Shown: piece by piece, positions 1-11,609 of the stretch | Layout of the letters: every line of letters begins with the position of its first letter | How positions within the stretch are numbered: position 1 is the first letter of the stretch | Position numbers and translations under genes: made by a program | Notes under the pieces: generated by a model | Told to the model about the DNA's origin: nothing | Databases searched by the model: none | Seen by the model: the letters and a program-made list of their open reading frames with translations, nothing else | Origin: a virus | Taxonomy: Duplodnaviria; Heunggongvirae; Uroviricota; Caudoviricetes | Length of the DNA stretch: 11,609 nt | IMG/VR virus record: IMGVR_UViG_2802429218_000006 | Coordinates: 1-11,609 of that record | Strand: one strand, 5' to 3'

Positions 1-12
1 GATCTTCCGCCA
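1..12 (+). tRNA. selC: 3'-terminal fragment of tRNA-Sec gene (selC): acceptor 3' strand, discriminator and CCA; also the attL core. The gene body lies upstream of the window
   Basis: GATCTTCCGCCA matches the 3' end of E. coli selC as I recall it (..GGTTCGACTCCTGTGATCTTCCGCCA). The upstream part of that sequence is duplicated at the window end. Confidence 0.55.
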
Positions 13-123
13 AACAGCATCCAGCCAGTTCCGAGATACTCCATAAAACCCTTTATATTCAATACGATGAATAATCGGTTTGTCCGTAATAGTCCGAGAT
101 AATCTCCCTGAATCCGCGAAAAA

Positions 124-143
124 TATGTATAGTAATGTGTATA
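124..143. promoter_or_regulatory. Candidate integrase arm-type binding sites (tandem TATGTATA / ATGTGTATA) in the int promoter region
   Basis: The same tandem motif pair recurs at 11517-11536 on the other side of the att core. An inverted copy (TTATACAC, 167-174) overlaps the int start codon. Confidence 0.4.
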
Positions 144-174
144 GATTTTTTATACGTAGTTTTCAGTTATACAC

Positions 175-1362
175 ATGGCTCTAACCGATATACAGATCAA
201 ACGTGCAAAACCACAAGACAAACCATACACATTGAACGATGGACAAGGTCTGTCATTGCTTATCAATCCCGATGGCTCGAAAGGCTGGCGTTTCCGTTTC
301 CGGTTTGCAGGGAAAGCGCGGTTAATGTCATTTGGCAGCTACGATTTAGTAAGCCTTGCAGAAGCACGTGAGAAGCGTGACGTCGCCCGTAAGCAGGTTG
401 CGAATGGCATTGATCCTGTAGAGGAACGCAAAGCTTCAAGACTCGCTCAAAAGCTATCAACAGAAAATTCTTTCGAAGCCATATGTCGAGAATGGCATAC
501 CAACAGAGCTGACCGCTGGACAGTGGCCTATCGAGAAGAAATCATTAAGACATTCGAGCAAGATGTGTTCCCGTTCATTGGTAAACGCCCTATCAGTGAA
601 ATCAAACCATTGGAACTGCTTGAGGTATTGCGACGAATAGAGAAGCGTGGCGCATTAGAGAAGACAAGAAAAGTACGTCAAAGATGCGGTGAGGTATTTC
701 GTTATGCAATCGTAACTGGCCGAGCTGATTACAATCCAGCACCTGATTTAGCTATCGCGCTGGCCGTACCCAAGCAAAAACATTATCCGTTCTTATCCGC
801 AGAAGAGTTACCTCATTTTATTCGAGATCTGGAGGCATATACCGGCAGTATCATTACTAAAAATGCTACAAAGATAGTTATGCTAACTGGTGTTCGAACA
901 AAAGAGATGCGCTTTGCTACATGGGATGAGATTGACCTTGAGAAGGGGATATGGGAAATCCCAGCCGAAAGGATGAAAATGCGCAGACCTCACATAGTGC
1001 CGCTTTCTACTCAGGTAATCGACCTTTTCAAGCAACTCAAGCCGATTACTGGTCACTACCCTTATATTTTTATTGGCAGGAACAACCGTAGTAAACCGAT
1101 CTCAAAAGAAAGTGTGTCACAGGTAATTGAGTTACTAGGTTACAAAGGACGTGCTACCGGTCACGGTTTTAGACATACAATGTCGACAATTTTACATGAA
1201 CAGGGATTTGATAGTGCTTGGATTGAAATTCAGTTAGCCCATGTAGATAAAAATAGTATTCGAGGTACTTATAATCATGCTCAATATCTTGATAATCGGA
1301 GAAATATGATGCAGTGGTATGCGCAGCATATATATGGAAAAGTTATACAAGAGTCTAAATAA
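175..1362 (+). CDS. int: P4-family tyrosine integrase
   Basis: 395-aa ORF with an N-terminal arm-binding-like region, then a catalytic core showing box I Arg (LTGVRTKE), HGFRH (His-x-x-Arg) and a C-terminal Tyr (IRGTYNHAQY). Sits immediately next to the selC-derived att core. Confidence 0.9.
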   Translation: MALTDIQIKRAKPQDKPYTLNDGQGLSLLINPDGSKGWRFRFRFAGKARLMSFGSYDLVSLAEAREKRDVARKQVANGIDPVEERKASRLAQKLSTENSFEAICREWHTNRADRWTVAYREEIIKTFEQDVFPFIGKRPISEIKPLELLEVLRRIEKRGALEKTRKVRQRCGEVFRYAIVTGRADYNPAPDLAIALAVPKQKHYPFLSAEELPHFIRDLEAYTGSIITKNATKIVMLTGVRTKEMRFATWDEIDLEKGIWEIPAERMKMRRPHIVPLSTQVIDLFKQLKPITGHYPYIFIGRNNRSKPISKESVSQVIELLGYKGRATGHGFRHTMSTILHEQGFDSAWIEIQLAHVDKNSIRGTYNHAQYLDNRRNMMQWYAQHIYGKVIQESK

Positions 1363-1402
1363 ATTACTCATGAAGAAATATAGTCAATTATTAGGATGAA
1401 AT

Positions 1403-3058
1403 ATGATTAGTGCAAAAAACATTCTTTTCAGCAGTCGACATACTGATGCTGATGTAACTTTACATATCAATAATGTTATAAGATACCCCAAAAAATATAT
1501 GAATAATCATATCTATATATTAGATATAGACATGTATATTCAGACTGAAGACATGAAAAATCAAGCATATATAGATAATGACATTAGAAGCCCCCTGAAA
1601 ATGCTATTTATTGGAGAGGAACTAACAGAGTCAACTTTATTTGACTTATTATCCCAATCAGAAATATCGCTTCATGAAGTTAAGGTTAAATATGAATTTG
1701 ATTATATCTGTCAGATGTCAGAAGATGGATATAGATACATCAACAATAAATTAGAAACAGTCGCTTCATTATCTTTACTTAGAGCTATTAAGGATTTTGG
1801 TGTAAACTACAATATTATAAGAAACAAATCCTTTCTAAAAAAATATTCAGACAAGATATTCTCTACGTTATTACTAGATAACACTTTCAGTTCTTATGCC
1901 TTTGAAAATGGCTATAAATATTTTAATGTCGATGATGGTGCCGTTTACCAATTACAGCCCCCAACAAAATTTATTATTTATGACGAAGAAAAACAGCCGT
2001 ATAAACTTAAGATGGAGAGTCTGTTAAATATTAATATACCTATTCATGCACTAATTGGTAAGAATGGTAGCGGGAAAACCTATTTAATTAATAAAATAAT
2101 CAAACAATCTATTTCAACTGACCTAGAAATAAGATCTTCTGGCGCAGTTTTTAGTCGAATGATAGTTTTATCAAATACAATAAATGATAAGTGCTATAGA
2201 CCGGCAAATATAACCAAAAACAAATTCAAGTTAAATAACTATCATTTTGTATCGTTAACATCAGAAAAATATTATAATAAGCTTTTCCCACGAGGGAAAA
2301 AGCTAACTCTATTTTCTTTATTAGAAAAAATACAGAAACGAGATTCTAATAAGCGAGGTAACTTTGAACAGGGGGATTTGCTTGATAGAGTTACTCAAGA
2401 TATTATTCCCGAGTTTTCTTTTTCCATTAAAACAAATCTTGGGGAGCATATTTACAATAGTTTTTTAGAGTTAACTAGACAATATGGATTAGTTAATTTA
2501 AACTCAAACTTAGACTTAATTACGAGTTCAGAAATCGAATATGCATTACCTGATGAAGATATCCATTTCTATAAAAATAATGAACCCTTTACCTTAAGCT
2601 CAGGGCAATTATCTTTTTTAGTTAGCATGTTTTCTCTAATCTCAACAATAGAGAGTAATAGTCTTATACTTATAGAGGAACCAGAAAATTTTTTACACCC
2701 AAGTTTATTAACACATTTTATAAACTCACTAACACACATTCTAAGAGATACTAATTCTATCGCAATTATGGCCACCCACTCTGCTTTGGTACTTAGAGAA
2801 ATCCCTTCAGCACAAATAACAATCCTACATAGAAGAGACAATATCACCAACTATAAAACACCGAATATTGAAACATTTGGTGCCGATACTCATCAAATAA
2901 TGATAGACGTTTTTGGTGATTTATACTCTAATGCGATATTTAGAGAAGAGCTATCAAACATTGCAAAAAACAAAACAATCGATGAATTATTAGTGCAGTA
3001 TGGTGATTTACCTTCTGATGTATTAAATAAAATCATCATGGAGAAAAATTCAAAGTGA
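1403..3058 (+). CDS. ABC-type (SMC-head-like) ATPase with a ~200-aa N-terminal extension of unknown function; first gene of the candidate defence cassette
   Basis: Walker A GKNGSGKT (aa 219-226, nt 2057-2080); ABC signature LSSGQ (aa 398-402); Walker B LILIEEPENFLHP (aa 421-433, nt 2663-); H-loop ATHS (aa 457-460). Shine-Dalgarno AGGA lies 7 nt upstream of the ATG. Strongly AT-rich codon usage unlike the backbone. Confidence 0.85.
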   Translation: MISAKNILFSSRHTDADVTLHINNVIRYPKKYMNNHIYILDIDMYIQTEDMKNQAYIDNDIRSPLKMLFIGEELTESTLFDLLSQSEISLHEVKVKYEFDYICQMSEDGYRYINNKLETVASLSLLRAIKDFGVNYNIIRNKSFLKKYSDKIFSTLLLDNTFSSYAFENGYKYFNVDDGAVYQLQPPTKFIIYDEEKQPYKLKMESLLNINIPIHALIGKNGSGKTYLINKIIKQSISTDLEIRSSGAVFSRMIVLSNTINDKCYRPANITKNKFKLNNYHFVSLTSEKYYNKLFPRGKKLTLFSLLEKIQKRDSNKRGNFEQGDLLDRVTQDIIPEFSFSIKTNLGEHIYNSFLELTRQYGLVNLNSNLDLITSSEIEYALPDEDIHFYKNNEPFTLSSGQLSFLVSMFSLISTIESNSLILIEEPENFLHPSLLTHFINSLTHILRDTNSIAIMATHSALVLREIPSAQITILHRRDNITNYKTPNIETFGADTHQIMIDVFGDLYSNAIFREELSNIAKNKTIDELLVQYGDLPSDVLNKIIMEKNSK

Positions 3059-3954
3059 GAATTTTATCTAAGCCAGAGGGTATTGATGATCTACTTAATA
3101 ATATAGATCTTAACTCATCTATTGATGCCTTTTTATCGCTCGATGAACCGACTGGAATTGCTGACTTAAGAAATAAAAAAAATGATCTCTTGAACGAAAT
3201 TGAGAATTATCACACTGAGATGATTGAACGAGGTCATTTATCACATAACACGAGAAAAAACTTCTCAAAATATAAATCCATACTTGAGTGGATTTATTAT
3301 CACCCAAGTCAGCGAAGAAAAACAGACTACATAAACTCGATACGAAAACTTTACGCCCAAAGTGGAACTCTATGTCCTTACTGTGGGGTTTCTCCTTGCA
3401 GGACATTAGACCATTACTACAACAAAGCTTTATTACCACAGTTTTCATTTCTTCCTGAAAACCTTATTCCGTGCTGTGGTGATTGTAATAGAGACAAGGG
3501 AGCAAAAAAAGCCTTTAGCAAATGGAGAAGATTTGTCAATCCATTCTATGATGATTTCTCATCGTTAGAAAAAAATGAACCTCTCATATATATAATTTTC
3601 AAAGAAAGACCAAGATCTAGAATTGACATGGAATATGTAATGACAGCCAATCATAATCTAGACTTTTTAATAAGAAAACAAATAAACTATCACATTAGAA
3701 CAGTAAGAATCCCTTTCTATCATCATGAAGCCATAAGCAATTCATTTTGGAGAAACGCGAAAGACCTAATAAAGTTTAAAAAATTAGTCACTGACGGTGA
3801 TATAGATAATACAATTTATGATAAAATCATTGATGGTTTCATAGGCAAAAACAATGCTATGAATTATGACTGGGAATATATTATTAGATATTCATTAGTC
3901 AAACTTCGTATTAATCACTGGATTTATAACAGCAACCTACCAAAATTAATGTAG
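3055..3954 (+). CDS. HNH endonuclease-domain protein; second gene of the candidate defence cassette
   Basis: Zinc-finger HNH core CPYCG..LDHYY..N..CCGDCNRDKG (aa 107-148, nt 3373-3498) flanked by ~100-aa N-terminal and ~150-aa C-terminal regions of unknown function. GTG start at 3055 overlaps the TGA stop of the ATPase (GTGA), indicating translational coupling. Same AT-rich composition as the ATPase gene. Confidence 0.85.
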   Translation: MRILSKPEGIDDLLNNIDLNSSIDAFLSLDEPTGIADLRNKKNDLLNEIENYHTEMIERGHLSHNTRKNFSKYKSILEWIYYHPSQRRKTDYINSIRKLYAQSGTLCPYCGVSPCRTLDHYYNKALLPQFSFLPENLIPCCGDCNRDKGAKKAFSKWRRFVNPFYDDFSSLEKNEPLIYIIFKERPRSRIDMEYVMTANHNLDFLIRKQINYHIRTVRIPFYHHEAISNSFWRNAKDLIKFKKLVTDGDIDNTIYDKIIDGFIGKNNAMNYDWEYIIRYSLVKLRINHWIYNSNLPKLM

Positions 3955-4144
3955 CTCCAAAGAATGCATTAGCCTTGATGGTATATTTCAGTAGCATTGA
4001 GGCTAGTGTAAGGCCTAACTGGCAGGTAGCATCGAACAAAATACAAGCGCATTTATTAATTCTCAATTAGGTTGTTTAAAAATGATTCGAAAATATTTCA
4101 CCTGCTTAGGAGAAAAGAAAAAACATTTATCACTGCCACGCGCA

Positions 4145-4163
4145 GTGCTTTCCCCGCCTCGCC
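4145..4163. other. cos site: 19-nt cohesive end of P2/P4 type
   Basis: Plus strand reads GTGCTTTCCCCGCCTCGCC, the reverse complement of GGCGAGGCGGGGAAAGCAC (the P2/P4 cohesive end as I recall it). Flanked by GC-rich hairpins at 4160-4230. Lies between the cargo and psu, as in P4. Confidence 0.8.
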
Positions 4164-4264
4164 CGCCCGCTTTGCGGGGCAGTTTTAATGCAGTTTCACT
4201 GACACGCTCAGGCCGCGCCGGGAATGGCGCGGTCTGCAGAAAATGAGGCAGGAAAACGCATGCA

Positions 4265-4297
4265 AAGCCATGCACCTTATCGATGCATGGCTTTTTT
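4265..4297 (+). terminator. Rho-independent terminator-like hairpin (10-bp perfect stem plus T6) between cos and psu
   Basis: AAGCCATGCA (4265-4274), 9-nt loop, TGCATGGCTT (4284-4293), then a T-run to 4297. The T-tail is on the plus strand, so it would stop transcripts coming from the cargo or cos side. Confidence 0.55.
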
Positions 4298-4327
4298 CAG
4301 TAAAATCGGACGGATTTTCGGGGAGTT

Positions 4328-4900
4328 TTACACAGACTGACATGATGCCAGTTGCGCACTTTTACGCGAAAAAATCATGTTCTGCGCAGGGGTGAATTTT
4401 TCACGGCTGTCATCCACCGAAGCCGCGTCAGGCCTGAATCCGATGGTCGTTAAAATGTCGCTATCCTGTGCGGAATAATTAATTTTTTCACCCTTTGCAA
4501 GCCAGGACAGAAGGGCTTCACGCAGGGCATCTGTGGCACGCTGTATGGCACAGTTTCGGGCAATGGCCGTCAGCTCACTGTAGCCCATCAGCTCCGGTGC
4601 CAGTGCCGCCGCCAGTGCTGTGCCGTGCTGCTGCATAAAATCATTCAGCCGGTCGCGGATGCTGATGTGCTGAACGGCTTCATGCGAACGAATATAACGA
4701 CCGGCGGCCTGATTCACCTGCCATTTTCTGACTTCGATAATATTGCGTAATTCGTCCAGGCGACTGACGTTTCTGCCTTCCCCGGACAGAAGCCGCAGAT
4801 ATTCCTGTTCGGCCGCAGCCAGCTCATTTTTGCGTTGCAGCCATGCTGCTTTGTTATTCTGACAGGTGTCAAAGGCCTGCTGTAAGGCTGTGCTTTCCAT
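4328..4900 (-). CDS. psu: Polarity suppression protein Psu (capsid decoration / Rho antagonist)
   Basis: 190-aa ORF, the same length as P4 Psu, in the P4 position as last gene of the sid-delta-psu operon next to cos. N-terminus MESTALQQAFDT... matches my recollection of P4 Psu. Confidence 0.85.
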   Translation of the reverse strand: MESTALQQAFDTCQNNKAAWLQRKNELAAAEQEYLRLLSGEGRNVSRLDELRNIIEVRKWQVNQAAGRYIRSHEAVQHISIRDRLNDFMQQHGTALAAALAPELMGYSELTAIARNCAIQRATDALREALLSWLAKGEKINYSAQDSDILTTIGFRPDAASVDDSREKFTPAQNMIFSRKSAQLASCQSV

Positions 4901-4973
4901 CGTTATCTCTTTCTCATCATGCTGAAGAATAAAAATACGGTGTGCGGCGACGGCCGGTGTTAACCGGCAGCCC

Positions 4974-5474
4974 TCATTCCAGACGCAGCGAATATGATTG
5001 TGTTTTTAAGCGTACTGGCGGCAGTTCCTGTTTTTCATGCAGGCTTTCTGCCAGTTCGTCCGGCGTGACCGGGCGGACAATGAAACGGTTGATGGTCTGA
5101 AGCGTTTTAAACACCAGACCACAGCCCGGATCCGTGCACACATAAAAACGCTCGGTGACTTCCTGAGACAGACGCCGCGATGTTCTTGACAGTGCAAGGC
5201 CTTTACATCTCCGACAACAATATCCGGTAACAAGCATTCTTTTCGGGCGTTTCATGCTACCGGAGGCTGACGTCAGTGAATCGCGGTATCTCTGTTTGCC
5301 TGAAATGTATTCCATTCCTGAATCTTTACAGTCAGAGAAAAAGCTTTCACTCGCTTCAAATGTCGCAGAGCAATAAATATTCCGGCACTGTGCAATCATT
5401 ATCTTGGTGCCATCGTCCATGAAATGTGCGCGACGGGTGTGAGCAACATGTCCACACGACGGGCAGTAAATCAT
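4974..5474 (-). CDS. delta: Delta, a tandem Ogr-type zinc-finger late transcription activator
   Basis: 166 aa (the P4 Delta length). The N-terminal half follows the P2 Ogr pattern (CPSCGH.AH.R..DGTK...C.N..CSATF) and a second Cys4 module sits in the C-terminal half (CCRRC...CTDPGCG). Its start overlaps the sid stop (ATGA). Confidence 0.9.
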   Translation of the reverse strand: MIYCPSCGHVAHTRRAHFMDDGTKIMIAQCRNIYCSATFEASESFFSDCKDSGMEYISGKQRYRDSLTSASGSMKRPKRMLVTGYCCRRCKGLALSRTSRRLSQEVTERFYVCTDPGCGLVFKTLQTINRFIVRPVTPDELAESLHEKQELPPVRLKTQSYSLRLE

Positions 5475-6205
5475 GACAGCAGTCCTCTGGCCTTAAGCTC
5501 TGCTCCCTGCTGGTCTATTTTGTCCTGCCACACCTTGCGCTGTGCCGGTGTGCCTGCCACCTCATAATCCATGTGCGGGAGTGTTGCCGCTGACAGTCCG
5601 GTCAGCCGGAGAACCGGCTCGCCGGTGAGGCTGATTTGCATCTGTTTAATTTTCTGTTCCAGCGATGATTTCACCTGCTGCATGACAGCCTTTTCCGGTG
5701 CGACGTAGCCCTGATGGCCGGTGGTGTTGGCGAGCGGATTTTCCTGTACCAGTATGCTCAGATGCATTGCCCGGACAAGCGCCTCACAGGTTTCATTCAG
5801 GGCGTGTTCCAGCTCATTCTCTGCATACAGACTCAGAAGGTGATGATGTGCCTTCCGGTAGGCGGTGGCCGTGCTGTCACACGCCCCTTTCAGGCGTTCA
5901 CGTTCAAAATTCAGCACCACGGCCAGATTGTCATATTCCTGTACCAGCTCCCGGCGTGCCACGCGCTCAATGTGGCGCTGTTTCAGCTCGTCGCTCAGGA
6001 CACCACCGGCTGCACGAAAGGCCGTGCGCCAGTCGTCAGCGTCGTTTCCGTCGGCCTGCGCCAGCGCATTTTTTTCCTGCTCTGCCCGTTCAATGGCCGT
6101 GACGGTCTCATCCATCAGGCGGGCGTTCTCAAGATGGGCGGCTCTGGCCTTTTCCAGTTGTGCCAGCGCGGGTTGCAGATATTCAGGGATGGTGTTGTCA
6201 GACAT
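5471..6205 (-). CDS. sid: Sid external scaffold / capsid size-determination protein
   Basis: The ATG at 6205 with a GAGGAG Shine-Dalgarno gives 244 aa, the P4 Sid length. The ORF track extends to a GTG at 6223 (250 aa), which I consider less likely. First gene of the late operon. Confidence 0.8.
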   Translation of the reverse strand: MSDNTIPEYLQPALAQLEKARAAHLENARLMDETVTAIERAEQEKNALAQADGNDADDWRTAFRAAGGVLSDELKQRHIERVARRELVQEYDNLAVVLNFERERLKGACDSTATAYRKAHHHLLSLYAENELEHALNETCEALVRAMHLSILVQENPLANTTGHQGYVAPEKAVMQQVKSSLEQKIKQMQISLTGEPVLRLTGLSAATLPHMDYEVAGTPAQRKVWQDKIDQQGAELKARGLLS

Positions 6206-6239
6206 TTTCCGGCTCCTCGTCACTTCAGGTTAAGAAAAT

Positions 6240-6295
6240 TGTGACGTACACCGGACAACAACACGACGCATTGCAGATGTGCCAGCCCTGACACA
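6240..6295. promoter_or_regulatory. Late-promoter region with two TGT-N12-ACA dyads: candidate Delta/Ogr binding sites for the divergent Psid and PLL promoters
   Basis: TGT(6240-6242)-N12-ACA(6255-6257) and TGT(6278-6280)-N12-ACA(6293-6295). The second is centred about 55 bp upstream of a plausible sid transcription start near 6230. The motif is short, so chance occurrence is possible. Confidence 0.4.
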
Positions 6296-6374
6296 GGAGA
6301 CTCATCCTCAGACCGGCAAGCCAGGAAAAGGTCGCAGGAAAAACCGGCTTACTGTTTGTTTTTTTATGTTTTAC

Positions 6375-6478
6375 TGTTCACCTCTGTTCACCATAAGAAA
6401 AAAGATAAGTAATACAGTAAGTTAAAGGGTGAGCAATCGCAGTAATGACTGTTCACCGTCTGTTCACCACTGTTCACC
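6375..6478. repeat. ori-like iteron cluster: five copies of the TGTTCACC octamer (type I iterons, alpha-binding), followed by an AT-rich stretch (6479-6570)
   Basis: TGTTCACC at 6375-6382, 6385-6392, 6450-6457, 6461-6468 and 6471-6478. The same octamer is reiterated in crr downstream of alpha, about 4.8 kb away. Confidence 0.75.
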
Positions 6479-6756
6479 CGTTCATGGACTTTTTGTGCTG
6501 TGTATTACTTTTTATTTTTATTAATTAACTGAAATAAATAAGAAAAAACAATTTGTATTTCACTATAATTTTTTCCAGCTCCTTCCAGAGCGTTTTAAAG
6601 CTATCTGGCGCTGATGTGCAAAAAACACACAGCAATTGTAAGGCTGCCGGAACAAATCCCCCCTGTTGCGTCTGCTGAAAATATTCACAAAATAAAGCGC
6701 TACCCGAAGCCGGACGGACTTATCCGGTGCTGTATGGACATTAACGAGGTAGCCCG

Positions 6757-7023
6757 ATGCAAGCTGTTTTTTCTTCCCCGTCTCCTGCCCCTGTGACGCC
6801 ACTGATGCCGCTGCCGGACATCACGCAGGAGCGTTTTTTACGTCTGCCGGAAGTGATGCACCTGTGCGGCCTGTCACGCTCGACCATCTACGAACTCATC
6901 CGTAAGGGGGAATTTCCGCCGCAGGTGAGTCTTGGCGGTAAAAATGTGGCCTGGCTGCACTCTGAAGTCACCGCATGGATGGCCGGGCGCATTGCCGGAC
7001 GCAAACGGGGGTACGACGCATGA
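6757..7023 (+). CDS. vis: Vis / AlpA-family helix-turn-helix regulator (excision and late-gene control)
   Basis: 88 aa (the size of P4 orf88/vis) with an AlpA-like HTH segment ([28 protein letters not shown]). GAGG Shine-Dalgarno 8 nt upstream. First gene of the plus-strand left operon. Confidence 0.75.
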
Positions 7024-7574
7024 TGATGCCTGTTCTGCAAAAACTCCCTTTTTCTGGCTTGCCTTTTTCCGGCATTTGCGGATATAGTTTTTCCGCTGTC
7101 GCAAAATCGGCAGCCGGGCGTAGGAACCCGAGTTACTTCAAGGCGACATATGACGCGCCATGCGTCTTTTTTTACGTCGTTGCTTCGGCACACCTGTTTT
7201 TCTGGCTGTGGTTTTTAAACCGTAGCCTCTGTCAGATAATGGTGGTCCGGGCGGGGCAGCCTTCGGGCTGGCCGGTTTCCTTGAAGGCCGGTATTCCTAC
7301 CCCCGTCCGGGCTACCACCCATGAGCGTAGGAACTCCAGTGGTAGCTGTAACTGTTACTTCAAGGAGGCTGCCATCATGGCTACAACCCTTACCCCCTCA
7401 CACCCTGAATTTGTCTTTGTGTTTGCGGCTGTCCGTCGCGCAGACCGTCATCCCCGTATCTGCATGCTTCGCACCGTCGCCGGTGATGAACGCAGCGCCC
7501 GCCGTTCCCTTGTCCGTGACTATGTGCTCTCCCTTGCTGCCCGTCTGCCGGTGGTGGAGGTGTCCCGTGCGTAA
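6975..7574 (+). CDS. Possible eta-like ORF (199 codons) that reads through the immunity-RNA region, with the kil-like ORF nested in the same frame
   Basis: A 600-nt open frame starting inside vis, upstream of the PLE-like promoter, and spanning the structured RNA region. Consistent with the nested kil/eta arrangement described for P4, but the protein is low-complexity and could be an artefact of GC-rich sequence. Confidence 0.3.
7059..7088 (+). promoter_or_regulatory. Candidate sigma-70 promoter (PLE-like) driving the immunity / left operon
   Basis: TTGCCT (7059-7064), 18-bp spacer, TATAGT (7083-7088), about 30 bp upstream of seqA. Confidence 0.45.
7118..7143 (+). promoter_or_regulatory. seqA-like target site for the immunity RNA
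   Basis: GCGTAGGAAC..TTACTTCAAGG. The two blocks are complementary to CCTTGAAG (7279-7286) and TTCCTAC (7294-7300) inside the structured RNA. Confidence 0.55.
7241..7320 (+). ncRNA. cI: CI-like immunity RNA (P4-type antisense RNA carrying seqB); boundaries approximate
   Basis: Highly structured segment: GGTGGTCCGGGCGGGG pairs with CCCCGTCCGGGCTACCACC (one G-T wobble and a 3-nt bulge), plus an internal CAGCC-TTCG-GGCTG hairpin. The internal seqB blocks are complementary to both flanking seqA and seqC. Confidence 0.5.
7325..7365 (+). promoter_or_regulatory. seqC-like target site overlapping the ribosome-binding site of the kil-like ORF
   Basis: GCGTAGGAAC (7325-7334) and TTACTTCAAGG (7355-7365) repeat the two seqA blocks. 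The second block runs straight into the AGGAGG Shine-Dalgarno of the ORF starting at 7377. Confidence 0.55.
7377..7574 (+). CDS. Small kil-like protein (65 aa); resembles the Ash/Icd-like small proteins of P4-type prophages
   Basis: Strong AGGAGG Shine-Dalgarno 8 nt upstream of the ATG. First ORF after the immunity RNA. Sequence [25 protein letters not shown]... Confidence 0.55.
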
Positions 7575-7854
7575 TAAAAAAGCCCCTCAGACCGTCTCAG
7601 CGCGTCATGACGCCCGTGAACACCTCAGCATTGAGGCTTACCATAAGCTCAACCGCGCCAGCGCCGTATCCCAGTTTGTTGGGGGTGATTTGATTCACCG
7701 TGAACTCTCCGGCCTGCATCAGCTCTACATTCCGCATATTTTCAGTTACCTGAATGAAGATATTGATTTTGTGCTGAATGAACTGAAAGCCAAAGGCCTG
7801 TGCCGCGATTTTCTCGCCCAGCAGAAAGACCGGGGAGACAGGACGCATGTTTGA
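7567..7854 (+). CDS. Epsilon-sized small protein (95 aa) with a GTG start; position and size match P4 epsilon, the derepression protein
   Basis: No in-frame ATG exists. The GTG at 7567 is preceded by GGAGG at 6-nt spacing and overlaps the stop of the kil-like ORF. Product length is exactly 95 aa. Identification is by synteny and size only. Confidence 0.45.
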
Positions 7855-8308
7855 TTTTCCCCAGCCCGGTGAGATTTACCGTTCTGCCGGTTTTCCCGAT
7901 GTGGCCGTGGTCGGCATTCTGGAAGACGGTATTCCGTGGGAAATGCCGTACCGCTGCCCGGACATTGTCTGGAACCCGTACCGCCGTAAATTCAGTATCC
8001 TTGTGCGTATCCTCGCTGACGGGCGCACCACAGACATCCCGCTGGGGCGTTTTCTGCGGGAATTTACCTGTGACCGTCCTGACCTGTTCAAACGCAGCCC
8101 CGTAAACCGGCATGCGGTACTGAAAGAAATGGCCGGAGACCCGGAATTACAGAAATGGCGGGAGAAATATCTGGATATTTACCCGCAGGACCCTGTTCCG
8201 GTCAGCCGGGCGGCACCGGTGGCGCGGGAATGGCGGGAAATTCCCCGCACGGAGCCTGACCCGGCCCCCCCCCCCCGGATAACAGTTACCGCAATTATCT
8301 GTAATTAA
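7847..8308 (+). CDS. Hypothetical protein, orf151-like by position (153 aa); contains a C12 homopolymer near its 3' end
   Basis: ATG overlaps the stop of the preceding ORF (ATGTTTGA). The C12 run at 8265-8276 encodes the PAPPP segment of the product. Confidence 0.6.
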
Positions 8309-8439
8309 AAAACGACACCCGAAAAATTAAATGTGCGTATTCGCGCAGGGATACGCACGTCTTCAGGAGACGCAGATATGTCTTATCAGTTAATGCAACC
8401 GGCACGGAATGCAGTCATCTGTCACAGGGAGGAAAGCAA

Positions 8440-8760
8440 ATGAAAACACCCTTACCGCCCGTCTTACGCGCTGCCCTTTACCGTCGCGCTGTCGCCTGTG
8501 CCTGGCTGACCGTGTGCGAACGTCAGCACCGCTACCCGCATCTCACCCTTGAGTCACTGGAGGCGGCCATCGCCGCTGAGCTGGAAGGCTTTTATCTGCG
8601 CCAGCACGGTGAGGAAAAAGGGCGCCAGATAGCCTGTGCCCTGCTGGAAGATTTAATGGAATCCGGCCCCCTGAAGGCCGCGCCGTCGCTGTCCTTTCTC
8701 GGGCTGGTTGTGATGGATGAACTCTGTGCCCGTCACATAAAAGCGCCGGTACTGCACTGA
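8440..8760 (+). CDS. cnr: cnr-sized protein (106 aa); copy-number-control candidate
   Basis: GGGAGG Shine-Dalgarno. 106 aa equals P4 cnr (orf106), and it lies immediately upstream of alpha as in P4. Identification is by synteny and size only. Confidence 0.5.
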
Positions 8761-8774
8761 AGGAGAACAACACC

Positions 8775-11108
8775 ATGAAAATGAACGTAACCGCCACCGT
8801 CAGCCATGCGCTCGGCCACTGGCCGCGTATTCTCCCGGCGCTGGGGATTCAGGTGCTGAAAAACCGTCATCAGCCCTGTCCGGTCTGTGGCGGGAGTGAC
8901 CGCTTCCGTTTTGATGACAGGGAGGGGCGCGGCACCTGGTACTGCAATCAGTGTGGTGCCGGTGACGGCCTGAAACTGGTTGAAAAGGTGTTTGGTGTTT
9001 CCCCGTCCGACGCGGCCGCAAAGGTGGCTGCCGTGACCGGCAGTCTGCCACCGGCTGACCCGGCAGTGACGGCTGCCGCCGGTGCTGAAACAGACGCTGC
9101 CCGGAAGAACGCCGCCGCACTGGCACAAACCCTGATGGCGAAAACCTGTCCCGGAACCGGTAACGCCTACCTGACCCGCAAGGGCTTTCCCGGCCGGGAA
9201 TGCCGGATGCTGACCGGCACACACAGAGCCGGTGGCGTGAGCTGGCGCGCCGGTGACCTTGTGGTGCCACTGTATGACGACAGCGGCGAACTGGTTAACC
9301 TTCAGTTAATCAGTGCTGACGGCCGTAAGCGCACCCTGAAAGGCGGACAGGTCAGGGGCACCTGTCACACCTTTGAAGGACAGAATCAGGCCGGAAAACG
9401 TCTGTGGATAGCGGAGGGATACGCGACCGCACTTACCGTGCATCACCTGACCGGTGAAACGGTGATGGTGGCGCTTTCTTCCGTGAATCTCCTTTCTCTG
9501 GCCAGCCTTGCCCGGCAGAAGCATCCGGCCTGTCAGATTGTCCTTGCCGCAGACCGTGACCTCAGCGGTGACGGCCAGAAAAAAGCCGCCGCAGCCGCAG
9601 ATGCGTGTGAAGGTGTTGTTGCCCTGCCGCCGGTCTTCGGTGACTGGAATGATGCCTTCACGCAGTACGGCGGGGAAGCCACCCGTAAGGCCATTTATGA
9701 TGCCATCCGGCCACCGGCTGAAAGCCCGTTCGACACCATGAGCGAAGCGGAGTTTTCCGCCATGAGTACCAGCGAAAAGGCCATGCGTATCTATGAGCAT
9801 TACGGCGAGGCGCTCGCGGTCGATGCCAACGGCCAGCTTCTGTCCCGTTATGAAAATGGTGTCTGGAAGGTGCTGCCACCACAGGACTTTGCCCGGGATG
9901 TGGCCGGGCTGTTTCAGCGGCTGCGTGCGCCGTTCTCCTCCGGGAAGGTGGCCTCCGTGGTGGACACCCTGAAGCTGATTATTCCGCAGCAGGAAGCCCC
10001 CTCCCGCCGCCTGATTGGCTTTCGTAACGGCGTGCTCGACACGCAGAACGGCACGTTCCACCCGCACAGTCCGTCACACTGGATGCGCACCCTGTGCGAT
10101 GTGGATTTCACCCCGCCGGTGGAAGGGGAAACGCTGGAAACCCACGCCCCCGCGTTCTGGCGCTGGCTTGACCGTGCCGCCGGTGGCCGTGCGGAAAAAC
10201 GCGACGTGATTCTGGCCGCACTGTTTATGGTGCTGGCAAACCGCTACGACTGGCAGCTCTTTCTGGAGGTGACCGGTCCCGGCGGCAGCGGCAAAAGTAT
10301 CATGGCCGAAATAGCCACCCTGCTGGCCGGGGAGGATAACGCCACGTCGGCCACCATCGAGACGCTGGAATCCCCGCGTGAACGTGCCGCGTTAACTGGC
10401 TTCTCACTGATACGCCTGCCGGACCAGGAAAAATGGAGCGGCGACGGTGCCGGACTCAAGGCCATCACCGGCGGCGATGCGGTGTCCGTTGACCCGAAAT
10501 ACCGGGATGCATACTCCACGCATATCCCGGCGGTAATTCTGGCCGTGAACAATAACCCGATGCGCTTCACCGACCGCAGCGGCGGCGTGTCACGCCGGCG
10601 GGTGATTATTCACTTCCCGGAACAGATAGCCCCGCAGGAGCGCGACCCGCAGCTTAAGGACAAAATCACCCGCGAGCTGGCGGTCATCGTGCGTCACCTG
10701 ATGCAGAAGTTCAGCGACCCGATGCTCGCCCGGTCACTGCTTCAGTCCCAGCAGAACTCAGACGAGGCACTGAACATCAAACGGGATGCCGACCCGACGT
10801 TTGATTTTATCGGCTATCTGGAAACCCTGCCGCAGACCAGCGGCATGTATATGGGGAACGCCAGTATCATCCCGCGTAATTACCGTAAATACCTCTATCA
10901 CGCCTATCTGGCCTACATGGAGGCAAACGGCTACCGGAATGTACTCAGTCTGAAAATGTTCGGGCTGGGGCTGCCGGTGATGCTGAAGGAATACGGACTG
11001 AATTACGAGAAGCGCCATACCAAACAGGGGATACAGACCAACCTGACGCTGAAAGAGGAAAGCTACGGCGACTGGCTGCCAAAATGTGACGACCCTGCAA
11101 CAACCTGA
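8775..11108 (+). CDS. alpha: Alpha primase-helicase replication protein
   Basis: 777 aa (the P4 alpha length). N-terminal zinc-ribbon primase motif CPVCGGSDRFRFDD..WYCNQCG, a TOPRIM-like region, and a C-terminal helicase Walker A GPGGSGKS. AGGAG Shine-Dalgarno upstream. Confidence 0.92.
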   Translation: MKMNVTATVSHALGHWPRILPALGIQVLKNRHQPCPVCGGSDRFRFDDREGRGTWYCNQCGAGDGLKLVEKVFGVSPSDAAAKVAAVTGSLPPADPAVTAAAGAETDAARKNAAALAQTLMAKTCPGTGNAYLTRKGFPGRECRMLTGTHRAGGVSWRAGDLVVPLYDDSGELVNLQLISADGRKRTLKGGQVRGTCHTFEGQNQAGKRLWIAEGYATALTVHHLTGETVMVALSSVNLLSLASLARQKHPACQIVLAADRDLSGDGQKKAAAAADACEGVVALPPVFGDWNDAFTQYGGEATRKAIYDAIRPPAESPFDTMSEAEFSAMSTSEKAMRIYEHYGEALAVDANGQLLSRYENGVWKVLPPQDFARDVAGLFQRLRAPFSSGKVASVVDTLKLIIPQQEAPSRRLIGFRNGVLDTQNGTFHPHSPSHWMRTLCDVDFTPPVEGETLETHAPAFWRWLDRAAGGRAEKRDVILAALFMVLANRYDWQLFLEVTGPGGSGKSIMAEIATLLAGEDNATSATIETLESPRERAALTGFSLIRLPDQEKWSGDGAGLKAITGGDAVSVDPKYRDAYSTHIPAVILAVNNNPMRFTDRSGGVSRRRVIIHFPEQIAPQERDPQLKDKITRELAVIVRHLMQKFSDPMLARSLLQSQQNSDEALNIKRDADPTFDFIGYLETLPQTSGMYMGNASIIPRNYRKYLYHAYLAYMEANGYRNVLSLKMFGLGLPVMLKEYGLNYEKRHTKQGIQTNLTLKEESYGDWLPKCDDPATT

Positions 11109-11124
11109 CCATCATGACTCATCT

Positions 11125-11149
11125 GACCGGCATCTGCCGGTCTTTTTTT
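11125..11149 (+). terminator. Rho-independent terminator downstream of alpha
   Basis: GACCGGC (11125-11131), loop ATCT, GCCGGTC (11136-11142), then T7 (11143-11149): a perfect 7-bp stem. Confidence 0.8.
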
Positions 11150-11166
11150 ATCCCTGAATTCCCCGA

Positions 11167-11468
11167 AGGTGAACAATCCACTGTTCACCCTTCACCGTAT
11201 ATTCACTCGTTATCACACTGAAATTAAAAGAGAAAAACGAAAGGTGAACAGTGTGAACAATCAAATCAAAAAAAACTTTTTTTCTCCCTGTGTGATTTCA
11301 GTACGGGGGATTAATCACCGGTATGAGTCACACCGGCAGAATGCCGGAGGTGAAGAATCGAATGTTCACCCTTCACCCATTATTCACTACCTATCATACT
11401 GAAATAAAAGGAGAAAAAAGAAAGGTGAACAGTGTGAACAGTTCTTTCGAAAAAAAATTTTTTTCCTG
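11167..11468. repeat. crr (cis replication region): two ~121-bp direct repeats (11167-11287 and 11348-11468, period 181 bp), each carrying TGTTCACC / GGTGAACA iterons and ending in an A8/T8 tract
   Basis: The repeats align along their whole length with a few substitutions. Iterons at 11168-11175, 11182-11189 and 11243-11250, plus the equivalent positions in the second copy. Confidence 0.8.
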
Positions 11469-11516
11469 AGTTAACGTGCGTGAAGATACGTGTAAAAATT
11501 AATCGATAGATATTAT

Positions 11517-11536
11517 ATGTATAAGGATGTGTATAA
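11517..11536. promoter_or_regulatory. Candidate integrase arm-type binding sites (ATGTATAA / ATGTGTATAA) on the attR side
   Basis: Same tandem motif pair as at 124-143 on the attL/int side. Confidence 0.4.
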
Positions 11537-11593
11537 ATGAATTATAATAGAAAAATATAAACGATTTGAATCAAATGGTTATATGGCAATTTT

Positions 11594-11609
11594 GACTCCT
11601 GTGATCTTC
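11594..11609. repeat. attR core: direct repeat of the selC 3' end (GACTCCTGTGATCTTC, truncated by the window edge)
   Basis: Matches the selC segment immediately 5' of the bases at window positions 1-12. The T at 11593 where selC has C marks the edge of identity. Confidence 0.6.

Follow-up and report, generated by a model that had tools for sequence, protein, structure and literature searches.

Since phiR73, it has been textbook knowledge that P4-like satellites insert into the selenocysteine tRNA gene selC and are bounded by a copy of its 3' end, and P4-like elements carrying defence genes have been catalogued in their thousands. In the papers that cite it, the retronphage phiR73 is given as a P4-like cryptic prophage in E. 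coli selC (Sun, Inouye & Inouye 1991, J Bacteriol 173:4171; Inouye et al. 1991, Science 252:969; cited in PMC6174562, PMC8628076 and PMC9122126). The islands LEE, SHI-2, PAI I536, SPI-3 and LPA are likewise associated with selC, and their direct repeat is given as 24 bp (PMC6174562). In KplE1, experiments have mapped five GTTCG-type sites of the RDF TorI, which form two blocks and lie between the tRNA core and intS (PMC2951348). Typical RDF sites are repeated directly at a spacing of one helical turn, and in P4 the Vis protein bends the att DNA (PMC7498355). Vis also represses the P4 int promoter, and the int regulatory region contains, in addition, a high-affinity IHF site (PMC7286903).

The whole stretch of DNA analysed here (the window, 11,609 nt) is very probably a single complete P4-like satellite unit, lying in the 3' end of selC on the E. 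coli chromosome and cut within its attL and attR cores. Satellites of this kind, flanked at selC by a duplicate of the tRNA 3' end, have been known since phiR73 (1991), so that the window is ordinary and offers nothing new in kind. Sequence comparison showed 97% identity to P4 over 62% of the window: positions 4164-11463 align with P4 (X51522) and span cos, psu, delta, sid, vis, the immunity RNAs, alpha and crr. The core gene set of P4-like satellites (psu, delta, sid, alpha, an AlpA-type regulator and the integrase) is present, with Pfam matches to Psu, Ogr_Delta, AlpA, Ash and primase domains and Rfam matches to the C4 (86 bits) and isrK (70 bits) RNAs. The genes, RNAs and replication and packaging regions are as follows:

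175-1362, plus strand: P4-family tyrosine integrase (int), 395 aa, selC-specific clade (Pfam, identity to P4 Int, tRNA neighbours of its relatives)
1403-3954, plus strand: Septu-like candidate defence pair, made up of an ATPase (AAA_21/AAA_15, 551 aa) and, after it, a partner of 299 aa (PADLOC)
4131-4205, no strand: cos region, common with P2-like helper phages (sequence matches H1 and H6-H20)
4328-6223, minus strand: capsid-size and late-control genes of P4 (psu, delta, sid; 98-99% amino acid identity to P4)
6757-7023, plus strand: vis, AlpA-family excisionase/RDF, 88 aa (99% identical to P4 ORF88/Vis)
7095-7322, plus strand: P4 immunity RNAs, isrK at 7095-7172 and the C4/CI antisense RNA at 7235-7322 (Rfam)
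8775-11108, plus strand: alpha primase-helicase, 777 aa (Pfam; P4 comparison, 98-99% amino acid identity for P4 proteins)
11169-11463, no strand: crr, a region required in cis for replication, containing a direct repeat of 120 bp (P4 comparison)

The cargo pair sits in the variable region of the satellite. The best PADLOC match of its ATPase is PDC-M01A (1.5e-48), followed by PtuA models at 1e-36, and the partner matches PDC-M01B (7e-27). Pfam found no HNH domain in this 299-aa partner, a homologue of which is named HNH endonuclease by RefSeq (L001). Next to the cargo, the cos region matches P2-family phages at 85-90%, and the collinear P4 match starts at 4164, which corresponds to the final base of the linear P4 record; the ends of that record we take to be the P4 cohesive ends. 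Excision and packaging would rely on a P2-like helper phage as the source of the capsid, with action on the common cos site. At the other end, crr is the final P4-homologous segment before the P arm of the attachment region. The two ends of the window hold parts of the att core:

1-14, plus strand: att core (23 bp), attL side: core nt 10-23 (sequence comparison with selC, attB and near-identical copies)
11594-11609, plus strand: att core, attR side: core nt 1-16, repeating selC nt 75-90 (sequence comparison)

The tRNA-Sec gene of E. coli ends in GGTTCGACTCCTGTGATCTTCCGCCA (annotated gene at 2918-3012 of L001, with the same gene in K-12 at 2223-2317 of L003). The window begins with GATCTTCCGCCA (nt 1-12), identical to the 3'-terminal 12 nt of selC (tRNA-Sec nt 84-95, CCA included), its nt 13-14 (AA) are common with the attB trailer, and positions 11594-11609 read GACTCCTGTGATCTTC. 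These exact matches of 12 and 16 nt at the termini bear out the derivation of the ends from the selC 3' end proposed by the sequence-only reading, and alignment with selC also shows the T it had seen at 11593 in place of C, at the left edge of the identity block. Its statement that the joined ends rebuild the selC 3' end is correct if they are overlapped at the GATCTTC (7 nt) that both carry, which yields the final 21 nt of selC, but not by plain concatenation. In the same way, the attL and attR cores do bound the window, but each is partial, and the full duplicated core is 23 bp rather than 21: in the near-identical chromosomal copies the attL/attR direct repeat is GACTCCTGTGATCTTCCGCCAAA, composed of 21 nt of selC plus AA and running from the fourth base of the T-loop to CCA and two trailer bases.

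As the window itself carries no chromosomal flank, the flanks were checked in near-identical copies, from which the integration of the window's own copy is inferred. In many complete E. coli genomes, the whole window (positions 1 to 11609) aligns to a segment with tRNA-Sec at one end and the rhuM-remnant/setC side at the other, and chromosomal copies with 99.99% identity sit between yicJ-selC and setC. The sequence-only reading had proposed aligning the ends with E. coli selC and its flanks, and had named an upstream flank other than the selC body as evidence against itself. The match holds both for the window ends and for the near-identical copies: ten contigs encode an identical cargo ATPase, all ten have the full 95-nt selC upstream, ending exactly at the equivalent of window nt 12, and in all four that reach the far end attR is followed by the K-12 selC-downstream sequence. 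In copies 99.9-99.99% identical to the window, selC is complete upstream and the element is bounded by the 23-bp direct repeat. Two copies (L005 and L007) differ from the window solely by one C in a poly-C run (99.99% identity) and carry the 23-bp core in both attL and attR. K-12 represents the empty attB, where selC runs directly into the sequence found after attR. These comparisons give good support to recombination, by the P4-family tyrosine integrase, of the attP core with the identical sequence in selC; the identity of the attP core to the selC 3' sequence means that the element's copy restores an intact tRNA gene at attL, with a gene-less duplicate of the core remaining at attR.

Apart from the shortness of the two segments (12 and 16 nt), nothing favors a chance or low-complexity resemblance of the ends to selC, free of any meaning for recombination. 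Both segments are exact and placed precisely at the two termini, where the chance odds are 4^-12 for the 12-mer at the first base and 4^-16 for the 16-mer at the last, the window contains no further selC 11-mer beyond its two ends, and int starts 163 nt past the tRNA end, as in dozens of related tRNA-integrated elements. The exact terminal matches and the copies with selC upstream refute such a resemblance, whose probability is negligible. Alternatively, the record could stem from a P4-like genome that was excised, episomal or packaged, and be circularly permuted, in which case the window would end in the two halves of attP; the window is almost exactly one unit long, the GATCTTC overlap closes the ends into a perfect attP, and the chromosomal flank is absent. 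However, a 7-nt overlap is far below the terminal repeat of an assembler, packaging would give a linear P4-type genome with its ends at cos (about 4131-4205) instead of att, and all four near-identical copies long enough to show both ends lie in chromosomes, between selC and the setC-side flank. Moreover, a search of viral contigs, metagenome contigs and 5,426 complete E. coli genomes yielded no excised attP junction; such assemblies would rarely capture a rare circle, and these collections give no sign that the element is mobile at present. The circular-record alternative is unsupported, and we consider it highly improbable. The att core and its selC origin would stay unchanged even with a circular record.

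The integrase of the selC-integrated satellite has a P4-type architecture (Arm-DNA-bind_3, 5e-27; Phage_int_M, 1e-35; Phage_integrase, 4e-26) and is about 39-41% identical to P4 Int, the value of 41% referring to the full length. Its ATG at 175 lies at +163 from the tRNA end, and a simple sigma-70 scan of positions 1-400 found no int promoter. tRNA-Sec adjoins 30 of the 80 integrase relatives. Identity in the C-terminal part of Int is at least 72% at every tRNA-Sec locus and at most 65% at loci beside another tRNA or tmRNA; at one locus where no tRNA was called (L039) it is 69%. The close C-terminal relatives of this P4-family Int all adjoin tRNA-Sec, and selC is, as the sequence-only reading stated, a well-known target of P4-family integrases; the core would be read by the C-terminal domains of the protein. 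The non-satellite selC loci of this comparison (L026-L038, L041 and L042) have GGGGG-type arm sites, and their integrases are 41-57% identical to that of the window in the N-domain and 72-78% in the C-terminal part. In the window, repeats of another type, ATGTGTATAG (GTATA-type), are likely integrase arm-type sites:

123-144, plus strand: tandem pair in the P' arm, putative arm-type sites ATATGTATAG-TAATGTGTATAG (P4 attP offset; covariation with the Int N-domain)
150-176, minus strand: inverted putative arm-type copies, degenerate TTATACGTAG at 150-159 and TTATACACAT at 167-176 (sequence; P4 likeness)
11515-11536, plus strand: tandem pair in the P arm, putative arm-type sites ATATGTATAAGGATGTGTATAA (starts 79 nt upstream of the core; P4 likeness)

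The P arm pair starts at -79 relative to the core, compared with -77 in the annotated P4 attP, and the P' arm pair is offset from the core by +131 compared with +132. The inverted arm repeat over the int start, annotated in P4, is present in the window too, where TTATACACAT overlaps the int ATG. Among 79 loci, the 17 with at least three GTATA-type motifs upstream of int have an Int N-domain identity of 59-97% and the remaining 62 of 40-57%, a covariation that holds whatever the tRNA target. Such positional homology and covariation suggest that arm sites flank the core on both arms, the proposed set comprising two in the P arm and two direct plus two inverted in the P' arm. The ATGTGTATAG-type repeats would be read by the N-terminal arm-binding domain of the integrase. 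These repeats, the likelier arm-type sites, had been overlooked by the sequence-only reading, which had drawn attention to the TCCGAGATA direct repeat. The latter falls within two blocks between the core and the P' arm pair:

20-42, plus strand: Block I, phased TCC repeats (TCC at 20, 30 and 40) with TCCGAGATA at 30-38, proposed Vis block (conservation; position of TorI I1;2)
83-116, plus strand: Block II, phased TCC repeats (TCC at 83, 93, 105 and 113) with TCCGAGATA at 93-101, proposed Vis block (conservation; position of TorI I3;4;5)

The repeat is exact, as had been claimed, and TCCGAGATA occurs exactly twice in the window, against an expectation of 0.04 matches for its whole length; two matches arose in none of 200 shuffles. 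Some 9-nt direct repeat arises in 5% of shuffles of the 160-nt arm, which leaves TCCGAGATA alone borderline, and the repeat is taken as real because it is conserved in relatives. The seven TCC triplets of the blocks are all those in the 160-nt P' arm, and each TCCGAGATA copy is the best-conserved member of its helically phased block. TCC or TCCGA repeats are kept in 12 selC satellites of at least six genera, and P4 has them at the same offsets; P4 and the window have Vis in common at 99%, against about 39-41% for Int. In P4, two boxes bound by Vis were reportedly located between the core and int by Cali and coworkers in 2004. From positional homology and covariation, the TCC blocks are probably Vis (excisionase/RDF) binding sites, and TCCGAGATA is most likely a part of them and not an integrase arm-type site. 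Vis would bind both blocks, whose repeats lie about one helical turn apart, and its binding would bend attL for excision and repress int.

The same repeats might instead be extra integrase sites, IHF/Fis sites or conserved int-promoter sequence. The high-affinity IHF site in the P4 int regulatory region (PMC7286903) and a conserved CC-TTAT-T-CA block between the two TCC blocks are consistent with this, as is the frequency of a lone 9-nt repeat in shuffles (5%), and the Vis role of the TCC blocks in this element is a prediction only. Nevertheless, the motif tracks Vis and neither Int nor the arm-site type, and the arrangement in two blocks agrees with the mapped TorI sites not just by position but also by sequence (GTCCG). 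Moreover, lineages without a close Vis homologue in the sequence covered for each locus have different phased motifs in the same places (GTCTAC, GTTCGCC, TTACCAC and TTCCCAT), which favors an element-encoded reader over a host factor. A function other than excisionase binding is, overall, rather unlikely.

The balance tips slightly toward an att region that is a three-way mosaic, each class of sites tracking its own independently exchangeable protein module. The core would track the C-terminal domains of Int (selC specificity), and the phased TCC blocks would track Vis, common with the leuX-specific P4. The GTATA-type arm sites would track the Int N-terminal domain, of a type common to tRNA-Arg and tRNA-Gly elements. 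If so, TCCGAGATA would be a Vis recognition element, and P4-like satellites could swap their integration specificity yet retain excision control. The covariation of Int N-domain with arm sites and of Vis with TCC repeats is a comparative confirmation of the KplE1 and lambda models and no discovery. The practical gain lies in the exact boundaries of the element, given by the 23-bp core at both ends, and in an attP site map that could guide excision assays and aid the engineering of selC-specific P4-type integrases.

As far as the description of phiR73 in the citing papers goes, both phiR73 and the window are P4-like satellites in the selenocysteine tRNA gene, next to which lies the integrase, and in both the 3' end of the tRNA is directly repeated; the cargo of phiR73 is a retron, whereas that of the window is an ATPase plus HNH-like pair (PDC-M01, Septu-like). 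Elements with the window's ends but with reverse-transcriptase cargo occur in E. coli genomes (matches H27 and H41). The islands LEE, SHI-2, PAI I536, SPI-3 and LPA have the same attB, a selC 3'-end direct repeat and a P4-family integrase, but are large and non-satellite, in contrast to the window. P4 has the same attP layout: the P tandem pair, the core, two TCC blocks, the P' tandem pair and the inverted copy at the int ATG. In both, the core extends from the fourth base of the T-loop to CCA, yet it originates from leuX in P4 and from selC in the window, the arm sites are of the GGGGGCAT type in P4 and of the GTATA type in the window, the defence cargo takes the place of the P4 gop/beta/cII region, and the two integrases share just about 39-41% identity.

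In KplE1 (CPS-53; argW, IntS, TorI), attL overlaps the integrase promoter region (PMC2951348), as it does in the window. The K-12 TorI blocks span +6..+33 and +69..+96 and intS begins with its ATG at +162; in the window, the TCC blocks span +8..+30 and +71..+104 and the ATG of int is at +163. Both elements have two blocks between the tRNA core and int at near-equal distances, being RDF sites in KplE1 and proposed as such in the window. KplE1 differs in its tRNA target (argW) and in the type of element, and binding has been demonstrated there (PMC2951348), whereas in the window it is inferred. The integrase of the window is about 48% identical to the IntS-type integrases of HK633, Sf6 and the argW loci L061 and L064. 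In both KplE1 and the window, arm-type sites (putative in the window) lie just before and over the int ATG, and the RDF belongs to the AlpA family.

The window begins with GATCTTCCGCCA (nt 1-12) and closes with GACTCCTGTGATCTTC (nt 11594-11609), and both ends were compared with the annotated tRNA-Sec genes (selC) of E. coli BS15R-A (contig L001, 2918-3012) and K-12 MG1655 (L003, 2223-2317), each of which ends ...GGCAGGTTCGACTCCTGTGATCTTCCGCCA. The 12 and 16 nt match selC exactly, as the sequence-only reading had proposed, and the T at 11593 where selC has C was also read correctly. The further claim that the two ends rebuild the selC 3' end holds when they are overlapped by the 7 terminal bases common to both (GATCTTC, 1-7 and 11603-11609), which gives exactly the last 21 nt of the gene. 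It does not hold for simple joining, where plain concatenation would give GATCTTC twice. A search of the whole window for other 11-mers of selC found none, and ARAGORN called no tRNA in it, as expected because the window holds just 12 nt of the gene.

Since the window lacks flanks, its relatives were examined. Many complete E. coli chromosomes align over the entire window (1-11609), and in the E. coli contigs L001 and L002 the element lies between yicJ/tRNA-Sec and a rhuM remnant, setC and yicL. An exact look-up of the cargo ATPase returned ten contigs; in 10/10 of these near-identical copies the 95-nt selC is present and stops at the position of window nt 12, so that their upstream flank is indeed the body of selC. 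No record matched the window at 100%; the closest, L005 and L007, reach 99.99% identity, the sole difference being 12 versus 11 C in the poly-C run at 8264-8275. This run falls inside the ORF151 homologue (7847-8308), called as 144 aa in L005/L007, 151 aa in L006 and P4 and 153 aa in the window, and the tract may be prone to slippage, or the difference may be a sequencing error. Either arm of the window att region is present in 476 of 5,426 complete E. coli genomes.

In L005/L007 the attL junction reads ...caggttcGACTCCTGTGATCTTCCGCCAAAcagcatcc and the attR junction ...caattttGACTCCTGTGATCTTCCGCCAAAatgcctct, and the empty attB of K-12 reads caggttcGACTCCTGTGATCTTCCGCCAAAatgcctct; by these junctions the duplicated core is 23 bp long (21 nt of selC plus AA), or 22 bp in strains with the flank AATTT. 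The bases following CCAA differ between strains (AAATG vs TTTG). The junctions predicted for the excised circle and the repaired site are as follows.

Predicted junction sequences
attP junction: GGCAATTTTGACTCCTGTGATCTTCCGCCAAACAGCATCC
repaired attB junction: GGTTCGACTCCTGTGATCTTCCGCCAAAATGCC

The window extends from core nt 10 (attL) to core nt 16 (attR) and is thus neither exactly one period nor bounded by full repeats, its boundaries overlapping by 7 nt within the 23-bp core. We suspect that this overlap is a coordinate convention of the delimiting tool and see no biological reason for it; GATCTTC was not adopted as the strand-exchange overlap region, being without flanking inverted core-type repeats. 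The alternative offered with the sequence-only reading was a circularly permuted record, in which case the identical termini would simply reflect the permutation. Such a record is unsupported and was rejected: queries of 40-41 nt against IMG/VR viral and JGI metagenome contigs and of 80 nt against 5,426 complete E. coli genomes found no contiguous attP junction in any of the three collections, the best E. coli matches being attL plus a few mismatched bases, and an overlap of just 7 nt is unlike an assembly artefact. The evidence supports an attL/attR-bounded satellite in selC. A RhuM-family pseudogene fragment lies directly after attR (L001 14424-14585) and also after K-12 selC (L003 2426-2557), where it is yicT, at the "empty" site; it may be left over from an earlier island at selC, and the attB flank itself may therefore not be pristine.

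Satellite phage P4 matches 62% of the window (4164-11463) at 97% identity, a stretch that includes cos, psu, delta, sid, ori, vis, the immunity region, alpha and crr. Features were confirmed with Pfam and Rfam.

Features of the element
175-1362, P4-type integrase, Int (Pfam)
4328-4900, Psu (Pfam)
4974-5474, Ogr/Delta (Pfam)
6757-7023, AlpA-family Vis (Pfam)
6975-7574, Ash-family protein (Pfam)
7095-7172, isrK RNA, intact (Rfam, 70 bits)
7235-7322, C4/CI antisense RNA of the P4 immunity region, intact (Rfam, 86 bits)
8440-8760, DUF5375 (Pfam)
8775-11108, Alpha primase-helicase (Pfam)
11169-11463, crr replication region, two direct repeats of about 120 bp with GGTGAACAGTGTGAACA-type iterons

The crr repeats sit between the alpha terminator and the P arm. 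The non-P4 part comprises 1-4163 and includes the integrase, whose identity to P4 Int is just 41%. Its two-gene cargo (1403-3954) encodes an AAA_21/AAA_15 ATPase of 551 aa and, overlapping it, a protein of 299 aa, with the PADLOC candidate defence family PDC-M01A/B as the best match and PtuA of Septu as the next. The 299-aa protein has no Pfam domain, and a homologue is named HNH endonuclease in RefSeq; the ATPase gene as annotated in L001 is 150 nt shorter. P4-like satellites have their variable defence hotspot in this region, and Septu is among the systems reported there (PMC9122126). A simple sigma-70 scan of window 1-400 gave no int promoter.

In the GenBank record of P4, the annotated features are a 20-bp core and 12-bp arm repeats, of which one tandem pair begins 77 nt upstream, a second pair begins 132 nt downstream and an inverted copy covers the int start. 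The window shares this geometry but has another motif.

Putative integrase arm-type sites
11515-11536, pair in the P arm, offset -79 from the core: ATATGTATAAGGATGTGTATAA
123-144, pair in the P' arm, offset +131: ATATGTATAGTAATGTGTATAG
150-159, inverted copy, degenerate
167-176, inverted copy over the int ATG at 175

GTATA-type motifs were counted in the 120 nt before int of 79 related loci. At least three were present in 17, with Int N-domain identities to the window of 59-97%; in the remaining 62 the identities were 40-57%, so that the two ranges are separate. The pattern holds whichever tRNA is used (Sec, Arg(CCT), Gly(CCC) or none). Because of this covariation, the GTATA-type repeats are likely the arm-type sites that the Arm-DNA-bind_3 domain would bind. 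Among the selC loci, L015-L025 carry GTATA(G/A) and L026-L038, L041 and L042 carry GGGGG(C/T)A arm sites, the integrases of the latter group being 72-78% identical to that of the window in the C-terminal part and 41-57% in the N-domain. Two integrase lineages thus target one selC core and differ far more in the N-terminal arm-binding domain than elsewhere, which suggests domain-level exchange or divergence.

The Int alignment was scanned over one genome per species, and the 80 best loci were kept. In 30 of these 80, tRNA-Sec lies immediately upstream of int, most others having another tRNA or tmRNA there. Int C-terminal identity to the window (residues 96-end) is at least 72% in all tRNA-Sec loci and at most 65% beside other tRNA/tmRNA genes, with 69% in L039, where no tRNA was called. 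Int is at least 89% identical in 12 tRNA-Sec loci, from Enterobacter, Edwardsiella, Raoultella, Serratia, Mangrovibacter, Kluyvera and Scandinavium plus L024, and the longer of these loci also encode Psu, Sid, Delta and Alpha homologues; a satellite lineage specific to selC is therefore widespread across the Enterobacterales. The exact Int sequence occurs on 374 contigs, and its 90%-identity cluster has 2,979 members. Two loci stand out by their labels: L024 ("uncultured Streptococcus sp."), with selC upstream, and L032 ("Vagococcus sp."), with P4 satellite genes on a contig cut before the tRNA, carry the same type of Int (89-93% identical to the window) and are almost certainly Enterobacterales DNA present through contamination or mis-binning. 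The distance from the tRNA/tmRNA 3' end to the int start is about 163-166 nt in most scanned loci with such a gene called. The spacing is kept not just within Enterobacterales but also in MAGs that bear the labels Rickettsiales, Burkholderiales, Desulfobacterota and others, where Int is only ~45% identical. Such constancy implies a strongly constrained attL/int-promoter architecture.

Within this interval, the sequence-only reading had noted a direct repeat, TCCGAGATA, which occurs exactly twice in the window (30-38 and 93-101). By itself it is weak evidence, as 5% of shuffles yield a 9-mer repeat. All seven TCC triplets of the 160 nt between core and int (at 20, 30, 40 and 83, 93, 105, 113) form two direct-repeat blocks spaced by about one helical turn, with the TCCGAGATA copies central. 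In an alignment of 12 selC loci and P4 the TCC/TCCGA columns are conserved and the remainder of the 9-mer is variable, P4 having TCCGAGA and TCCGAGG at the same core offsets (+39 and +102). Window and P4 share Vis at 99% amino acid identity, versus 39% for Int. Lineages without a close Vis homologue in the available locus sequence have other phased repeats in the same two places (GTCTAC, GTTCGCC, TTACCAC, TTCCCAT). Cali et al. in 2004 reportedly found that Vis binds two boxes located in P4 between core and int. In the K-12 argW prophage KplE1, five sites of GTTCG type for the AlpA-family excisionase (RDF) TorI have been mapped experimentally; they form two blocks in the interval from the argW core to intS, and intS is repressed by both TorI and IntS (PMC2951348). 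After shifting the published positions by 1,980 nt (the intS ATG offset between the paper and NC_000913.3), these blocks fall, counted from the tRNA end, at +6..+33 and +69..+96 and the intS ATG at +162, compared with +8..+30, +71..+104 and int at +163 in the window; one TorI site reads GTCCG. RDF sites usually consist of direct repeats spaced by one helical turn, and Vis of P4 bends att DNA (PMC7498355); it also represses the P4 int promoter (PMC7286903). Given the conservation, the sharing of Vis with P4, the KplE1 layout and this literature, the TCC blocks including TCCGAGATA are probably Vis sites. TCCGAGATA was rejected as an integrase arm-type site, for it does not track the Int N-domain and sits at the KplE1 RDF position. 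In the conserved CC-TTAT-T-CA block that separates the TCC blocks, inspection by eye gave no clean match to the IHF consensus WATCAANNNNTTR. A look for phased TCC repeats around the P4 late promoter (6200-6800), as independent support for Vis recognition, turned up just an irregular TCC cluster at ~6575-6590, which is uninformative.

The arrangement of a P4-like satellite integrated in selC, a classic target of islands, with the tRNA 3' end duplicated, is already known: it was described in 1991 for the retronphage phiR73, as cited in PMC6174562, PMC8628076 and PMC9122126. For selC, PMC6174562 gives a direct repeat of 24 bp. In a phage collection no record exceeded 80% identity to the window Int and 2 fell at 60-80%; phiR73 was not among the 12 matches listed, which included neither of those 2. 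The link to it therefore consists of these citations and of related elements in E. coli that carry a reverse-transcriptase cargo. In its attL layout, the window follows the KplE1/P4 model.

Follow-up and report, generated by a model that had tools for sequence, protein, structure and literature searches.

The TGTATA boxes on both sides of the attachment (att) core of this element are very probably arm-type binding sites of its own integrase. The window, which is the whole stretch of 11,609 nucleotides that we have analyzed, is a P4-like satellite prophage inserted in the 3' end of selC, the gene for tRNA-Sec. Its boxes are an ordinary case of the known P4-family arm-site design, in a selC/TGTGTATA variant. 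A preliminary description of this DNA had already read the boxes as integrase sites, and we arrive at the same prediction. It is suggested by the layout, which is that of P4 and KplE1, by the presence of boxes in both arms, by the co-variation of the boxes with the N-terminal domain of the integrase (Int) and by the arm-binding domain found in this protein. From these features we infer that Int actually binds the TGTATA boxes in this element.

The element and its insertion site

The gene set of the window is that of a P4-like satellite, a type which is recognized by alpha primase, crr, cI, epsilon, vis, sid, delta, psu and cos and by an int gene at one of its ends. Positions 4164-11463, which represent 62% of the window, are 97% identical to P4 (X51522). 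This part includes the replication and late genes and covers psu, delta, sid, vis, cI, epsilon, alpha, ori and crr. The parts which do not correspond to P4 are the left 4.1 kb and the last 146 bp, which hold the integrase, a two-gene defence cargo and the selC-type att site. Judged from its sequence, the integrase and att module is of a selC-specific type, unlike that of P4. Related E. coli loci have the same gene annotation as the window.

The annotation of selC comes from an E. coli chromosome which is 99.9% identical over window positions 1-1400. The annotated tRNA-Sec stops at window position 12 (NZ_AP025214), and the first 12 bases of the window, GATCTTCCGCCA, are the 3' end of this tRNA. 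The preceding part of this end is found again in the last 16 bases of the window, GACTCCTGTGATCTTC. Since both the first 12 and the last 16 bases belong to the end of tRNA-Sec, the window is one integrated-element unit, whose ends lie within attL and attR. When these two ends are joined, the result is the attP of the excised form, and the same core is found both before and after related elements. A tRNA scan of the window found none, because merely 12 nt of selC lie inside it.

Modules which match attL and int, with 60-100% identity, are present in 515 of 5426 complete E. coli genomes. O157:H7 strains are found among these carriers, and in them the element adjoins the LEE. The selC-proximal element next to the LEE is not the same in two O157:H7 strains. 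Strain 7.1_Anguil (L163) has a complete P4-like satellite with int and att of the window type. On the other hand, in EDL933 (L164) this place is taken by a remnant of CP-933L, which contains a GGGGGT-type int together with IS elements and a CbtA toxin module.

The cargo of the window lies at 1403-3954, between int and psu, and consists of genes coding for an AAA ATPase (551 aa) and an HNH endonuclease (299 aa). This pair matches the PADLOC candidate system PDC-M01A/B and, more weakly, Septu PtuA/PtuB. It is a defence system in the known int-psu hotspot of P4. In the O157 strain 7.1_Anguil, the same position is occupied by a DEAD-box helicase pair.

Two loci have more than one site of this kind. 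Both L001 and L113 contain a second partial selC core after the P4-like element, with GGGGGT-type direct repeats before it. This second attR-like site is found about 1.4 kb beyond the TGTATA-type attR. They seem to be what remains of two types of selC element which were in tandem and differed in their arm boxes.

Arm-type repeats in the window

The features of the att region, together with the genes int and vis, are shown in Table 1. Two tandem pairs of boxes had been noticed in the preliminary description. The left pair is found where it had been placed, at 124-143, with TATGTATA at 124-131 and ATGTGTATA at 135-143. The right pair also exists, but the coordinates given for it (11517-11536) were one base too far to the right: TATGTATA occupies 11516-11523 and ATGTGTATA 11527-11535. 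An inverted copy had been described across the int ATG, and it is indeed there. It is a perfect 9-mer in the minus strand, at 168-176 (TATACACAT in the plus strand), which takes in the A and the T of the start codon (175-177). A fourth copy in the P' arm, which is degenerate, had been missed: It is TATACGTA, at 151-158.

Table 1. Features of the att region, int and vis in the window.
Feature	Position	Strand	Remarks
attL core remnant, GATCTTCCGCCA + AA	1..14	+	Right part of the 23-bp core GACTCCTGTGATCTTCCGCCAAA
First TCC(G/A) block	28..51	+	GTTCCG 28-33, CTCCA 39-43; candidate sites for Vis or an accessory factor
Second block, four (R)TC(C/T)(G/C) boxes	82..116	+	GTCCG 82-86, GTCCG 92-96, ATCTC 102-106, ATCCG 112-116; exact 10-bp period; candidate Vis boxes abutting a -35-like hexamer
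Candidate int promoter, weak, sigma-70-like	108..136	+	CTGAAT, 17-nt spacer, AGTAAT; lenient scan, 7/12; -10 on the P'1/P'2 junction
P'1 arm-type repeat, ATATGTATAGTA	123..134	+	First of two direct repeats 12 bp apart; TGTATAGT invariant in 30 selC-type relatives
P'2 arm-type repeat, ATGTGTATAGAT	135..146	+	Exact 9-mer; GTATA invariant in relatives
P'3 degenerate inverted copy	149..160	-	Plus strand TTATACGTAG; TATACACA in most relatives; least conserved of the four
P'4 inverted arm-type repeat	165..176	-	Plus strand AGTTATACACAT; final two bases are A and T of the int start codon
int, tyrosine integrase	175..1362	+	395 aa; N-terminal arm-DNA-binding domain
vis, AlpA-family excisionase and late regulator	6757..7023	+	87/88 identical to P4 Vis
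P1 arm-type repeat, ATATGTATAAGG	11515..11526	+	Begins 79 nt before the core
P2 arm-type repeat, ATGTGTATAAAT	11527..11538	+	Exact 9-mer
Perfect IHF consensus, AATCAAATGGTTA	11569..11581	+	Between the P-arm repeats and the core; regular expression WATCARNNNNTTR; consensus match only
attR core, left part, GACTCCTGTGATCTTC	11594..11609	+	Continues CGCCAAA in related loci

The left and right tandem 20-mers are identical at 17 of 20 positions, and the start-to-start period is 12 bp in both. There are near-copies 12 bp upstream of both direct ATGTGTATA copies. This 9-mer occurs exactly three times in the window, each time within about 170 bp of the att core. In 200 dinucleotide-preserving shuffles only 0.04 +/- 0.21 copies are expected, so it is enriched about 75-fold, and three copies were found in none of these 200 shuffles. 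When up to one mismatch is allowed, ATGTRTATA gives 16 matches versus 4.4 +/- 2.3 expected.

P1 and P2 (11515-11538) are found 79 nt before the core and P'1 to P'4 (123-176) 108 nt after it. Thus a short repeated motif flanks the core on both sides and lies outside it, within the range of about 60-120 bp used to recognize arm sites.

Other one-mismatch copies of the box, ATCTGTATA and ATGTGTATG, are present at 189-197 and 224-232 (minus), inside the first 20 codons of int. Coding constraint confounds a conservation test of these near-copies. P4 too has an annotated arm repeat inside int.

The Pfam domains found in the window Int are Arm-DNA-bind_3 (PF13356, residues 3-87, E = 5e-27), Phage_int_M and Phage_integrase. 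Residues 1-89 match the solved arm-binding domains PDB 3JU0 and 3JTZ. The best PDB match of the protein is the solved central domain of IntS.

Conservation in related elements

We have fetched 160 loci, each of them coding for a relative of the window Int. IMG/VR contigs were used for the attR comparisons, as the 10-kb flanks of the genome loci fell short of attR. The selC-type relatives provided 30 distinct attL sequences, from E. coli, Serratia, Kluyvera, Phytobacter, Mangrovibacter, Yersinia and IMG/VR metagenomic viral contigs. In all of them we find TGTATAGT in P'1, GTATA in P'2 and TATACACATG, which corresponds to P'4 and the start codon, while P'3 and the spacers vary. At the other end of the element, in P2, the distance between ATGTGTATAGnnATGTGTATAA and the core is constant in more than 20 distinct attR flanks, whose sequences cannot otherwise be aligned.

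The arrangement of the boxes is also found outside the selC type. Of 89 non-redundant homologue loci, 70 have a pair of direct 7-mers, with a spacing of 12 bp in nearly all cases, and an inverted copy at most 10 nt from the start codon, versus 2.4% of shuffled controls.

The sequence of the boxes changes with the integrase. The thrW-type integrases, which are about 60% identical throughout, keep TGTGTATA, and the boxes of the argU type and P4 are GGGGGTA or GGGGGCA. The IntL integrase of EDL933 is an example in which the selC core is the same. It is 76% identical to the window Int over residues 91-386 and 54% identical over residues 1-90, and GGGGGT-type repeats are found in both attL and attR of EDL933, at the positions of the window boxes. 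The comparison with P4 is also informative: Vis is 99% identical (87/88), Int just 39%. Since Vis is near-identical, while Int is divergent and the boxes are different, the boxes follow Int and not Vis. In short, the repeats are constant when Int is the same, change with its arm-binding domain and are independent of Vis.

A different kind of variation is found in the attL of Yersinia (L006-L009), about 35-15 nt before int. P'2 and P'3 have changed together, to GGGTATAG and CTATACCC, and P'1 and P'4 keep TGTATAG and CTATACA. The changes are mirrored and preserve the inner palindrome. Gene conversion, a DNA or RNA hairpin, or a relaxed specificity outside the GTATAG core are possibilities which might account for this.

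Other parts of the att site

The related attR flanks have an A/T-rich block, either AATAAAAACA or AATAAATACA, in the position of the IHF site.

The two blocks of TCCG boxes are found between the core and the P'-arm repeats. They are kept between the P' arms of P4 and the window, although the arm repeats differ, and the columns of the second block are invariant in relatives. They resemble the sites of TorI, the KplE1 excisionase (GTTCG, GATCG and GTCCG), which also form two blocks at the same place. The TorI sites I3-I5 are next to the -35, and the 82-116 block of the window is placed likewise. From this analysis, the TCCG boxes at 28-51 and 82-116 are likely to be Vis sites for excision.

The complete attP would have the order P1-P2, IHF-like site, 23-bp core, two blocks of candidate excisionase boxes, P'1-P'2, the degenerate P'3 and P'4. 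In the mechanism that we propose, the N-terminal Arm-DNA-bind_3 domain of Int would bind P1-P2 and P'1-P'4, and the C-terminal domains would hold the core. The intasome would be built with IHF, which at 11569-11581 would bend the P arm, and Vis would be added for excision. P'1 and P'2 would cover the -10 and the start region of the candidate int promoter, which is weak, and P'3 and P'4 would lie in the leader, so that bound Int would lower int transcription too.

Expression of int

The int gene is in the same strand as tRNA-Sec and starts at position 175, after an intergenic region of 162 bp, and attL overlaps its upstream region. A strict sigma-70 scan of window positions 1-400 found no promoter, and the candidate shown in Table 1 comes from a lenient scan. 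At the homologous position, P4 has TTGAAA-18-CATAAT, which scores 9.5/12 versus 7/12 in the window. The window candidate is also weaker than the KplE1 promoter, TTGACA-17-GTAAAA, which has a consensus -35 and a mapped start site. In 11100-11609, scanning revealed just a minus-strand match and the alpha terminator, and no promoter from the P arm towards int such as that of ICEKp1.

Several relatives of this integrase repress their own gene. IntS represses its own promoter about 5-fold (PMC2951348), self-repression by IntL of EDL933 is 4-fold (PMC2951348, PMC7286903), and that of IntI from PAI I536 has been shown by experiment (PMC2951348, PMC7286903). Self-repression by P4 Int appears in these papers as a cited result (PMC2951348, PMC7286903). 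Int supplied in trans also lowers the expression of an int reporter in the case of IntF and IntC. The homologues with tested self-repression carry boxes other than those of the window: GGGGGT in 536 and EDL933, GGGGGCAT in P4 and GGGTAAA in KplE1. We have considered the IntL experiment of EDL933 as direct evidence for the window and rejected it, since both int and the box type of EDL933 differ: It is a precedent only. On balance, our analysis suggests that the window int is probably repressed by bound Int.

In KplE1, single mutations in P'2, P'3 or P'4 left repression intact (PMC2951348), so the box on the ATG may matter little for regulation. There is also a case with no obvious promoter to repress. 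In ICEKp1, int is 161 bp downstream of a tRNA gene and the promoter activity of its 5' flank is negligible (PMC13023037). This int is read from the tRNA promoter when the element is integrated, and from a promoter at the 3' end when it is excised (PMC13023037). Given that the ICEKp1 flank has no promoter activity, repression of an int promoter may be the wrong picture for the window. Bound Int might act as a roadblock to read-through transcription, not as a classical repressor.

The preliminary description stated that the int ATG lacks a Shine-Dalgarno sequence. This is correct: AGGA, GGAG, GAGG, GGA and GAG are all absent from the 25 nt before the ATG, and a purine-rich Shine-Dalgarno match is present in none of the selC-type relatives. 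Other subfamilies have GGAG or GGGAG before int. We have found no evidence for the additional translational control which had been suggested from this. Its only basis was the missing Shine-Dalgarno, and folding gives no supporting RNA structure. The missing Shine-Dalgarno is no evidence for specific translational control, because the leader is simply AU-rich.

Alternative explanations

The boxes might act as RNA: A stem-loop formed by the direct and inverted copies, either in the leader of int or in a transcript which reads through from selC into int, would attenuate transcription or hide the start codon. There is a precedent for this, as stem-loops in the 161-bp int 5' flank of ICEKp1 reduce the tRNA-driven read-through of int (PMC13023037). 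The joint change of copies 2 and 3 in Yersinia, from TGTGTATA/TATACACA to GGGTATAG/CTATACCC, also keeps the palindrome, and the copy-3 variants ACGTA, ACGCA and ACATA still permit G-U pairs with copy 2. However, since such an RNA has only U and G in its 5' arm, pairing survives by chance whatever transition occurs in the 3' arm. The fold of window positions 100-200 is no better than that of shuffled sequences (-13.0 vs -13.7 +/- 2.8 kcal/mol, z = +0.24). RNAalifold gives -3.5 kcal/mol for the 30 relatives, with a covariation term of -0.18 and a single pair with a double change. Moreover, an RNA structure accounts neither for the direct pair in the P arm, which is about 11.4 kb off in the prophage and has no inverted partner, nor for the way in which the boxes change with the N-terminal domain of Int. 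With such a z value and almost no covariation, we have rejected an RNA hairpin or attenuator as the main explanation, and consider it quite unlikely. A minor role of RNA is possible, in view of the paired change in Yersinia and the copy-3 variants compatible with G-U pairs.

It is also conceivable that the boxes are sites for the excisionase Vis, a recombination directionality factor, and not for Int. The Vis of P4 binds two boxes between the core and int, as Cali reportedly found in 2004. Direct repeats about one helical turn apart are described as typical sites of recombination directionality factors (PMC7498355). But the Vis of the window is 87/88 identical to that of P4, which has GGGGGCAT at the box positions, and Vis sites are not expected at a matching position in the P arm. 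The TCCG boxes, which have a 10-bp period, are conserved in P4 and look like TorI sites, are a better candidate for Vis, and we find it highly improbable that the TGTATA boxes have this function. The remaining explanation is that they are promoter -10 elements, an AT-rich bending sequence or sites for host factors, whose repetition is a by-product of low complexity. In fact, TATAGT (128-133) fits the -10 consensus at 5 of 6 positions, the box region is AT-rich and the P arm has a perfect IHF consensus. Such an origin hardly agrees with an exact 9-mer about 75-fold above dinucleotide-preserving shuffles, or with a P-arm pair which is conserved inside flanks that cannot be aligned. Relatives with G-rich boxes (GGGGGTA, GGGGGCA) have an identical layout, so AT-richness is not the conserved property. 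We give this explanation very little credit.

Significance of the arm boxes

The reading of the boxes as arm-type Int sites provides a sequence-level att map for a satellite family which is common in E. coli, with P1-P2, an IHF-like site, the core, the candidate Vis boxes and P'1-P'4. Such a map helps to annotate the ends of islands and to design assays of excision or integration, and it is also of use for integrase-based tools. It leaves the current view of site-specific recombination as it is. Mildly new are only the TGTGTATA box class and a clear case of arm boxes and N-terminal domain which change together on an unchanged core specificity.

A broader reading may be proposed, which is tentative and which we regard as rather doubtful. 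In integrases which compete for the same selC core, the N-terminal domain and the boxes would have diverged as a matched pair, with TGTGTATA in the P4-like satellite and GGGGGT in the LEE / PAI I536 island type. The arm code would be an orthogonality device, and the box on the start codon would be family-wide and selected. If this were true, an orthogonal arm code would let two elements share one tRNA gene in tandem, with no mutual excision or repression. The box on the int start codon, found in 70 of 89 loci from several phyla, would then be a selected feature of the family and not a peculiarity of P4.

Comparison with known systems

The arm-type sites of lambda Int are P1, P2 and P'1-P'3. 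Lambda and the window share the same principle, a bivalent integrase which connects arm and core sites with the aid of IHF and an excisionase. On the other hand, lambda Int has an arm-binding domain of a different family, and its sites are not the same in number or orientation. To our knowledge, transcription of lambda int does not pass through attL, and for this reason its arm sites do not provide self-repression.

IntL (EDL933) and IntI (PAI I536) use the same selC core as the window and have direct repeats at the same places in both arms. Their catalytic and core-binding part is 76% identical to that of the window Int and the N-terminal domain 54%, and their boxes are of the GGGGGT type. 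PAI I536 has been placed in this type judging from primer MC124 (AGGGGTGTATTGGGGTATCA). The int gene of EDL933 has a good Shine-Dalgarno, and its inverted copy is found about 35 nt before the ATG: The window differs in both features.

The arm sequence repeats of phage P4 attP were reportedly described by Pierson and Kahn in 1987. The P4 record (NC_001609) contains six annotated 12-bp "attP arm sequence repeats", with the motif TTGGGGGCAT. Two of them are in tandem 77 nt to the left of the core, and another two in tandem 112 nt to the right. Of the remaining two, one is an inverted copy which covers the int start, and the other is found inside int. This layout is like that of the window: Both have tandem pairs 77-79 nt to the left and 108-112 nt to the right, as well as an inverted copy which covers the start of int. 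Between arm repeats and core, the TCCG blocks of the two are homologous. The differences are the box itself (ATGTGTATAG in the window, TTGGGGGCAT in P4, with GGGGGCAT at the box positions), the target (selC in the window, leuX in P4) and the degenerate inverted copy P'3, an extra feature of the window.

The annotated start of P4 int is an ATG inside the inverted arm repeat ATGTGCCCCCAAATG (L162, 3912-3926, int strand). A second in-frame ATG, four codons later, aligns with the N-terminus of the family (MKLNARQVETAKPKDK in P4, MALTDIQIKRAKPQDK in the window). This would fit the two alternative start codons which have reportedly been described for P4 int.

KplE1 (CPS-53) is also similar to the window. 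It has two direct and two inverted arm boxes, with P'3 inverted at the same place and the last box abutting the ATG. The boxes in its attL are, in order, GGGTAAAAAG, TGGATAAAAT, TTTTACCC and TTTTTACCCATG. The tRNA and int have the same orientation, with about 160 bp between them, and the excisionase boxes (GTTCG/GTCCG) are found upstream, in two blocks close to the -35. The identity between IntS and the window Int is 48%. For IntS, the arm sites P'1-P'4 have been defined and mutated, P'1 overlaps the -10, and attL contains the TorI sites I1-I5 (Panis et al. 2010, PMC2951348). Unlike the window, KplE1 has the box GGGTAAAA (GGGTAAA), and it is a lambdoid or Sf6-like defective prophage found at argW, with TorI as excisionase instead of Vis. 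In summary, the number, spacing and orientation of the window repeats match those of P4 and KplE1, with 12-bp tandem pairs in both arms and inverted copies which end at the int start.

Follow-up and report, generated by a model that had tools for sequence, protein, structure and literature searches.

A predicted Septu-like operon in the cos-adjacent, AT-rich cargo arm of a selC-integrated P4-like satellite prophage

Introduction

Satellites of the P4 type carry a variable locus between int and psu/cos that was experimentally established as a defence hotspot (Rousset 2022, PMC9122126) and that was also treated in a NAR 2026 study (PMC13586616). Known and candidate anti-phage systems have been described there, among them Septu (PMC9122126, PMC13586616). 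Recombination at the cos ends was only speculated on by Rousset et al. (PMC9122126), and the 2026 study leaves int out of its core-genome comparisons (PMC13586616). Common terms for base composition and breakpoints do not occur in the main texts of the two papers (PMC9122126, PMC13586616). Among candidate defence families, PDC-M01 overlaps Septu calls, and PDC-M01/Septu-type systems occur in low-GC Firmicutes (PMC11811056). PDC-M01 itself is an unpublished candidate family of PADLOC.

Here, we analyzed a stretch of viral DNA of 11,609 nt (the window), which contains an AT-rich island between int and psu. This island is the published int-psu/cos anti-phage hotspot of P4-like satellites. It lies at the same place between int and psu, abutting cos, and shows the same near-identical backbone with contents that vary strongly between strains. 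The cargo arm is a textbook example of what has been published, namely that P4 satellites hold swappable anti-phage systems beside cos. The addition made here is one more rare variant, predicted to be Septu-like, and modest new detail on the unit of exchange.

Results and Discussion

The Window Is a P4-like Satellite Prophage Integrated at selC

From the end of cos to crr (4164-11463, 7.3 kb), the window shares 97% DNA identity with the P4 reference NC_001609. The P4 core set is present in P4 order (int, psu, delta, sid, alpA, ash/epsilon, alpha), with Pfam matches to Psu, Ogr_Delta, Phage_ASH, Derepression, and the primase-helicase and integrase domains. The RefSeq annotation of near-identical loci agrees with P4-type core genes. 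The P2/P4 cos site, the ori1/crr iterons, and the CI-type immunity RNA were all found in the window (Table 1). Its cos 19-mer corresponds to nt 1-19 of NC_001609, and its crr, which aligns to P4 crr 4291-4590, is the far limit of homology to that genome; no DNA homology to NC_001609 was found left of cos or past crr. At the left end, the annotated tRNA-Sec of NZ_CP063349 ends 12 nt into the 99% match of that genome to the window, and all selC-type relatives have the same tRNA-Sec layout. A comparison of window positions 1-200 with 11000 to the end returned no exact attL/attR direct repeat of at least 12 nt, and the window probably ends before attR. The original prediction of a P4-like satellite at selC with an AT-rich block in the P4 variable hotspot was supported by the relatives, by Pfam, and by the identity to P4.

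P4 itself offers the closest comparison for the arm. Both elements have AT-rich accessory genes in the terminal arm beside cos, and the gop-beta-cII arm of P4 has a G+C of 0.359 against 0.53-0.61 for the backbone. The arms differ entirely in content: that of P4 combines a leuX-type int of 440 aa with gop, beta, and cII, whereas that of the window combines a selC-type int of 395 aa with a PtuAB-like pair.

Table 1. Features of the window, with coordinates, strand, and the evidence for each
Feature	Coordinates	Strand	Evidence
selC tRNA-Sec 3' end, attL side of prophage	1..12	+	tRNA-Sec layout in relatives
int, tyrosine integrase, 395 aa	175..1362	+	Pfam Arm-DNA-bind_3, Phage_int_M, Phage_integrase
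int 3' allele in complete linkage with cargo	775..1320	+	census of 5,426 genomes
variable non-homologous block: last 14 int codons, orfA, orfB, non-coding tail	1321..4138	+	blastn
orfA, predicted ABC-type ATPase, 551 aa, PtuA-like, PDC-M01A	1403..3058	+	PADLOC, Pfam, motifs
orfB, predicted HNH nuclease, 299 aa, PtuB-like, PDC-M01B	3055..3954	+	PADLOC, motif, fold match
long hairpin, 11 nt past orfB stop, without U-tract	3965..4010	+	RNA fold of 3950-4140
cos cohesive-end 19-mer GGCGAGGCGGGGAAAGCAC	4145..4163	-	exact match, 0 expected by chance
psu-delta-sid helper-exploitation operon	4328..6223	-	Pfam Psu 1e-88, Ogr_Delta; 96.8% to P4
ori1 type-1 iterons, TGTTCACC x5	6375..6478	.	iteron search and P4 ori type-1 repeat annotation
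isrK and C4 (P4 CI-type immunity) RNAs	7095..7322	+	Rfam RF01394 70.5 bits, RF01695 86.1 bits
alpha primase-helicase	8775..11108	+	Pfam Zn_Ribbon_Prim, Toprim_3, D5_N, Pox_D5; 97.4% to P4
crr, two ~120-bp direct repeats with TGTTCACC iterons	11163..11467	.	internal repeat ~81%

The Cargo Is a Predicted Septu-like Two-Gene Operon

As judged from sequence and predicted fold, the cargo is a Septu-like operon of a PtuA-like ATPase (OrfA) and a probably PtuB-like HNH nuclease (OrfB). In PADLOC, OrfA matched PDC-M01A best (1.5e-48) and PtuA PDLC00282 at 1.3e-36 over residues 106-535, and it also matched Pfam AAA_21 (1.8e-12). The protein has Walker A GKNGSGKT at 219-226, the signature LSSGQ at 398-402, the Walker B/D-loop LILIEEPENFLHP, and the H-loop THS at 458-460, and across 22 homologues the key residues in these motifs do not vary. 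OrfB matched PDC-M01B best (7.1e-27), and C107-P-Y-C110, D119-H120, N136, C141, C144-N145, and K148 are invariant in its 28 homologues. The two genes are adjacent and have PDC-M01A and PDC-M01B as their respective best HMM matches, as in PDC-M01.

The resemblance to Septu extends to gene layout and motifs. Both are operons of two overlapping genes; here the GTG start of orfB overlaps the orfA stop by 4 nt (GTGA). An ABC/SMC-like ATPase with Walker A, signature, Walker B, and H-loop is paired with an HNH partner carrying CxxC...DH...N...CxxCN. In the PDB, the top matches by sequence and by fold were to PtuA and PtuB. An OrfA profile found PtuA chains in the PDB at 3e-6 to 2e-4, and an OrfB profile matched PtuB at E 0.005. 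With an AF2 model of OrfB (pLDDT 88), the top eight Foldseek matches in the PDB were all PtuB (probability 0.38-1.00, at least 0.9 in six; E 0.006-0.28; TM 0.33-0.46). Profiles and a fold search were needed for these matches, as the PtuA and PtuB matches from single-sequence phmmer searches of the PDB were no more than marginal.

The similarity to validated PtuA and PtuB is remote. The NCBIfam equivalog cutoffs were missed widely, with 36.7 bits for OrfA against a cutoff of 500 (PtuA, NF041760) and 20.7 bits for OrfB against 150 (PtuB, NF041761), and PADLOC places the cargo in the separate candidate family PDC-M01. Among the 25 OrfB matches listed, all are PDC-M01B or PDC-M62B and the PADLOC PtuB model is absent. 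OrfA has an additional N-terminal domain of ~200 aa before Walker A that sets it apart from Septu PtuA, and OrfB is 299 aa long against about 215 aa in PtuB, with an extra helical C-terminal half. No Pfam family was matched by OrfB, and its RefSeq name is 'HNH endonuclease'. An OrfB accession from a 99%-identical carrier, WP_097292093, is listed in Table S1A of Rousset et al., by domains only (PMC9122126). The OrfA and OrfB peptides were not found among the tabulated system groups in the stored part of the supplementary sequence tables of that study. The PtuAB of retron Ec78/Eco7 type I-A was also considered for the pair. Only two open reading frames lie between int and cos, no reverse transcriptase or msr/msd is nearby, and Rfam gave no retron RNA; a retron-associated PtuAB was therefore rejected.

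Low G+C Is Shared across the Cargo Class

Sliding-window and per-feature calculation gave a G+C of 0.309 (30.9%) for the block 1363-4144, with orfA at 0.297 (GC3 0.252) and orfB at 0.322 (GC3 0.290), against 0.431 for int and 0.561 for the psu-to-alpha backbone (4145-11108). The island lies 25 points under the backbone in G+C, with the deficit present at all three codon positions, and FYMINK residues make up 40% of the cargo proteins compared with 18-22% of the backbone proteins. A two-change-point maximum-likelihood segmentation of 1-6200 placed the edges at 1166 and 4130. Its log-likelihood gain over a single composition was ~140 nats, so the compositional island is far beyond chance. These values bear out what had been proposed by eye, namely a sharp island with cargo genes under 35% G+C and an intermediate int. 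The accompanying claim that psu-delta-sid and alpha are well above 50% fails for delta (0.489); psu is at 0.529, sid at 0.579, and alpha at 0.608. The left compositional edge had been put at the int stop; instead, the drop begins ~200-350 nt inside int: nt 175-1000 have a G+C of 0.456, nt 1001-1362 one of 0.373. Neither of two lesser AT-rich dips is cargo: the one at 6301-6750 is the ori1 iteron region of P4 and the one at 11109-11609 its crr iteron region.

Ten alternative cargoes found in the same slot (see below) have a G+C of 0.309-0.350. Orthologues of the cassette, whose contexts come from exact look-ups of named homologues, occur in Klebsiella, C. braakii, C. koseri, C. youngae, Serratia, Aeromonas, and Rheinheimera, with G+C of 0.296-0.346 and GC3 of 0.24-0.32 compared with host genes at GC3 0.48-0.91. 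Every orthologue found lies in gammaproteobacteria with flanks of 46-66% G+C, most of them in P4-like hotspots. Third-base identity at 4-fold sites was only 0.23-0.44 for orthologues below 70% amino-acid identity, so synonymous sites are saturated. Since all slot cargoes and all cassette orthologues sit at ~30-35% G+C in any host, the bias must be maintained, and we infer that low G+C is a maintained property of the cargo class, not the fresh mark of a donor. The bias may be upheld by selection, for example through xenogeneic silencing of a toxic nuclease, or alternatively by a regime of mutation or transfer peculiar to mobile elements.

The original prediction had instead derived the cassette from a low-GC donor; a recent import of that kind (e.g., from Firmicutes or Bacteroidota), with its composition still unameliorated, we consider unlikely. 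Such an import would fit the depth of the island at all three codon positions, the PDC-M01 systems reported in the Bacillus cereus group and a Streptococcaceae genome, and the very distant partial ATPase relatives (23-37% identity) in Bacteroidota and Clostridia. However, the relatives at 35-99% amino-acid identity are all in Enterobacterales, Aeromonas, or Rheinheimera, and each of these has stayed AT-rich although its synonymous sites are saturated and host GC3 reaches 0.91. Of eight contexts of relatives that were inspected, six are this P4 slot, so the cassette family diversified inside P4-like satellites, and the other slot cargoes and gop-beta-cII of P4 share the AT bias. A GTDB scan with an OrfA alignment was swamped by the generic ABC motifs IGKNGSGK and IEEPEN; it found only remote Bacteroidota and Firmicutes ATPases and carries no signal on origin. 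The PDC-M01 family may have an ancient low-GC origin, which is conceivable because of its occurrence, with Septu-type systems, in low-GC Firmicutes.

For the maintained-composition reading, AT-richness is uniform over unrelated hotspot cargoes, and in this cassette it persists over hosts of very different G+C and over deep divergence. Composition alone is therefore an unreliable basis for assigning a foreign donor to defence islands, and the pattern suggests that low G+C itself is selected or mechanistically maintained.

Proposed Exchange of Cargo Together with the 3' End of int

Among 5,426 complete E. coli genomes, 2,865 match the window, and only 6 of the 5,426 carry the variable block, at 99.5% identity. 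No copy of the cassette was found in plasmid and phage collections, even at blastn sensitivity. The comparison with related elements that had been proposed showed conserved flanks and differing cargo. By blastn, ten near-identical backbones hold ten other cargoes with common junctions at 1319-1323 and 4135-4139. These cargoes comprise a retron RT with SLATT, a dCTP deaminase, GapS4ab, a P-loop NTPase, a kinase pair, AIPR, an ATP-binding protein, an AAA ATPase, Drt4, and SIR2 with an ATPase. The same P4 backbone is also joined to an ssrA-type int and a different cargo in another locus, and to a leuX-type int and gop-beta-cII in P4.

The two edges of the block behave differently. On the right, homology resumes at 4135-4139, and the edge is sharp, its position of 4139 being 6 nt short of the cos 19-mer; the flank 4139-4684 is at least 95% identical in 1,083 records, and identity to the other-cargo elements is 0.94-1.00 from the first 100-nt bin past the junction. 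The cos-proximal exchange point had been placed near 4000-4140, and the value of about 4140 was right within a few bases (homology resuming at 4136-4139, cos at 4145-4163). A sharp junction is expected by any mechanism wherever unrelated DNA meets a conserved essential site. On the left, the int stop at 1362 did not hold as an exchange point, as homology stops at 1320 inside int, 14 codons before the stop, and the 3' half of int is itself linked to the cargo.

This linkage was complete. The int 3' allele was present at 99% identity or more in exactly the 6 cassette carriers of the 5,426 genomes; the next best match was 84.4%, and none fell within 90-99%. GapS4 served as a replicate, in which the 31 cargo carriers were the same 31 genomes with its int 3' allele (next best 87%), although many carriers are clonal (e.g., O145:H28 for GapS4) and 31/31 overstates the number of independent events. 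Along int, identity to eight other-cargo elements fell from 0.97-1.00 at nt 101-300 to ~0.80 at nt 801-1300. The differences are mostly synonymous, and the 3' half of int is 13-18% diverged between cargo types. In a Klebsiella element with orthologous cargo, int is 92.7% identical over 1075-1320 and only 81-84% further upstream; the most similar parts are the cargo and the final 250 nt of int (0.86-0.93), against 0.68 in psu. Because the 3' half of int is linked to the cargo, the real crossovers lie further 5' in int or beyond.

From these patterns, we infer that the exchanged unit is an arm of the int 3' end plus cargo that ends at cos. In the cos-cut linear genome, the cargo would be a terminal segment (cos-cargo-int-attP...), so one edge of each swap would be fixed at cos, where the cohesive ends are cut and rejoined. 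The other edge would come from homologous crossing over at some point within int or past it. Three features are accounted for by this model: the razor-sharp, undiverged junction on the cos side, the gradient of old, mostly synonymous divergence along int, and the private int 3' allele that accompanies each cargo. The mechanism is drawn from polymorphism in about a dozen aligned elements and from three BLAST censuses. Taken as a whole, the best explanation of the locus is a P4 cargo arm with a Septu-like pair and a maintained low G+C, swapped by cos joining and crossover in int, and we regard this account as probable. A more specific joint reading is tentative: the unit would be more than the cargo, namely the arm from cos through the cargo to at least the int 3' end, swapped by cos joining and one crossover, the private int alleles would be the halo of a balanced polymorphism, and cargo G+C would be actively maintained, for instance for H-NS-type silencing of toxic effectors, instead of coming down from donors.

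Site-specific or illegitimate insertion of cargo exactly at both compositional edges, without recombination in int, is improbable. Identical junctions in the ten alternative elements would be in keeping with such insertion, as would the short GCGCAG at both junctions of the window, and the 2026 paper discusses illegitimate recombination as a route of exchange with unrelated elements (PMC13586616). Yet the different cargoes have no flanking repeats in common, and the block contains neither a recombinase nor a transposase. Perfect linkage between the int 3' allele and cargo, with 13-18% divergence, would not be expected from a precise swap at 1320, and whole int-plus-cargo arms differ on identical backbones. 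The GCGCAG hexamer was considered as a recombination site and rejected, because the other cargoes lack it at their left junction; its presence at both junctions of the window is treated as chance.

For arm exchange by cos joining and int crossover, the one-sided halo and the perfect linkage of int 3' allele and cargo provide testable support for cos-end recombination. We did not find this linkage, the 14-codon cassette-specific int tail, or the cos asymmetry reported in PMC9122126 or PMC13586616, and a core-genome comparison that omits int overlooks the one backbone part that coevolves with the cargo. If arm exchange is true, it would offer a mechanistic reason for phage and satellite defence hotspots to adjoin cos, and the one-sided halo together with an AT island would be a search signature for such hotspots.

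Predicted Function and Expression Signals of the Operon

By analogy with Septu, an oligomer of the OrfA ATPase may hold and license the OrfB nuclease, which upon sensing of infection would cut nucleic acid and abort phage growth. We give little credence to a role outside defence, such as a restriction-like or addiction module for satellite maintenance or helper exploitation, or another accessory role: the defence role is predicted from homology, OrfB matches no Pfam family, and the reference annotation shows no classical defence genes among those of the P4 slot (gop, beta, and cII), but OrfA and OrfB both match PADLOC defence-candidate HMMs strongly, PtuA/PtuB of Septu and of retrons are the closest solved structures, the slot is a defence hotspot by experiment (PMC9122126), and the Rheinheimera orthologue adjoins a large DUF4011 helicase, a ParE/RelB pair, and an IS element.

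A consensus scan of 1100-4400 detected no promoter for orfA, with fewer promoter-like sites than in shuffles, and called no terminator on the + strand. Downstream of orfB, the hairpin has a stem of ~20 bp; the z-score of the whole folded segment is only -1.9, and a simple terminator scan did not call it. It is possibly a terminator or stabiliser.

An Exchangeable Cargo Slot beside cos

The AT-rich block is the int-psu hotspot of P4-like satellites (PMC9122126; re-analyzed in PMC13586616), occupying the published slot and adjoining cos, as originally predicted. By megablast, the backbone was present in 2,865 of 5,426 complete E. coli genomes, with at least 80% of the window covered in only six. 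The variable block 1321-4138 was found in exactly those six genomes at 99.5% identity, with no match in plasmid or phage records. Ten elements with 96-98% identical backbone held different slot contents: retron-type RT + SLATT, dCTP deaminase, GapS4a/b, P-loop NTPase, a hypothetical protein + kinase pair, AIPR, an ATP-binding protein, an AAA ATPase, Drt4, and SIR2 + ATPase (NZ_CP122832). The suggested comparison of related elements gave ten near-identical backbones with ten other cargoes, the flanks kept and the cargo differing. Homology to the window was lost at 1319-1323 in selC-type elements and regained at 4135-4139 in all ten. One of the six cassette carriers, NZ_CP076645, has IS5-like (ISKpn26) and IS66-family insertions in or beside the element, making its locus ~3.9 kb longer.

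The sharp compositional island was confirmed by computed G+C (see table). Two-change-point likelihood segmentation of nt 1-6200 placed the edges at 1166 and 4130, ~140 log-likelihood units above a homogeneous model. The drop begins within int, from 0.456 (nt 175-1000) to 0.373 (nt 1001-1362). The bias extends to the proteins, with a FYMINK content of 40% in OrfA and OrfB vs 18-22% in Psu, Sid, and Alpha. Two minor dips outside the cargo, at 6301-6750 and 3' of alpha, are explained by the AT-rich P4 ori1 and crr iteron regions. The crr region consists of two ~120-bp direct repeats, ~81% identical and spaced by 59 nt.

Features of the window and of OrfA
Feature	Position	G+C	Detail
int		0.431
AT-rich block	1363-4144	0.309
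orfA	1403-3058	0.297	codon positions 0.357/0.283/0.252
orfB	3055-3954	0.322
hairpin	3965-4010		~20-bp stem
cos	4145-4163		P2/P4 19-mer GGCGAGGCGGGGAAAGCAC
backbone	4145-11108	0.561
psu		0.529
delta	4974-5474	0.489	166 aa
sid		0.579
ori1	6375-6478		type-1 iterons TGTTCACC
Ash-domain ORF	6975-7574		199 aa
isrK	7095-7172
C4	7235-7322
alpha		0.608
crr	11163-11467
OrfA Walker A	residues 219-226		GKNGSGKT
OrfA signature	residues 398-402		LSSGQ
OrfA Walker B/D-loop			LILIEEPENFLHP
OrfA H-loop			THS

Boundaries and Exchange of the Cassette

On the right, alternative elements were unrelated through 4138; beyond it, identity was 94-100% already in the first 100-nt bin and onward, the junction lying 6 nt from the cos 19-mer, in agreement with the cos-side exchange point proposed earlier. 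The adjoining segment 4139-4684 was found in 1,083 records at at least 95% identity. On the left, the exchange point had been placed at the int stop (1362). This position was not upheld, as recognizable homology extends only to 1320, where the int stretch ...MMQWY ends (residue 382); the final 14 int codons are therefore part of the cassette. The int tail of 7-13 residues is particular to each cargo type.

Divergence reaches further into int. Identity to eight aligned selC-type elements was 0.97-1.00 at nt 101-300 (in most) and ~0.80 at nt 801-1300. The int 3' alleles (n = 9) were star-like, with 0.82-0.87 pairwise identity, and differences in 775-1320 were mainly synonymous, 38% of codons differing synonymously only and 7.5% altering the amino acid. 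The six cassette carriers, and no other genomes, had the window's 775-1320 segment at 99% identity or more; the best match elsewhere was 84.4%, with none between. Likewise, the int 3' allele of the GapS4 cargo was found at this level in the same 31 genomes that carry the cargo, many of them clonal O145:H28, with the next best at 87.4%. A Klebsiella element with orthologous cargo was 0.927 identical over the last 250 nt of int, 0.893 in orfA, and 0.862 in orfB, vs 0.81-0.84 in upstream int and 0.68 in psu. P4 itself joins the same backbone to a leuX-type integrase and gop-beta-cII. In NZ_CP122832 (L028, 1913-5992), inserted at ssrA, the backbone matches the window from cos on at 97-98% identity and carries an unrelated ssrA-type integrase with SIR2 + ATP-binding cargo (cargo G+C 0.309). 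The entire int and cargo arm is exchanged on one backbone in this element.

The annotated order of the cos-cut linear P4 genome is cos, accessory genes, int, attP, crr, alpha ... sid, delta, psu, cos, which makes the cargo a terminal segment. Rousset et al. speculated that cos ends are recombinogenic (PMC9122126). Two variants may join via their cohesive ends, or the cos ends may themselves be recombinogenic; a single crossover between homologous sequences, at any point in int, att, or alpha, would then give a recombinant with one junction exactly at cos and the other variable. Such an exchange would account for the undiverged cos-side flank, the int-side divergence halo and linkage, and whole-arm replacements. 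With int 3' alleles ~15% diverged, crossovers near the cargo would be rarer still, preserving linkage. We give this mechanism about an even chance, because the elements sampled are few and in part clonal, and other mechanisms likewise predict a sharp junction beside an essential site.

Origin of the Low G+C

The AT bias appears to be maintained rather than freshly imported. The ten other cargoes in the slot had G+C of 0.309-0.350, and the P4 gop-beta-cII arm 0.359. OrfA and OrfB homologues at 35-99% identity were all from Enterobacterales, Aeromonas, or Rheinheimera. Exact look-up of named homologues placed the pair in the corresponding slot (int-A-B-cos/psu/delta) of P4-like elements from K. 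quasipneumoniae, C. braakii, C. koseri, C. youngae, and Serratia, which occupy differing chromosomal sites. The pair was free-standing in Aeromonas hydrophila; in Rheinheimera its neighbors were a large helicase, ParE/RelB, and an IS element. In every context its G+C was 0.296-0.346 and its GC3 0.24-0.32, vs GC3 of 0.48-0.91 in adjoining host genes. At the 4-fold sites of conserved residues, the five orthologues below 70% amino acid identity shared a fraction of 0.23-0.44 of third bases with the window (Citrobacter braakii, Serratia, and Aeromonas, 0.30-0.36), so synonymous sites are saturated. Despite this saturation, the orthologues have not drifted to host composition, which by the standard amelioration argument points to maintenance.

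The bias may be kept by selection, e.g., H-NS-type silencing of a toxic nuclease, or may be the general AT bias of mobile DNA. The wider family may also be of ancient low-GC origin, given reports of PDC-M01/Septu-type systems from Bacillus and Streptococcaceae (PMC11811056). Acquisition from a low-GC donor, as first proposed, is disfavored as a recent event by AT-rich cargo throughout the slot, gammaproteobacterial relatives, and composition kept despite saturated sites. The original interpretation thus stands for the hotspot and the cos boundary and falls for the donor and the int-stop boundary.

The hotspot, its cos adjacency, diversity, and Septu-type contents are published (PMC9122126; PMC13586616). 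G+C content, composition, or breakpoints were not found in the main text of either paper, and the 2026 study drops int from core comparisons (PMC13586616). For these reasons, three details may be unreported: the AT-richness common to all cargoes, the int tail specific to each cassette, and the linkage of int 3' allele and cargo. They sharpen the known picture and add no new kind of system.

In Citrobacter youngae (L025, 4097-5849), the P4-like integrase has a CBASS-like pair (CD-NTase + Cap15) directly upstream, placing defense genes on the satellite's chromosomal side too. The Citrobacter koseri element with orthologous cargo (L026, 13723-17656) ends truncated after alpA and adjoins Mom/Com genes and the tail-fiber and baseplate genes of another prophage.

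A Septu-like Cargo Pair

In OrfA (551 aa), the N-terminal ~200 aa, for which Pfam gave no match, precede a complete ABC-type ATPase whose key motif residues are invariant across 22 homologues. Its top HMM matches were PADLOC PDC-M01A (1.5e-48) and PtuA (1.3e-36), and its family profile matched PtuA chains in PDB structures of retron Ec78 and of E. coli Septu (3e-6 to 2e-4). OrfB (299 aa) begins at a GTG overlapping the orfA stop. Its HNH signature, C107-P-Y-C110, D119-H120, N136, C141, C144-N145, and K148, is invariant in homologues. It matched PDC-M01B (PADLOC) at 7e-27, and no confident Pfam family was found for OrfB or any OrfB homologue found. The OrfB AlphaFold model (pLDDT 88, pTM 0.83) had PtuB as all of its best eight PDB matches, with probability 0.38-1.0 (at least 0.9 in six of eight) and TM of only 0.33-0.46.

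The adjacent genes belong to PDC-M01 by PADLOC HMMs, an unpublished candidate whose calls overlap Septu (PMC11811056). Retron-type PtuA/PtuB was rejected: NCBIfam equivalog cutoffs were missed by far, and the reverse transcriptase and retron RNA of retron PtuAB were not found with the window cargo. For these reasons the pair is filed as Septu-like, and it probably works like Septu, with OrfB a possible PtuB in the strict sense. By analogy with solved Septu and retron complexes, an OrfA oligomer would license the HNH nuclease OrfB upon infection. The cassette is a rare predicted Septu-like variant already present in public catalogues; WP_097292093, the OrfB of a 99%-identical carrier, appears in Rousset Table S1A by domains only (PMC9122126). 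For contig NZ_PTMY01000008, the same table has either a split orfA annotation or an additional gene.

In NZ_CP063349 (L001), RefSeq starts orfA 50 codons further downstream, giving 501 aa (window 1403-1552; L001 4553). Among 22 homologues, M1, I7, and L20 of the 551-aa protein are conserved, and its ATG at 1403 has an AGGA 6 nt upstream; the RefSeq start is probably too late. The hairpin begins 11 nt 3' of the orfB stop and lacks a U-tract, and the non-coding tail 3955-4138 can still be aligned (74%) with the Klebsiella element.

Satellite Backbone and Immunity Region

Pfam identified a tyrosine integrase, Psu, Delta (double Ogr domain), Ash, the epsilon 'derepression' protein, and the alpha primase-helicase, and Rfam identified isrK and C4, the P4-type immunity RNA. 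The cohesive-end 19-mer was an exact match. Between 4164, which corresponds to the extreme end of linear P4 DNA, and 11463 (crr start), the window is 97% identical to P4 (NC_001609), and no DNA homology to this reference was found for the cargo/int/att arm. The E. coli insertion site is beside tRNA-Sec, with the selC 3' end at nt 1-12.

The window Delta is of the double-domain P4 type, with two Ogr/Delta zinc fingers. The cassette carrier NZ_CP063349, 99% identical in other respects, has a single-domain Delta of 81 aa (L001 7915-8160), which explains why ~5% of the window is absent from the best genome matches. Between isrK and C4, a ~58-nt patch (7180-7237) is the sole break in homology to P4, L001, and L028, and selC-type elements with other cargo show no break across it. 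This patch may be an immunity-specificity determinant varying independently of cargo. The mechanically called Ash-domain ORF encloses both RNA genes entirely, and in near-identical elements RefSeq has here either an 'Icd-like' gene of ~199 aa or a short Icd-like gene together with an ash pseudogene.

Follow-up and report, generated by a model that had tools for sequence, protein, structure and literature searches.

What does the two-gene cassette between the integrase gene (int) and the cos site of a P4-type satellite encode: an anti-phage defense system and, if so, one of a new or of a known kind? The cassette lies in a window of 11,609 nucleotides, the whole stretch of viral DNA that we analyzed, and a preliminary description had read it as an ABC-type ATPase paired with an HNH nuclease, a pairing that resembles Septu and that might form a distinct or undescribed family. 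Probably, the two genes form an anti-phage system of the Septu kind that belongs to a divergent "long" clade (PDC-M01 in the PADLOC database) and is carried as exchangeable int-cos cargo of a P4-like satellite.

The element that carries the cassette is an E. coli satellite prophage of the P4 type, inserted at tRNA-Sec. The P4 genome (NC_001609) aligned to positions 4164–11463 of the window at 97.3%, the linear P4 record starting at 4164, and a match to P2 across the cos region covered positions 4131–4205. Placement of the cassette between int and cos, as originally described, agreed with the features that we located (Table 1). In BLASTN comparisons with three sister satellites carrying different cargo, homology ended at 1320–1323 and restarted at 4139, with the final 14 or so codons of int already inside the variable segment. 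This segment is a sharp low-GC island, with approximately 29–33% GC versus 42–47% across int and 50–64% in the P4 backbone to the right of cos. Where the backbone of a sister satellite is 98% identical, the same slot holds a dCTP deaminase, GapS4ab, an RT with SLATT, or a KAP NTPase; these known defense genes bear out the earlier view that the cassette sits in the P4 defense hotspot, which has been established by experiment (PMC9122126). No att repeat was detected within the window, and an Rfam scan of the window returned only C4 and isrK, both outside the slot.

Besides the two long cassette genes, the slot has just three ORFs, antisense or out-of-frame and 56–109 aa in length, and the coordinates first given for the two genes proved exact (Table 1). 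At the slot GC content of 30.8%, the chance of stop-free frames this long is approximately 7e-21 for the ATPase and 1e-11 for the HNH nuclease. The order of the genes (ATPase, then HNH, adjacent and co-oriented) was the same in all homologous loci examined. The 2 genes are translationally coupled via the GTGA overlap, and the same 4-bp (or a 1-bp) gene overlap is present in homologous loci. RefSeq/PGAP annotates a shorter ATPase of 501 aa. However, the 551-aa start is supported because the N-terminus is kept in homologues down to 25% identity, and we consider the RefSeq start site an error. Promoter and terminator scans yielded fewer matches than shuffled controls and no convincing promoter ahead of the ATPase gene; none was recognizable in the interval between int and this gene. 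The segment 1363–4144, which the preliminary description had proposed for cloning under its native upstream sequence, includes just 40 bp 5' of the ATPase gene, without a recognizable promoter, and may therefore lack one. Of the 2 hairpins downstream of the cassette, the perfect one beyond cos is likely, judging from its sequence, to terminate transcripts that run rightward out of the slot, as well as psu transcripts arriving from the opposite side.

Table 1. Features of the cassette and of its surroundings in the window.
Feature	Position	Strand	Basis or detail
P4-type tyrosine integrase gene int, bordering the cargo slot on the left	175..1362	+	ORF; tyrosine recombinase according to the NZ_CP063349 annotation
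Variable cargo slot (defense hotspot, low-GC island)	1321..4138	.	BLASTN and GC content
Shine-Dalgarno AGGA of the ATPase gene	1393..1396	+	Read from sequence; 6 nt upstream of ATG-1403
ATPase gene, 551 aa, ATG start	1403..3058	+	ORF list
PtuA-like ABC/OLD-type ATPase, 551 aa, PADLOC PDC-M01A clade	1403..3058	+	Profile, PDB, and Foldseek matches
ATPase N-terminal domain, residues 1–205 (beta-rich 1–71, helical 76–174)	1403..2017	+	AF2 model
Walker A, G219-KNGSGK225-T226	2057..2080	+	Invariant positions in alignments
ABC signature, S399-S400-G401-Q402 (LSSGQ)	2597..2608	+	Invariant in 21-sequence alignment
Walker B with OLD/AAA_21-type extension, L421-ILIEEPENFLHP433	2663..2701	+	Invariant residues in 55 sequences
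H-loop, T458-H459-S460	2774..2782	+	H459 and S460 invariant
HNH nuclease gene, 299 aa, GTG start	3055..3954	+	ORF list
PtuB-like HNH nuclease, 299 aa, PADLOC PDC-M01B clade	3055..3954	+	
GTGA overlap, HNH GTG start and ATPase TGA stop	3055..3058	+	Read from sequence
HNH core and Cys4 zinc finger (C107, C110, D119-H120, N136, C141, C144, N145, K148)	3373..3498	+	71-homologue alignment
Imperfect hairpin, 13 nt past the HNH stop	3967..4008	+	17-nt arms, 76% complementary; no T-run after
cos cohesive-end sequence, bordering the slot on the right	4146..4164	.	GTGCTTTCCCCGCCTCGCC, which we take to be the P2/P4 cos sequence, the reverse complement of GGCGAGGCGGGGAAAGCAC; linear P4 record aligns from 4164
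Perfect hairpin, 11-bp stem, then T6	4264..4300	.	Likely terminator, predicted function

All catalytic motifs of the ATPase are intact (Walker A, LSSGQ, Walker B, and H-loop). Walker A residues G219, N221, and G222–K225 are invariant in an alignment of 21 sequences, N221 and K225 also in one of 55 sequences, and in the latter E426, P427, E428, L431, and P433 do not vary either; E426 is the presumed catalytic glutamate. The choice of K225 as the Walker A lysine in the preliminary description was thus correct. Pfam AAA_21 matched the protein with 48.4 bits (cut-off 27), and its best PADLOC model was PDC-M01A (1.5e-48), with ten PDC-M01A models listed, one of which spans residues 18–533. The PADLOC PtuA1/PtuA model PDLC00282 also matched most of the protein (1.3e-36; residues 106–535, profile positions 87–498 of 520), as judged by E-value and not by PADLOC's own score thresholds. 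When PDB sequences were searched by profile, the nine best matches were PtuA chains, ahead of OLD and AriA (6.5e-16 for PtuA versus 5.6e-10 and 8e-9, respectively), and the top 39 Foldseek matches of the ATPase model were all PtuA, with modest TM-scores (0.33–0.37). The N-terminal domain was modeled with pLDDT block means mostly of 81–94 over residues 1–170 (64 at residues 51–60). It had no match in Pfam or NCBIfam, and an exhaustive phmmer search with these 205 residues returned 8 proteins only, with almost nothing outside the family. Mean identity is 30–40% in this domain versus 57% in the ATPase core, and the C-terminal helical region (residues 471–551) is conserved like the core (58% versus 57%). 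To judge from these alignments, the N-terminal part of approximately 205 aa is a fast-evolving, family-specific domain.

In the HNH protein, C107, C110, D119, H120, N136, C141, C144, and K148 are invariant among 71 homologues, and N145 is conserved in at least 90% of them. D166 and H213 are also invariant. H120, which had been picked as the catalytic position, is indeed the invariant histidine of the D119-H120 HNH motif. The Pfam HNH match by itself stayed below its cut-off (12.7 versus 21.4 bits), and the best PADLOC model was PDC-M01B (7.1e-27), a family that supplied 24 of the 25 top models, one of them spanning residues 26–297. Against the solved PtuB sequence the similarity was marginal (E of approximately 0.02), and the HNH family profile matched nothing among PDB sequences at E ≤ 0.01. 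The likeness to PtuB thus emerged by fold comparison only, and not by PDB profile search: the nearest solved structures were PtuB, at modest TM-scores (0.41–0.47), and the predicted structure is a 299-aa multi-domain PtuB-like fold, whose likeness to PtuB extends beyond the HNH core. Altogether, the structure prediction and similarity search that had been suggested as a check gave PtuA and PtuB as the nearest solved folds, and these results, with AAA_21, the PtuA models, and the Cys4 HNH motif, uphold the Septu-like pairing of an ABC-type ATPase with an HNH nuclease.

The locus thus combines ATPase-HNH adjacency, ABC/OLD ATPase motifs that are invariant or nearly so, and an HNH nuclease with the catalytic histidine and a Cys4 finger, all of which are marks of Septu, and the adjacent genes best match PDC-M01A and PDC-M01B, respectively. 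The suspicion that the proteins are not full-length canonical PtuA and PtuB was well founded, because they scored far below the cut-offs of the curated NCBIfam equivalogs NF041760 (PtuA; 36.7 bits versus 500) and NF041761 (PtuB; 20.7 versus 150), and only their catalytic cores aligned with the short P4-borne PtuA1/PtuB1. These equivalogs are built on the retron Ec78 type, and the failure to match them therefore excludes the canonical/retron subtype but not the broader Septu kind. The same 2 results, together with an N-terminal domain almost without relatives outside the family in the phmmer search and TM-scores to PtuA and PtuB below 0.5, could also point to a new ATPase-HNH defense family that is Septu-like through shared generic domains only, a reading that we consider improbable. 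We dropped the idea of an undescribed family after calibrating PADLOC with the proteins of rows 17 and 26 of Table S1B of Rousset 2022 and with a Bacillus PDC-M01 pair: both proteins of the cassette fall in PDC-M01, the row-17 homologue is labeled "Septu", and the HNH protein is itself listed, unnamed, by Rousset 2022. The profile searches proposed in the preliminary description therefore cut both ways, since they found no full-length canonical PtuA or PtuB but placed both proteins in a catalogued PADLOC family. Protein size, which had been held against PtuA and PtuB, is a poor criterion because long Septu proteins are known: a validated lactococcal Septu consists of proteins of 537 and 443 aa (PMC11381338), and retron-associated PtuA has 550 aa. 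PDC-M01 calls have been found to duplicate Septu calls (PMC11811056), and we conclude that the 2 names, PDC-M01 and "Septu", stand for one broad kind. The cassette thus belongs to a catalogued, divergent Septu clade, between canonical and undescribed.

Relatives of the cassette were found both in P4 slots (Serratia, Citrobacter) and in defense islands, beside Thoeris, VapBC and ParE, a DUF4011 helicase, Mrr, or CBASS, and the two genes are inherited together and diverge in parallel from genus to genus (Enterobacterales, Aeromonas, Rheinheimera). Movement of the pair on mobile elements and its proximity to toxin-antitoxin modules would also fit an addiction or inter-element competition module, in which the ATPase restrains a nuclease toxin and the main gain is satellite stability or the exclusion of plasmids or other mobile elements, not of lytic phages. 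Retron-displaced PtuAB is toxic to the host (PMC12819146), and an IS5-like insertion has broken one E. coli copy of the cassette, an observation that would fit a fitness cost. However, stand-alone Septu protects against phages and needs both activities to do so (PMC13096335, PMC11381338), and the slot is an experimentally defined defense hotspot, so that we regard such a module as unlikely. Moreover, the Aeromonas relative is stand-alone at a chromosomal site, and the 8 kb to either side of it contain no called mobile-element genes. Some cos phages employ a small HNH protein, encoded beside the terminase genes and needed for cos cleavage, together with the terminase, and the HNH gene of the cassette ends (position 3954) approximately 190 bp from cos and encodes a core resembling that of lambda Ea31 and phage HNH PHROGs, but a packaging-associated or homing endonuclease is effectively refuted, as the gene is missing from P4 and from the 98%-identical sister satellites, the cassette is present in 6 of 5426 complete E. 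coli genomes versus 2865 that match part of the window (not necessarily intact satellites), the gene is without exception coupled to that of the ATPase and occurs also in relatives away from cos or terminase, and the protein has a multi-domain PtuB-like fold.

As a Septu-kind defense system, the cassette probably works like Septu, and the solved Septu and retron PtuAB complexes offer a mechanistic template (PMC12673091, PMC12819146, PMC12065111, PMC13096335). By this analogy, the ABC-type ATPase would dimerize around ATP and its conserved C-terminal helices would keep the HNH nuclease inactive in a complex, which a phage cue, or a drop in ATP, would activate. In Septu, a PtuA dimer grips one PtuB with its C-terminal domains, within higher-order 6:2 or 4:2 complexes, and the conservation of residues 471–551 of the present ATPase lends indirect support to a similar arrangement here. 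The zinc-finger HNH nuclease would then cut nucleic acid, either DNA, of the phage or of the host, or a tRNA, and this cutting would halt phage replication, probably at a cost to host growth. The target (DNA or tRNA-Tyr) and the dependence on ATP vary among Septu-type systems, and the analogy therefore leaves both points unfixed. The 205-residue N-terminal domain of the ATPase would be the best candidate for a sensing or assembly element, and this hypervariable domain is a reasonable place to seek the phage-sensing module of the clade. Possibly, although we are doubtful, the long Septu clade is a mechanistically distinct variant, in which this domain directly recognizes a phage protein, taking the place of RT-msDNA in retron PtuAB, and in which the enlarged nuclease (extra N- and C-terminal regions, invariant D166 and H213) has an assembly, or a choice between DNA and a specific tRNA as target, unlike those of both solved Septu types. 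Neither experiments on this clade nor a published experimental validation of PDC-M01 were found in the searchable literature. Because the Septu type has already been described, the cassette is ordinary rather than new; it opens no new category of immunity and is one more documented case of P4-like satellites shuttling defense cargo.

Among known systems, PARIS (AriA/AriB) and OLD/Gabija likewise have an ATPase of the AAA_15/AAA_21 ABC superfamily that governs a nuclease, and PARIS is also cargo of the P4 hotspot, but their nuclease is Toprim/DUF4435 and not HNH. The partner gene of the cassette gave no DUF4435 or Toprim match and AriA models scored far below PDC-M01A and PtuA; for OLD/Gabija, whose ATPase (OLD, GajA) carries a fused Toprim nuclease and may be joined by a GajB helicase, the 551-aa protein has no Toprim domain and the slot lacks a helicase gene. 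On partner type or on the missing RT, we ruled out these systems as well as AbiL and retron type I-A. The last of these (Retron-Eco7/Ec78, Ec83) also encodes PtuA and PtuB, but neither an RT nor msr/msd is present in the slot, as judged from ORFs and Rfam. The Eco7 PtuB residues C43/C46/C78/C90 and H57 parallel the arrangement of the present HNH protein (PMC12673091). [quoted passage not shown] Canonical Septu (E. coli, PDB 8EE4/8EE7/8EEA; the short P4-borne type, Rousset row 26) is likewise a two-gene operon of an ABC ATPase and a zinc-finger HNH nuclease. Profile homology to the short PtuAB reached 99.2% (E = 1.6e-19) for the C-terminal half of the ATPase and 93% for the HNH core, but extended over the cores only, with 128 and 53 aligned columns, respectively. 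The inserted and dimerization regions of solved PtuA are unlike those of the present ATPase, and oligomeric state and regulation may therefore differ.

The row-17 "Septu" of Rousset 2022 (AAA_15/AAA_21 with HNH_4, 80 loci) occupies the same P4 slot with the same architecture, having Walker A near residue 220 and an HNH partner of approximately 280 aa, as in the present pair. Its profile homology is full-length, with 249 columns aligned at 99.1% for the HNH protein and 359 columns, the N-terminal region among them, at 98.9% for the ATPase, and the best PADLOC match of its HNH protein is PDC-M01B. Identity in these profile alignments is, however, only 13–15%, and BLASTP detects nothing beyond the HNH core (31% over 75 aa) and Walker A. 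Table S1A of the same study lists the HNH protein of the cassette under its RefSeq accession, WP_097292093. This table also gives a third protein, WP_032153997, for the locus; the window and the RefSeq annotation have 2 genes in the slot. PDC-M01 itself, an unpublished candidate of PADLOC-DB v2, has the same gene order and adjacency, and both proteins best match its models. For the Bacillus PDC-M01 pair, the PtuA1 model PDLC00282 matches the ATPase over its full length (3.6e-82), and the partner aligns with the present HNH family over 275 columns (99.9%). The present subfamily is a distant member of PDC-M01, at 1e-27 to 1e-48 versus 1e-106 to 1e-201 for the Bacillus member. The int-cos slot has thus sampled at least 3 very different versions of Septu: the short canonical one, the long one of row 17, and the one described here.

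The window is a P4-like satellite in E. coli, integrated at tRNA-Sec, and is matched by NZ_CP063349 with 98% identity across 95% of its length. P4 itself (NC_001609) aligns to positions 4164-11463 at 97.3%, the alignment beginning at cos. Compared with the window, three sister satellites were 98% identical rightwards from 4139 and 88-89% identical up to 1320-1323, and between these points they carry different cargo (a dCTP deaminase, GapS4a/b, or an RT+SLATT pair), which delimits the cargo slot (see the table). The ATPase and HNH genes are alone in this slot except for three short ORFs of 56-109 aa that are antisense or out of frame. They lie in a sharply bounded island of ~29% GC, whereas GC is 42-47% over int and 50-64% in the part of the P4 backbone to the right of cos. 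Because the variable segment begins at ~1321, within the last ~14 codons of int, cargo exchange seems from the alignments to involve the int 3' end. The int segment (1-1362) showed mosaic divergence, int being only 88-89% identical to the sister satellites versus 98% for the remaining backbone (4139-11609). In the backbone, the C4 RNA match marks the P4 CI immunity RNA region, and the direct repeats are the counterpart of the cis replication region (crr) that X05623 annotates for P4. The P4 locus has been shown by experiment to be a defence hotspot, with gop-beta-cII listed as the reference P4 arrangement (Rousset et al. 2022, PMC9122126). Table S1A of that study gives three proteins for the cassette in NZ_PTMY01000008 (WP_032153997, WP_097292092 and WP_097292093), whereas the slot genes number two in the window and in RefSeq.

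Features of the window, with the basis of each assignment
Feature	Position	Strand	Description and basis
Cargo slot	~1321-4138		borders from comparison with three sister satellites
ATPase ORF	1403..3058	+	ATG start, 551 aa; ORF call
HNH ORF	3055..3954	+	GTG start, 299 aa; ORF call
cos	4146-4164		sequence match
Hairpin plus T6	4264-4300		perfect 11-bp stem (AAAGCCATGCA/TGCATGGCTTT), 9-nt loop; between cos and psu stop codon
isrK Hfq-binding RNA	7095-7172	+	Rfam, 70.5 bits, above gathering score
C4 antisense RNA	7235-7322	+	Rfam, 86.1 bits, above gathering score
Direct repeats, ~120 bp	11163-11284 and 11344-11465		83% identical, 181-bp spacing

The ORF call bore out both genes as given in the preliminary description. 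Because a stop codon is expected about every 12 codons at the base composition of the low-GC island, the chance of an open frame is only ~7e-21 for 551 codons and ~1e-11 for 299. RefSeq/PGAP places the ATPase start at 1553 (501 aa). However, the 50 upstream codons (1403-1552) are kept in homologues as remote as 25% identity and ATG-1403 has its own AGGA Shine-Dalgarno, so we prefer the 551-aa protein, as originally called, and consider the database start probably too short. The ATPase stop overlaps the HNH start in the sequence GTGA, which indicates that the two genes would be translationally coupled. A promoter scan recognised none in the 40-bp gap that separates the ATPase gene from int. In the satellites of Serratia and Citrobacter, these two genes overlap by 4 bp at the int stop and ATPase start; the cassette probably shares its transcript with int. 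Its transcripts probably end at the hairpin plus T6, likely a bidirectional terminator, which was missed by the consensus terminator scan because its loop exceeds the 8 nt allowed.

The product of the first gene (551 aa) belongs to the ABC/OLD-type ATPases and scores over the Pfam AAA_21 cut-off. Its Walker A motif (G219-KNGSGK225-T), ABC signature (LSSGQ, 399-402), Walker B with AAA_21-type extension (IEE426PENxLHP) and H-loop (T-H459-S) were invariant or nearly so in 21-55 homologues. The 205-residue N-terminal domain before Walker A (residue 219) had no sequence match in Pfam, NCBIfam or PDB, and an exhaustive phmmer scan of residues 1-205 against 1.84 billion representatives retrieved no more than 8 proteins, most of them fragments from within this family. 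Mean identity was 58% in the C-terminal helical region (471-551) versus 57% in the core, and residues 1-100 diverged about twice as fast (30%). An AlphaFold2 model built on the family alignment was confident (pLDDT 82.4, pTM 0.82), and its top 39 Foldseek matches in the PDB were PtuA chains (Retron Ec78/Eco7/Ec83 and E. coli Septu; best E=1.4e-8, TM 0.33-0.37). Against solved structures, the family profile likewise ranked PtuA (6.5e-16 to 2.3e-11) before OLD (5.6e-10) and AriA (8e-9).

In the 299-aa HNH nuclease, C107-P-x-C110, D119-H120, N136, C141-x-x-C144 and K148 were invariant in 71 homologues and N145 nearly so. They form a beta-beta-alpha-Me site with a Cys4 zinc finger, arranged as described for PtuB of Retron-Eco7 (C43/C46/C78/C90 and H57; PMC12673091). 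The family profile found no match among PDB sequences at E<=0.01, and the top 8 Foldseek matches of the confident AlphaFold2 model on the family alignment (pLDDT 90.9, pTM 0.86) were PtuB chains (TM 0.41-0.47); judged from this model, it is chiefly the fold that reveals the relationship to PtuB. The HNH core (residues 99-166, window 3349-3552) also matched Ea31 (orf206b) of phage lambda, which maps to the b region (36% over 68 aa, E=1e-6). Outside the core, D166 (3550-3552) and H213 (3691-3693), invariant in 71/71 family members, may make up an interface or a further functional site of the C-terminal domain.

Both proteins best matched the models of PDC-M01, an unpublished PADLOC candidate system (PDC-M01A, 1.5e-48, one model spanning residues 18-533; PDC-M01B, 7.1e-27), and the Septu PtuA1 model PDLC00282 matched ATPase residues 106-535 (1.3e-36). 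In the B. cereus group, loci called as PDC-M01 are also called as Septu (PMC11811056). As calibration, a Bacillus wiedmannii plasmid pair matched PDC-M01A at 1.6e-201 and PDLC00282 over its full length at 3.6e-82, and its HNH-side partner aligned with the cassette HNH family over 275 columns at 99.9%. The long 'Septu' in row 17 of Rousset Table S1B, which lists P4-slot cargo, is full-length homologous to the cassette families (HNH 99.1% over 249 columns; ATPase 98.9% over 359 columns, N-terminal region included), and its HNH partner best matched PDC-M01B (2.6e-37), PtuB1 reaching only 1.8e-8. In contrast, the short row-26 pair is canonical PtuA1/PtuB1 (4.9e-162 and 8.2e-86), and canonical short PtuAB shares only the catalytic cores with the cassette (128 ATPase and 53 HNH columns). 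NCBIfam equivalogs for canonical PtuA/PtuB, built on the retron Ec78 type, scored far under cut-off. We assign the cassette, as a divergent new member, to the catalogued candidate Septu clade PDC-M01. The preliminary description was right in recognising a candidate defence cassette of Septu-like kind in the P4 hotspot and in selecting K225 (Walker A Lys) and H120 (HNH His) for mutation. Its suggestion of an undescribed family does not hold given the PDC-M01 and row-17 matches, and the large size of the proteins is no evidence for one because the proteins of a lactococcal Septu that has been validated measure 537 and 443 aa (PMC11381338); we regard a truly separate family as improbable.

Full-length ATPase members (~545-560 aa) occur in Klebsiella, Citrobacter, Serratia, Enterobacter, Aeromonas and Rheinheimera, and the HNH profile retrieved 688 proteins, all ~265-300 aa, from Proteobacteria and Bacteroidota. 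The two genes lie side by side, overlapping or abutting, at all loci examined and diverge in parallel within the same genomes (Klebsiella 88%/85%, Serratia 54%/58%, Aeromonas 51%/55%, Rheinheimera 47%/49%, K. aerogenes 35%/40%). The pair resides in P4-like satellites in Serratia (at ssrA) and Citrobacter youngae, stands alone on the Aeromonas chromosome, and adjoins ThsA/ThsB, VapBC and ParE in a metagenomic island, a DUF4011 helicase-nuclease, ParE/RelB and an IS in Rheinheimera, and Mrr and IS66 in Pseudomonas. As far as genomic context can tell, this distribution is typical of a mobile defence module. We give little credence to a toxin-antitoxin-like addiction or anti-MGE module. A packaging or homing HNH is excluded for practical purposes because P4 and near-identical satellites are without the gene and the pair also occurs without cos. 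In C. youngae, a CBASS operon (CD-NTase and Cap15; 4097-5849 of that locus) lies directly upstream of the satellite integrase, so this satellite with Septu-like cargo landed beside an existing defence locus. Among complete E. coli genomes the cassette is rare (6/5426) and always in the same P4 slot, whereas draft contigs encoding the exact proteins number in the hundreds and come from E. coli, Shigella and Salmonella. One of the six complete-genome copies (NZ_CP076645.1, E. coli MSI001) is probably inactivated because an IS5-like ISKpn26 interrupts it.

In solved Septu and retron PtuAB complexes, an ATP-bound PtuA dimer clamps one PtuB between its C-terminal domains, and dimers build 6:2 or 4:2 complexes. 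The nuclease stays in check through ATP binding or hydrolysis until a phage cue releases or activates it, and the outcome resembles abortive infection (PMC12065111, PMC12673091, PMC12819146, PMC13096335). By sequence comparison, the cassette keeps all catalytic residues of ATP binding, ATP hydrolysis and HNH cleavage, and by analogy its mechanism is likely Septu-like and anti-phage. Because the C-terminal region is conserved, the first 100 residues diverge fast and residues 1-205 have almost no matches beyond the family, we propose that the ATPase C-terminus would hold the HNH nuclease and that the hypervariable N-terminal domain would sense the trigger or set the assembly state. Such a role would parallel the docking of RT-msDNA by the N-terminal domain of Eco7 PtuA (PMC12673091).

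What the first reader, a model, noticed from the sequence alone, without database searches (positions are those of the whole stretch)
3055..3058. GTGA start/stop overlap couples the HNH gene to the ATPase gene
The HNH ORF starts at GTG 3055, overlapping the ATPase TGA stop (3056-3058), with no separate Shine-Dalgarno. Nuclease translation should therefore depend on ATPase translation, fixing stoichiometry and preventing free expression of a potentially toxic nuclease.
Basis: seen in the sequence. Interest (0 to 1): 0.35.

Follow-up and report, generated by a model that had tools for sequence, protein, structure and literature searches.

The report
Ordinary stop-start overlap, defence operon

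Summary
The overlap exists. GTG 3055-3057 starts the 299-aa HNH ORF, and TGA 3056-3058 ends the 551-aa ATPase ORF. RefSeq annotates the same junction. The N-terminus MRxLxKP is conserved in homologs down to 49% identity, so the start is correctly placed.

The claim of "no separate Shine-Dalgarno" is wrong. GGAG at 3040-3043, 11 nt upstream, lies in the ATPase Met-Glu codons. That Glu is GAG in 11/11 diverged loci, whereas the 11 other invariant Glu columns all mix GAA and GAG. The 11-nt spacing holds even where the junction type changes.

Every adjacent ATPase-HNH pair examined, across several phyla, has a junction between -23 and +2 nt. The modal value is -4.

The pair is a Septu-like two-gene system (PADLOC candidate PDC-M01). 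It sits as low-GC cargo in the int-psu defence hotspot of a P4-like satellite at tRNA-Sec.

SD-assisted translational coupling is plausible but untested. The same window holds two more -4 and two -8 overlaps.

The toxic-free-nuclease rationale is not supported. In the nearest characterised relatives, PtuB alone is non-toxic and the PtuA:PtuB ratio is 2:1.

Verdict: a real but ordinary feature, of low interest.

The parts
1403..3058 (+). ATPase gene (551 aa; ABC/OLD-type, PtuA-like; PADLOC PDC-M01A), ending in TGA 3056-3058
   Evidence: ORF. Pfam AAA_21 1.8e-12. PADLOC PDC-M01A 1.5e-48 and PtuA 1.3e-36 over nearly the full length. Walker A GKNGSGKT, signature LSSGQ and Walker B LILIEEPE are visible in the translation. 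Homologous genes are called at 545-560 aa, four of them at 551. PGAP uses either 1553 or 1403 as the start.
3040..3043 (+). Shine-Dalgarno-like GGAG embedded in the ATPase codons ATG GAG, 11 nt upstream of the HNH start
   Evidence: Sequence. Duplex with the 16S 3' end is -6.4 kcal/mol. The Glu codon is GAG in 11/11 non-redundant loci, while 11 other invariant Glu columns all mix GAA and GAG. Only 4 of 195 invariant degenerate columns keep a single codon. The G before it is kept through TTG and GVG... GTG codon choices.
3055..3058 (+). GTGA: HNH start codon GTG (3055-3057) overlapping the ATPase stop TGA (3056-3058)
   Evidence: The -4 junction is present in 11 of 20 non-redundant homologous pairs, and the rest fall between -23 and +2.
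3055..3954 (+). HNH nuclease gene (299 aa; PADLOC PDC-M01B, distantly PtuB-like)
   Evidence: PADLOC PDC-M01B 7e-27. CxxC...DH...N...CxxCN is invariant in the family. H120 aligns with the catalytic H57 of Ec78 PtuB.
3005..3091 (+). Predicted local mRNA hairpin that pairs the GTG start codon (weak, allele-specific)
   Evidence: MFE -20.6 kcal/mol, z -2.3 to -2.6, start codon unpaired probability 0.06-0.25 depending on context. It is not conserved and shows no covariation. 15% of random positions in these genes are equally paired.
175..1362 (+). P4-type tyrosine integrase, left border of the defence hotspot
   Evidence: Pfam Arm-DNA-bind_3, Phage_int_M and Phage_integrase. It lies next to tRNA-Sec in E. 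coli genomes.
4328..4900 (-). psu (polarity suppression protein), right border of the hotspot
   Evidence: RefSeq annotation of the 99% identical locus. Pfam Psu in homologous loci.

Best explanation
The GTGA is the internal junction of a two-gene operon, an ATPase followed by an HNH nuclease. The pair is Septu-like and belongs to PADLOC candidate PDC-M01. It is carried as horizontally acquired low-GC cargo in the int-psu defence hotspot of a P4-like satellite prophage. The HNH protein starts at GTG 3055. The start is served by a conserved Shine-Dalgarno element (GGAG 3040-3043) written into the last codons of the ATPase gene. Most probably, ribosomes that finish the ATPase at TGA 3056-3058 reinitiate at the overlapping GTG, held by that SD (termination-reinitiation). 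In this allele they would also open a local hairpin that pairs the start codon. The nuclease would then be made next to the ATPase C-terminus and in no greater amount than the ATPase. Shown here: the junction, the start position, the conserved SD and its spacing, and the family-wide tight junction. Inferred: the coupling itself, its efficiency and its purpose.
For: The junction and start position are established. The SD is conserved at the nucleotide level against codon bias. GAG is 11/11 at this site, against 1-6 of 11 at every other invariant Glu column. GAG makes up only 12-40% of Glu codons in these genes. The spacing of 11 nt is preserved in L012, although the ATPase there is one codon shorter and the overlap is -1. 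All adjacent ATPase-HNH pairs have junctions between -23 and +2, with a mode of -4, in Enterobacterales, Aeromonas, Rheinheimera, Pedobacter, Thalassospira, Streptomyces, Azospirillum and Bacillus. No better-than-chance promoter and no terminator lies between the genes. The start codon is paired in the predicted structure of this allele. Literature: 13 of 14 overlapping pairs were strictly coupled, and the SD mattered in 4 of 5 E. coli pairs (PMC6728339). Short overlaps are enriched 4.5-fold in E. coli heteromeric complexes (PMC10666635). PtuA and PtuB form a complex through the PtuA C-terminal extension (PMC12819146).
Against: No experiment or expression data exists for this locus. A functional SD also permits independent initiation, as in bioBF. 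The start-occluding hairpin is not conserved: in most homologs the start codon is predicted to be unpaired, and there is no covariation. The pairing is not exceptional for these genes. A conserved tight junction can also reflect compaction of mobile cargo. An 11-nt SD spacing is at the long end of the functional range (own knowledge).
Confidence: 0.6

Rival explanations
1. Independent initiation. The overlap is only gene packing. HNH is translated de novo by ribosomes recruited to the embedded GGAG and the GTG, whether or not the ATPase is being translated.
For: The SD is conserved with conserved spacing. The start codon is predicted to be unpaired in most homologs, with probability 0.7-0.97 in L002, L006, L007, L008 and L010. 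The bioBF precedent shows an overlapping E. coli pair that is not coupled. Junctions of +1 and +2 and a variable overlap length show that the exact NTGA is not required.
Against: The distance never exceeds +2 nt in 20 non-redundant pairs across phyla. 13 of 14 tested overlapping pairs were strictly coupled. In this allele the start codon is paired, with unpaired probability 0.06-0.25. GTG with an 11-nt spacing makes a weak stand-alone initiation site (own knowledge).
Confidence: 0.3
2. Programmed -1 frameshift. Ribosomes slip on A_AAG (3052-3055) at the 'shifty' UGA stop, helped by the upstream SD-like GGAG. They read on through GTG as Val and make an ATPase-HNH fusion of about 850 aa.
For: The HNH frame is -1 relative to the ATPase frame and is open from 3031. 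A_AAG followed by a stop is a slip-prone context in E. coli, and an SD about 10 nt upstream stimulates -1 shifting in dnaX (own knowledge). The GGAG and its distance are conserved.
Against: The slippery context is not conserved: GGC AAA in L008, TTT AAA in L009, AGC AAG in L021 and AAT TAA in L012. No fused homolog appears among 42 HNH relatives, which are 171-302 aa long. A start codon is always present exactly at the junction.
Confidence: 0.03
3. The start is mis-called. The real HNH start is an internal codon downstream (the next in-frame ATG is codon 56), so there is no overlap.
For: GTG is a minority start codon. Gene callers favour long ORFs.
Against: Residues 1-55 are conserved at the protein level (M1 R2 L4 K6 P7 P32 L38 Y52 E55 invariant or nearly so), and all homologs begin at the same residue. 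ATG replaces GTG at exactly this codon in 7 of 11 loci. PADLOC PDC-M01B profiles align from profile positions 18-30 at residues 26-37.
Confidence: 0.03

Closest known systems
Co-directional gene pairs with a 4-nt stop/start overlap (ATGA/GTGA), coupled by termination-reinitiation (Huber et al. 2019, PMC6728339; 2023, PMC10666635)
   Same: Same geometry: NTGA, the downstream start within the upstream stop, and an SD inside the 3' end of the upstream ORF. The products probably form a heteromeric complex. In this allele a local structure lies over the initiation region, as was proposed for coupled E. coli pairs.
   Different: Nothing is structurally different. Coupling has not been measured here. 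The SD spacing (11 nt) is long and the start is GTG.
Septu (PtuA ATPase + PtuB HNH) and the PtuAB effector of retron I-A (Ec78/Eco7)
   Same: A two-gene ATPase-then-HNH operon. The ATPase matches PADLOC PtuA profiles over nearly the full length (1.3e-36). The only PDB sequence hits are PtuA and PtuB. The catalytic His aligns with PtuB H57. The pair sits in a P4 hotspot where Septu has been reported (PMC9122126).
   Different: The scores are far below the NCBIfam equivalog cut-offs: PtuA 36.7 vs 500 bits, PtuB 20.7 vs 150 bits. The HNH protein is 299 aa against about 216-266 aa and carries an extra ~95-aa N-terminal region. There is no retron RT or ncRNA. Target, trigger and stoichiometry are unknown.
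PADLOC candidate system PDC-M01 (A: ATPase, B: HNH-like)
   Same: Both proteins have their best PADLOC hits in PDC-M01A/B (1.5e-48 and 7.1e-27), and the genes are adjacent and co-directional.
   Different: PDC-M01 is a bioinformatic candidate. I found no experimental paper on it; two papers merely list it.
Defence hotspot of P4-like satellites between int and psu (Rousset et al. 2022, PMC9122126)
   Same: int (175-1362), then cargo, then psu/delta/sid on the minus strand. C4 antisense RNA and isrK are present, as is an alpha primase, and the element is integrated at tRNA-Sec. The cargo GC is 29% against 50-64% for the backbone.
   Different: None in kind. This cargo type is rare in E. coli, with 6 of 5426 complete genomes carrying it.

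Membership tests
Stop/start-overlapping, translationally coupled gene pair (TeRe) | Co-directional genes whose stop and start codons overlap (-4 or -1) | tested here: met
   GTGA at 3055-3058, with the same annotation in RefSeq.
Stop/start-overlapping, translationally coupled gene pair (TeRe) | SD motif for the downstream gene inside the 3' end of the upstream ORF (typical, not obligatory) | tested here: met
   GGAG 3040-3043, -6.4 kcal/mol. GAG codon 11/11 against mixed usage elsewhere.
Stop/start-overlapping, translationally coupled gene pair (TeRe) | Downstream translation depends on upstream translation | not testable with these tools
   Needs reporter fusions with premature stop codons. 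The only indirect support is conservation of the junction.
Septu / PtuAB | PtuA-type ABC/OLD-family ATPase (AAA_15/AAA_21) | tested here: met
   Pfam AAA_21 above its cut-off (48.4 vs 27 bits). PADLOC PtuA profile 1.3e-36 covering residues 106-535.
Septu / PtuAB | PtuB-type HNH nuclease encoded immediately downstream | tested here: inconclusive
   The HNH motif is invariant. Only weak PtuB matches were found: NCBIfam 20.7 bits vs cut-off 150, and PDB PtuB E 0.02-0.05. A profile search of the PDB found nothing. The AlphaFold model of the HNH core was too poor to compare folds.
Septu / PtuAB | Equivalog-level similarity to retron Ec78 PtuA/PtuB (NCBIfam NF041760/NF041761) | tested here: not met
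   36.7 vs 500 bits and 20.7 vs 150 bits.
Septu / PtuAB | Anti-phage activity; 2:1 PtuA:PtuB complex | not testable with these tools
   Known only for relatives.
PADLOC PDC-M01 | Adjacent genes matching PDC-M01A and PDC-M01B profiles | tested here: met
   Best hits 1.5e-48 (A) and 7.1e-27 (B).
HNH (His-Me finger) nuclease | CxxC ... D-H ... N ... CxxC-N catalytic and zinc motif | tested here: met
   C107, C110, D119, H120, N136, C141, C144 and N145 are invariant in 21 sequences. H120 aligns to the catalytic H57 of Ec78 PtuB. No Pfam HNH model hit was found.
P4-like satellite defence hotspot | Variable cargo between the integrase and psu in an element with delta, sid, CI RNA and alpha primase | tested here: met
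   GC drops to 29% over 1250-4000.

The most novel reading that the evidence does not exclude
The conserved GGAG, at a fixed distance from an A-rich run that ends in A_AAG_UGA, is not (only) a ribosome-binding site. It would stimulate a -1 ribosomal frameshift at the 'shifty stop'. A fraction of ribosomes would then produce a covalent ATPase-HNH fusion alongside the two separate proteins, setting the composition of the defence complex.
Probability: 0.03. Interest if true: 0.5.

Novelty: already known. Interest (0 to 1): 0.12.

Why it matters
It matters little beyond correct annotation. The junction is a textbook -4 overlap in a catalogued candidate defence operon within a known satellite hotspot. 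There are two modestly useful points. First, the downstream ribosome-binding site is demonstrably under nucleotide-level selection inside the ATPase coding sequence. Anyone recoding or truncating the ATPase gene for expression or defence assays will therefore change nuclease output. Second, synonymous mutations are available to test coupling cleanly without altering the ATPase protein: GAG to GAA for the SD, and AAG/GTG to AAA/ATG for the start.

Tried and rejected
(1) RNAalifold on 11 junction regions gave no consensus structure. The window's own hairpin mapped onto the alignment showed no excess covariation. A CCUUC:GGAG SD-masking helix is 89% pairable but invariant on both sides, so it is uninformative. 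I therefore do not claim a conserved masking structure.

(2) AlphaFold2 on the 21-sequence HNH alignment gave mean pLDDT 63.9, with the HNH core (residues 108-168) below 50. No fold search was run because matches would be meaningless.

(3) A profile search of PDB sequences with the HNH family alignment found nothing at E<=0.01.

(4) The genome-contig scan returned only 3 loci. Most distant metagenome and viral hits were ~100-aa phage HNH genes without an ATPase neighbour, and they were excluded from the junction statistics.

(5) Independent promoter for HNH: only three 9/12 sigma-70-like matches lie on the + strand inside the ATPase gene, and the region's total is below the shuffle expectation (11 found vs 16.3 expected). 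No terminator lies between the genes.

(6) -1 frameshift fusion: considered and judged unlikely, because the slippery context is not conserved and no fused homologs exist.

(7) I did not retrieve canonical Septu or retron Ec78 ptuA-ptuB DNA, so their junction type was not compared.

Full report
**What is there**

Positions 3055-3058 read GTGA. ORF 1403..3058 (+, 551 aa) ends with TGA 3056-3058. ORF 3055..3954 (+, 299 aa) begins with GTG 3055-3057.

In the HNH frame a TAA lies at 3028-3030, and no other start codon occurs before 3055. RefSeq/PGAP annotates the same HNH start and the same 4-nt overlap in a 99.1% identical E. coli chromosome.

Twenty homologs of 49-85% identity begin at the same residue, and all but one are 299-302 aa long. 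M1, R2, L4, K6 and P7 are invariant or nearly so. The start is therefore correctly placed. A downstream internal start (the next in-frame ATG is codon 56) would delete conserved sequence.

**Context**

The window is a P4-like satellite prophage. Its parts are:
- a tyrosine integrase at 175-1362
- psu, delta and sid on the minus strand at 4328-6223
- isrK and the C4 antisense (CI) RNA at 7095-7172 and 7235-7322
- the alpha primase at 8775-11108

In E. coli genomes the element sits next to tRNA-Sec.

The two genes are the cargo between int and psu. Their GC content is 29%, against 50-64% for the backbone. This position is the defence hotspot described by Rousset et al. 2022, where Septu among others has been found (PMC9122126).

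The upstream protein is an ABC/OLD-type ATPase:
- Pfam AAA_21
- best PADLOC hits PDC-M01A at 1.5e-48 and PtuA at 1.3e-36 over nearly its full length

The downstream protein carries an invariant CxxC...DH...N...CxxCN HNH motif:
- best PADLOC hits PDC-M01B at 7e-27
- only weak matches to PtuB, although H120 aligns with the catalytic H57 of Ec78 PtuB

I call the pair Septu-like, a member of PADLOC candidate PDC-M01. It is not an equivalog of Ec78 PtuAB, because the NCBIfam cut-offs are missed by a wide margin.

GGAG lies at 3040-3043, 11 nt before the GTG, within the ATPase codons ATG GAG. Its best duplex with the 16S rRNA 3' end is -6.4 kcal/mol. That is stronger than the duplexes at the int, ATPase, psu, delta and sid starts in the same window.

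The motif is kept in all close homologs, as (A/T/G)TGGAG or TTTGAGG, and is often extended to GGAGG.

Because it encodes a conserved (M/L/V/F)-E dipeptide, I tested whether the conservation is at the nucleotide level, using a codon alignment of 11 non-redundant loci:
- This Glu is GAG in 11/11 loci.
- The other 11 invariant Glu columns of the two genes all mix GAA and GAG, with GAG in 1-6 of 11.
- Only 4 of 195 invariant degenerate-amino-acid columns keep a single codon.
- GAG is only 12-40% of the Glu codons in these AT-rich genes.
- Where Met is replaced, the rare codons TTG (Leu) and GTG (Val) keep the preceding G.
- The 11-nt spacing is preserved in the Rheinheimera locus. There the ATPase tail is one codon shorter and the junction is TAATG (-1) rather than NTGA.

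This is good evidence for a functional, selected ribosome-binding site embedded in the ATPase ORF.

**Is the overlap more than chance?**

As an occurrence, no. The same window contains two other ATGA overlaps (sid/delta at 5471-5474 on the minus strand, and 7020-7023) and two 8-nt overlaps (7567-7574, 7847-7854). About 15% of prokaryotic gene pairs are co-directional overlaps (PMC6728339).

As a conserved trait, yes. I examined 25 adjacent ATPase-HNH pairs, of which 20 are non-redundant. Their junction distances are:

| Junction (nt) | Non-redundant loci |
|---|---|
| -4 | 11 |
| -1 | 3 |
| -8 | 2 |
| -14 | 1 |
| -23 | 2 |
| +1 (ATPase frameshifted) | 1 |
| +2 | 1 |

The hosts range from Enterobacterales to Pedobacter, Streptomyces and Bacillus. 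For the distant loci, the start was taken as the candidate start codon nearest the upstream stop, so those values are heuristic.

ATG and GTG alternate at the start. The switch is synonymous for the ATPase's terminal Lys (AAA/AAG).

**Mechanism**

The arrangement matches the class for which termination-reinitiation coupling has been shown experimentally. In that work 13 of 14 pairs were strictly coupled, and in E. coli removing the intragenic SD reduced reinitiation in 4 of 5 pairs. One pair (bioBF) initiated de novo (PMC6728339).

The same authors proposed that in E. coli a local structure over the initiation region prevents de novo initiation. In this allele the GTG is paired in a predicted hairpin spanning 3005-3091:
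- MFE -20.6 kcal/mol, z about -2.3 to -2.6
- start codon unpaired probability 0.06-0.25, depending on the context length

This evidence is weak. 15% of random positions in these genes are equally paired. The structure is not conserved, and most homologs have an exposed start. No covariation supports it.

No better-than-chance promoter and no terminator separates the genes.

My best reading is SD-assisted coupled translation within one operon (confidence about 0.6). Purely independent initiation at the embedded SD is the main rival (about 0.3).

**Purpose**

The 'stoichiometry' idea is reasonable in general, since short overlaps are 4.5-fold enriched among E. coli heteromeric complexes (PMC10666635).

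In the nearest characterised relatives, however, PtuA:PtuB is 2:1 or 4:2. A pair of PtuA C-terminal extensions clamps one PtuB (PMC13376987; PMC12819146). A weak GTG start with a distal SD and sub-unity reinitiation would fit a ratio below one rather than a fixed 1:1. This is inference.

The 'toxic free nuclease' rationale is not supported:
- Ec78 PtuA or PtuB alone is non-toxic. Only the pair is toxic, and PtuB needs PtuA for activity.
- Two natural alleles keep an intact HNH ORF behind a broken ATPase gene. One has an IS5 insertion in E. coli MSI001. The other has a frameshift in Klebsiella variicola.
- That pattern is compatible either with a harmless free nuclease or with silencing through lost coupling, so it does not discriminate.

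**A more exotic reading**

The HNH frame is -1 relative to the ATPase frame. The last ATPase codons read A_AAG_UGA, and an SD-like element lies upstream. This recalls SD-stimulated -1 frameshifting at a shifty stop (own knowledge) and would yield an ATPase-HNH fusion.

The slippery context is lost in 4 of 11 loci, and no fused homolog exists among 42 relatives. I give this reading about 3%.

**What failed**

- The structure prediction of the HNH protein was too poor to use.
- The PDB profile search found nothing.
- The genome-contig scan returned few loci.
- Canonical Septu and Ec78 junctions were not retrieved.

**Verdict**

The feature is a textbook operon junction in a catalogued candidate defence system, so interest is low.

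Noticed in passing
window 1403 vs 1553: The ATPase start is annotated inconsistently in RefSeq. PGAP uses the equivalent of 1553 (501 aa) in strain BS15R-A, but the equivalent of 1403 for the N-terminal fragment in strain MSI001. Homologs called at 545-560 aa and PADLOC profile coverage from residue 18 favour 1403.
   Followed up: partly
L092 (NZ_CP076645.1) 1541-4396; L007 1823-3499; L019: There are natural ATPase knock-outs with an intact HNH ORF: an IS5/ISKpn26 insertion inside the ATPase gene in E. coli MSI001, and a frameshifted ATPase (255 + 297 aa) in Klebsiella variicola. In the latter the junction is TGA-A-ATG (+1).
   Followed up: partly
window 7095-7172 and 7235-7322 (+): Rfam finds isrK (70.5 bits) and the C4 antisense RNA (P4 CI immunity RNA, 86.1 bits). 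This confirms a P4-type immunity region, and it lies inside the long ORF 6975/7020-7574.
   Followed up: no
window 1250-4000: GC content drops to 29-35%, against 50-64% in the P4 backbone. The ATPase-HNH cargo is therefore foreign to its carrier. It is rare in E. coli, with full-length matches in 6 of 5426 complete genomes.
   Followed up: partly
window 4886-5460: The window and the 99%-identical-cargo genome BS15R-A (L001) do not align over this stretch. The window has a 166-aa delta ORF, where L001 has an 81-aa Ogr/Delta gene. The same cargo therefore sits in mosaic P4 backbones.
   Followed up: partly
window 5471-5474 (-), 7020-7023, 7567-7574, 7847-7854: Four more stop/start overlaps occur among the satellite's own genes: two ATGA and two 8-nt overlaps.
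   Followed up: yes
L015 3478-3500 (Pedobacter sp. B4-66): A distant ATPase-HNH pair in a Bacteroidota genome has a near-perfect UAGGAGGUA (-11.5 kcal/mol) 7 nt before an ATGA overlap. Bacteroidetes are reported to make almost no use of SD motifs (PMC6728339). This may be a trace of horizontal origin or of SD-dependent reinitiation.
   Followed up: no
window 3052-3058: A_AAG_TGA is a slip-prone Lys codon directly before the stop, with the HNH frame at -1 and an SD-like GGAG upstream. It formally resembles a -1 frameshift site, but the context is not conserved in homologs.
   Followed up: partly

Follow-up and report, generated by a model that had tools for sequence, protein, structure and literature searches.

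A P4-like satellite prophage at selC with a P4-type cos site adjoining a rare ATPase/HNH cassette

The stretch of DNA analyzed here (the window, 11,609 bp) is, judging from its gene content and its ends, an intact P4-like satellite prophage integrated at tRNA-Sec (selC). Window positions 4145-4163 read as the cohesive end of a genuine, functional-looking P4-type cos site, and it is very probable that the element can be packaged as a P4-type satellite, including its cargo, a two-gene AAA-ATPase/HNH cassette. A preliminary description of this DNA had proposed that the cassette would be packaged and spread with the satellite; sequence comparison supported this interpretation overall. The identity and context of the cos sequence, the intactness of the genes, the att boundaries, the length of the unit and the boundaries of the variable region were determined directly and are presented in the following.

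A search for the 19-nt cohesive end GGCGAGGCGGGGAAAGCAC, tolerating up to 3 mismatches, gave a single site in the window, which is an exact 19/19 match on the minus strand at 4145-4163 (plus-strand reading GTGCTTTCCCCGCCTCGCC). In 200 dinucleotide-preserving shuffles no match was obtained, even at 3 mismatches, and the analytic chance expectation for an exact 19-mer in 11.6 kb, both strands considered, is 8e-8. The same sequence forms positions 1-19 of the linear P4 record (X51522 / NC_001609) and the annotated cosL and cosR of P2 (NC_001895). The alignment with P4 extends through psu up to the end of the P4 record at window position 4164, and the 19-mer directly adjoins it. The distance to the stop of the 299-aa ORF (3954) is 190 nt and the distance to the psu stop codon is 164 nt. 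Thus, a P2/P4-type cohesive end about 190 bp beyond the HNH stop, as previously described, was confirmed as exact and unique. In some P4-like satellites a 186-like 19-mer replaces the P2/P4 type, namely GGCGTGGCGGGGAGAGCAT in E. coli WP2-W18-ESBL-10 (L009, 3873-3891) and GGCGTGGCGGGGATAGCAT in Buttiauxella (L071, 6986-7004). These satellites may track a different helper. The features around the cohesive end are:

4145-4163, minus strand: 19-nt cohesive end, unique exact match, identical to P4 1-19 and P2 cosL
4139-4192, minus strand: 54-nt cos core (6 nt, 19-nt cohesive end and 29 nt), 52/54 identical to P4 and 51/54 to P2
4264-4294, both strands: hairpin in the cos-psu interval that resembles a terminator on either strand, folding z-scores of -3.6 (plus) and -5.4 (minus)

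The core was defined by aligning the window with the circularised P4 and P2 junctions. In P4 orientation, the shared block consists of TGCATTAAAAC(C/T)GCCCCG(CA/TG)AAGCGGGCG, the 19-mer and (C/T)GCGCG, and P4 and P2 differ at 3 positions. It corresponds to the 55-bp cos sequence cited for P4 (PMC2231350). For comparison, eight siblings (selC satellites from complete E. coli genomes) were fetched without using any cos pattern, and the core was invariant or nearly so in them; the 19-mer is exact in 7/8 and of the 186-like variant in one (L009). Two positions distinguish the core of the window from that of P4. A4144 is the common type and matches P2, but A4181 is rare: position 4181 is G in all eight siblings, in P4, in P2 and in 59 of 60 IMG/VR contigs, which were picked by a pattern spanning 48 of the 54 core nucleotides and are therefore informative on the flanks only. 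The one other occurrence of A is in L037, which is a different P4-like element. At the level of the sequence, A4181 is the sole caveat on the function of the core.

The loop dinucleotide of the inverted repeat in the core (window 4172-4175) separates satellites from helpers. It is CTTTGCGG in 41/41 loci with a P4-type psu-side flank, the window included, and CTTCACGG in 24/24 loci with P2-type flanks, without exceptions among loci L003-L070, a set in which the contigs were chosen by sequence pattern. Single-strand folding of the core gave no signal (z = -0.09). The hairpin at 4264-4294 has 11-13 bp, is identical in P4 and all siblings, and would block read-through from int and the cargo into antisense psu. 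A consensus terminator scan of 3900-4400 found nothing, since the 9-nt loop of this hairpin just exceeds the limit of the scanner.

Satellites and helpers differ in which side of the shared core carries the variable DNA (window 4139-4192; P2, L010, 33546-33593 and 1-25; L011-L070). In P4-like elements variability begins 6 nt past the 19-mer, on the side of P2 gene Q. In P2-like phages the Q side is kept and divergence starts directly after ...TTTTAATGCA, on the old/tin side, which is the psu side in P4. Together, both borders delimit the core of approximately 55 bp.

The boundaries of the element were resolved using a near-identical element in E. coli BS15R-A (NZ_CP063349), in which the 23-nt repeat GACTCCTGTGATCTTCCGCCAAA is found at both ends; according to this alignment, tRNA-Sec ends at window position 12. 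The window starts with GATCTTC (1-7), which is repeated at 11603-11609. The spacing of the att repeats, and hence the excised unit, is 11,602 bp compared to 11,624 bp for P4 (99.8%). Both earlier statements on this point, i.e. that cos lies inside the element and that attL and attR are about 11.6 kb apart, close to the P4 genome size, are borne out by the att repeats at the two window ends. The P4 genes for hijacking and replication are all intact. No tRNA was detected when the window was scanned, as it contains just 12 nt of tRNA-Sec. The features of the satellite outside the cos region and the cargo are:

1-14, plus strand: partial attL core; 1-12 are the last 12 nt of tRNA-Sec (selC), part of the 23-nt repeat
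175-1362, plus strand: tyrosine integrase, 395 aa, selC-type; Pfam Arm-DNA-bind_3, Phage_int_M and Phage_integrase; 38.9% identical to P4 Int (tblastn)
4328-4900, minus strand: psu (capsid decoration, Rho antagonist); Pfam Psu 1e-88; 98.9% to P4 Psu
4974-5474, minus strand: delta (helper late-gene transactivator); Pfam Ogr_Delta; 97.6% to P4 Delta, full length
5471-6205, minus strand: sid (external scaffold, small capsid); 99.2% to P4 Sid residues 1-244
6757-7023, plus strand: vis/ORF88 (AlpA-type excisionase, regulator); 98.9% to P4 ORF88
7095-7322, plus strand: immunity RNA region; Rfam RF01394 70.5 bits and RF01695 86.1 bits, both above the gathering scores
7567-7854, plus strand: epsilon (helper derepression); 98.9% to P4 epsilon
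8775-11108, plus strand: alpha (primase-helicase); seven Pfam domains; 99.0% to P4 alpha
11163-11465, plus strand: crr, cis replication region; two direct repeats of ~120 bp; aligns to P4 crr 4291-4590
11594-11609, plus strand: partial attR core, GACTCCTGTGATCTTC, start of the attR copy of the 23-nt repeat

Window 4164-11463 is 97.3% identical to P4 4291-11624 in reverse orientation, ending exactly at the end of the P4 record. Alpha, ORF106 (100% identical to P4), epsilon, Vis, Sid, Delta and Psu were found full length and ungapped against P4 using tblastn. For sid, the start equivalent to that of P4 is at 6205, and the mechanical ORF reaches 6223. The P4 protein of orf151 is matched with 97.2% identity over residues 1-143 of 151, and an overlapping ORF in the cI region with 84.7% over residues 28-138 of 138. 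Within the immunity region, Rfam places isrK at 7095-7172 and the C4/CI immunity RNA at 7235-7322. SatelliteFinder defines P4-like satellites (Type A) by seven core components (PMC10085698), and all seven (Int, Psu, Delta, Sid, the AlpA-type regulator, epsilon and alpha) are present in full length. The gene order, psu-delta-sid followed by alpA-epsilon-alpha, is the canonical P4-like one. Likewise, the tRNA site, the direct repeats and the length of ~10-12 kb by which P4-like elements are recognized were found as tRNA-Sec, the 23-nt repeat and the 11,602-bp unit. Neither the ORFs nor the Pfam matches of the window include P2 structural genes. Related AT-rich repeats (ATATGTATA..ATGTGTATA.A) flank the att core at window 123-154 and 11515-11546; they look like the arm-type integrase binding sites of a non-P4 attP.

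The region between int and cos was compared among the satellites of the sibling set, one of which has the same cargo and seven of which have other cargo. The cargo region of the window comprises:

1321-4138, strand not applicable: variable (hotspot) segment of 2,818 bp, delimited by blastn against the 7 other-cargo siblings and by alignment
1403-3058, plus strand: cargo gene 1, AAA/ABC-type ATPase (PDC-M01A, PtuA-like); Pfam AAA_21; PADLOC PDC-M01A 1.5e-48, PtuA 1.3e-36
3055-3954, plus strand: cargo gene 2, HNH-motif nuclease, 299 aa (PDC-M01B, PtuB-like); PADLOC PDC-M01B 7e-27; motif CPYCG...DH...N...CCGDCN

In blastn searches against the seven other-cargo siblings, only window 1 to ~1320 (83-90%) and 4136/4139-11609 (97-98%) align. 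In the multiple alignment, these siblings are unrelated to the window from 6 nt left of the 19-mer, and homology resumes 6-9 nt before it, so the variable slot directly adjoins the cos core. The cargo part (1363-4138) has a GC content of 30.8%, in contrast to 55.3% in the P4 core. The 190-nt 'spacer' past the HNH gene is part of the module that is exchanged: the same-cargo sibling has an identical sequence there, and the other siblings have unrelated ones. The region thus has variable content between int and cos/psu on an otherwise conserved backbone, as described for the hotspot of P4-like satellites. The cargos of the other seven siblings are a reverse transcriptase with SLATT, an anti-phage dCTP deaminase, GapS4a/b, a P-loop NTPase, a protein kinase pair, an AIPR protein and a large ATP-binding protein; the eight siblings therefore represent eight cargo types. 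The final ~40 nt of int lie within the variable segment. Furthermore, the integrase segment (83-90%) is far more diverged from the selC siblings than the other backbone (97-98%). Exchanged tracts larger than the hotspot itself are suggested by the sequences.

Unit lengths are 10,673-11,467 bp in the seven other-cargo siblings and 11,333 bp in the same-cargo sibling, in which delta is truncated (partly deleted). With 11,602 bp, the unit of the window is at the top end of this range, still shorter than P4. IS-bearing copies span 13.7 and 15.2 kb. In strain MSI001 (NZ_CP076645.1, 48619-63857), a same-cargo satellite carries IS5-like and IS66-family insertions and the matched span is 15.2 kb. This exceeds what the small P4 capsid can hold, and the copy has probably lost the ability to be packaged in small heads. 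Compared to the same-cargo sibling (L002), the window is 99.1% identical over 1-4885 (int-cargo-cos-psu) and 93.6% over 5352-7179 (sid to vis), which indicates that the same cargo is found on two different P4 backbones. A rhuM pseudogene fragment was observed to the right of attR in 7/8 selC siblings (L002, 20424-20585, and equivalents in L003-L009), and L007 has an apparently intact rhuM. The fragment is probably what is left of an earlier island that occupied selC.

The two cargo genes overlap by 4 nt. For the ATPase, the start chosen in the RefSeq siblings is 150 nt downstream of that of the longest ORF (1403-1552), giving 501 aa compared to 551 aa. The 299-aa protein has weak PtuB and HNH matches and no HNH call was obtained from Pfam at default thresholds; it is designated an HNH protein because of its motif, its matches to PADLOC models and its name in RefSeq. 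NCBIfam scores were 36.7 bits for PtuA (cut-off 500) and 20.7 bits for PtuB (cut-off 150). Hence, the cassette is Septu-like or PDC-M01 in its predicted architecture and is not assigned to the retron-Ec78 PtuAB equivalogs. A defence-like function is predicted from its domains (PADLOC PDC-M01A/B and PtuA-like matches). A near-perfect hairpin directly follows the HNH stop (3965-4010, stem of ~16 bp, z = -2.9, without T-run) and is part of the cargo module.

The cargo was found in 6 of 5,426 complete E. coli genomes, in every case in the selC P4-like element. The phage collection contained no cargo match, distant mode included, and a contig scan with the HNH protein gave three loci, a number that is no measure of distribution as the method detects close relatives only. 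Relatives of both proteins with 54-58% identity are encoded in Buttiauxella ferragutiae and Rahnella bonaserana, where they occupy the same slot: int, ATPase, HNH and a cos-like site, followed by P4-like genes. In Buttiauxella, psu, delta, sid, vis, epsilon and alpha match at 37-68% (delta over residues 1-35 only), and a 186-type 19-mer lies ~90 nt past the HNH stop. In Rahnella, vis and alpha match at 57-58%, delta and sid are weaker (29-31%), psu and epsilon are without match in the element, and a more divergent cos-like block lies ~25 nt past the HNH stop. The presence of these relatives in the same slot implies that this cargo type is resident in P4-like satellites across genera.

Cleavage, packaging and transfer of the element are inferred from the biology of P4. 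After infection by, or induction of, a P2-family helper, Int and Vis would excise the 11,602-bp circle, which alpha would replicate from ori/crr. Delta and epsilon would switch on the helper late genes, and Sid and Psu would make the capsid protein of the helper assemble into small capsids. Its terminase is expected to recognise the core of ~55 bp (4139-4192) on the closed circle and to introduce nicks staggered by 19 nt; following this single cut at cos, the whole unit would be packaged. In the virion DNA, the cassette (1403-3954), which fills the single variable slot of the satellite, would then lie at the left end, taking the place of gop/beta/cII in P4. The substrate of P4 packaging is covalently closed monomeric circles, which are cut once at cos (PMC2231350). 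As a closed circle is cut only once, everything from attL to attR would be packaged, whatever its distance from cos. The preliminary description had derived packaging of the cargo from its closeness to cos. The location of the cargo inside the att-bounded unit stands; the argument from proximity does not, because of the single cut. On this analysis, co-packaging depends on a cargo inside the att sites, an intact cos and a total length fitting the capsid, and not on closeness to cos. Int shares only 39% identity with its P4 counterpart, and Vis is P4-like. Since such a pairing of int and vis occurs widely, the element is predicted to be competent for excision.

Two other explanations were weighed against a packageable satellite. 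The 19-mer could derive from the remnant of a P2-like helper prophage, or be a chance GC-rich match, and would then be no satellite cos. The same 19-mer does occur in P2-family phages, and megablast over 4131-4205 matches P2 and P2-like phages of Yersinia and Salmonella. However, the psu-side flank is contiguous with P4 over 7.3 kb at 97.3%, the loop dinucleotide is of the P4 type as in all 41 P4-type loci, P2 structural genes are missing from the window, and the chance expectation given above is minute. A P2 prophage remnant as source of the 19-mer was rejected due to the P4-type flanks, and this explanation as a whole is extremely improbable.

Alternatively, the cos site could be authentic by descent, while this copy has become a domesticated, immobile island, the cargo of which is inherited vertically and remains unpackaged, be it due to A4181, to a mismatch between Int and Vis or to the lack of a compatible helper. 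The rarity of A4181 (1/60 IMG/VR contigs, no sibling, neither P4 nor P2) would agree with this, as would the rarity of the cargo (6/5,426 genomes, always selC) and the decay in sibling copies by IS insertions and delta truncation. The P4 genes of the window, in contrast, are of full length and 97.6-100% identical without frameshifts (except for orf151 and the ORF in the cI region, see above), and the att copies are intact at both ends of the element. The same cargo on two P4 backbones is a sign that backbones have recombined and speaks against a simple clonal inheritance, and P2 and P4 are both functional despite three differences in the core. Domestication of this copy is therefore considered unlikely, and a packageable P4-type satellite is the preferred explanation.

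It is conceivable, if quite doubtful, that cos has a further role: cargo might be swapped between satellites and helpers when terminase cuts at cos, or through recombination that starts in the shared core, or natural variants of the core (A4181, the 186-type 19-mer of L009) might tune which helper packages the element. If either were true, proximity to cos would be relevant to the acquisition of cargo and not to its packaging.

Taken together, the window appears to be a complete, mobilisable P4-like satellite; consequently, the ATPase/HNH cassette would be an accessory module that can be transduced, as opposed to a fixed part of the chromosome. For annotation, this means that the cassette should be listed as predicted defence cargo of a satellite.

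In comparison to known systems, the cos site has the same 19-nt end as P4, 52/54 core positions, the same distance of 164 nt past the psu stop, the same orientation and the same hairpin between psu and cos. It differs by the substitutions A4181 and A4144, and on the side away from psu the resemblance to P4 ends after 6 nt, because the ATPase/HNH cassette replaces gop/beta/cII. Compared to the cos of P2 (and relatives such as 186), the P2 19-mer is identical, 51/54 core positions agree and the TGCGCG on the side of the left arm is the same as in P2, whereas the loop dinucleotide of the window is of the P4 and not of the P2 type; in P2, the variable cargo (old/tin) is found across the core from where the satellite has its own. 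The cassette shares with Septu (PtuA/PtuB) and PDC-M01 the overlapping two-gene operon of an AAA_21-type ATPase followed by an HNH nuclease. It differs in that the NCBIfam PtuA/PtuB equivalog scores are far below the cut-offs and the PDC-M01 candidate models match best.

A cos-adjacent defence hotspot of P4-like satellites was described by Rousset et al. 2022 (PMC9122126), with Septu among the known systems in it; these hotspots are short, likely because the capsid holds only ~12 kb (PMC9122126). A 2026 NAR study builds on this hotspot (PMC13586616). For P4-like satellites, a hotspot next to cos, a size limit set by the capsid and cargos of the Septu type have thus all been published, and the arrangement is not new; no new principle is added, and the present case is the correct recognition of a published architecture. 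The element shares with the hotspot of Rousset et al. the slot from int to cos/psu, the varying cargo, the near-identical backbone and a total size capped near the P4 capsid capacity, and its cassette of ~2.8 kb compares with a reported hotspot mean of 2.6 kb (PMC9122126; also PMC13586616). There is no difference in kind from that hotspot, of which the window represents a rare member: an infrequent cargo allele carried by a P4-like backbone that integrates at selC.

Follow-up and report, generated by a model that had tools for sequence, protein, structure and literature searches.

The stretch of DNA analyzed here (the window, 11,609 bp) opens with the last bases of a tRNA-Sec gene, GATCTTCCGCCA, and closes with a partial copy of them, GACTCCTGTGATCTTC; the two att cores lie at 1-12 and 11590-11609, with the tRNA-Sec 3' end GATCTTC at both. 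A tRNA scan of the window found none because it contains no more of tRNA-Sec than the final 12 nt. The whole window is ~98% identical to E. coli chromosomes, where it adjoins tRNA-Sec between yicJ and setC, and positions 4164-11463 are 97.3% identical to phage P4 (X51522, NC_001609). With the tRNA-Sec end present on both sides, we read the window, on its sequence, as a complete integrated P4-like satellite prophage that extends from att core to att core. Its genes, in order, are:

175-1362: int, whose product is 39% identical to P4 Int
1403-3954: two cargo genes, followed by the cos region
after the cos region and before ori, minus strand: psu, delta, sid
6757-7023: vis, after ori and followed by the immunity region
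after the immunity region: epsilon, orf151 and cnr, then alpha, terminator, crr and att
8440-8760, plus strand: cnr (orf106), copy-number regulator, 100% identical to P4 ORF106, Pfam DUF5375
8775-11108, plus strand: alpha, with a zinc-ribbon and Toprim primase, a D5_N/SF3 helicase and a C-terminal winged-helix origin-binding domain

The order sid - ori - vis ... cnr - alpha - crr - att preserves the synteny of P4. The cargo occupies the P4 variable region, where it replaces the P4 gop-beta-cII genes, and encodes a 551-aa AAA_21/AAA_15 ATPase and a 299-aa protein annotated in RefSeq as an HNH endonuclease; its best hits in PADLOC are to PDC-M01A and PDC-M01B, followed by PtuA (Septu). The delta gene (4974-5474) specifies 166 aa, as in P4; in the E. 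coli element most closely related to the window, an Ogr/Delta-type gene of 81 aa is found (L004 7415-7660). In the immunity region, Rfam matches isrK at 7095-7172 (70.5 bits) and, at 7235-7322 (86.1 bits), the C4 antisense RNA, the counterpart of the P4 CI immunity RNA. The immunity leader of the window reads CTTCAAGG vs TTCACAGG in P4, and the CI RNA loop CCTTGAAG vs CCTGTGAA; these changes compensate mutually and, together with the replacement of the spacer at 7174-7232 relative to P4, suggest that the element may have another immunity specificity.

The octamer TGTTCACC occurs ten times in the window by exact matching on both strands. Dinucleotide-preserving shuffles of the window contained 0.45 copies on average and at most 4, and 0/200 reached ten. 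The copies at 6375, 6385, 6450, 6461 and 6471 are all direct, exactly as a preliminary description of this DNA had proposed for 6375-6478, and the remaining five, at 11168 (minus), 11182 (plus), 11243 (minus), 11363 (plus) and 11424 (minus), lie past alpha. The whole-window count suggested in that description places 10/10 exact copies at one of these two sites and none elsewhere on either strand, which upholds the claim that the octamer is restricted to two loci; a similar density elsewhere in the window was not seen. Allowing up to one mismatch gave 20 matches against 8.7 expected; four of the ten beyond the exact set fall within the two sites (6428, minus, TGCTCACC; 11252, 11349 and 11433, all minus), the other six are dispersed over the window, and the surplus consists of the matches in ori and crr. 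The clusters are 4.69-4.79 kb apart, close to the 4.8 kb first estimated. That they flank alpha is true of the distal one, which begins 55 bp 3' of the alpha stop codon; the proximal one is separated from the alpha start, 2.3-2.4 kb further downstream, by vis, the immunity region, epsilon, orf151 and cnr. The proximal cluster is organized as follows:

6369-6484, plus strand: ori1 core, six type 1 iterons and an internal A-rich spacer, homologue of the block annotated 'ori type 1 repeat' in P4
6375-6382, plus strand: ori iteron 1, TGTTCACC, exact match, annotated in P4
6385-6392, plus strand: ori iteron 2, TGTTCACC, 10 bp from iteron 1
6393-6427: A-rich spacer, 35 bp, 7/35 G+C (20% GC), candidate unwinding and priming region
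6428-6435, minus strand: ori iteron 3, an inverted copy with one substitution, TGCTCACC; it reads GGTGAGCA on the plus strand, and GGTGAACA in P4
6450-6457, plus strand: ori iteron 4, TGTTCACC, exact match
6461-6468, plus strand: ori iteron 5, TGTTCACC, 11 bp from iteron 4
6471-6478, plus strand: ori iteron 6, TGTTCACC, 10 bp from iteron 5
6490-6579: AT-rich flank to the right of the iterons, GC 0.17-0.18

The repeat unit here is (A/T)CTGTTCACC, with start-to-start distances of 10, 65, 11 and 10 bp between the exact copies. All six iterons of a P4-type origin are present: five are exact, direct and phased by 10/11/10 bp, near one turn of the helix, and the sixth, inverted and carrying one substitution, sits in the homologous place. 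The initial tally of five direct copies was thus right as far as it went and overlooked the mutated inverted one; the AT-rich DNA that it placed beside the cluster is found both inside the iteron block (6393-6427) and to its right (6490-6579). In a pairwise alignment the region is 95% identical to P4 by column. The A-rich spacer is conserved in sequence as well as in composition, AATACAGTAA having positions that are invariant across genera down to 57% alpha identity, and such conservation may reflect a defined site, used in unwinding, in priming or by a host factor. The distal cluster comprises:

11125-11149, plus strand: alpha terminator, a hairpin and T-run homologous to P4 'talpha'
11163-11284, plus strand: crr direct repeat A, 122 nt, annotated in P4
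iterons in repeat A: 11168 (minus), 11182 (plus), 11200 (plus, TATTCACT, two mismatches), 11243 (minus), 11252 (minus, TGTTCACA)
11344-11465, plus strand: crr direct repeat B, 122 nt
iterons in repeat B: 11349 (minus, TCTTCACC), 11363 (plus), 11381 (plus, TATTCACT), 11424 (minus), 11433 (minus, TGTTCACA)

Both orientations are represented, as first described, and the extent needs adjustment from one span of 11167-11468 with 121-bp repeats to two repeats of 122 nt at the positions above. The repeats are 83% identical to each other, start 181 nt apart and have the makeup expected of crr: two direct repeats of ~120 bp with ~60 bp between them, directly past alpha, with iterons in both orientations. 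Across the shared part they align with P4 crr at ~97% identity. The third, weak iteron differs from that of P4 by a C-to-T change at 11207 and at 11388 (TATTCACC to TATTCACT in both repeats), a parallel change that suggests possible gene conversion between the repeats. Between the alpha stop and the terminator hairpin, the window has a 9-bp insertion relative to P4 (11109-11117).

The homologous octamers are annotated singly in the P4 records X51522 and NC_001609 as 'ori type 1 repeat', six of them in the 'origin of DNA replication' and five per 'crr 120bp direct repeat' within the 'crr (cis required region for replication)'. Every annotated P4 type 1 repeat is present in the window, the differences being one base each in the inverted ori copy and in the third copy of each crr repeat; the earlier identification of the iterons with a P4-type ori and crr is borne out by these homologous positions. 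Its other half, a matching primase-helicase, holds as well. The alpha protein is 768/776 identical (99%) to P4 alpha, its Pfam domains are zinc-ribbon, Toprim, D5_N, SF3-type and Pox_D5 C-terminal, and residues 671-770 are identical (100%) to PDB 1KA8, the crystallized P4 origin-binding domain. The same domain order is described in PMC2777425, and P4 alpha binds the P4 origin repeats via its winged-helix domain, then unwinds and primes (PMC4234260). The cnr gene lies upstream of alpha, as it does in P4, and its product is 100% identical to that of P4. We consider it very probable, from this homology, that the two octamer clusters form the bipartite origin (ori1 + crr) of a P4-type satellite phage.

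Several earlier studies concern the origin of P4 itself. Flensburg and Calendar are said to have defined crr in 1987, and Ziegelin et al. reportedly showed in 1993 that alpha binds the type I iterons in both ori and crr. Tocchetti et al. are reported to have narrowed ori1 in 1999 to ~123 bp, which hold six iterons along with an AT-rich region of 35 bp, reportedly found that deletion of any type 1 iteron, or insertions that shift the phase, inactivates ori1, and are said to have located a second, iteron-free origin, ori2, within alpha. Cnr (orf106), which we take to be a copy-number regulator acting on alpha, increases the DNA affinity of alpha and inhibits replication.

The arrangement extends well beyond E. 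coli. A scan for alpha, with one genome per species, yielded 80 loci, spread over many genera of the Enterobacterales, in which alpha is 57-99% identical, and an nhmmer profile search with the window ori found an ori homologue in 57 further loci of other genera. The whole of the resulting 58-sequence alignment follows one layout, in which a pair of direct iterons precedes a ~35-bp A-rich spacer, several of whose positions are invariant, and a single inverted iteron and a further three direct ones come after it. Column counts give a family iteron core T-N-TTCAC-Y, in which the second base drifts between G, C and A while TTCAC is kept in 54-58/58 sequences at every ori copy; because of this drift, exact-octamer counts underestimate conservation in distant relatives, and they were replaced by the profile search and alignment. 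Among the loci with alpha at least 78% identical, 20/29 have the core TGTTCAC at least three times at both the upstream and the post-alpha site (the former 1.7-2.6 kb ahead of alpha, the latter no more than 480 bp past it), against a background of 0.18 per kb elsewhere. A crr homologue was detected ~50 bp past the alpha stop in 46/79 loci, and those in which none was detectable mostly have alpha below 70% identity. In several relatives (L030, L031, L034, L036, L055, L056) one crr copy lies ~50 bp past alpha and more lie 1.3-2.3 kb downstream; this spread suggests that DNA may have been inserted between the crr repeats, possibly making this a second cargo site. The family core T-N-TTCAC-Y and the conserved spacer could guide the annotation of origins in other P4-like elements.

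This breadth bears directly on what else the octamers might be. The two crr repeats are themselves a duplication, which alone doubles the count at that site, and one could therefore suspect a chance or duplication artifact devoid of function; yet the ori copies belong to no long duplication, ten copies were never reached in the shuffles, and the layout and the TTCAC core persist even in loci whose alpha is 57% identical, where the bases around the core have changed. We regard the artifact as refuted by this conservation across relatives, its probability being close to nil; conservation across genera is incompatible with chance and speaks for an interface between protein and DNA that has been preserved. 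Just as improbable is a role of the crr repeats as recombination sites, the arm sites of an integrase or excisionase, a reading that arises because crr adjoins the attachment site, its end being 145 bp from the att core at the right end of the window. Int shares just 39% identity with its P4 counterpart and the element uses tRNA-Sec, not tRNA-Leu, and yet its crr is ~97% identical to that of P4; the annotated attP arm repeats of P4 fall outside crr; and the same octamer recurs at ori, 4.7 kb away. On these grounds we rejected crr as a set of arm sites. A separate repeat, ATGTGTATA / ATATGTATA, is common to both att-proximal arms (123-143 and 11515-11535), also outside crr, and provides candidate Int arm sites. 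It is easier, though still very hard, to imagine crr mainly as a negative copy-number element that titrates or handcuffs alpha, in the manner of the extra iteron arrays of P1, F and R6K, instead of a positive part of the origin. Plasmid control loci are laid out in this way, with a second set of iterons several kb from the origin, and Cnr, a negative regulator acting via alpha, is encoded beside alpha; but the P4 records call crr a 'cis required region for replication', that is, a positive requirement, crr directly follows alpha in most relatives, and the two roles could coexist.

A more serious reservation concerns this particular copy of ori1. Among the aligned homologues, position 6433, in the near-invariant core of the inverted iteron, is G solely in the window, A in 56/58 and T in 1. 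A 41-nt probe centered on 6433 found the G allele in 4 of 5426 complete E. coli genomes and the P4 allele in 825. Given so rare a base at a near-invariant position, G6433 may weaken ori1 firing in this copy. The origin could then be P4-type by descent but crippled, so that the element would replicate poorly after induction or depend on ori2, reported to lie inside the P4 alpha gene and to lack iterons. In favor of this view, besides the uniqueness and rarity of the allele, one carrier (NZ_CP134353), a tRNA-Leu P4 with gop/beta, has a frameshifted alpha, and Tocchetti et al. (1999) reportedly found that deletion of any type 1 iteron inactivates oriI. We nonetheless think it unlikely: the P4 core genes of the window, alpha and cnr among them, are all intact, as are five iterons and the entire crr; a single substitution is milder than a deletion; and the allele persists in several unrelated strains. 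The bipartite P4-type origin remains our preferred reading, and no observation speaks against that assignment as such.

The surroundings of ori required a revision of the initial picture, in which the iterons were placed between the late promoters and vis. The late promoters of P2 and P4 carry an Ogr/delta dyad, TGT-N12-ACA, centered near -55. This motif shows no significant enrichment (5 vs 2.5 expected), and in the sid-vis interval it occurs only at 6240-6257, 6278-6295 and 6637-6654. A late promoter site at 6240-6257 was discarded, as its start would fall inside sid. The features of interest are:

6278-6295: TGT-N12-ACA dyad, candidate Ogr/delta site of Psid (leftward), identical in P4
6637-6654: TGT-N12-ACA dyad, candidate Ogr/delta site of PLL (rightward), dyad kept in P4 with a different N12
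6570-6620: patch replacing the three P4 'ori type 2 repeats' (P2 Cox boxes), outside the iteron system

Under the -55 rule, leftward transcription from the 6278-6295 dyad would begin near 6231, leaving 26 nt to the sid ATG at 6205; for the 6637-6654 dyad the predicted start is rightward, near 6700 and 56 nt before vis. A sigma-70 scan of 6150-7100 returned nothing for Psid or PLL, as expected because late promoters are activator-dependent, and only a PLE-like site at 7059-7088. Ori (6369-6484) would thus lie between the divergent late promoters, with the putative Psid dyad on its left and the PLL dyad on its right, and vis (6757-7023) downstream of PLL; the position first given for it has to be abandoned. 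The companion suggestion, of a control region common to replication and late transcription, survives in a positional sense only, in that both map to the same 550-bp intergenic region. In a weaker form of this idea, alpha sitting on ori might influence the late promoters to either side.

Between ori and PLL, the P4 'ori type 2 repeats' (CTTTAAGTGG and variants; L001 2417-2449) coincide, on the other strand, with three Cox boxes phased by 10 bp (P2 consensus used, TTAAA(G/C)NCA). Binding of Cox upstream of PLL has been reported, and the overlap between type 2 repeats and Cox boxes in P4 agrees with it. The window lacks a phased Cox-box array between ori and PLL, the search there giving a single box with one mismatch, on the other strand, at 6595-6603. 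Its patch, whose sequence is unrelated to that of P4, instead contains TTCCAG at 6573 and 6583, 10 bp apart, and an inverted CCAG at 6605-6608. Both alleles of the patch are common in E. coli (373 vs 439 of 5426 genomes). The P4 record puts the type 2 repeats inside rep_origin, whereas the window's origin is without them; judged by sequence, these repeats are probably sites for a helper signal rather than for replication, and the 6570-6620 patch may be an exchangeable helper-sensing module. One could go further and regard the control region of the window as a naturally occurring variant of that of P4, in which G6433 and the swapped Cox-box array would alter both ori1 firing and the helper signal and a modular cassette would separate the origin from PLL. 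We consider this unlikely; if both changes matter, ori1 would fire differently and the element would answer a helper signal other than P2 Cox.

We posit that replication of this element would follow the P4 scheme. Its alpha would bind the iterons at ori (two direct, a 35-bp A-rich spacer, one inverted and three direct, phased by 10-11 bp) and at crr (a direct repeat of 122 bp, present twice, in which iterons of either orientation surround an A-rich center) via the C-terminal winged-helix domain; the SF3 helicase domain would open the A-rich DNA, and the Toprim primase domain would lay primers, so that theta-type replication begins at ori. According to the P4 literature and records, crr would be required in cis, and Cnr (orf106) would, as the P4 literature has it, restrain replication through alpha.

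The ori/crr system found here is the one already described for P4 and annotated in the P4 genome record, and its assignment is not new; as the re-identification of a textbook P4 origin in a P4-like prophage, it matters little in itself. Along with the att cores at both ends, it marks the window as a complete and apparently replication-competent satellite, which is useful for annotation. The mildly new items are limited to the departures from P4, namely the iteron mutation and the Cox-box patch. Taken with the compensating change in the immunity RNA, the mutated iteron and the dimorphic patch could be of use in studying how P4-like satellites diversify their helper sensing and immunity around a fixed alpha/iteron replicon.

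The closest known system is P4 ori/crr itself (X51522 / NC_001609; X05623; 1KA8), which has the same octamer and the same iteron number, order, orientation and spacing at both sites. Ori is placed between sid and vis in both elements, and in both, the alpha terminator is directly followed by a crr made of two ~120-bp repeats separated by 60 bp. Within this framework, the window has GGTGAGCA as its inverted ori iteron where P4 has GGTGAACA, and in both crr repeats its third iteron reads TATTCACT where that of P4 reads TATTCACC; outside the replicon, the integrase, att site (tRNA-Leu in P4, tRNA-Sec here), cargo and immunity RNA all differ. Other P4-like satellites, in Enterobacter, Citrobacter, Klebsiella, Kluyvera, Raoultella, Pantoea, Serratia, Pectobacterium and others, have the same six-iteron ori, A-rich spacer and crr ~50 bp after alpha, with 1.7-2.6 kb from ori to alpha; the second base of their iterons varies (TCCTTCACC in Pantoea, ACTATTCAC elsewhere), and some have a single crr copy or extra DNA between the copies.

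Iteron-bearing theta plasmids (pSC101, P1, F, R6K, RK2) offer a more distant parallel. Like the window, they combine direct, helically phased initiator sites beside AT-rich DNA with a second, distal cluster. Their iterons, in contrast, measure 17-22 bp, against a repeat unit of 8-10 bp here, and their initiator is a Rep_3/RepA protein, whereas that of the window is a primase-helicase fusion. No DnaA box (TTWTNCACA) was found in the iteron block at 6369-6484, and with the short repeats and the primase-helicase initiator this led us to set aside a plasmid-type Rep/DnaA origin. The distal cluster of P4 is a positive cis requirement, and P4 is reported to replicate independently of DnaA and DnaG.

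Follow-up and report, generated by a model that had tools for sequence, protein, structure and literature searches.

The open reading frame at positions 6975-7574 on the plus strand of the analysed DNA (the window, 11,609 nucleotides in its entirety) is very probably the eta gene of a P4-like satellite, i.e. a described device and not a new one. For phage P4 the gene, its nested kil and a proposed function were described in 1999, public databases contain the exact protein, and no new kind of system is involved. What is added here is a corrected start codon at position 7020, quantitative cross-genus evidence of selection on the frame, and the indication that what is selected is translatability rather than the encoded peptide. 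The P4 immunity-bypass device, in which translation overrides RNA-mediated termination, appears to be maintained by selection in satellites of many enterobacterial genera, and one stretch of DNA serves at once as promoter, small RNA gene, antisense-RNA gene, antisense target and open reading frame.

Identity of the element and anatomy of the immunity region

The window encodes an integrase, Psu, Delta, an ORF at the position of Sid, Vis, Epsilon, ORF151, a DUF5375 protein and the alpha primase, and E. coli chromosomes hold near-full-length copies of it. This P4-like gene set, together with the chromosomal copies, identifies the window in all likelihood as an E. coli P4-like satellite prophage. 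A related copy is found in about a third of complete E. coli genomes, with 2,259 places in E. coli in total. Between positions 6700 and 7900 the window is 95.5% identical to phage P4, and it contains a diverged immunity block (about 7095-7370) that is a net 45 nt (15 codons) shorter than that of P4. P4 has other seqA, CI and seqC sequences, and the immunity specificity of the two may therefore differ. Calculated duplex energies of CI with seqA and seqC, compared between cognate and non-cognate pairs of the window and P4, did not discriminate between them, the program used (duplexfold) ignoring the cost of opening the CI structure. The following features were located on and around the frame.

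6637-6654, plus strand: candidate activator dyad TGT-N12-ACA of the late promoter PLL (pattern match)
6757-7023, plus strand: vis, AlpA-type excisionase/regulator of 88 aa, 99% identical to P4 ORF88/Vis
6975-7574, plus strand: reported 199-codon frame, counted from the first ATG (ORF list)
7007-7011, plus strand: Shine-Dalgarno-like GGGGG, 8 nt before the ATG at 7020
7020-7574, plus strand: eta as conserved, 184 codons plus stop, with ATGA overlap with vis
7020-7376, plus strand: eta-specific part, 119 codons
7059-7088, plus strand: PLE-type constitutive promoter (TTGCCT, 18-nt spacer, TATAGT; consensus match)
7095-7172, plus strand: isrK/SeqA-type leader RNA (Rfam RF01394, 70.5 bits, full model)
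7115-7143, plus strand: seqA, complementary to seqB (repeat search)
7152-7166, plus strand: terminator-like hairpin, followed by a T run, through 7173 with the T run (terminator scan)
7235-7322, plus strand: CI immunity RNA of the C4 antisense RNA family (Rfam RF01695, 86.1 bits, full length)
7278-7305, plus strand: seqB, exposed in the CI RNA (inverted repeats I2, I4 and I7)
7325-7366, plus strand: seqC, second CI target (direct repeats D5 and D6, inverted repeat I4)
7377-7574, plus strand: kil, Icd-like cell-division inhibitor of 65 aa, 100% identical to P4 Kil
7567-7854, plus strand: epsilon, derepression protein (Pfam Derepression, 170 bits), 99% identical to P4 epsilon

The sequence-only reading had described a 199-codon open frame with kil nested in frame, opening at an ATG inside vis upstream of a PLE-like promoter and running through seqA, the structured RNA and seqC to the kil stop. 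This anatomy is borne out in each part. The ORF list contains the 199-codon plus-strand frame with an ATG start, and the C-terminal portion of its translation is the 65-aa Kil sequence, ending in VVEVSRA; kil forms the 3' third of the eta frame, is in frame with both 7020 and 6975 and shares their stop codon. The ATG at 6975 lies within the 88-aa vis ORF and upstream of the -35 hexamer at 7059-7064. The Rfam and repeat searches place the PLE-type promoter, the isrK/SeqA-type leader, the C4/CI RNA, seqC and kil along the frame in that order.

The sigma-70-like promoter (-35 at 7059-7064, -10 at 7083-7088) is situated within the eta frame, on the 3' side of its start. The Rfam isrK model begins at 7095, which is 7 nt past the -10 hexamer, and transcription from PLE is expected to start at about this position. 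Both RNA matches exceed the Rfam gathering thresholds, which are 50 bits for isrK (RF01394) and 45 bits for C4 (RF01695). The seqA and seqC elements are direct repeats of each other, and two stretches within the C4 RNA (seqB) are complementary to them; the inverted-repeat pairs I2 and I7 correspond to the complementarity between seqA and seqB. The 3' word of seqC, CTTCAAGGA (7358-7366), overlaps the Shine-Dalgarno sequence AAGGAGG of kil (7362-7368). The frame thus starts on the 5' side of a constitutive promoter and covers both CI targets, the CI gene itself and the kil ribosome-binding site.

The genes of this region are chained together by start-stop overlaps: the vis TGA stop (7021-7023) overlaps the conserved eta start in an ATGA sequence, the GTG start of epsilon overlaps the end of kil by 8 nt, and epsilon and ORF151 overlap likewise by 8 nt. 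Further upstream, the dyad at 6637-6654, about 400 nt 5' of PLE, can be placed as the putative PLL site from the published P4 layout; five TGT-N12-ACA matches were found against 2.5 expected, which is not significant on its own.

Start codon of the conserved frame

While the frame itself stands as it was read, its proposed start at ATG 6975 does not, and the conserved start is the ATG at 7020-7022. The ATGA overlap between eta and the vis stop is present in nearly all loci, and in most relatives an in-frame stop immediately precedes it on the 5' side, so that the earliest possible start in those relatives is the equivalent of position 7020. The consensus upstream of the eta start in 41 loci, AACCGGGGcTatGACGCA followed by TGA, includes a GGGG motif. 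In one relative (L037) ATGA is replaced by GTGA, which is preceded at the right distance by a strong AAGGAGG; this Shine-Dalgarno sequence is presumably compensating.

Translation from 6975 would give a 199-aa product with a 15-codon N-terminal extension overlapping vis. In its favour, the open frame of the window has no ATG 5' of 6975, and an equivalent first ATG exists in P4 and in two relatives (L003 and L039). The 15 codons of 6975-7019 are open in the P4/window clade and L039 only; the extension is impossible in most relatives, where the in-frame stop lies directly 5' of ATGA, and ATG 6975 has no clear Shine-Dalgarno sequence upstream. An exact-sequence look-up in the public protein collection did not return the 199-aa version, whereas the exact 184-aa protein is present in NCBI on 33 contigs, under the names 'Icd-like' and 'ash family protein'. 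In P4-type elements the gene is started at ATGA by PGAP, giving a 199-aa product (WP_000980227.1). We therefore regard a start at 6975 as very improbable: the count of 199 codons is a coincidence of the first ATG, and the conserved gene here has 184 codons.

Openness of the frame among relatives

Relatives were collected by means of the neighbouring genes and not by means of the frame itself. This yielded 42 genome loci from many enterobacterial genera, found through Vis (65-100% identity), and 80 IMG/VR loci found through Kil. In every non-truncated locus kil lies 350-400 nt past the vis stop. The kil frame was open back to the vis stop in 39 of 41 distinct sequences when P4, the window and the genome loci were considered. 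The same holds for 48 of the 51 distinct sequences from IMG/VR. The two sets together comprise 120 loci with 91 distinct intervals; the frame is open in 115 of the loci and in 86 of the intervals. The open intervals fall into eight length classes (354, 357, 360, 363, 381, 390, 393 and 402 nt), all of which are multiples of three.

Over 39 loci the kil frame holds no stops, and each of the other five frames holds between 109 and 204. Two minus-strand ORFs (6888-7193 and 6874-7104) were considered and rejected, as the minus frames hold 109-185 stops across relatives, and the long epsilon-containing frame 7321-7854 was rejected as an extension, as it also carries stops across relatives. In the alignment, columns in which some but not all sequences have a stop number 0, 19 and 17 in frames 0, 1 and 2, respectively, while the opportunity is equal, with 0.30, 0.30 and 0.32 stop-creating single substitutions per codon in the three frames. 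Under equal rates the 0/19/17 split has a probability of about (2/3)^36, or 5e-7; counting columns was meant to limit the effect of shared ancestry, which it reduces but in part leaves, the relatives not being phylogenetically independent. The eta-specific part is well diverged in this set, with a median pairwise identity of 75% and a minimum of 59%. Hence a stop-free frame with triplet-only indels, corresponding to 7020-7574, is conserved across Enterobacterales.

Five sequences, each distinct and seen once, depart from this pattern, so that interruption of the frame, raised earlier as a possible objection to it, proved rare (5 of 91 distinct sequences). Four carry small indels: a 1-nt deletion in the CI loop (L005), one extra T in the T7 run (L111), one extra A in seqC (L104), and a 2-nt deletion directly 5' of CI (L121). 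The fifth (L010) has an additional 72-codon ORF after vis, and its frame reopens 5' of the promoter. Despite the break or alteration in their frame, these five relatives may be elements that still function.

The same counts bear on the possibility that the frame is open by chance in moderately GC-rich DNA and is passively carried along by the conserved RNA and promoter sequences. The window taken alone makes only a weak case for more than chance: dinucleotide shuffling of 7020-7376 leaves the frame open in 1.5% of cases. Other accidental long ORFs do occur in the window, for instance one of 253 aa (9306-10067) antisense to the alpha primase gene, and the eta-specific part shows neither codon periodicity nor a codon-usage signal. 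However, variable segments with identities down to 59% never gain a stop in the kil frame, whereas the other two forward frames have 36 polymorphic-stop columns between them. In addition, the eight length classes of the 86 open sequences are all multiples of three, and the ATGA start with its Shine-Dalgarno sequence is conserved or compensated. By these comparative counts a chance origin can be considered effectively refuted, and we hold it to be extremely improbable. The parallel with P4 eta that had been put forward against chance is favoured instead, on the grounds of the homologous P4 frame, the identical Kil, the same stop codon and the rarity of interruptions.

Selection for translatability or for a peptide

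The eta-specific codons and the kil codons of the same sequences were found to evolve very differently. As had been suggested, synonymous and non-synonymous changes were compared: the dN/dS ratio of frame 0 is 0.86 for the eta-specific part, the same level as in its off-frames (0.87 and 0.80), and 0.14 for kil, for which the off-frames give about 2. The entropy at codon positions 1, 2 and 3 is 0.23, 0.22 and 0.80 for kil, and 0.60, 0.60 and 0.57 for the 119 eta-specific codons. Similarly, the codon-usage score is approximately 0 bits per codon in the eta-specific part, compared with 0.32 in kil, 0.31 in vis and 0.44 in epsilon. Among the relatives, therefore, no amino-acid constraint on the 119 eta-specific codons was found by dN/dS, codon-position entropy or codon usage. 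In the spacer (7173-7234) the frame 0 ratio is 0.57 against 0.80 and 0.69 in the other frames, values that are near saturation. Constraints from the RNAs and the promoter could mask weak amino-acid selection.

The conserved peptide motifs, including AVAKSAAG, coincide with stems of isrK and C4, and the variable 'residues' in seqA and seqC change together in the manner of RNA pairing words. The first 119 codons are determined by the overlapping promoter and RNA elements. With an eta-specific dN/dS of 0.86 at the off-frame level, and 0.14 for kil, selection appears to act on translatability, that is on keeping the frame open and in phase behind a good start codon.

These observations have to be weighed against the view that Eta is a functional two-domain protein, in which the N-terminal 'Ash' part (PF10554) has a role of its own, such as modulating or localising the Icd-like Kil. 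Phage_ASH is a Pfam protein family and the match to it is strong, the PGAP product is named accordingly ('ash family protein'), a hydrophobic stretch of 17 residues follows the T run, and the frame 0 ratio in the spacer is slightly lower. A protein domain of this kind is nevertheless difficult to reconcile with an eta-specific dN/dS that is indistinguishable from that of the off-frames and with variability that shows no third-position excess, given that Kil from the same sequences combines its low ratio with a strong periodicity. The position of the supposed motifs on RNA stems and the covariation of the variable 'residues' argue in the same direction, and we consider a two-domain Eta unlikely. 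We lean towards the interpretation that the 119 codons specific to eta, together with a large part of the Pfam 'Ash' family, do not represent a protein domain in the usual sense and are kept translatable for ribosome transit; lambdoid antirepressor modules such as that of mEp460 may follow the same principle.

Protein families and genome annotation

The 199-aa form matches the full-length Pfam model Phage_ASH (PF10554) over residues 37-146 with 116.8 bits, against a gathering threshold of 26. The NCBIfam model phage_ICD_like (NF033153; curated cut-off 25) scores 73.4 bits with the long form and about 76 bits (76.1) with Kil alone. The Phage_ASH match is likely to reflect largely the conservation of the promoter and RNAs, read in this frame. 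The annotation by PGAP is inconsistent: one long CDS is given in some genomes, as for the P4-type gene, whereas in others, among them one with an element like that of the window, the gene is split into a pseudogene ('ash family') and a separate CDS of 65 aa. Caution is therefore called for in using the 'Ash' protein family, which seems largely to mirror RNA conservation, as well as its annotation in databases (pseudogene versus single CDS).

Proposed mechanism

For P4, a nested arrangement of kil and eta has been published (Forti et al. 1999, J Bacteriol 181:5225, as summarised in PMC10111431). Production of full-length Eta requires activity of the late promoter further upstream, and eta translation keeps the late transcript from terminating, so that read-through occurs (PMC10111431, after Forti et al. 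1999); more specifically, translation of eta from PLL transcripts blocks the immunity-specific, Rho-dependent termination (PMC10111431).

By analogy with P4, and from the anatomy described above, we propose that the same device would operate here. Transcripts from PLE would begin at about 7095 and so would not include the eta start, and they would remain untranslated until kil. In the immune state CI would pair with seqA and seqC on these transcripts, the kil ribosome-binding site would be occluded and the naked RNA would be terminated. PLL would be the source of the only transcripts able to carry the eta start. Such late transcripts would also carry vis, and ribosomes that finish vis could re-initiate at the ATGA (7020) and translate through seqA, the CI gene and seqC. 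In doing so they would open the hairpins of the leader, occupy the targets of CI pairing and protect the transcript, denying access to both CI and Rho; as a consequence the late transcript would read on, and kil, epsilon and the primase gene would be expressed regardless of immunity. That ribosome transit would prevent immunity-dependent termination in the window's element is taken over from the published P4 experiments (PMC10111431). The selected feature would then be the passage of ribosomes, and not a peptide specific to Eta.

Comparison with known systems

The closest known counterpart is the eta/kil arrangement of P4. The position between vis and epsilon is the same, the stop codon is common to both, Kil is 100% identical and is nested at the 3' end of a longer frame, and in both cases this frame opens at the ATGA overlap with vis, 5' of PLE, and spans seqA, cI and seqC. 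The homologous P4 frame measures 214 aa from its first ATG and 199 aa from the ATGA start. The two differ in that Eta has 184 aa here as compared to 199 aa in P4, in line with an immunity block that is 15 codons shorter, and in that the words of seqA, seqB and seqC are not those of P4.

With the proteins grouped under Phage_ASH and phage_ICD_like the frame shares matches to both models above their cut-offs, and its exact 184-aa product is already in NCBI. It differs from what the family name Phage_ASH implies, as the 'Ash' part here appears to be a promoter and two RNA genes read as protein, without amino-acid constraint.

An isrK-type leader with a C4 RNA is also found in D6 (P1-like), phiKO2 (N15-like) and mEp460 (lambdoid). 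The immI-type modules of D6 and phiKO2 (isrK-like leader, C4 RNA, icd, ant) resemble the present one in having the RNA pair followed by an Icd-like gene, but they have no long frame starting 5' of the promoter and running across the RNA genes. The icd ORF of D6, of 71 aa, starts past C4. In phiKO2 icd is a 54-aa ORF past C4, and a separate frame of 101 aa covers C4 and ends at 1502. The module of mEp460, on the other hand, has an ORF for a 383-aa antirepressor, which starts about 360 nt 5' of isrK in overlap with the stop codon of the gene before it and runs through both RNAs. Lambdoid isrK-C4-antirepressor modules are represented by 113 phage records at 60-80% identity. In the IsrK-orf45-anrP module of Gifsy-1, orf45 is conserved in its nucleotides and variable in its amino acids, and the antirepressor gene further downstream depends for its expression on translation of this ORF across the region of the antisense RNA (PMC4825925). 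In Gifsy-1 and mEp460 the downstream partner is an antirepressor of the Rha/Bro type and not Kil, epsilon and primase, and control in Gifsy-1 is by translational activation through a small RNA and not by an override of termination. A comparable point has been made for Bro-network genes (PMC10111431). Since D6 and phiKO2 have a short icd only, in contrast to the crossing ORF of mEp460, a translated frame across the immunity RNA is not universal to C4 modules, and seems to be common to P4-like satellites and at least one lambdoid module.

Overlapping genes of the left operon

The genes of the left operon, in which vis is followed by eta and kil, epsilon and ORF151, are linked in series by overlaps between the stop of one gene and the start of the next: vis and eta (the long plus-strand frame that shares its stop with kil) overlap by ATGA, kil and epsilon by 8 nt (7567-7574, with a GTG start for epsilon), and epsilon and ORF151 again by 8 nt (7847-7854). 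Most relatives have an ATGA overlap of the kil stop with the ATG of the next gene, preceded by GGAGG. These chained overlaps are compatible with a late transcript that is covered by ribosomes without interruption.

The length of an open frame is no evidence of a gene in the window by itself, since the following antisense frame is longer than that of the eta region:
9306-10067, minus strand: ORF of 253 residues, antisense to the alpha primase gene

Annotation of eta in RefSeq is inconsistent, as seen in E. coli Y5 and strain 673 (L045 7001-7600 versus L046 646-1245). One of these genomes has an 'ash family protein' pseudogene and a separate Icd-like CDS of 65 residues, whereas the other has a single 'Icd-like' CDS of 199 residues that starts at the ATGA overlap.

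Altered and broken frames

In an element from Phytobacter, an additional frame was identified between vis and the promoter:
L010 2764-3340: region with an inserted extra ORF of 72 codons

An ATGA overlap joins this ORF to the vis stop, and its frame is that of eta. Past the stop of this ORF the frame is open again before the promoter is reached, and a GAGG there precedes possible GTG starts. In L111, one of the rare frame-broken relatives, the sole difference is one additional T, which lengthens the T run in the leader terminator (homologous to window 7167-7173) from T7 to T8. This homopolymer could be prone to slippage, or else to sequencing error; the change would turn eta off.

Immunity words

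Three segments of the immunity region were compared in an alignment of relatives (loci L003-L044):
7115-7143: immunity word, seqA
7278-7305: immunity word, seqB
7325-7366: immunity word, seqC

The seqA and seqC words covary and combine in a modular fashion: in their peptide reading, RRN, REN, IGV, ICS or ISS is paired with YFK, NSQ, YLL, NLL, NSM, LTM or LTV. These joint, modular changes suggest that many immunity specificities are built from two pairing words that vary independently.

Two enterobacterial P4-like sequences (L004 and L040, Vis 99% and 70% identical) come from assemblies that bear the names 'uncultured Clostridiales bacterium' and 'Vagococcus sp.', probably as a result of contamination or mis-binning.

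Putative defence cargo

The region between the integrase gene and psu contains a putative defence system:
1403-3954, plus strand: overlapping gene pair

The first gene encodes an AAA_21/PtuA-like ATPase of 551 residues, and the second a protein of 299 residues, for which PGAP gives the name HNH endonuclease in E. coli copies that are nearly identical. Among PADLOC systems, the pair matches PDC-M01A/B, a Septu-like candidate defence system. In other E. coli copies the cargo at the equivalent position varies, and consists of a P-loop NTPase, a reverse transcriptase with SLATT, or a dCTP deaminase.

Comparison with other phages

A frame over both RNAs is also found in phage mEp460:
L129 742-1893: antirepressor/Rha-type ORF of 383 residues, starting about 360 nt upstream of the isrK-type RNA

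It spans both isrK (1102-1178) and C4 (1203-1290), and it overlaps the stop codon of the gene before it. Phages D6 and phiKO2 have both RNAs in common with mEp460, but in these two only short icd ORFs are present, after C4.

Follow-up and report, generated by a model that had tools for sequence, protein, structure and literature searches.

The immunity module located in the window (the entire stretch of 11,609 nucleotides of DNA that was analysed) can be considered, with a probability of about 90%, an intact antisense RNA switch of the P4 type, residing within a P4-like satellite prophage and working as in P4. Systems of this kind are already known; compared with P4, this copy is a different allele, in which the changes in seqA, seqB, and seqC are matched. 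The explanation is based on the set of elements present, the fold of the RNA, the accessibility, complementarity, and covariation of its pairing blocks, the conservation of the open reading frames, and homology to P4. From what the literature reports for P4, it is expected by analogy that the CI RNA is expressed and is processed by RNase P and PNPase, and that transcription ends at t1, t4, and timm; the cross-immunity phenotype is predicted on the same grounds.

Sequence comparison gave about 97% identity to satellite phage P4 over positions 4164-11463 of the window, and 96-97% identity in the DNA flanking the immunity module. The window shares with P4 (X51522 / NC_001609) the order and spacing of PLE, seqA, t1, cI (CI RNA, with seqB), seqC, kil/eta, and timm, as well as matches to both RF01695 and RF01394, the two-block complementarity of three sites, and the preserved eta frame. 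It differs from P4 in the integrase and cargo region and also in the spacer between t1 and CI, where 45 nt fewer are present and the identity falls to 32%. A tRNA scan found no attachment-site tRNA in the window. The features of the module are collected in Table 1.

Table 1. Features of the immunity module, with their positions in the window.
Feature	Position	Strand	Details
Eta-type reading frame	6975..7574	+	in frame with kil; reads through PLE, leader, CI gene, and seqC
PLE-type sigma-70 promoter	7059..7088	+	TTGCCT, 18-nt spacer, TATAGT; promoter scan
Leader RNA ('seqA RNA' equivalent, IsrK homologue)	7095..7172	+	RF01394
seqA target	7120..7143	+	block 2' GTAGGAA 7120-7126; block 1' CTTCAAGG 7136-7143; exact complements of seqB
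Intrinsic terminator	7152..7173	+	GACGCG CCA TGCGTC, then T7; terminator scan
CI (C4-family) antisense RNA gene	7235..7322	+	RF01695
seqB recognition element	7278..7300	+	block 1 (U)CCUUGAAG, hairpin-2 loop 7278-7286; block 2 UUCCUAC, 3' junction strand 7294-7300
seqC target	7323..7366	+	block 2' 7327-7333 in hairpin; block 1' CUUCAAGGA 7358-7366; inverted repeats
GUGGUAGC inside seqC	7339..7346	+	can pair with 7311-7318, in the 3' strand of the CI outer stem
kil translation-initiation region	7363..7379	+	AGGAGG 7363-7368; ATG 7377-7379
kil, Icd-like cell-division inhibitor, 65 aa	7377..7574	+	NF033153, 76.1 bits

The hexamers and the spacer of the promoter are identical to those of PLE in P4, and its transcript would start near 7095, where the match to the isrK model begins. 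The leader RNA scores 70.5 bits against RF01394 (gathering score 50; E = 8.7e-14), the match covering the whole isrK model, positions 1-77 of 77, with its terminator. Across the relatives, a set of 124 distinct modules from Enterobacterales, the leader hairpin H1 (7095-7101/7108-7114) is 99.7% paired, and the hairpin H2 (7115-7118/7127-7130), which carries CGUAGGAA in its loop, is 100% paired; on the 3' side of H2 there is a single-stranded linker and then the terminator. The probability of being unpaired in the predicted leader fold is 0.98 for block 2' of seqA and 0.66 for block 1'. The terminator, corresponding to that of IsrK and 96% identical to P4, is presumably the t1 of P4 (after Briani et al. 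2000); its stem is 96.9% paired across the relatives, and in 35 loci a GC pair is swapped for CG.

A preliminary description of this DNA had proposed a strongly structured segment of about 80 nt, to be probed by RNA folding and by a covariance-model search for the P4 CI RNA, and both analyses bore it out. The CI gene scores 86.1 bits against RF01695 (gathering score 45; E = 2.7e-16; model positions 1-87 of 87). It folds into a 17-bp outer stem (7240-7256/7301-7317) enclosing hairpin 1 (7257-7261/7266-7270) and hairpin 2 (7271-7275/7288-7292). Counted between the outer ends of the stem, the RNA has 78 nt (7240-7317), and by the Rfam span 88 nt; the folding energy of the 88-nt segment 7235-7322 is -53.3 kcal/mol (z = -5.0), and none of 200 shuffles was as stable. 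Among the 124 relatives pairing in the outer stem reaches 99.9%, while in hairpin 1 four of the five pairs have changed on both sides. The flanking repeat copies reported earlier, GCGTAGGAAC (7118-7127 and 7325-7334) and GTTACTTCAAGG (7132-7143 and 7354-7365), were found again, and an inverted-repeat search returned their internal complements, CCTTGAAG at 7279-7286 and TTCCTAC at 7294-7300. The preliminary description had made its reading depend on seqB blocks that are accessible and exactly complementary, and they are both: in the predicted fold TTCCTAC has a mean unpaired probability of 1.00 and CCTTGAAG one of 0.70, with values of 0.98-1.00 at the central loop bases of the latter, and the complements are exact. 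The motif GTAGGAA-N(5-30)-CTTCAAGG has exactly three matches in the 11.6-kb window, at 7120-7143 and 7327-7365 on the plus strand and at 7279-7300 on the minus strand, while its chance expectation, estimated from 200 dinucleotide-preserving shuffles, is 0.00; seqA and seqC each represent the motif and seqB its complement.

Block 2' of seqC is presented by the hairpin GAG-CGUAGGAA-CUC (7323-7336), whose three base pairs are 99.5% paired across the relatives, with two pairs changing on both sides. The pairing of seqC with block 1 of seqB comprises 9 nt (7358-7366 with 7278-7286); it reaches 7366, so that four bases, AGGA, of the kil Shine-Dalgarno sequence would be covered, in agreement with the earlier remark that the downstream repeat copy overlaps the AGGAGG of the next open reading frame. 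That frame is indeed kil, the first translated gene of the left operon, as its NF033153 match indicates; it differs from P4 at only two aligned positions within the gene, and its initiation region is identical to that of P4. An open reading frame of 63-65 aa occupies the kil position in 131 of the 143 parsed relatives. In the predicted free fold of the seqC-kil region the target blocks have unpaired probabilities of 0.41 and 0.42 and the Shine-Dalgarno sequence of 0.19; since all are partly paired, the translation of kil may be limited even without CI. The Rho-dependent site timm of P4 is reportedly located in kil (Forti et al. 1999). The eta frame has two candidate starts, ATG at 6975 and ATGATGATG at 7020-7028, and in 137 of 143 distinct relatives it stays open over 280 nt or more ahead of the kil ATG, compared with 1% for the other two frames. 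Eta translation reportedly shields PLL transcripts from termination (Forti et al. 1999). The eta frame running through the RNA gene, the t1 terminator after seqA, and the coordinated changes at three sites relative to P4 are all additions to the preliminary description.

It is also worth mentioning that the middle of seqC could pair with the 3' strand of the outer stem of CI. The resulting alternative helix (7311-7318/7339-7346) is 99.8% paired over the 124 loci, with slid controls at 24-72%, and three of its eight pairs show double-sided changes; its covariation is stricter than that of the lower stem of CI itself. This pattern hints at an attenuator-like or processing switch, which is not known to be part of the P4 model. 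Two other candidate pairings were rejected. The sequence GGCAGCC, present in the leader (7109-7115) and in CI hairpin 1 (7255-7261), can pair with 7366-7373 in the kil initiation region and is 89-92% paired across the relatives; the changes in hairpin 1 are uncompensated, and this pairing is thus explained by conservation. A simple hairpin in seqC, 7341-7346/7354-7359, is only 75.6% paired across the relatives.

The comparison of the relatives bears directly on the pairings in trans. Over 124 loci the seqA:seqB helices are 99.5% (block 2') and 98.7% (block 1') paired, whereas the slid controls gave 33-52%, and the pairs are changed on both sides at six of seven and six of eight positions, respectively, 12 of 15 in total. 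The seqB:seqC helices are 100% and 97.0% paired over the same number of loci (blocks 2' and 1'), with double-sided changes at six of seven and seven of nine positions, 13 of 16 in total. Taken together, both sides change at 25 of the 31 positions of the trans helices, with 97-100% of the cells paired, which argues that the seqA:seqB and seqB:seqC pairings are under selection. All four trans helices are perfect in 111 of the 124 distinct relatives; among the remaining 13, which fail in at least one helix, L027 and L038 have a deletion in block 1' of seqC.

The RNA immunity mechanism of P4 is summarised in PMC4825925. For the module of the window the following course of events is proposed. Constitutive transcription from PLE would yield a leader transcript comprising seqA, t1, the precursor of a stable RNA of about 80 nt (CI, 7240-7317), and seqC. 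CI would present the single-stranded seqB blocks, in the loop of hairpin 2 and in the 3' junction strand, and on nascent PLE transcripts these would base-pair with seqA and seqC, each a target made up of two blocks. Pairing with seqA would favour a stop at t1, by which CI would limit its own synthesis. Pairing with seqC would hide the kil ribosome-binding site, the untranslated RNA then being terminated at t4 and at the Rho-dependent timm in kil; as a consequence of this termination, epsilon, cnr, and the alpha primase would stay unexpressed and the element dormant. Transcripts started upstream, at PLL, would be translated as eta across the whole region and would thereby escape the block.

The part played by the leader RNA (7095-7172) could be wider than that of a target. 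IsrK, an Hfq-binding sRNA of the Salmonella Gifsy-1 prophage (RF01394) and a structural homologue of the P4 SeqA RNA, is located upstream of the C4-like STnc1160 RNA, just as the leader of the window is located upstream of CI, and is described as activating in trans the translation of the downstream frames orf45 and anrP, leading to growth arrest (PMC4825925). For P4-type elements, this sequence is presented as a target of the antisense RNA (seqA). By extension, the leader itself might act in trans, either as a decoy of CI or as an opener of a downstream ribosome-binding site, within a two-RNA derepression switch. The isrK covariance match from end to end, terminator included, is in line with such a role, as is the presence of the same blocks in seqA and seqC, which would set a free seqA RNA in competition with seqC for binding to CI. 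The authors of the IsrK study proposed sequestration of STnc1160 (PMC4825925), and in the P4-like prophages of S. Typhi it is the IsrK-like element, not C4 alone, that scores as required (PMC3632133). Against this, seqA of P4 is described as a cis target of CI-dependent termination and co-expression of STnc1160 left the toxicity of IsrK unrelieved (PMC4825925), and the sequence holds nothing to tell a decoy from a target. A trans-acting leader appears possible but rather unlikely, and could coexist with the cis-acting role of seqA in the P4-type switch.

It is far less probable that immunity is due to a protein product of the long open reading frame, as public records would have it: X51522 annotates a 137-aa 'cI gene product' in this region, RefSeq NC_001609 a 'transcriptional repressor', and PGAP labels the locus 'ash family protein', residues 37-146 of the eta frame matching Pfam PF10554 ('Ash'). 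The frame is conserved in 137/143 relatives, but this is accounted for by eta, whose translation reportedly protects PLL transcripts from termination. A protein also leaves unexplained why the positions that vary do so jointly, as RNA base pairs between three separate sites; the covariance-model scores are strong, PGAP itself flags the coding sequence as an incomplete pseudogene, and P4 genetics puts immunity in RNA (PMC4825925). The 'transcriptional repressor' of NC_001609 is the translated RNA region. No family of the CI/Cro type was detected among the ten open reading frames scanned, the sole helix-turn-helix protein being the AlpA/Vis-like ORF88, and immunity by a protein repressor of the lambda CI or P2 C type was not recognised in this set. 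Together with the covariation of the RNA pairings, these results side with the original proposal of immunity based on RNA and not on a protein repressor. That the module is a decayed, non-functional remnant, or that its repeats are coincidental, is rejected as highly improbable, even though many P4-like prophages are cryptic and 13 of the 124 relatives, such as L027 and L038, have an imperfect trans helix: every block in the window is perfectly complementary, the promoter hexamers, t1, the eta frame, and kil with its Shine-Dalgarno sequence and ATG are intact, the chance expectation of the motif is nil, 111 relatives are perfectly paired, and 121 records of complete E. coli genomes contain the same 291 bp at ≥99% identity, E. 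coli isolate 58 (NZ_OW968011) having them at 100% identity.

Within the P4-type RNA switch, the allele of the window differs from that of P4 in a coordinated manner. The seqB blocks of P4 read CCUGUGAA (block 1) and UUCUCAC (block 2), those of the window CCUUGAAG and UUCCUAC, and seqA and seqC carry the matching changes. Since the differences in seqA, seqB, and seqC compensate one another, the allele of the window is probably heteroimmune with P4: repression should be exerted on the element itself and on identical elements, with none expected between it and P4 in either direction. The predicted duplex energies, which leave aside intramolecular structure and kinetics, so that heteroimmunity with P4 is only a prediction, are -35.8 and -32.4 kcal/mol for the cognate pairs and -19.2 to -25.6 kcal/mol for the cross pairs with P4, the cross-type duplexes being 7-18 kcal/mol weaker than the cognate ones. 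A precedent for heteroimmune alleles is the P4-like retronphage phiR73, which reportedly has the same RNA immunity design with its own specificity determinants (Sabbattini et al. 1996, Virology 216:389; cited in PMC7567579). While phiR73 carries a retron, none was found in the window.

The 124 distinct modules represent 51 specificity types. Over 158 loci, block 1 occurs in about 27 variants and block 2 in about nine, which are combined into about 50 types; in every type the changes in seqA, seqB, and seqC go together, and reassortment of the blocks is seen between lineages. In the window, a foreign immunity cassette of about 280 bp seems to have been recombined into a P4 backbone. Diversifying selection on heteroimmunity, if it operates, would be expected to produce such a pattern of types, as in the case of phage repressor-operator types. 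Among satellites sharing one genome, one of only eight pairs, a sample of too little statistical power, was of the same type, the background same-type rate being 3-9%. It can be suggested tentatively, and with some doubt, that a modular RNA address code of two reassorting blocks is in use among the P4-like satellites of Enterobacterales, the window holding a recombined foreign cassette and the alternative helix serving as a switch.

RNAs of the same Rfam family as the CI of the window, RF01695, are also found outside the satellites: C4 of P1/P7 (ImmI: c4-icd-ant) and CB of N15/phiKO2. As in the P4-type design, these are processed from the leader of the operon that they control. Similarly to the window, their two-block loops pair with an upstream and a downstream target, the latter overlapping the ribosome-binding site of an Icd-like gene; DNA similarity to the window over the CI-kil part was found in phiKO2, D6, and Stx phages. 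In P1/P7 and N15/phiKO2, however, the controlled product is an antirepressor and the primary immunity is provided by a protein repressor, whereas in the element of the window, which has no ant gene, the RNA system would be the sole immunity, controlling the replication genes.

The allele of the window is common, as the 121 E. coli records indicate, in which its sole annotation is that of an "ash family" pseudogene. P4-like satellites in general are very common, matches to the 291-bp query being present in 1361 of 5426 complete E. coli genomes, and they also carry antiviral cargo. For the window the main gain is a correct annotation, in which the dormancy switch is an RNA, as opposed to the labels of "ash family" pseudogene and "transcriptional repressor" protein. 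More broadly, the immunity type of a satellite would decide between mutual exclusion and tolerance. A catalogue of co-varying seqA/seqB/seqC types would make cross-immunity predictable from sequence, would account for which satellites are able to share a cell, and would allow orthogonal RNA repressor-target pairs to be built.

Positions 4164-11463 of the window are ~97% identical to satellite phage P4 (X51522, reverse strand), and the first 4.1 kb, which carries the integrase and the cargo, is non-P4 sequence. This part without P4 similarity contains two overlapping ORFs (1403-3954, + strand), located after the integrase (175-1362) and before psu (4328-4900) and encoding a 551-aa AAA_21/AAA_15 ATPase, PtuA-like, and a 299-aa protein without a Pfam match; in PADLOC, the pair matches PDC-M01A/B, a candidate defence system (1.5e-48 and 7.1e-27). 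Within the P4-like part, the preliminary description had recognized a P4-type RNA immunity module, and correctly so: every defining feature that can be tested on sequence is present, and the module is the known system in a new allele. The suggested covariance-model search identified CI as a C4 antisense RNA (Rfam RF01695, 86.1 bits, 7235-7322), and additionally an isrK RNA (RF01394, 70.5 bits) was found at 7095-7172. P4 itself is matched by both Rfam families at homologous positions. IsrK is described as structurally homologous to the P4 SeqA RNA in PMC4825925, and Barquist et al. likewise equated IsrK with seqA, the upstream target of the CI recognition element seqB, and C4 with CI (PMC3632133).

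Features of the immunity module in the window
Feature	Position	Strand	Basis
PLE (leader promoter), TTGCCT-18-TATAGT	7059-7088	+	promoter scan; hexamers and spacer identical to P4
Leader hairpin H1	7095-7114	+	pairing across relatives
Leader hairpin H2; seqA block 2' in loop CGUAGGAA	7115-7130	+	
seqA block 1', single-stranded	7136-7143	+	complementarity and unpaired probability
Intrinsic terminator with T7 (P4 t1, IsrK terminator)	7152-7173	+	terminator scan; pairing across relatives
Spacer	7174-7234	+	P4 alignment
CI RNA	7235-7322	+	Rfam and fold
seqC: 3-bp hairpin with same CGUAGGAA loop as H2, then block 1' over Shine-Dalgarno	7323-7366	+	
kil, 65 aa, Icd-like (NF033153)	7377-7574	+	
Repeat GCGTAGGAAC	7118-7127 and 7325-7334	+	repeat search
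Repeat GTTACTTCAAGG	7132-7143 and 7354-7365	+	repeat search
seqB complements CCTTGAAG and TTCCTAC, between repeat copies	7279-7286 and 7294-7300		inverted-repeat search

All strings previously quoted for the repeats and their complements were found in place. The bipartite pattern GTAGGAA-N(5-30)-CTTCAAGG occurs three times in the window (twice on the + strand, once on the - strand) and never in 200 shuffles of it. For the CI segment (7235-7322) the folding energy is -53.3 kcal/mol (z = -5.0), with seqB block 2 wholly unpaired (P = 1.00) and block 1 in the loop of hairpin 2 (mean unpaired probability 0.70; central bases 0.98-1.00). The seqB blocks are thus both exactly complementary to their targets and accessible, and the objection that they might lack one or the other property, checked by folding and alignment, does not hold. 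As had also been claimed, the downstream copy overlies the AGGAGG of kil (7363-7368; start ATG at 7377), the seqC pairing extending to 7366.

Relatives were retrieved by conserved-flank patterns from which the variable blocks were kept out, giving 76 IMG/VR contigs and 110 genome loci (from Erwinia, Pantoea, Serratia, Yersinia, Edwardsiella, Klebsiella, Kosakonia, Rahnella, and others), 158 with a usable region; 124 distinct regions were aligned for the helix statistics. The number of seqB types was 49 in the first parse and 51 in the aligned set, and in nearly all of them seqA and seqC contain exact complements of their own seqB blocks at fixed offsets. Between seqA and seqB, 99.5% of the cells are paired in block 2 (7 pairs, 6 with two-sided changes) and 98.7% in block 1 (8 pairs, 6 with two-sided changes); between seqB and seqC the values are 100% for block 2 (7 pairs, 6 two-sided) and 97.0% for block 1 (9 pairs, 7 two-sided). 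When the partner was slid by 1-3 columns as a control, pairing fell to 33-52%, and the covariation score, 0.39-0.67 in register, to at most 0.17. Since the trans helices are paired and co-vary over the 124 regions and are lost when slid, the three-site RNA pairing is strongly supported as the selected function. All four trans helices are perfect in 111 of the 124 rows, and the window module is not among the imperfect ones. Examples of broken modules are those of the IMG/VR loci L027 (6936-7260) and L038 (6846-7170), which have a deletion in seqC block 1'; with CCTATGAC as seqB block 1 and merely partial complements in seqA, these two are probably inactive or drifting.

Identity between the window and P4 is 97% in the left flank including PLE, 91% at the leader start, 71% in seqA, 96% in t1, 32% in the spacer, 77% in CI, 68% in seqC, and 97% from kil onward. 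This mosaic over 7095-7370, with flanks and t1 at 96-97% and seqA, spacer, CI and seqC at 32-77%, suggests a recombined immunity cassette. The window spacer is 45 nt shorter than that of P4; by eye, it resembles the short-spacer versions aligned from other Enterobacterales. The substitutions in seqA, seqB, and seqC compensate each other: P4 has GTGAGAA...TTCACAGG in seqA and seqC and CCTGTGAA...TTCTCAC in seqB, whereas the window has GTAGGAA...CTTCAAGG and CCTTGAAG...TTCCTAC, respectively. Duplexfold, which takes no account of intramolecular structure, predicts duplex energies of -35.8 and -32.4 kcal/mol for the self pairs of the window element and of -36.2 and -37.5 for those of P4; the cross pairs are weaker (-19.2 to -25.6 kcal/mol), and therefore the window element and P4 are predicted to be heteroimmune. 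Over 124 loci the mean energies are ~-34/-33 for self pairs, -28 with one block different, and -24 with both different. Specificity variants have already been described (phiR73, Sabbattini 1996, as cited in PMC7567579), and a text search of the survey of P4-like satellites (PMC8628076) found no mention of RNA; older or subscription literature aside, the breadth of the repertoire may be undescribed.

The module has the sequence parts, structure, accessibility, complementarity, and covariation of the P4 system, and is homologous to it; the P4 account is the best-supported one for its expression, processing, termination, and immunity phenotype, as we infer them. That account is summarised in PMC4825925 and reportedly goes back to Deho (1992), Sabbattini (1995), Forti (1995, 1999, 2002), and Briani (2000). 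Transcripts from PLE would be processed to CI, whose seqB, pairing with seqA, would enhance t1 and so make CI synthesis self-limited. Pairing of CI with seqC would block kil translation, leading to termination at t4 and the Rho-dependent timm and leaving the replication genes silent, while transcripts from the further upstream promoter PLL would escape the block through translation as eta. An extra layer, in which the t1-terminated leader would, in the manner of IsrK, be a trans-acting decoy or activator, is possible but less likely than not.

As in the eta arrangement described for P4, the kil frame is open through seqC, CI, and the leader as far upstream as 6975, and it stays intact despite the 45-nt length difference from P4. 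Among 143 distinct relatives, 137 keep the kil-continuous frame open over 280 nt or more ahead of the kil ATG; the figure for the other two frames is 1%. Translation of eta from PLL is said to shield PLL transcripts from termination (Forti et al., 1999), and the conserved frame fits such protection. Because the frame through the RNA region stays open, a protein family is recorded here in databases: Pfam PF10554 'Ash' matches residues 37-146, covering the translated leader, CI, and seqC. PGAP gives the locus as an incomplete 'ash family protein' pseudogene (7537-7863 in E. coli isolate 58), and P4 has a 'transcriptional repressor' in RefSeq NC_001609 and a 'cI gene product' in X51522; in the one E. 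coli record inspected no ncRNA or RNA gene feature is annotated at the locus.

A segment within seqC, 7339-7346 (GUGGUAGC), is the complement of 7311-7318, in the 3' strand of the outer stem of CI. The conserved alternative helix so formed, absent from the minimum-free-energy fold, has 99.8% pairing across 124 loci and two-sided changes at 3 of its 8 pairs, and co-varies more strictly than the lower CI stem, whose 5' strand accommodates the same changes through G-U wobble only. It is incompatible with that stem and with the weakly supported seqC hairpin (75.6% paired), and could act as a switch of the attenuator type or in processing; just two or three independent events may underlie the double changes. 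GGCAGCC, present in H1 (3' arm, 7109-7115) and in CI hairpin 1 (5' arm, 7255-7261), is complementary to GGCUGCC (7366-7373) between the kil Shine-Dalgarno and AUG. This pairing is 89-92% conserved; it was rejected as a covariation-supported helix, hairpin 1 changing without compensation.

The window allele is not rare, since CI is 100% identical in five IMG/VR contigs and the 291-bp module occurs at ≥99% identity in 121 complete E. coli genome records. In one of these, E. coli isolate 58 (NZ_OW968011, 2074-11617), an identical 291-bp module lies in a P4-like element adjoining tRNA-Thr, between the proA and pao genes. Where the window has the PDC-M01 pair, that element has a HEPN-domain cargo gene, so that one immunity allele travels with different cargo. 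A soil MAG contig (JAGTSE010000036) has two P4-type modules ~7 kb apart (398-416 and 7342-7360) of different specificity types, GTCCATTGAG/CTGCTAA and TTCCTTGAAG/CTGCAAA, which may be tandem satellites. The window CI shares its RNA family with C4 of P1 and P7 and with the N15/phiKO2 RNA, and those phages likewise have DNA similarity in the CI-kil part. The CI-kil match falls on features labelled Rha or antirepressor in the Stx-converting and mEp460-type records. In the phage collection the CI-kil segment (7235-7520) shows 68-78% DNA similarity to the N15-like Klebsiella phages phiKO2 and 48ST307, to the P1-like D6 and JL22, and to many Stx-converting phages; the C4-Icd cassette therefore occurs widely outside satellites.

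Follow-up and report, generated by a model that had tools for sequence, protein, structure and literature searches.

A poly-C tract at the 3' end of orf151 in a P4-like satellite prophage of Escherichia coli is probably a recently formed, hypermutable homopolymer and not an evolved switch

Results

The window, by which we mean the whole 11,609-nt stretch of DNA analyzed here, is a P4-like satellite prophage of E. coli (Table 1). It carries integrase, psu, delta, sid, alpA, epsilon and alpha in conserved order, as expected from the component set of P4-like phage satellites (PMC8628076), and it matches P4 (X51522) in gene order and, at 97%, in sequence from psu to alpha. Pfam matches were obtained for Psu, Ogr_Delta, Phage_AlpA, Derepression and primase domains, and sid was assigned by alignment to P4 and by position. 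In the closest complete genomes the element adjoins tRNA-Sec, where it is integrated. The genes psu, delta, ORF88/alpA, ORF106/cnr and alpha have the lengths they have in P4, and epsilon encodes 95 aa in identical loci; because the P4 genes that were checked have kept their lengths, the element is not generally decayed.

Table 1. Features of the window, with coordinates counted from its first nucleotide.
Feature	Position	Strand	Description
integrase	175-1362		395 aa, homologue of annotated tyrosine recombinases
psu, delta, sid	psu 4328-4900	-	
alpA	6757-7023		
isrK	7095-7172	+	Rfam, 70.5 bits
C4 antisense RNA (P4 CI immunity RNA)	7235-7322	+	Rfam, 86.1 bits
epsilon	ends 7854		Pfam Derepression
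orf151 homologue	7847-8308	+	153 aa in the C12 frame; residues 1-111 predicted fold, remainder predicted disordered tail
poly-C tract	8265-8276	+	encodes A(P)PPP, codons 140-143 of the orf151 homologue; C10-C13 in otherwise identical elements
out-of-frame DNSYRNYL coding sequence with TAA stop (8302-8304)	8278-8304	+	read only with C10 or C13, the ancestral frame
TAA stop of the C11 frame	8280-8282	+	144-aa product ending in APPPG; commonest state in the clone
TAA stop of the C12 frame	8306-8308	+	the window's frame; from the window sequence and ORF list
ORF106/cnr	8440-8760		DUF5375
alpha primase	8775-11108		

Several other parts of the element deserve mention. Between integrase and psu (1403-3954, plus strand), a location known as a defence hotspot of P4-like satellites, lies a two-gene candidate anti-phage system carried as cargo, which consists of a 551-aa AAA_21/AAA_15 ATPase (PADLOC PDC-M01A, E=1.5e-48; PtuA of Septu, E=1e-36) and an overlapping 299-aa HNH-type nuclease (PDC-M01B, E=7e-27). 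The hotspot region of another element (IMG/VR UViG 2698536560_000011) holds an intergenic C11 run between a 435-aa cargo gene and psu (L030:5579-5589), and long C runs may arise repeatedly in P4-like elements. The segment between isrK and the C4 RNA (7173-7233) aligns neither with the closest complete genomes nor with P4, a divergence that suggests a different immunity specificity. Relative to BS15R-A, the closest complete genome, the only indel in the right half of the element other than that at the tract described below is a single base in an A/T-rich run at 11268-11283 (plus strand), which reads AAAAAAAAC in the window and AAAAAATAAC in BS15R-A.

The open reading frame at 7847-8308 is located between epsilon and ORF106/cnr, upstream of the alpha primase, in the same order as in X51522, and homology places its product in phrog_10748 (E=5e-93 over residues 1-141). 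Its first 138 residues are those of the commonest E. coli version of the protein, and the usual orf151 product has 151 aa. Orf151 matched no Pfam or PADLOC family, phrog_10748 is a PHROG without known function, and a fold search returned weak Tudor/SH3-like matches only; a search of the full-text literature found nothing on orf151, and a survey of P4-like satellites makes no mention of it. Homologues from Kluyvera, Citrobacter, Salmonella, Klebsiella, Edwardsiella, Hafnia, Serratia and Yersinia, with 40-74% overall identity, vary freely over residues 112-143 and end in PDNSYRxYL, a motif in which Y147 and L151 are the same in every aligned homologue and D144 and Y150 in nearly all. In an AlphaFold2 model computed from 25 sequences, pLDDT is 80-93 for residues 1 to 110 or 111 and below 50 for residues 112-151, with a short terminal helix at 147-150, and on this model residues 112-151 are presumably disordered.

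Near the 3' end of this gene, 12 consecutive C residues bordered by GG on both sides form the sole homopolymer longer than 8 nt across the window. Matches to a run of ten C occur three times in the window, where 0.03 would be expected, and in 200 dinucleotide-preserving shuffles that number was never reached; the homopolymer is longer than chance would give for the local composition, a property of repeat-mediated phase-variable (contingency) loci. Rfam searches and promoter and terminator scans revealed no conserved RNA family, promoter or terminator-like signal at the tract. A sequence-only reading of this DNA had singled out the run at 8265-8276, correctly placed inside the 3' end of a 153-aa ORF, as a slippage hotspot in which gain or loss of one C would alter the C-terminus and which could be either a phase-variable switch or a sequencing or assembly error, and had proposed that tract length be compared among related elements.

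Of 5,426 complete E. coli genomes, 979 gave matches to a 181-nt query that covered the tract. Among the matches listed, the full-length ones span 179 nt against the 181 nt of the window, with a best identity of 96.7%. Where the window has C12, P4 and these complete genomes carry, between identical flanks, a non-repetitive 10-nt site of the form AAAYCACCCC, which reads AAACCACCCC, as in P4 itself, or AAATCACCCC, rarely AAATCACACC; the window differs from the 10-mer by four A-to-C changes and two extra bases in otherwise identical sequence. The same three 10-mers were recovered by a gapped pattern scan in 75 IMG/VR and 3 GTDB loci and are also present in 101 of 102 metagenome loci, the remaining one of which has AAATCCCCCC. 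No long C run was found among these 75 IMG/VR, 3 GTDB and 102 metagenome loci, and the poly-C allele was absent from the 5,426 complete E. coli genomes, from IMG/VR and from the JGI/ENA metagenome collection. A long-standing variable tract in relatives was ruled out, since relatives carry the non-repeat 10-mer at this position.

Two further observations concern these matches. The length differences seen in matches from O103 and O26 strains are due to a downstream intergenic poly-A run and not to the tract site: between orf151 and cnr, at 8322-8326 (plus strand), the window and P4 have A5, E. coli O103 RM8385 has A8, and O26 RM10386 has A9 with an IS66-family element shortly after. The exact E. 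coli P4-like orf151 site is also found in 4-5 kb contigs of three GTDB metagenome-assembled genomes from unrelated phyla (L002-L004, labeled Clostridiales, Ferruginibacter and 'bacterium'), most likely through binning contamination.

The C12 allele itself recurs beyond the window. An exact look-up of the 153-aa protein returned at least nine contigs, including three SRA runs from at least two projects and GCA_036246365.1, and the contigs from SRR12025993, ERR4228991, ERR4228993 and GCA_036246365.1 carry C12 in DNA that is 100% identical to the window over 1.7-6.5 kb. The suspicion of a one-off artefact, raised by the databases that lack the run, was ruled out by this identical C12 DNA in independent assemblies. 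The error explanation offered by the sequence-only reading thus fails for the tract as such, with the same C12 in at least nine contigs and several runs, and survives to the extent that a one-base miscall in a single assembly is possible.

Exact-product look-ups by tract length identified C10 in 14 contigs, C11 in 17, C12 in five and C13 in one, counts that overstate the number of independent observations insofar as some NCBI and Logan contigs possibly derive from the same isolates. The same look-ups found none of the products that the window's gene would give with a tract of C8, C9 or C14-C18, and contig DNA confirmed pure C runs in the length variants. Sequencing runs with the other lengths include SRR22834413 (C10), DRR634225 and SRR12721279 (C11) and SRR17839107 (C13). 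Carriers of C11 (L089-L095), C10 (L097-L098) and C13 (L107-L108) have no mismatches to the window over up to 11,609 nt, and C10, C11 and C13 carriers compared with each other have zero or one mismatch over 18.4 kb, including about 1.2 kb and about 5.7 kb of chromosome. The tract is the only variable site seen within one E. coli clone, with C11 as the mode, and it is polymorphic among closely related strains, as contingency loci are. Comparison of tract length among related elements therefore bears out the proposed slippage hotspot, as identical elements differ only in having C10, C11, C12 or C13. More diverged P4-like backbones (L099-L106, 98.5-99.7% identity) carry C10, the only length found there.

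All carriers found are short-read assemblies, and because an Illumina consensus may miscount runs of 10-13 C by one base, some of the C10-C13 spread could be of technical origin. C10, C11 and C13 are all found among NCBI assemblies whose AA/AB accession prefixes are similar; if these assemblies share a pipeline, as they may, an effect of the pipeline would be unlikely. A control for such errors is provided by shorter runs at the same site, which were found by seeking in-frame intermediates with the same N-terminus through exact-product look-ups and then reading them as DNA. This approach recovered a C6 allele, AAATCCCCCC (EIPP), in 140 contigs, a C7 allele, AAACCCCCCC (ETPP), in 14-23 contigs, and a C8 allele, AACCCCCCCC (EPPP), in 3-6 contigs; the C9 intermediate, ACCCCCCCCC (DPPP), was not found by exact-product look-up. 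Exact look-ups of versions one base longer or shorter returned none for C6, C7 and C8, and for two C4 alleles with at least 1000 contigs each they returned one-base variants in only two single short Logan contigs. By this C4-C8 control, one-base technical errors at the site must be rare as long as the run is short, and instability appears only at about 10 C.

The intermediates also indicate how the run was formed. The C7 and C8 alleles lie on an identical 2.5-kb haplotype, so the step from C7 to C8 took one A-to-C substitution at the run's 5' edge. Throughout the series C4, C6/C7, C8 and C10 the 10-nt length and the reading frame are kept, and length varies only from C10 up. Given that in-frame C6, C7, C8 and C10 alleles exist, the run grew by base substitutions and then began slipping. 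The C10 haplotypes mostly cluster, two of them lying nearer to ancestral-allele haplotypes, and the presence of C10 on several backgrounds is compatible both with one origin followed by recombination and with repeated origins. Two other sources for the run were considered and rejected. A diversity-generating retroelement came into question because all four changes are A-to-C; Pfam searches detected no reverse transcriptase among the ten largest ORFs, poly-C can be made from an A/C string only through A-to-C changes, and tract length also changes. A junction left by dC/dG-tailing cloning was ruled out, since intermediates exist and the sequence on either side of the run is collinear with relatives.

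The consequences for the protein were derived by translating the gene in silico with every tract length from 6 to 19. As anticipated from the sequence alone, one C more or less changes the C-terminus: the product acquires one of three alternative ends, and the conserved motif is kept only in the frame of C10 and C13, which give 151-aa and 152-aa products, respectively, with PDNSYRxYL behind a polyproline stretch. The C11 frame yields a truncated product, and in the C12 frame of the window the motif is replaced by 10 other residues, leaving a protein that lacks the PDNSYRxYL ending of the family; the window copy may be called motif-off, as a label for its sequence only. The stops of all frames fall within 35 nt and the start of cnr lies 131 nt beyond, and no effect on downstream genes is predicted. 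Since homologues vary over residues 112-143 and keep PDNSYRxYL, and since the tail is predicted to be disordered, the four residues encoded by the tract belong to a tolerant linker that immediately precedes a conserved C-terminal peptide. The folded N-terminal domain would always be made, and the C-terminal peptide alone would be toggled.

Frameshifts unrelated to the repeat are also present in E. coli orf151. Versions P0036, P0037, P0041 and P0043, the last of which represents 28 member sequences, have a non-repeat frameshift farther upstream, near residues 110-122, and share one alternative tail in a product of 152 aa. The conserved Orf151 C-terminus has been lost by more than one route, and these frameshifts suggest that constraint on orf151 is relaxed in some prophages.

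Discussion

We consider it likely that the tract is a real, recently formed and hypermutable homopolymer and that it did not evolve as a switch. Simple-sequence repeats can be born when substitutions turn bases adjacent to a run into the base of the run until a length threshold is reached, after which slippage takes over. At this locus, substitutions that keep the 10-nt length and the frame converted the ancestral AAAYCACCCC, with codons E-T/I-T-P, into a pure C run, the length of which became unstable at about 10 C, giving C10-C13 in one E. coli clone. The length changes would occur by slipped-strand mispairing during replication, and the earlier base changes may stem from dislocation mutagenesis, in which the strands misalign transiently at the run's edge. 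The toggling of the C-terminus most likely follows incidentally from mutation bias acting on a tolerant linker.

The tract could instead be an evolved contingency locus, that is, a selected and reversible switch by which Orf151 would carry its C-terminal interaction motif with C10 or C13 and lack it with C11 or C12, in which case satellite behaviour would diversify within a clone. Length variation within a clone, in all three frames, is what such a switch would produce, the toggled peptide is conserved over long distances and hence probably functional, and extension of the run proceeded, in part at least, independently in the T-allele (C6) and C-allele (C7, C8) backgrounds. We nevertheless regard a selected switch as improbable, since the tract arose recently, occurs in a minor lineage only, is situated at the 3' end and is most commonly out of frame, and since non-repeat frameshifts of orf151 also circulate. 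P4 and the great majority of relatives lack the tract, which is neither kept across the lineage nor placed in a promoter or at the 5' end, where it could switch the gene on and off; inactivating tracts are found preferentially at the 5' end of genes (PMC2831843). The length distribution, with C11 the commonest, resembles drift around a mode, and the four upstream-frameshifted versions of orf151 (P0036 and its relatives) weigh in the same direction. On the sequences at hand, an incidental mutable tract would fit better than an evolved switch.

We think it quite unlikely that the run is absent from the organism or that its length differences are homopolymer calling errors. Such an artefact would account for a poly-C allele that is missing from all of the complete E. 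coli genomes, from IMG/VR and from the JGI/ENA metagenomes and is carried solely by short-read assemblies, in which runs of 10-13 G or C are hard to call exactly. It would not account for the recurrence of the same allele in dozens of contigs that differ in project, assembler and metagenome, or for its presence on diverged backbones, nor for the in-frame C6, C7 and C8 intermediates. Calling errors are further contradicted by the three lengths among NCBI assemblies of similar prefix, by the near absence of one-base variants in more than 2000 contigs with shorter runs at the site, and by a range of four lengths, which is wider than one-base stutter.

Least probable of all, to the point that we give it very little weight, is an action of the tract through RNA or translation instead of DNA slippage, whether by RNA polymerase slippage, by a ribosome stall at the PPP or PPPP that the run creates (three consecutive prolines being an EF-P-dependent stall motif), or by the loading of Rho, of which poly(C) is a classical activator, on the C-rich stretch ahead of the 131-nt untranslated gap upstream of cnr and alpha; P4 does encode the Rho antagonist Psu, which could be argued to favor the Rho variant, but the tract coincides with no conserved RNA family or terminator-like site, and most relatives lack it, so that it cannot be core regulation of the left operon.

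A recently formed mutable tract that is incidental to the element, the reading we prefer, has several practical consequences. For annotation, the 153-aa product of the window should be regarded as a frameshift variant of the 151-aa protein and not as a distinct protein, and tract length at this site is unsuitable as a stable marker. At this locus, all stages through which a mutable homopolymer grows can be found side by side as alleles of a single mobile element, and the locus contains its own control, in that instability is seen only at about 10 C. It also singles out the C-terminal peptide of P4 Orf151, which is conserved and unstudied, as the segment whose loss is sampled, and this peptide offers a simple handle on what Orf151 does.

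Among the closest known counterparts is ORF151 of P4 itself (X51522, CAA35900.1; phrog_10748), which is the same gene in the same place with near-identical DNA around the site; P4 has AAACCACCCC and a 151-aa product, unlike the window, where C12 gives a frameshifted 153-aa product without the conserved tail. The tract resembles the contingency loci of Campylobacter, Neisseria, Haemophilus and Bordetella in that a G/C run of about 10-13 nt varies in length between near-identical strains and shifts the reading frame by doing so. It differs from them in its E. coli host and satellite prophage carrier, in its location at the extreme 3' end, where the last 8-14 residues change, in its recent origin and absence from most relatives, and in that its length differences are known from consensus assemblies alone. 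Homopolymeric contingency loci are, to our knowledge, uncommon in E. coli. In Bordetella, homopolymeric tracts polymorphic among clonal isolates are described for clonal Bordetella pertussis (PMC1891110).

The poly(A) tract at the 5' end of Listeria monocytogenes inlA is likewise a homopolymer inside a coding gene with frequent frameshifts, which arise about 1000-fold above the point-mutation frequency (PMC2831843). The inlA tract, by its 5' position, gives an 8-aa product and a true on/off state (PMC2831843), unlike orf151, in which the folded domain would always be made and the C-terminal peptide alone toggled. With respect to the birth of simple-sequence repeats by substitution, the allele series C4, C6/C7, C8 and C10, followed by C10-C13, fits the expected course. 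Compared with that general concept, whose mutational mechanism is a putative one here, the locus is distinguished by stages that coexist as alleles of one mobile element in one bacterial species.
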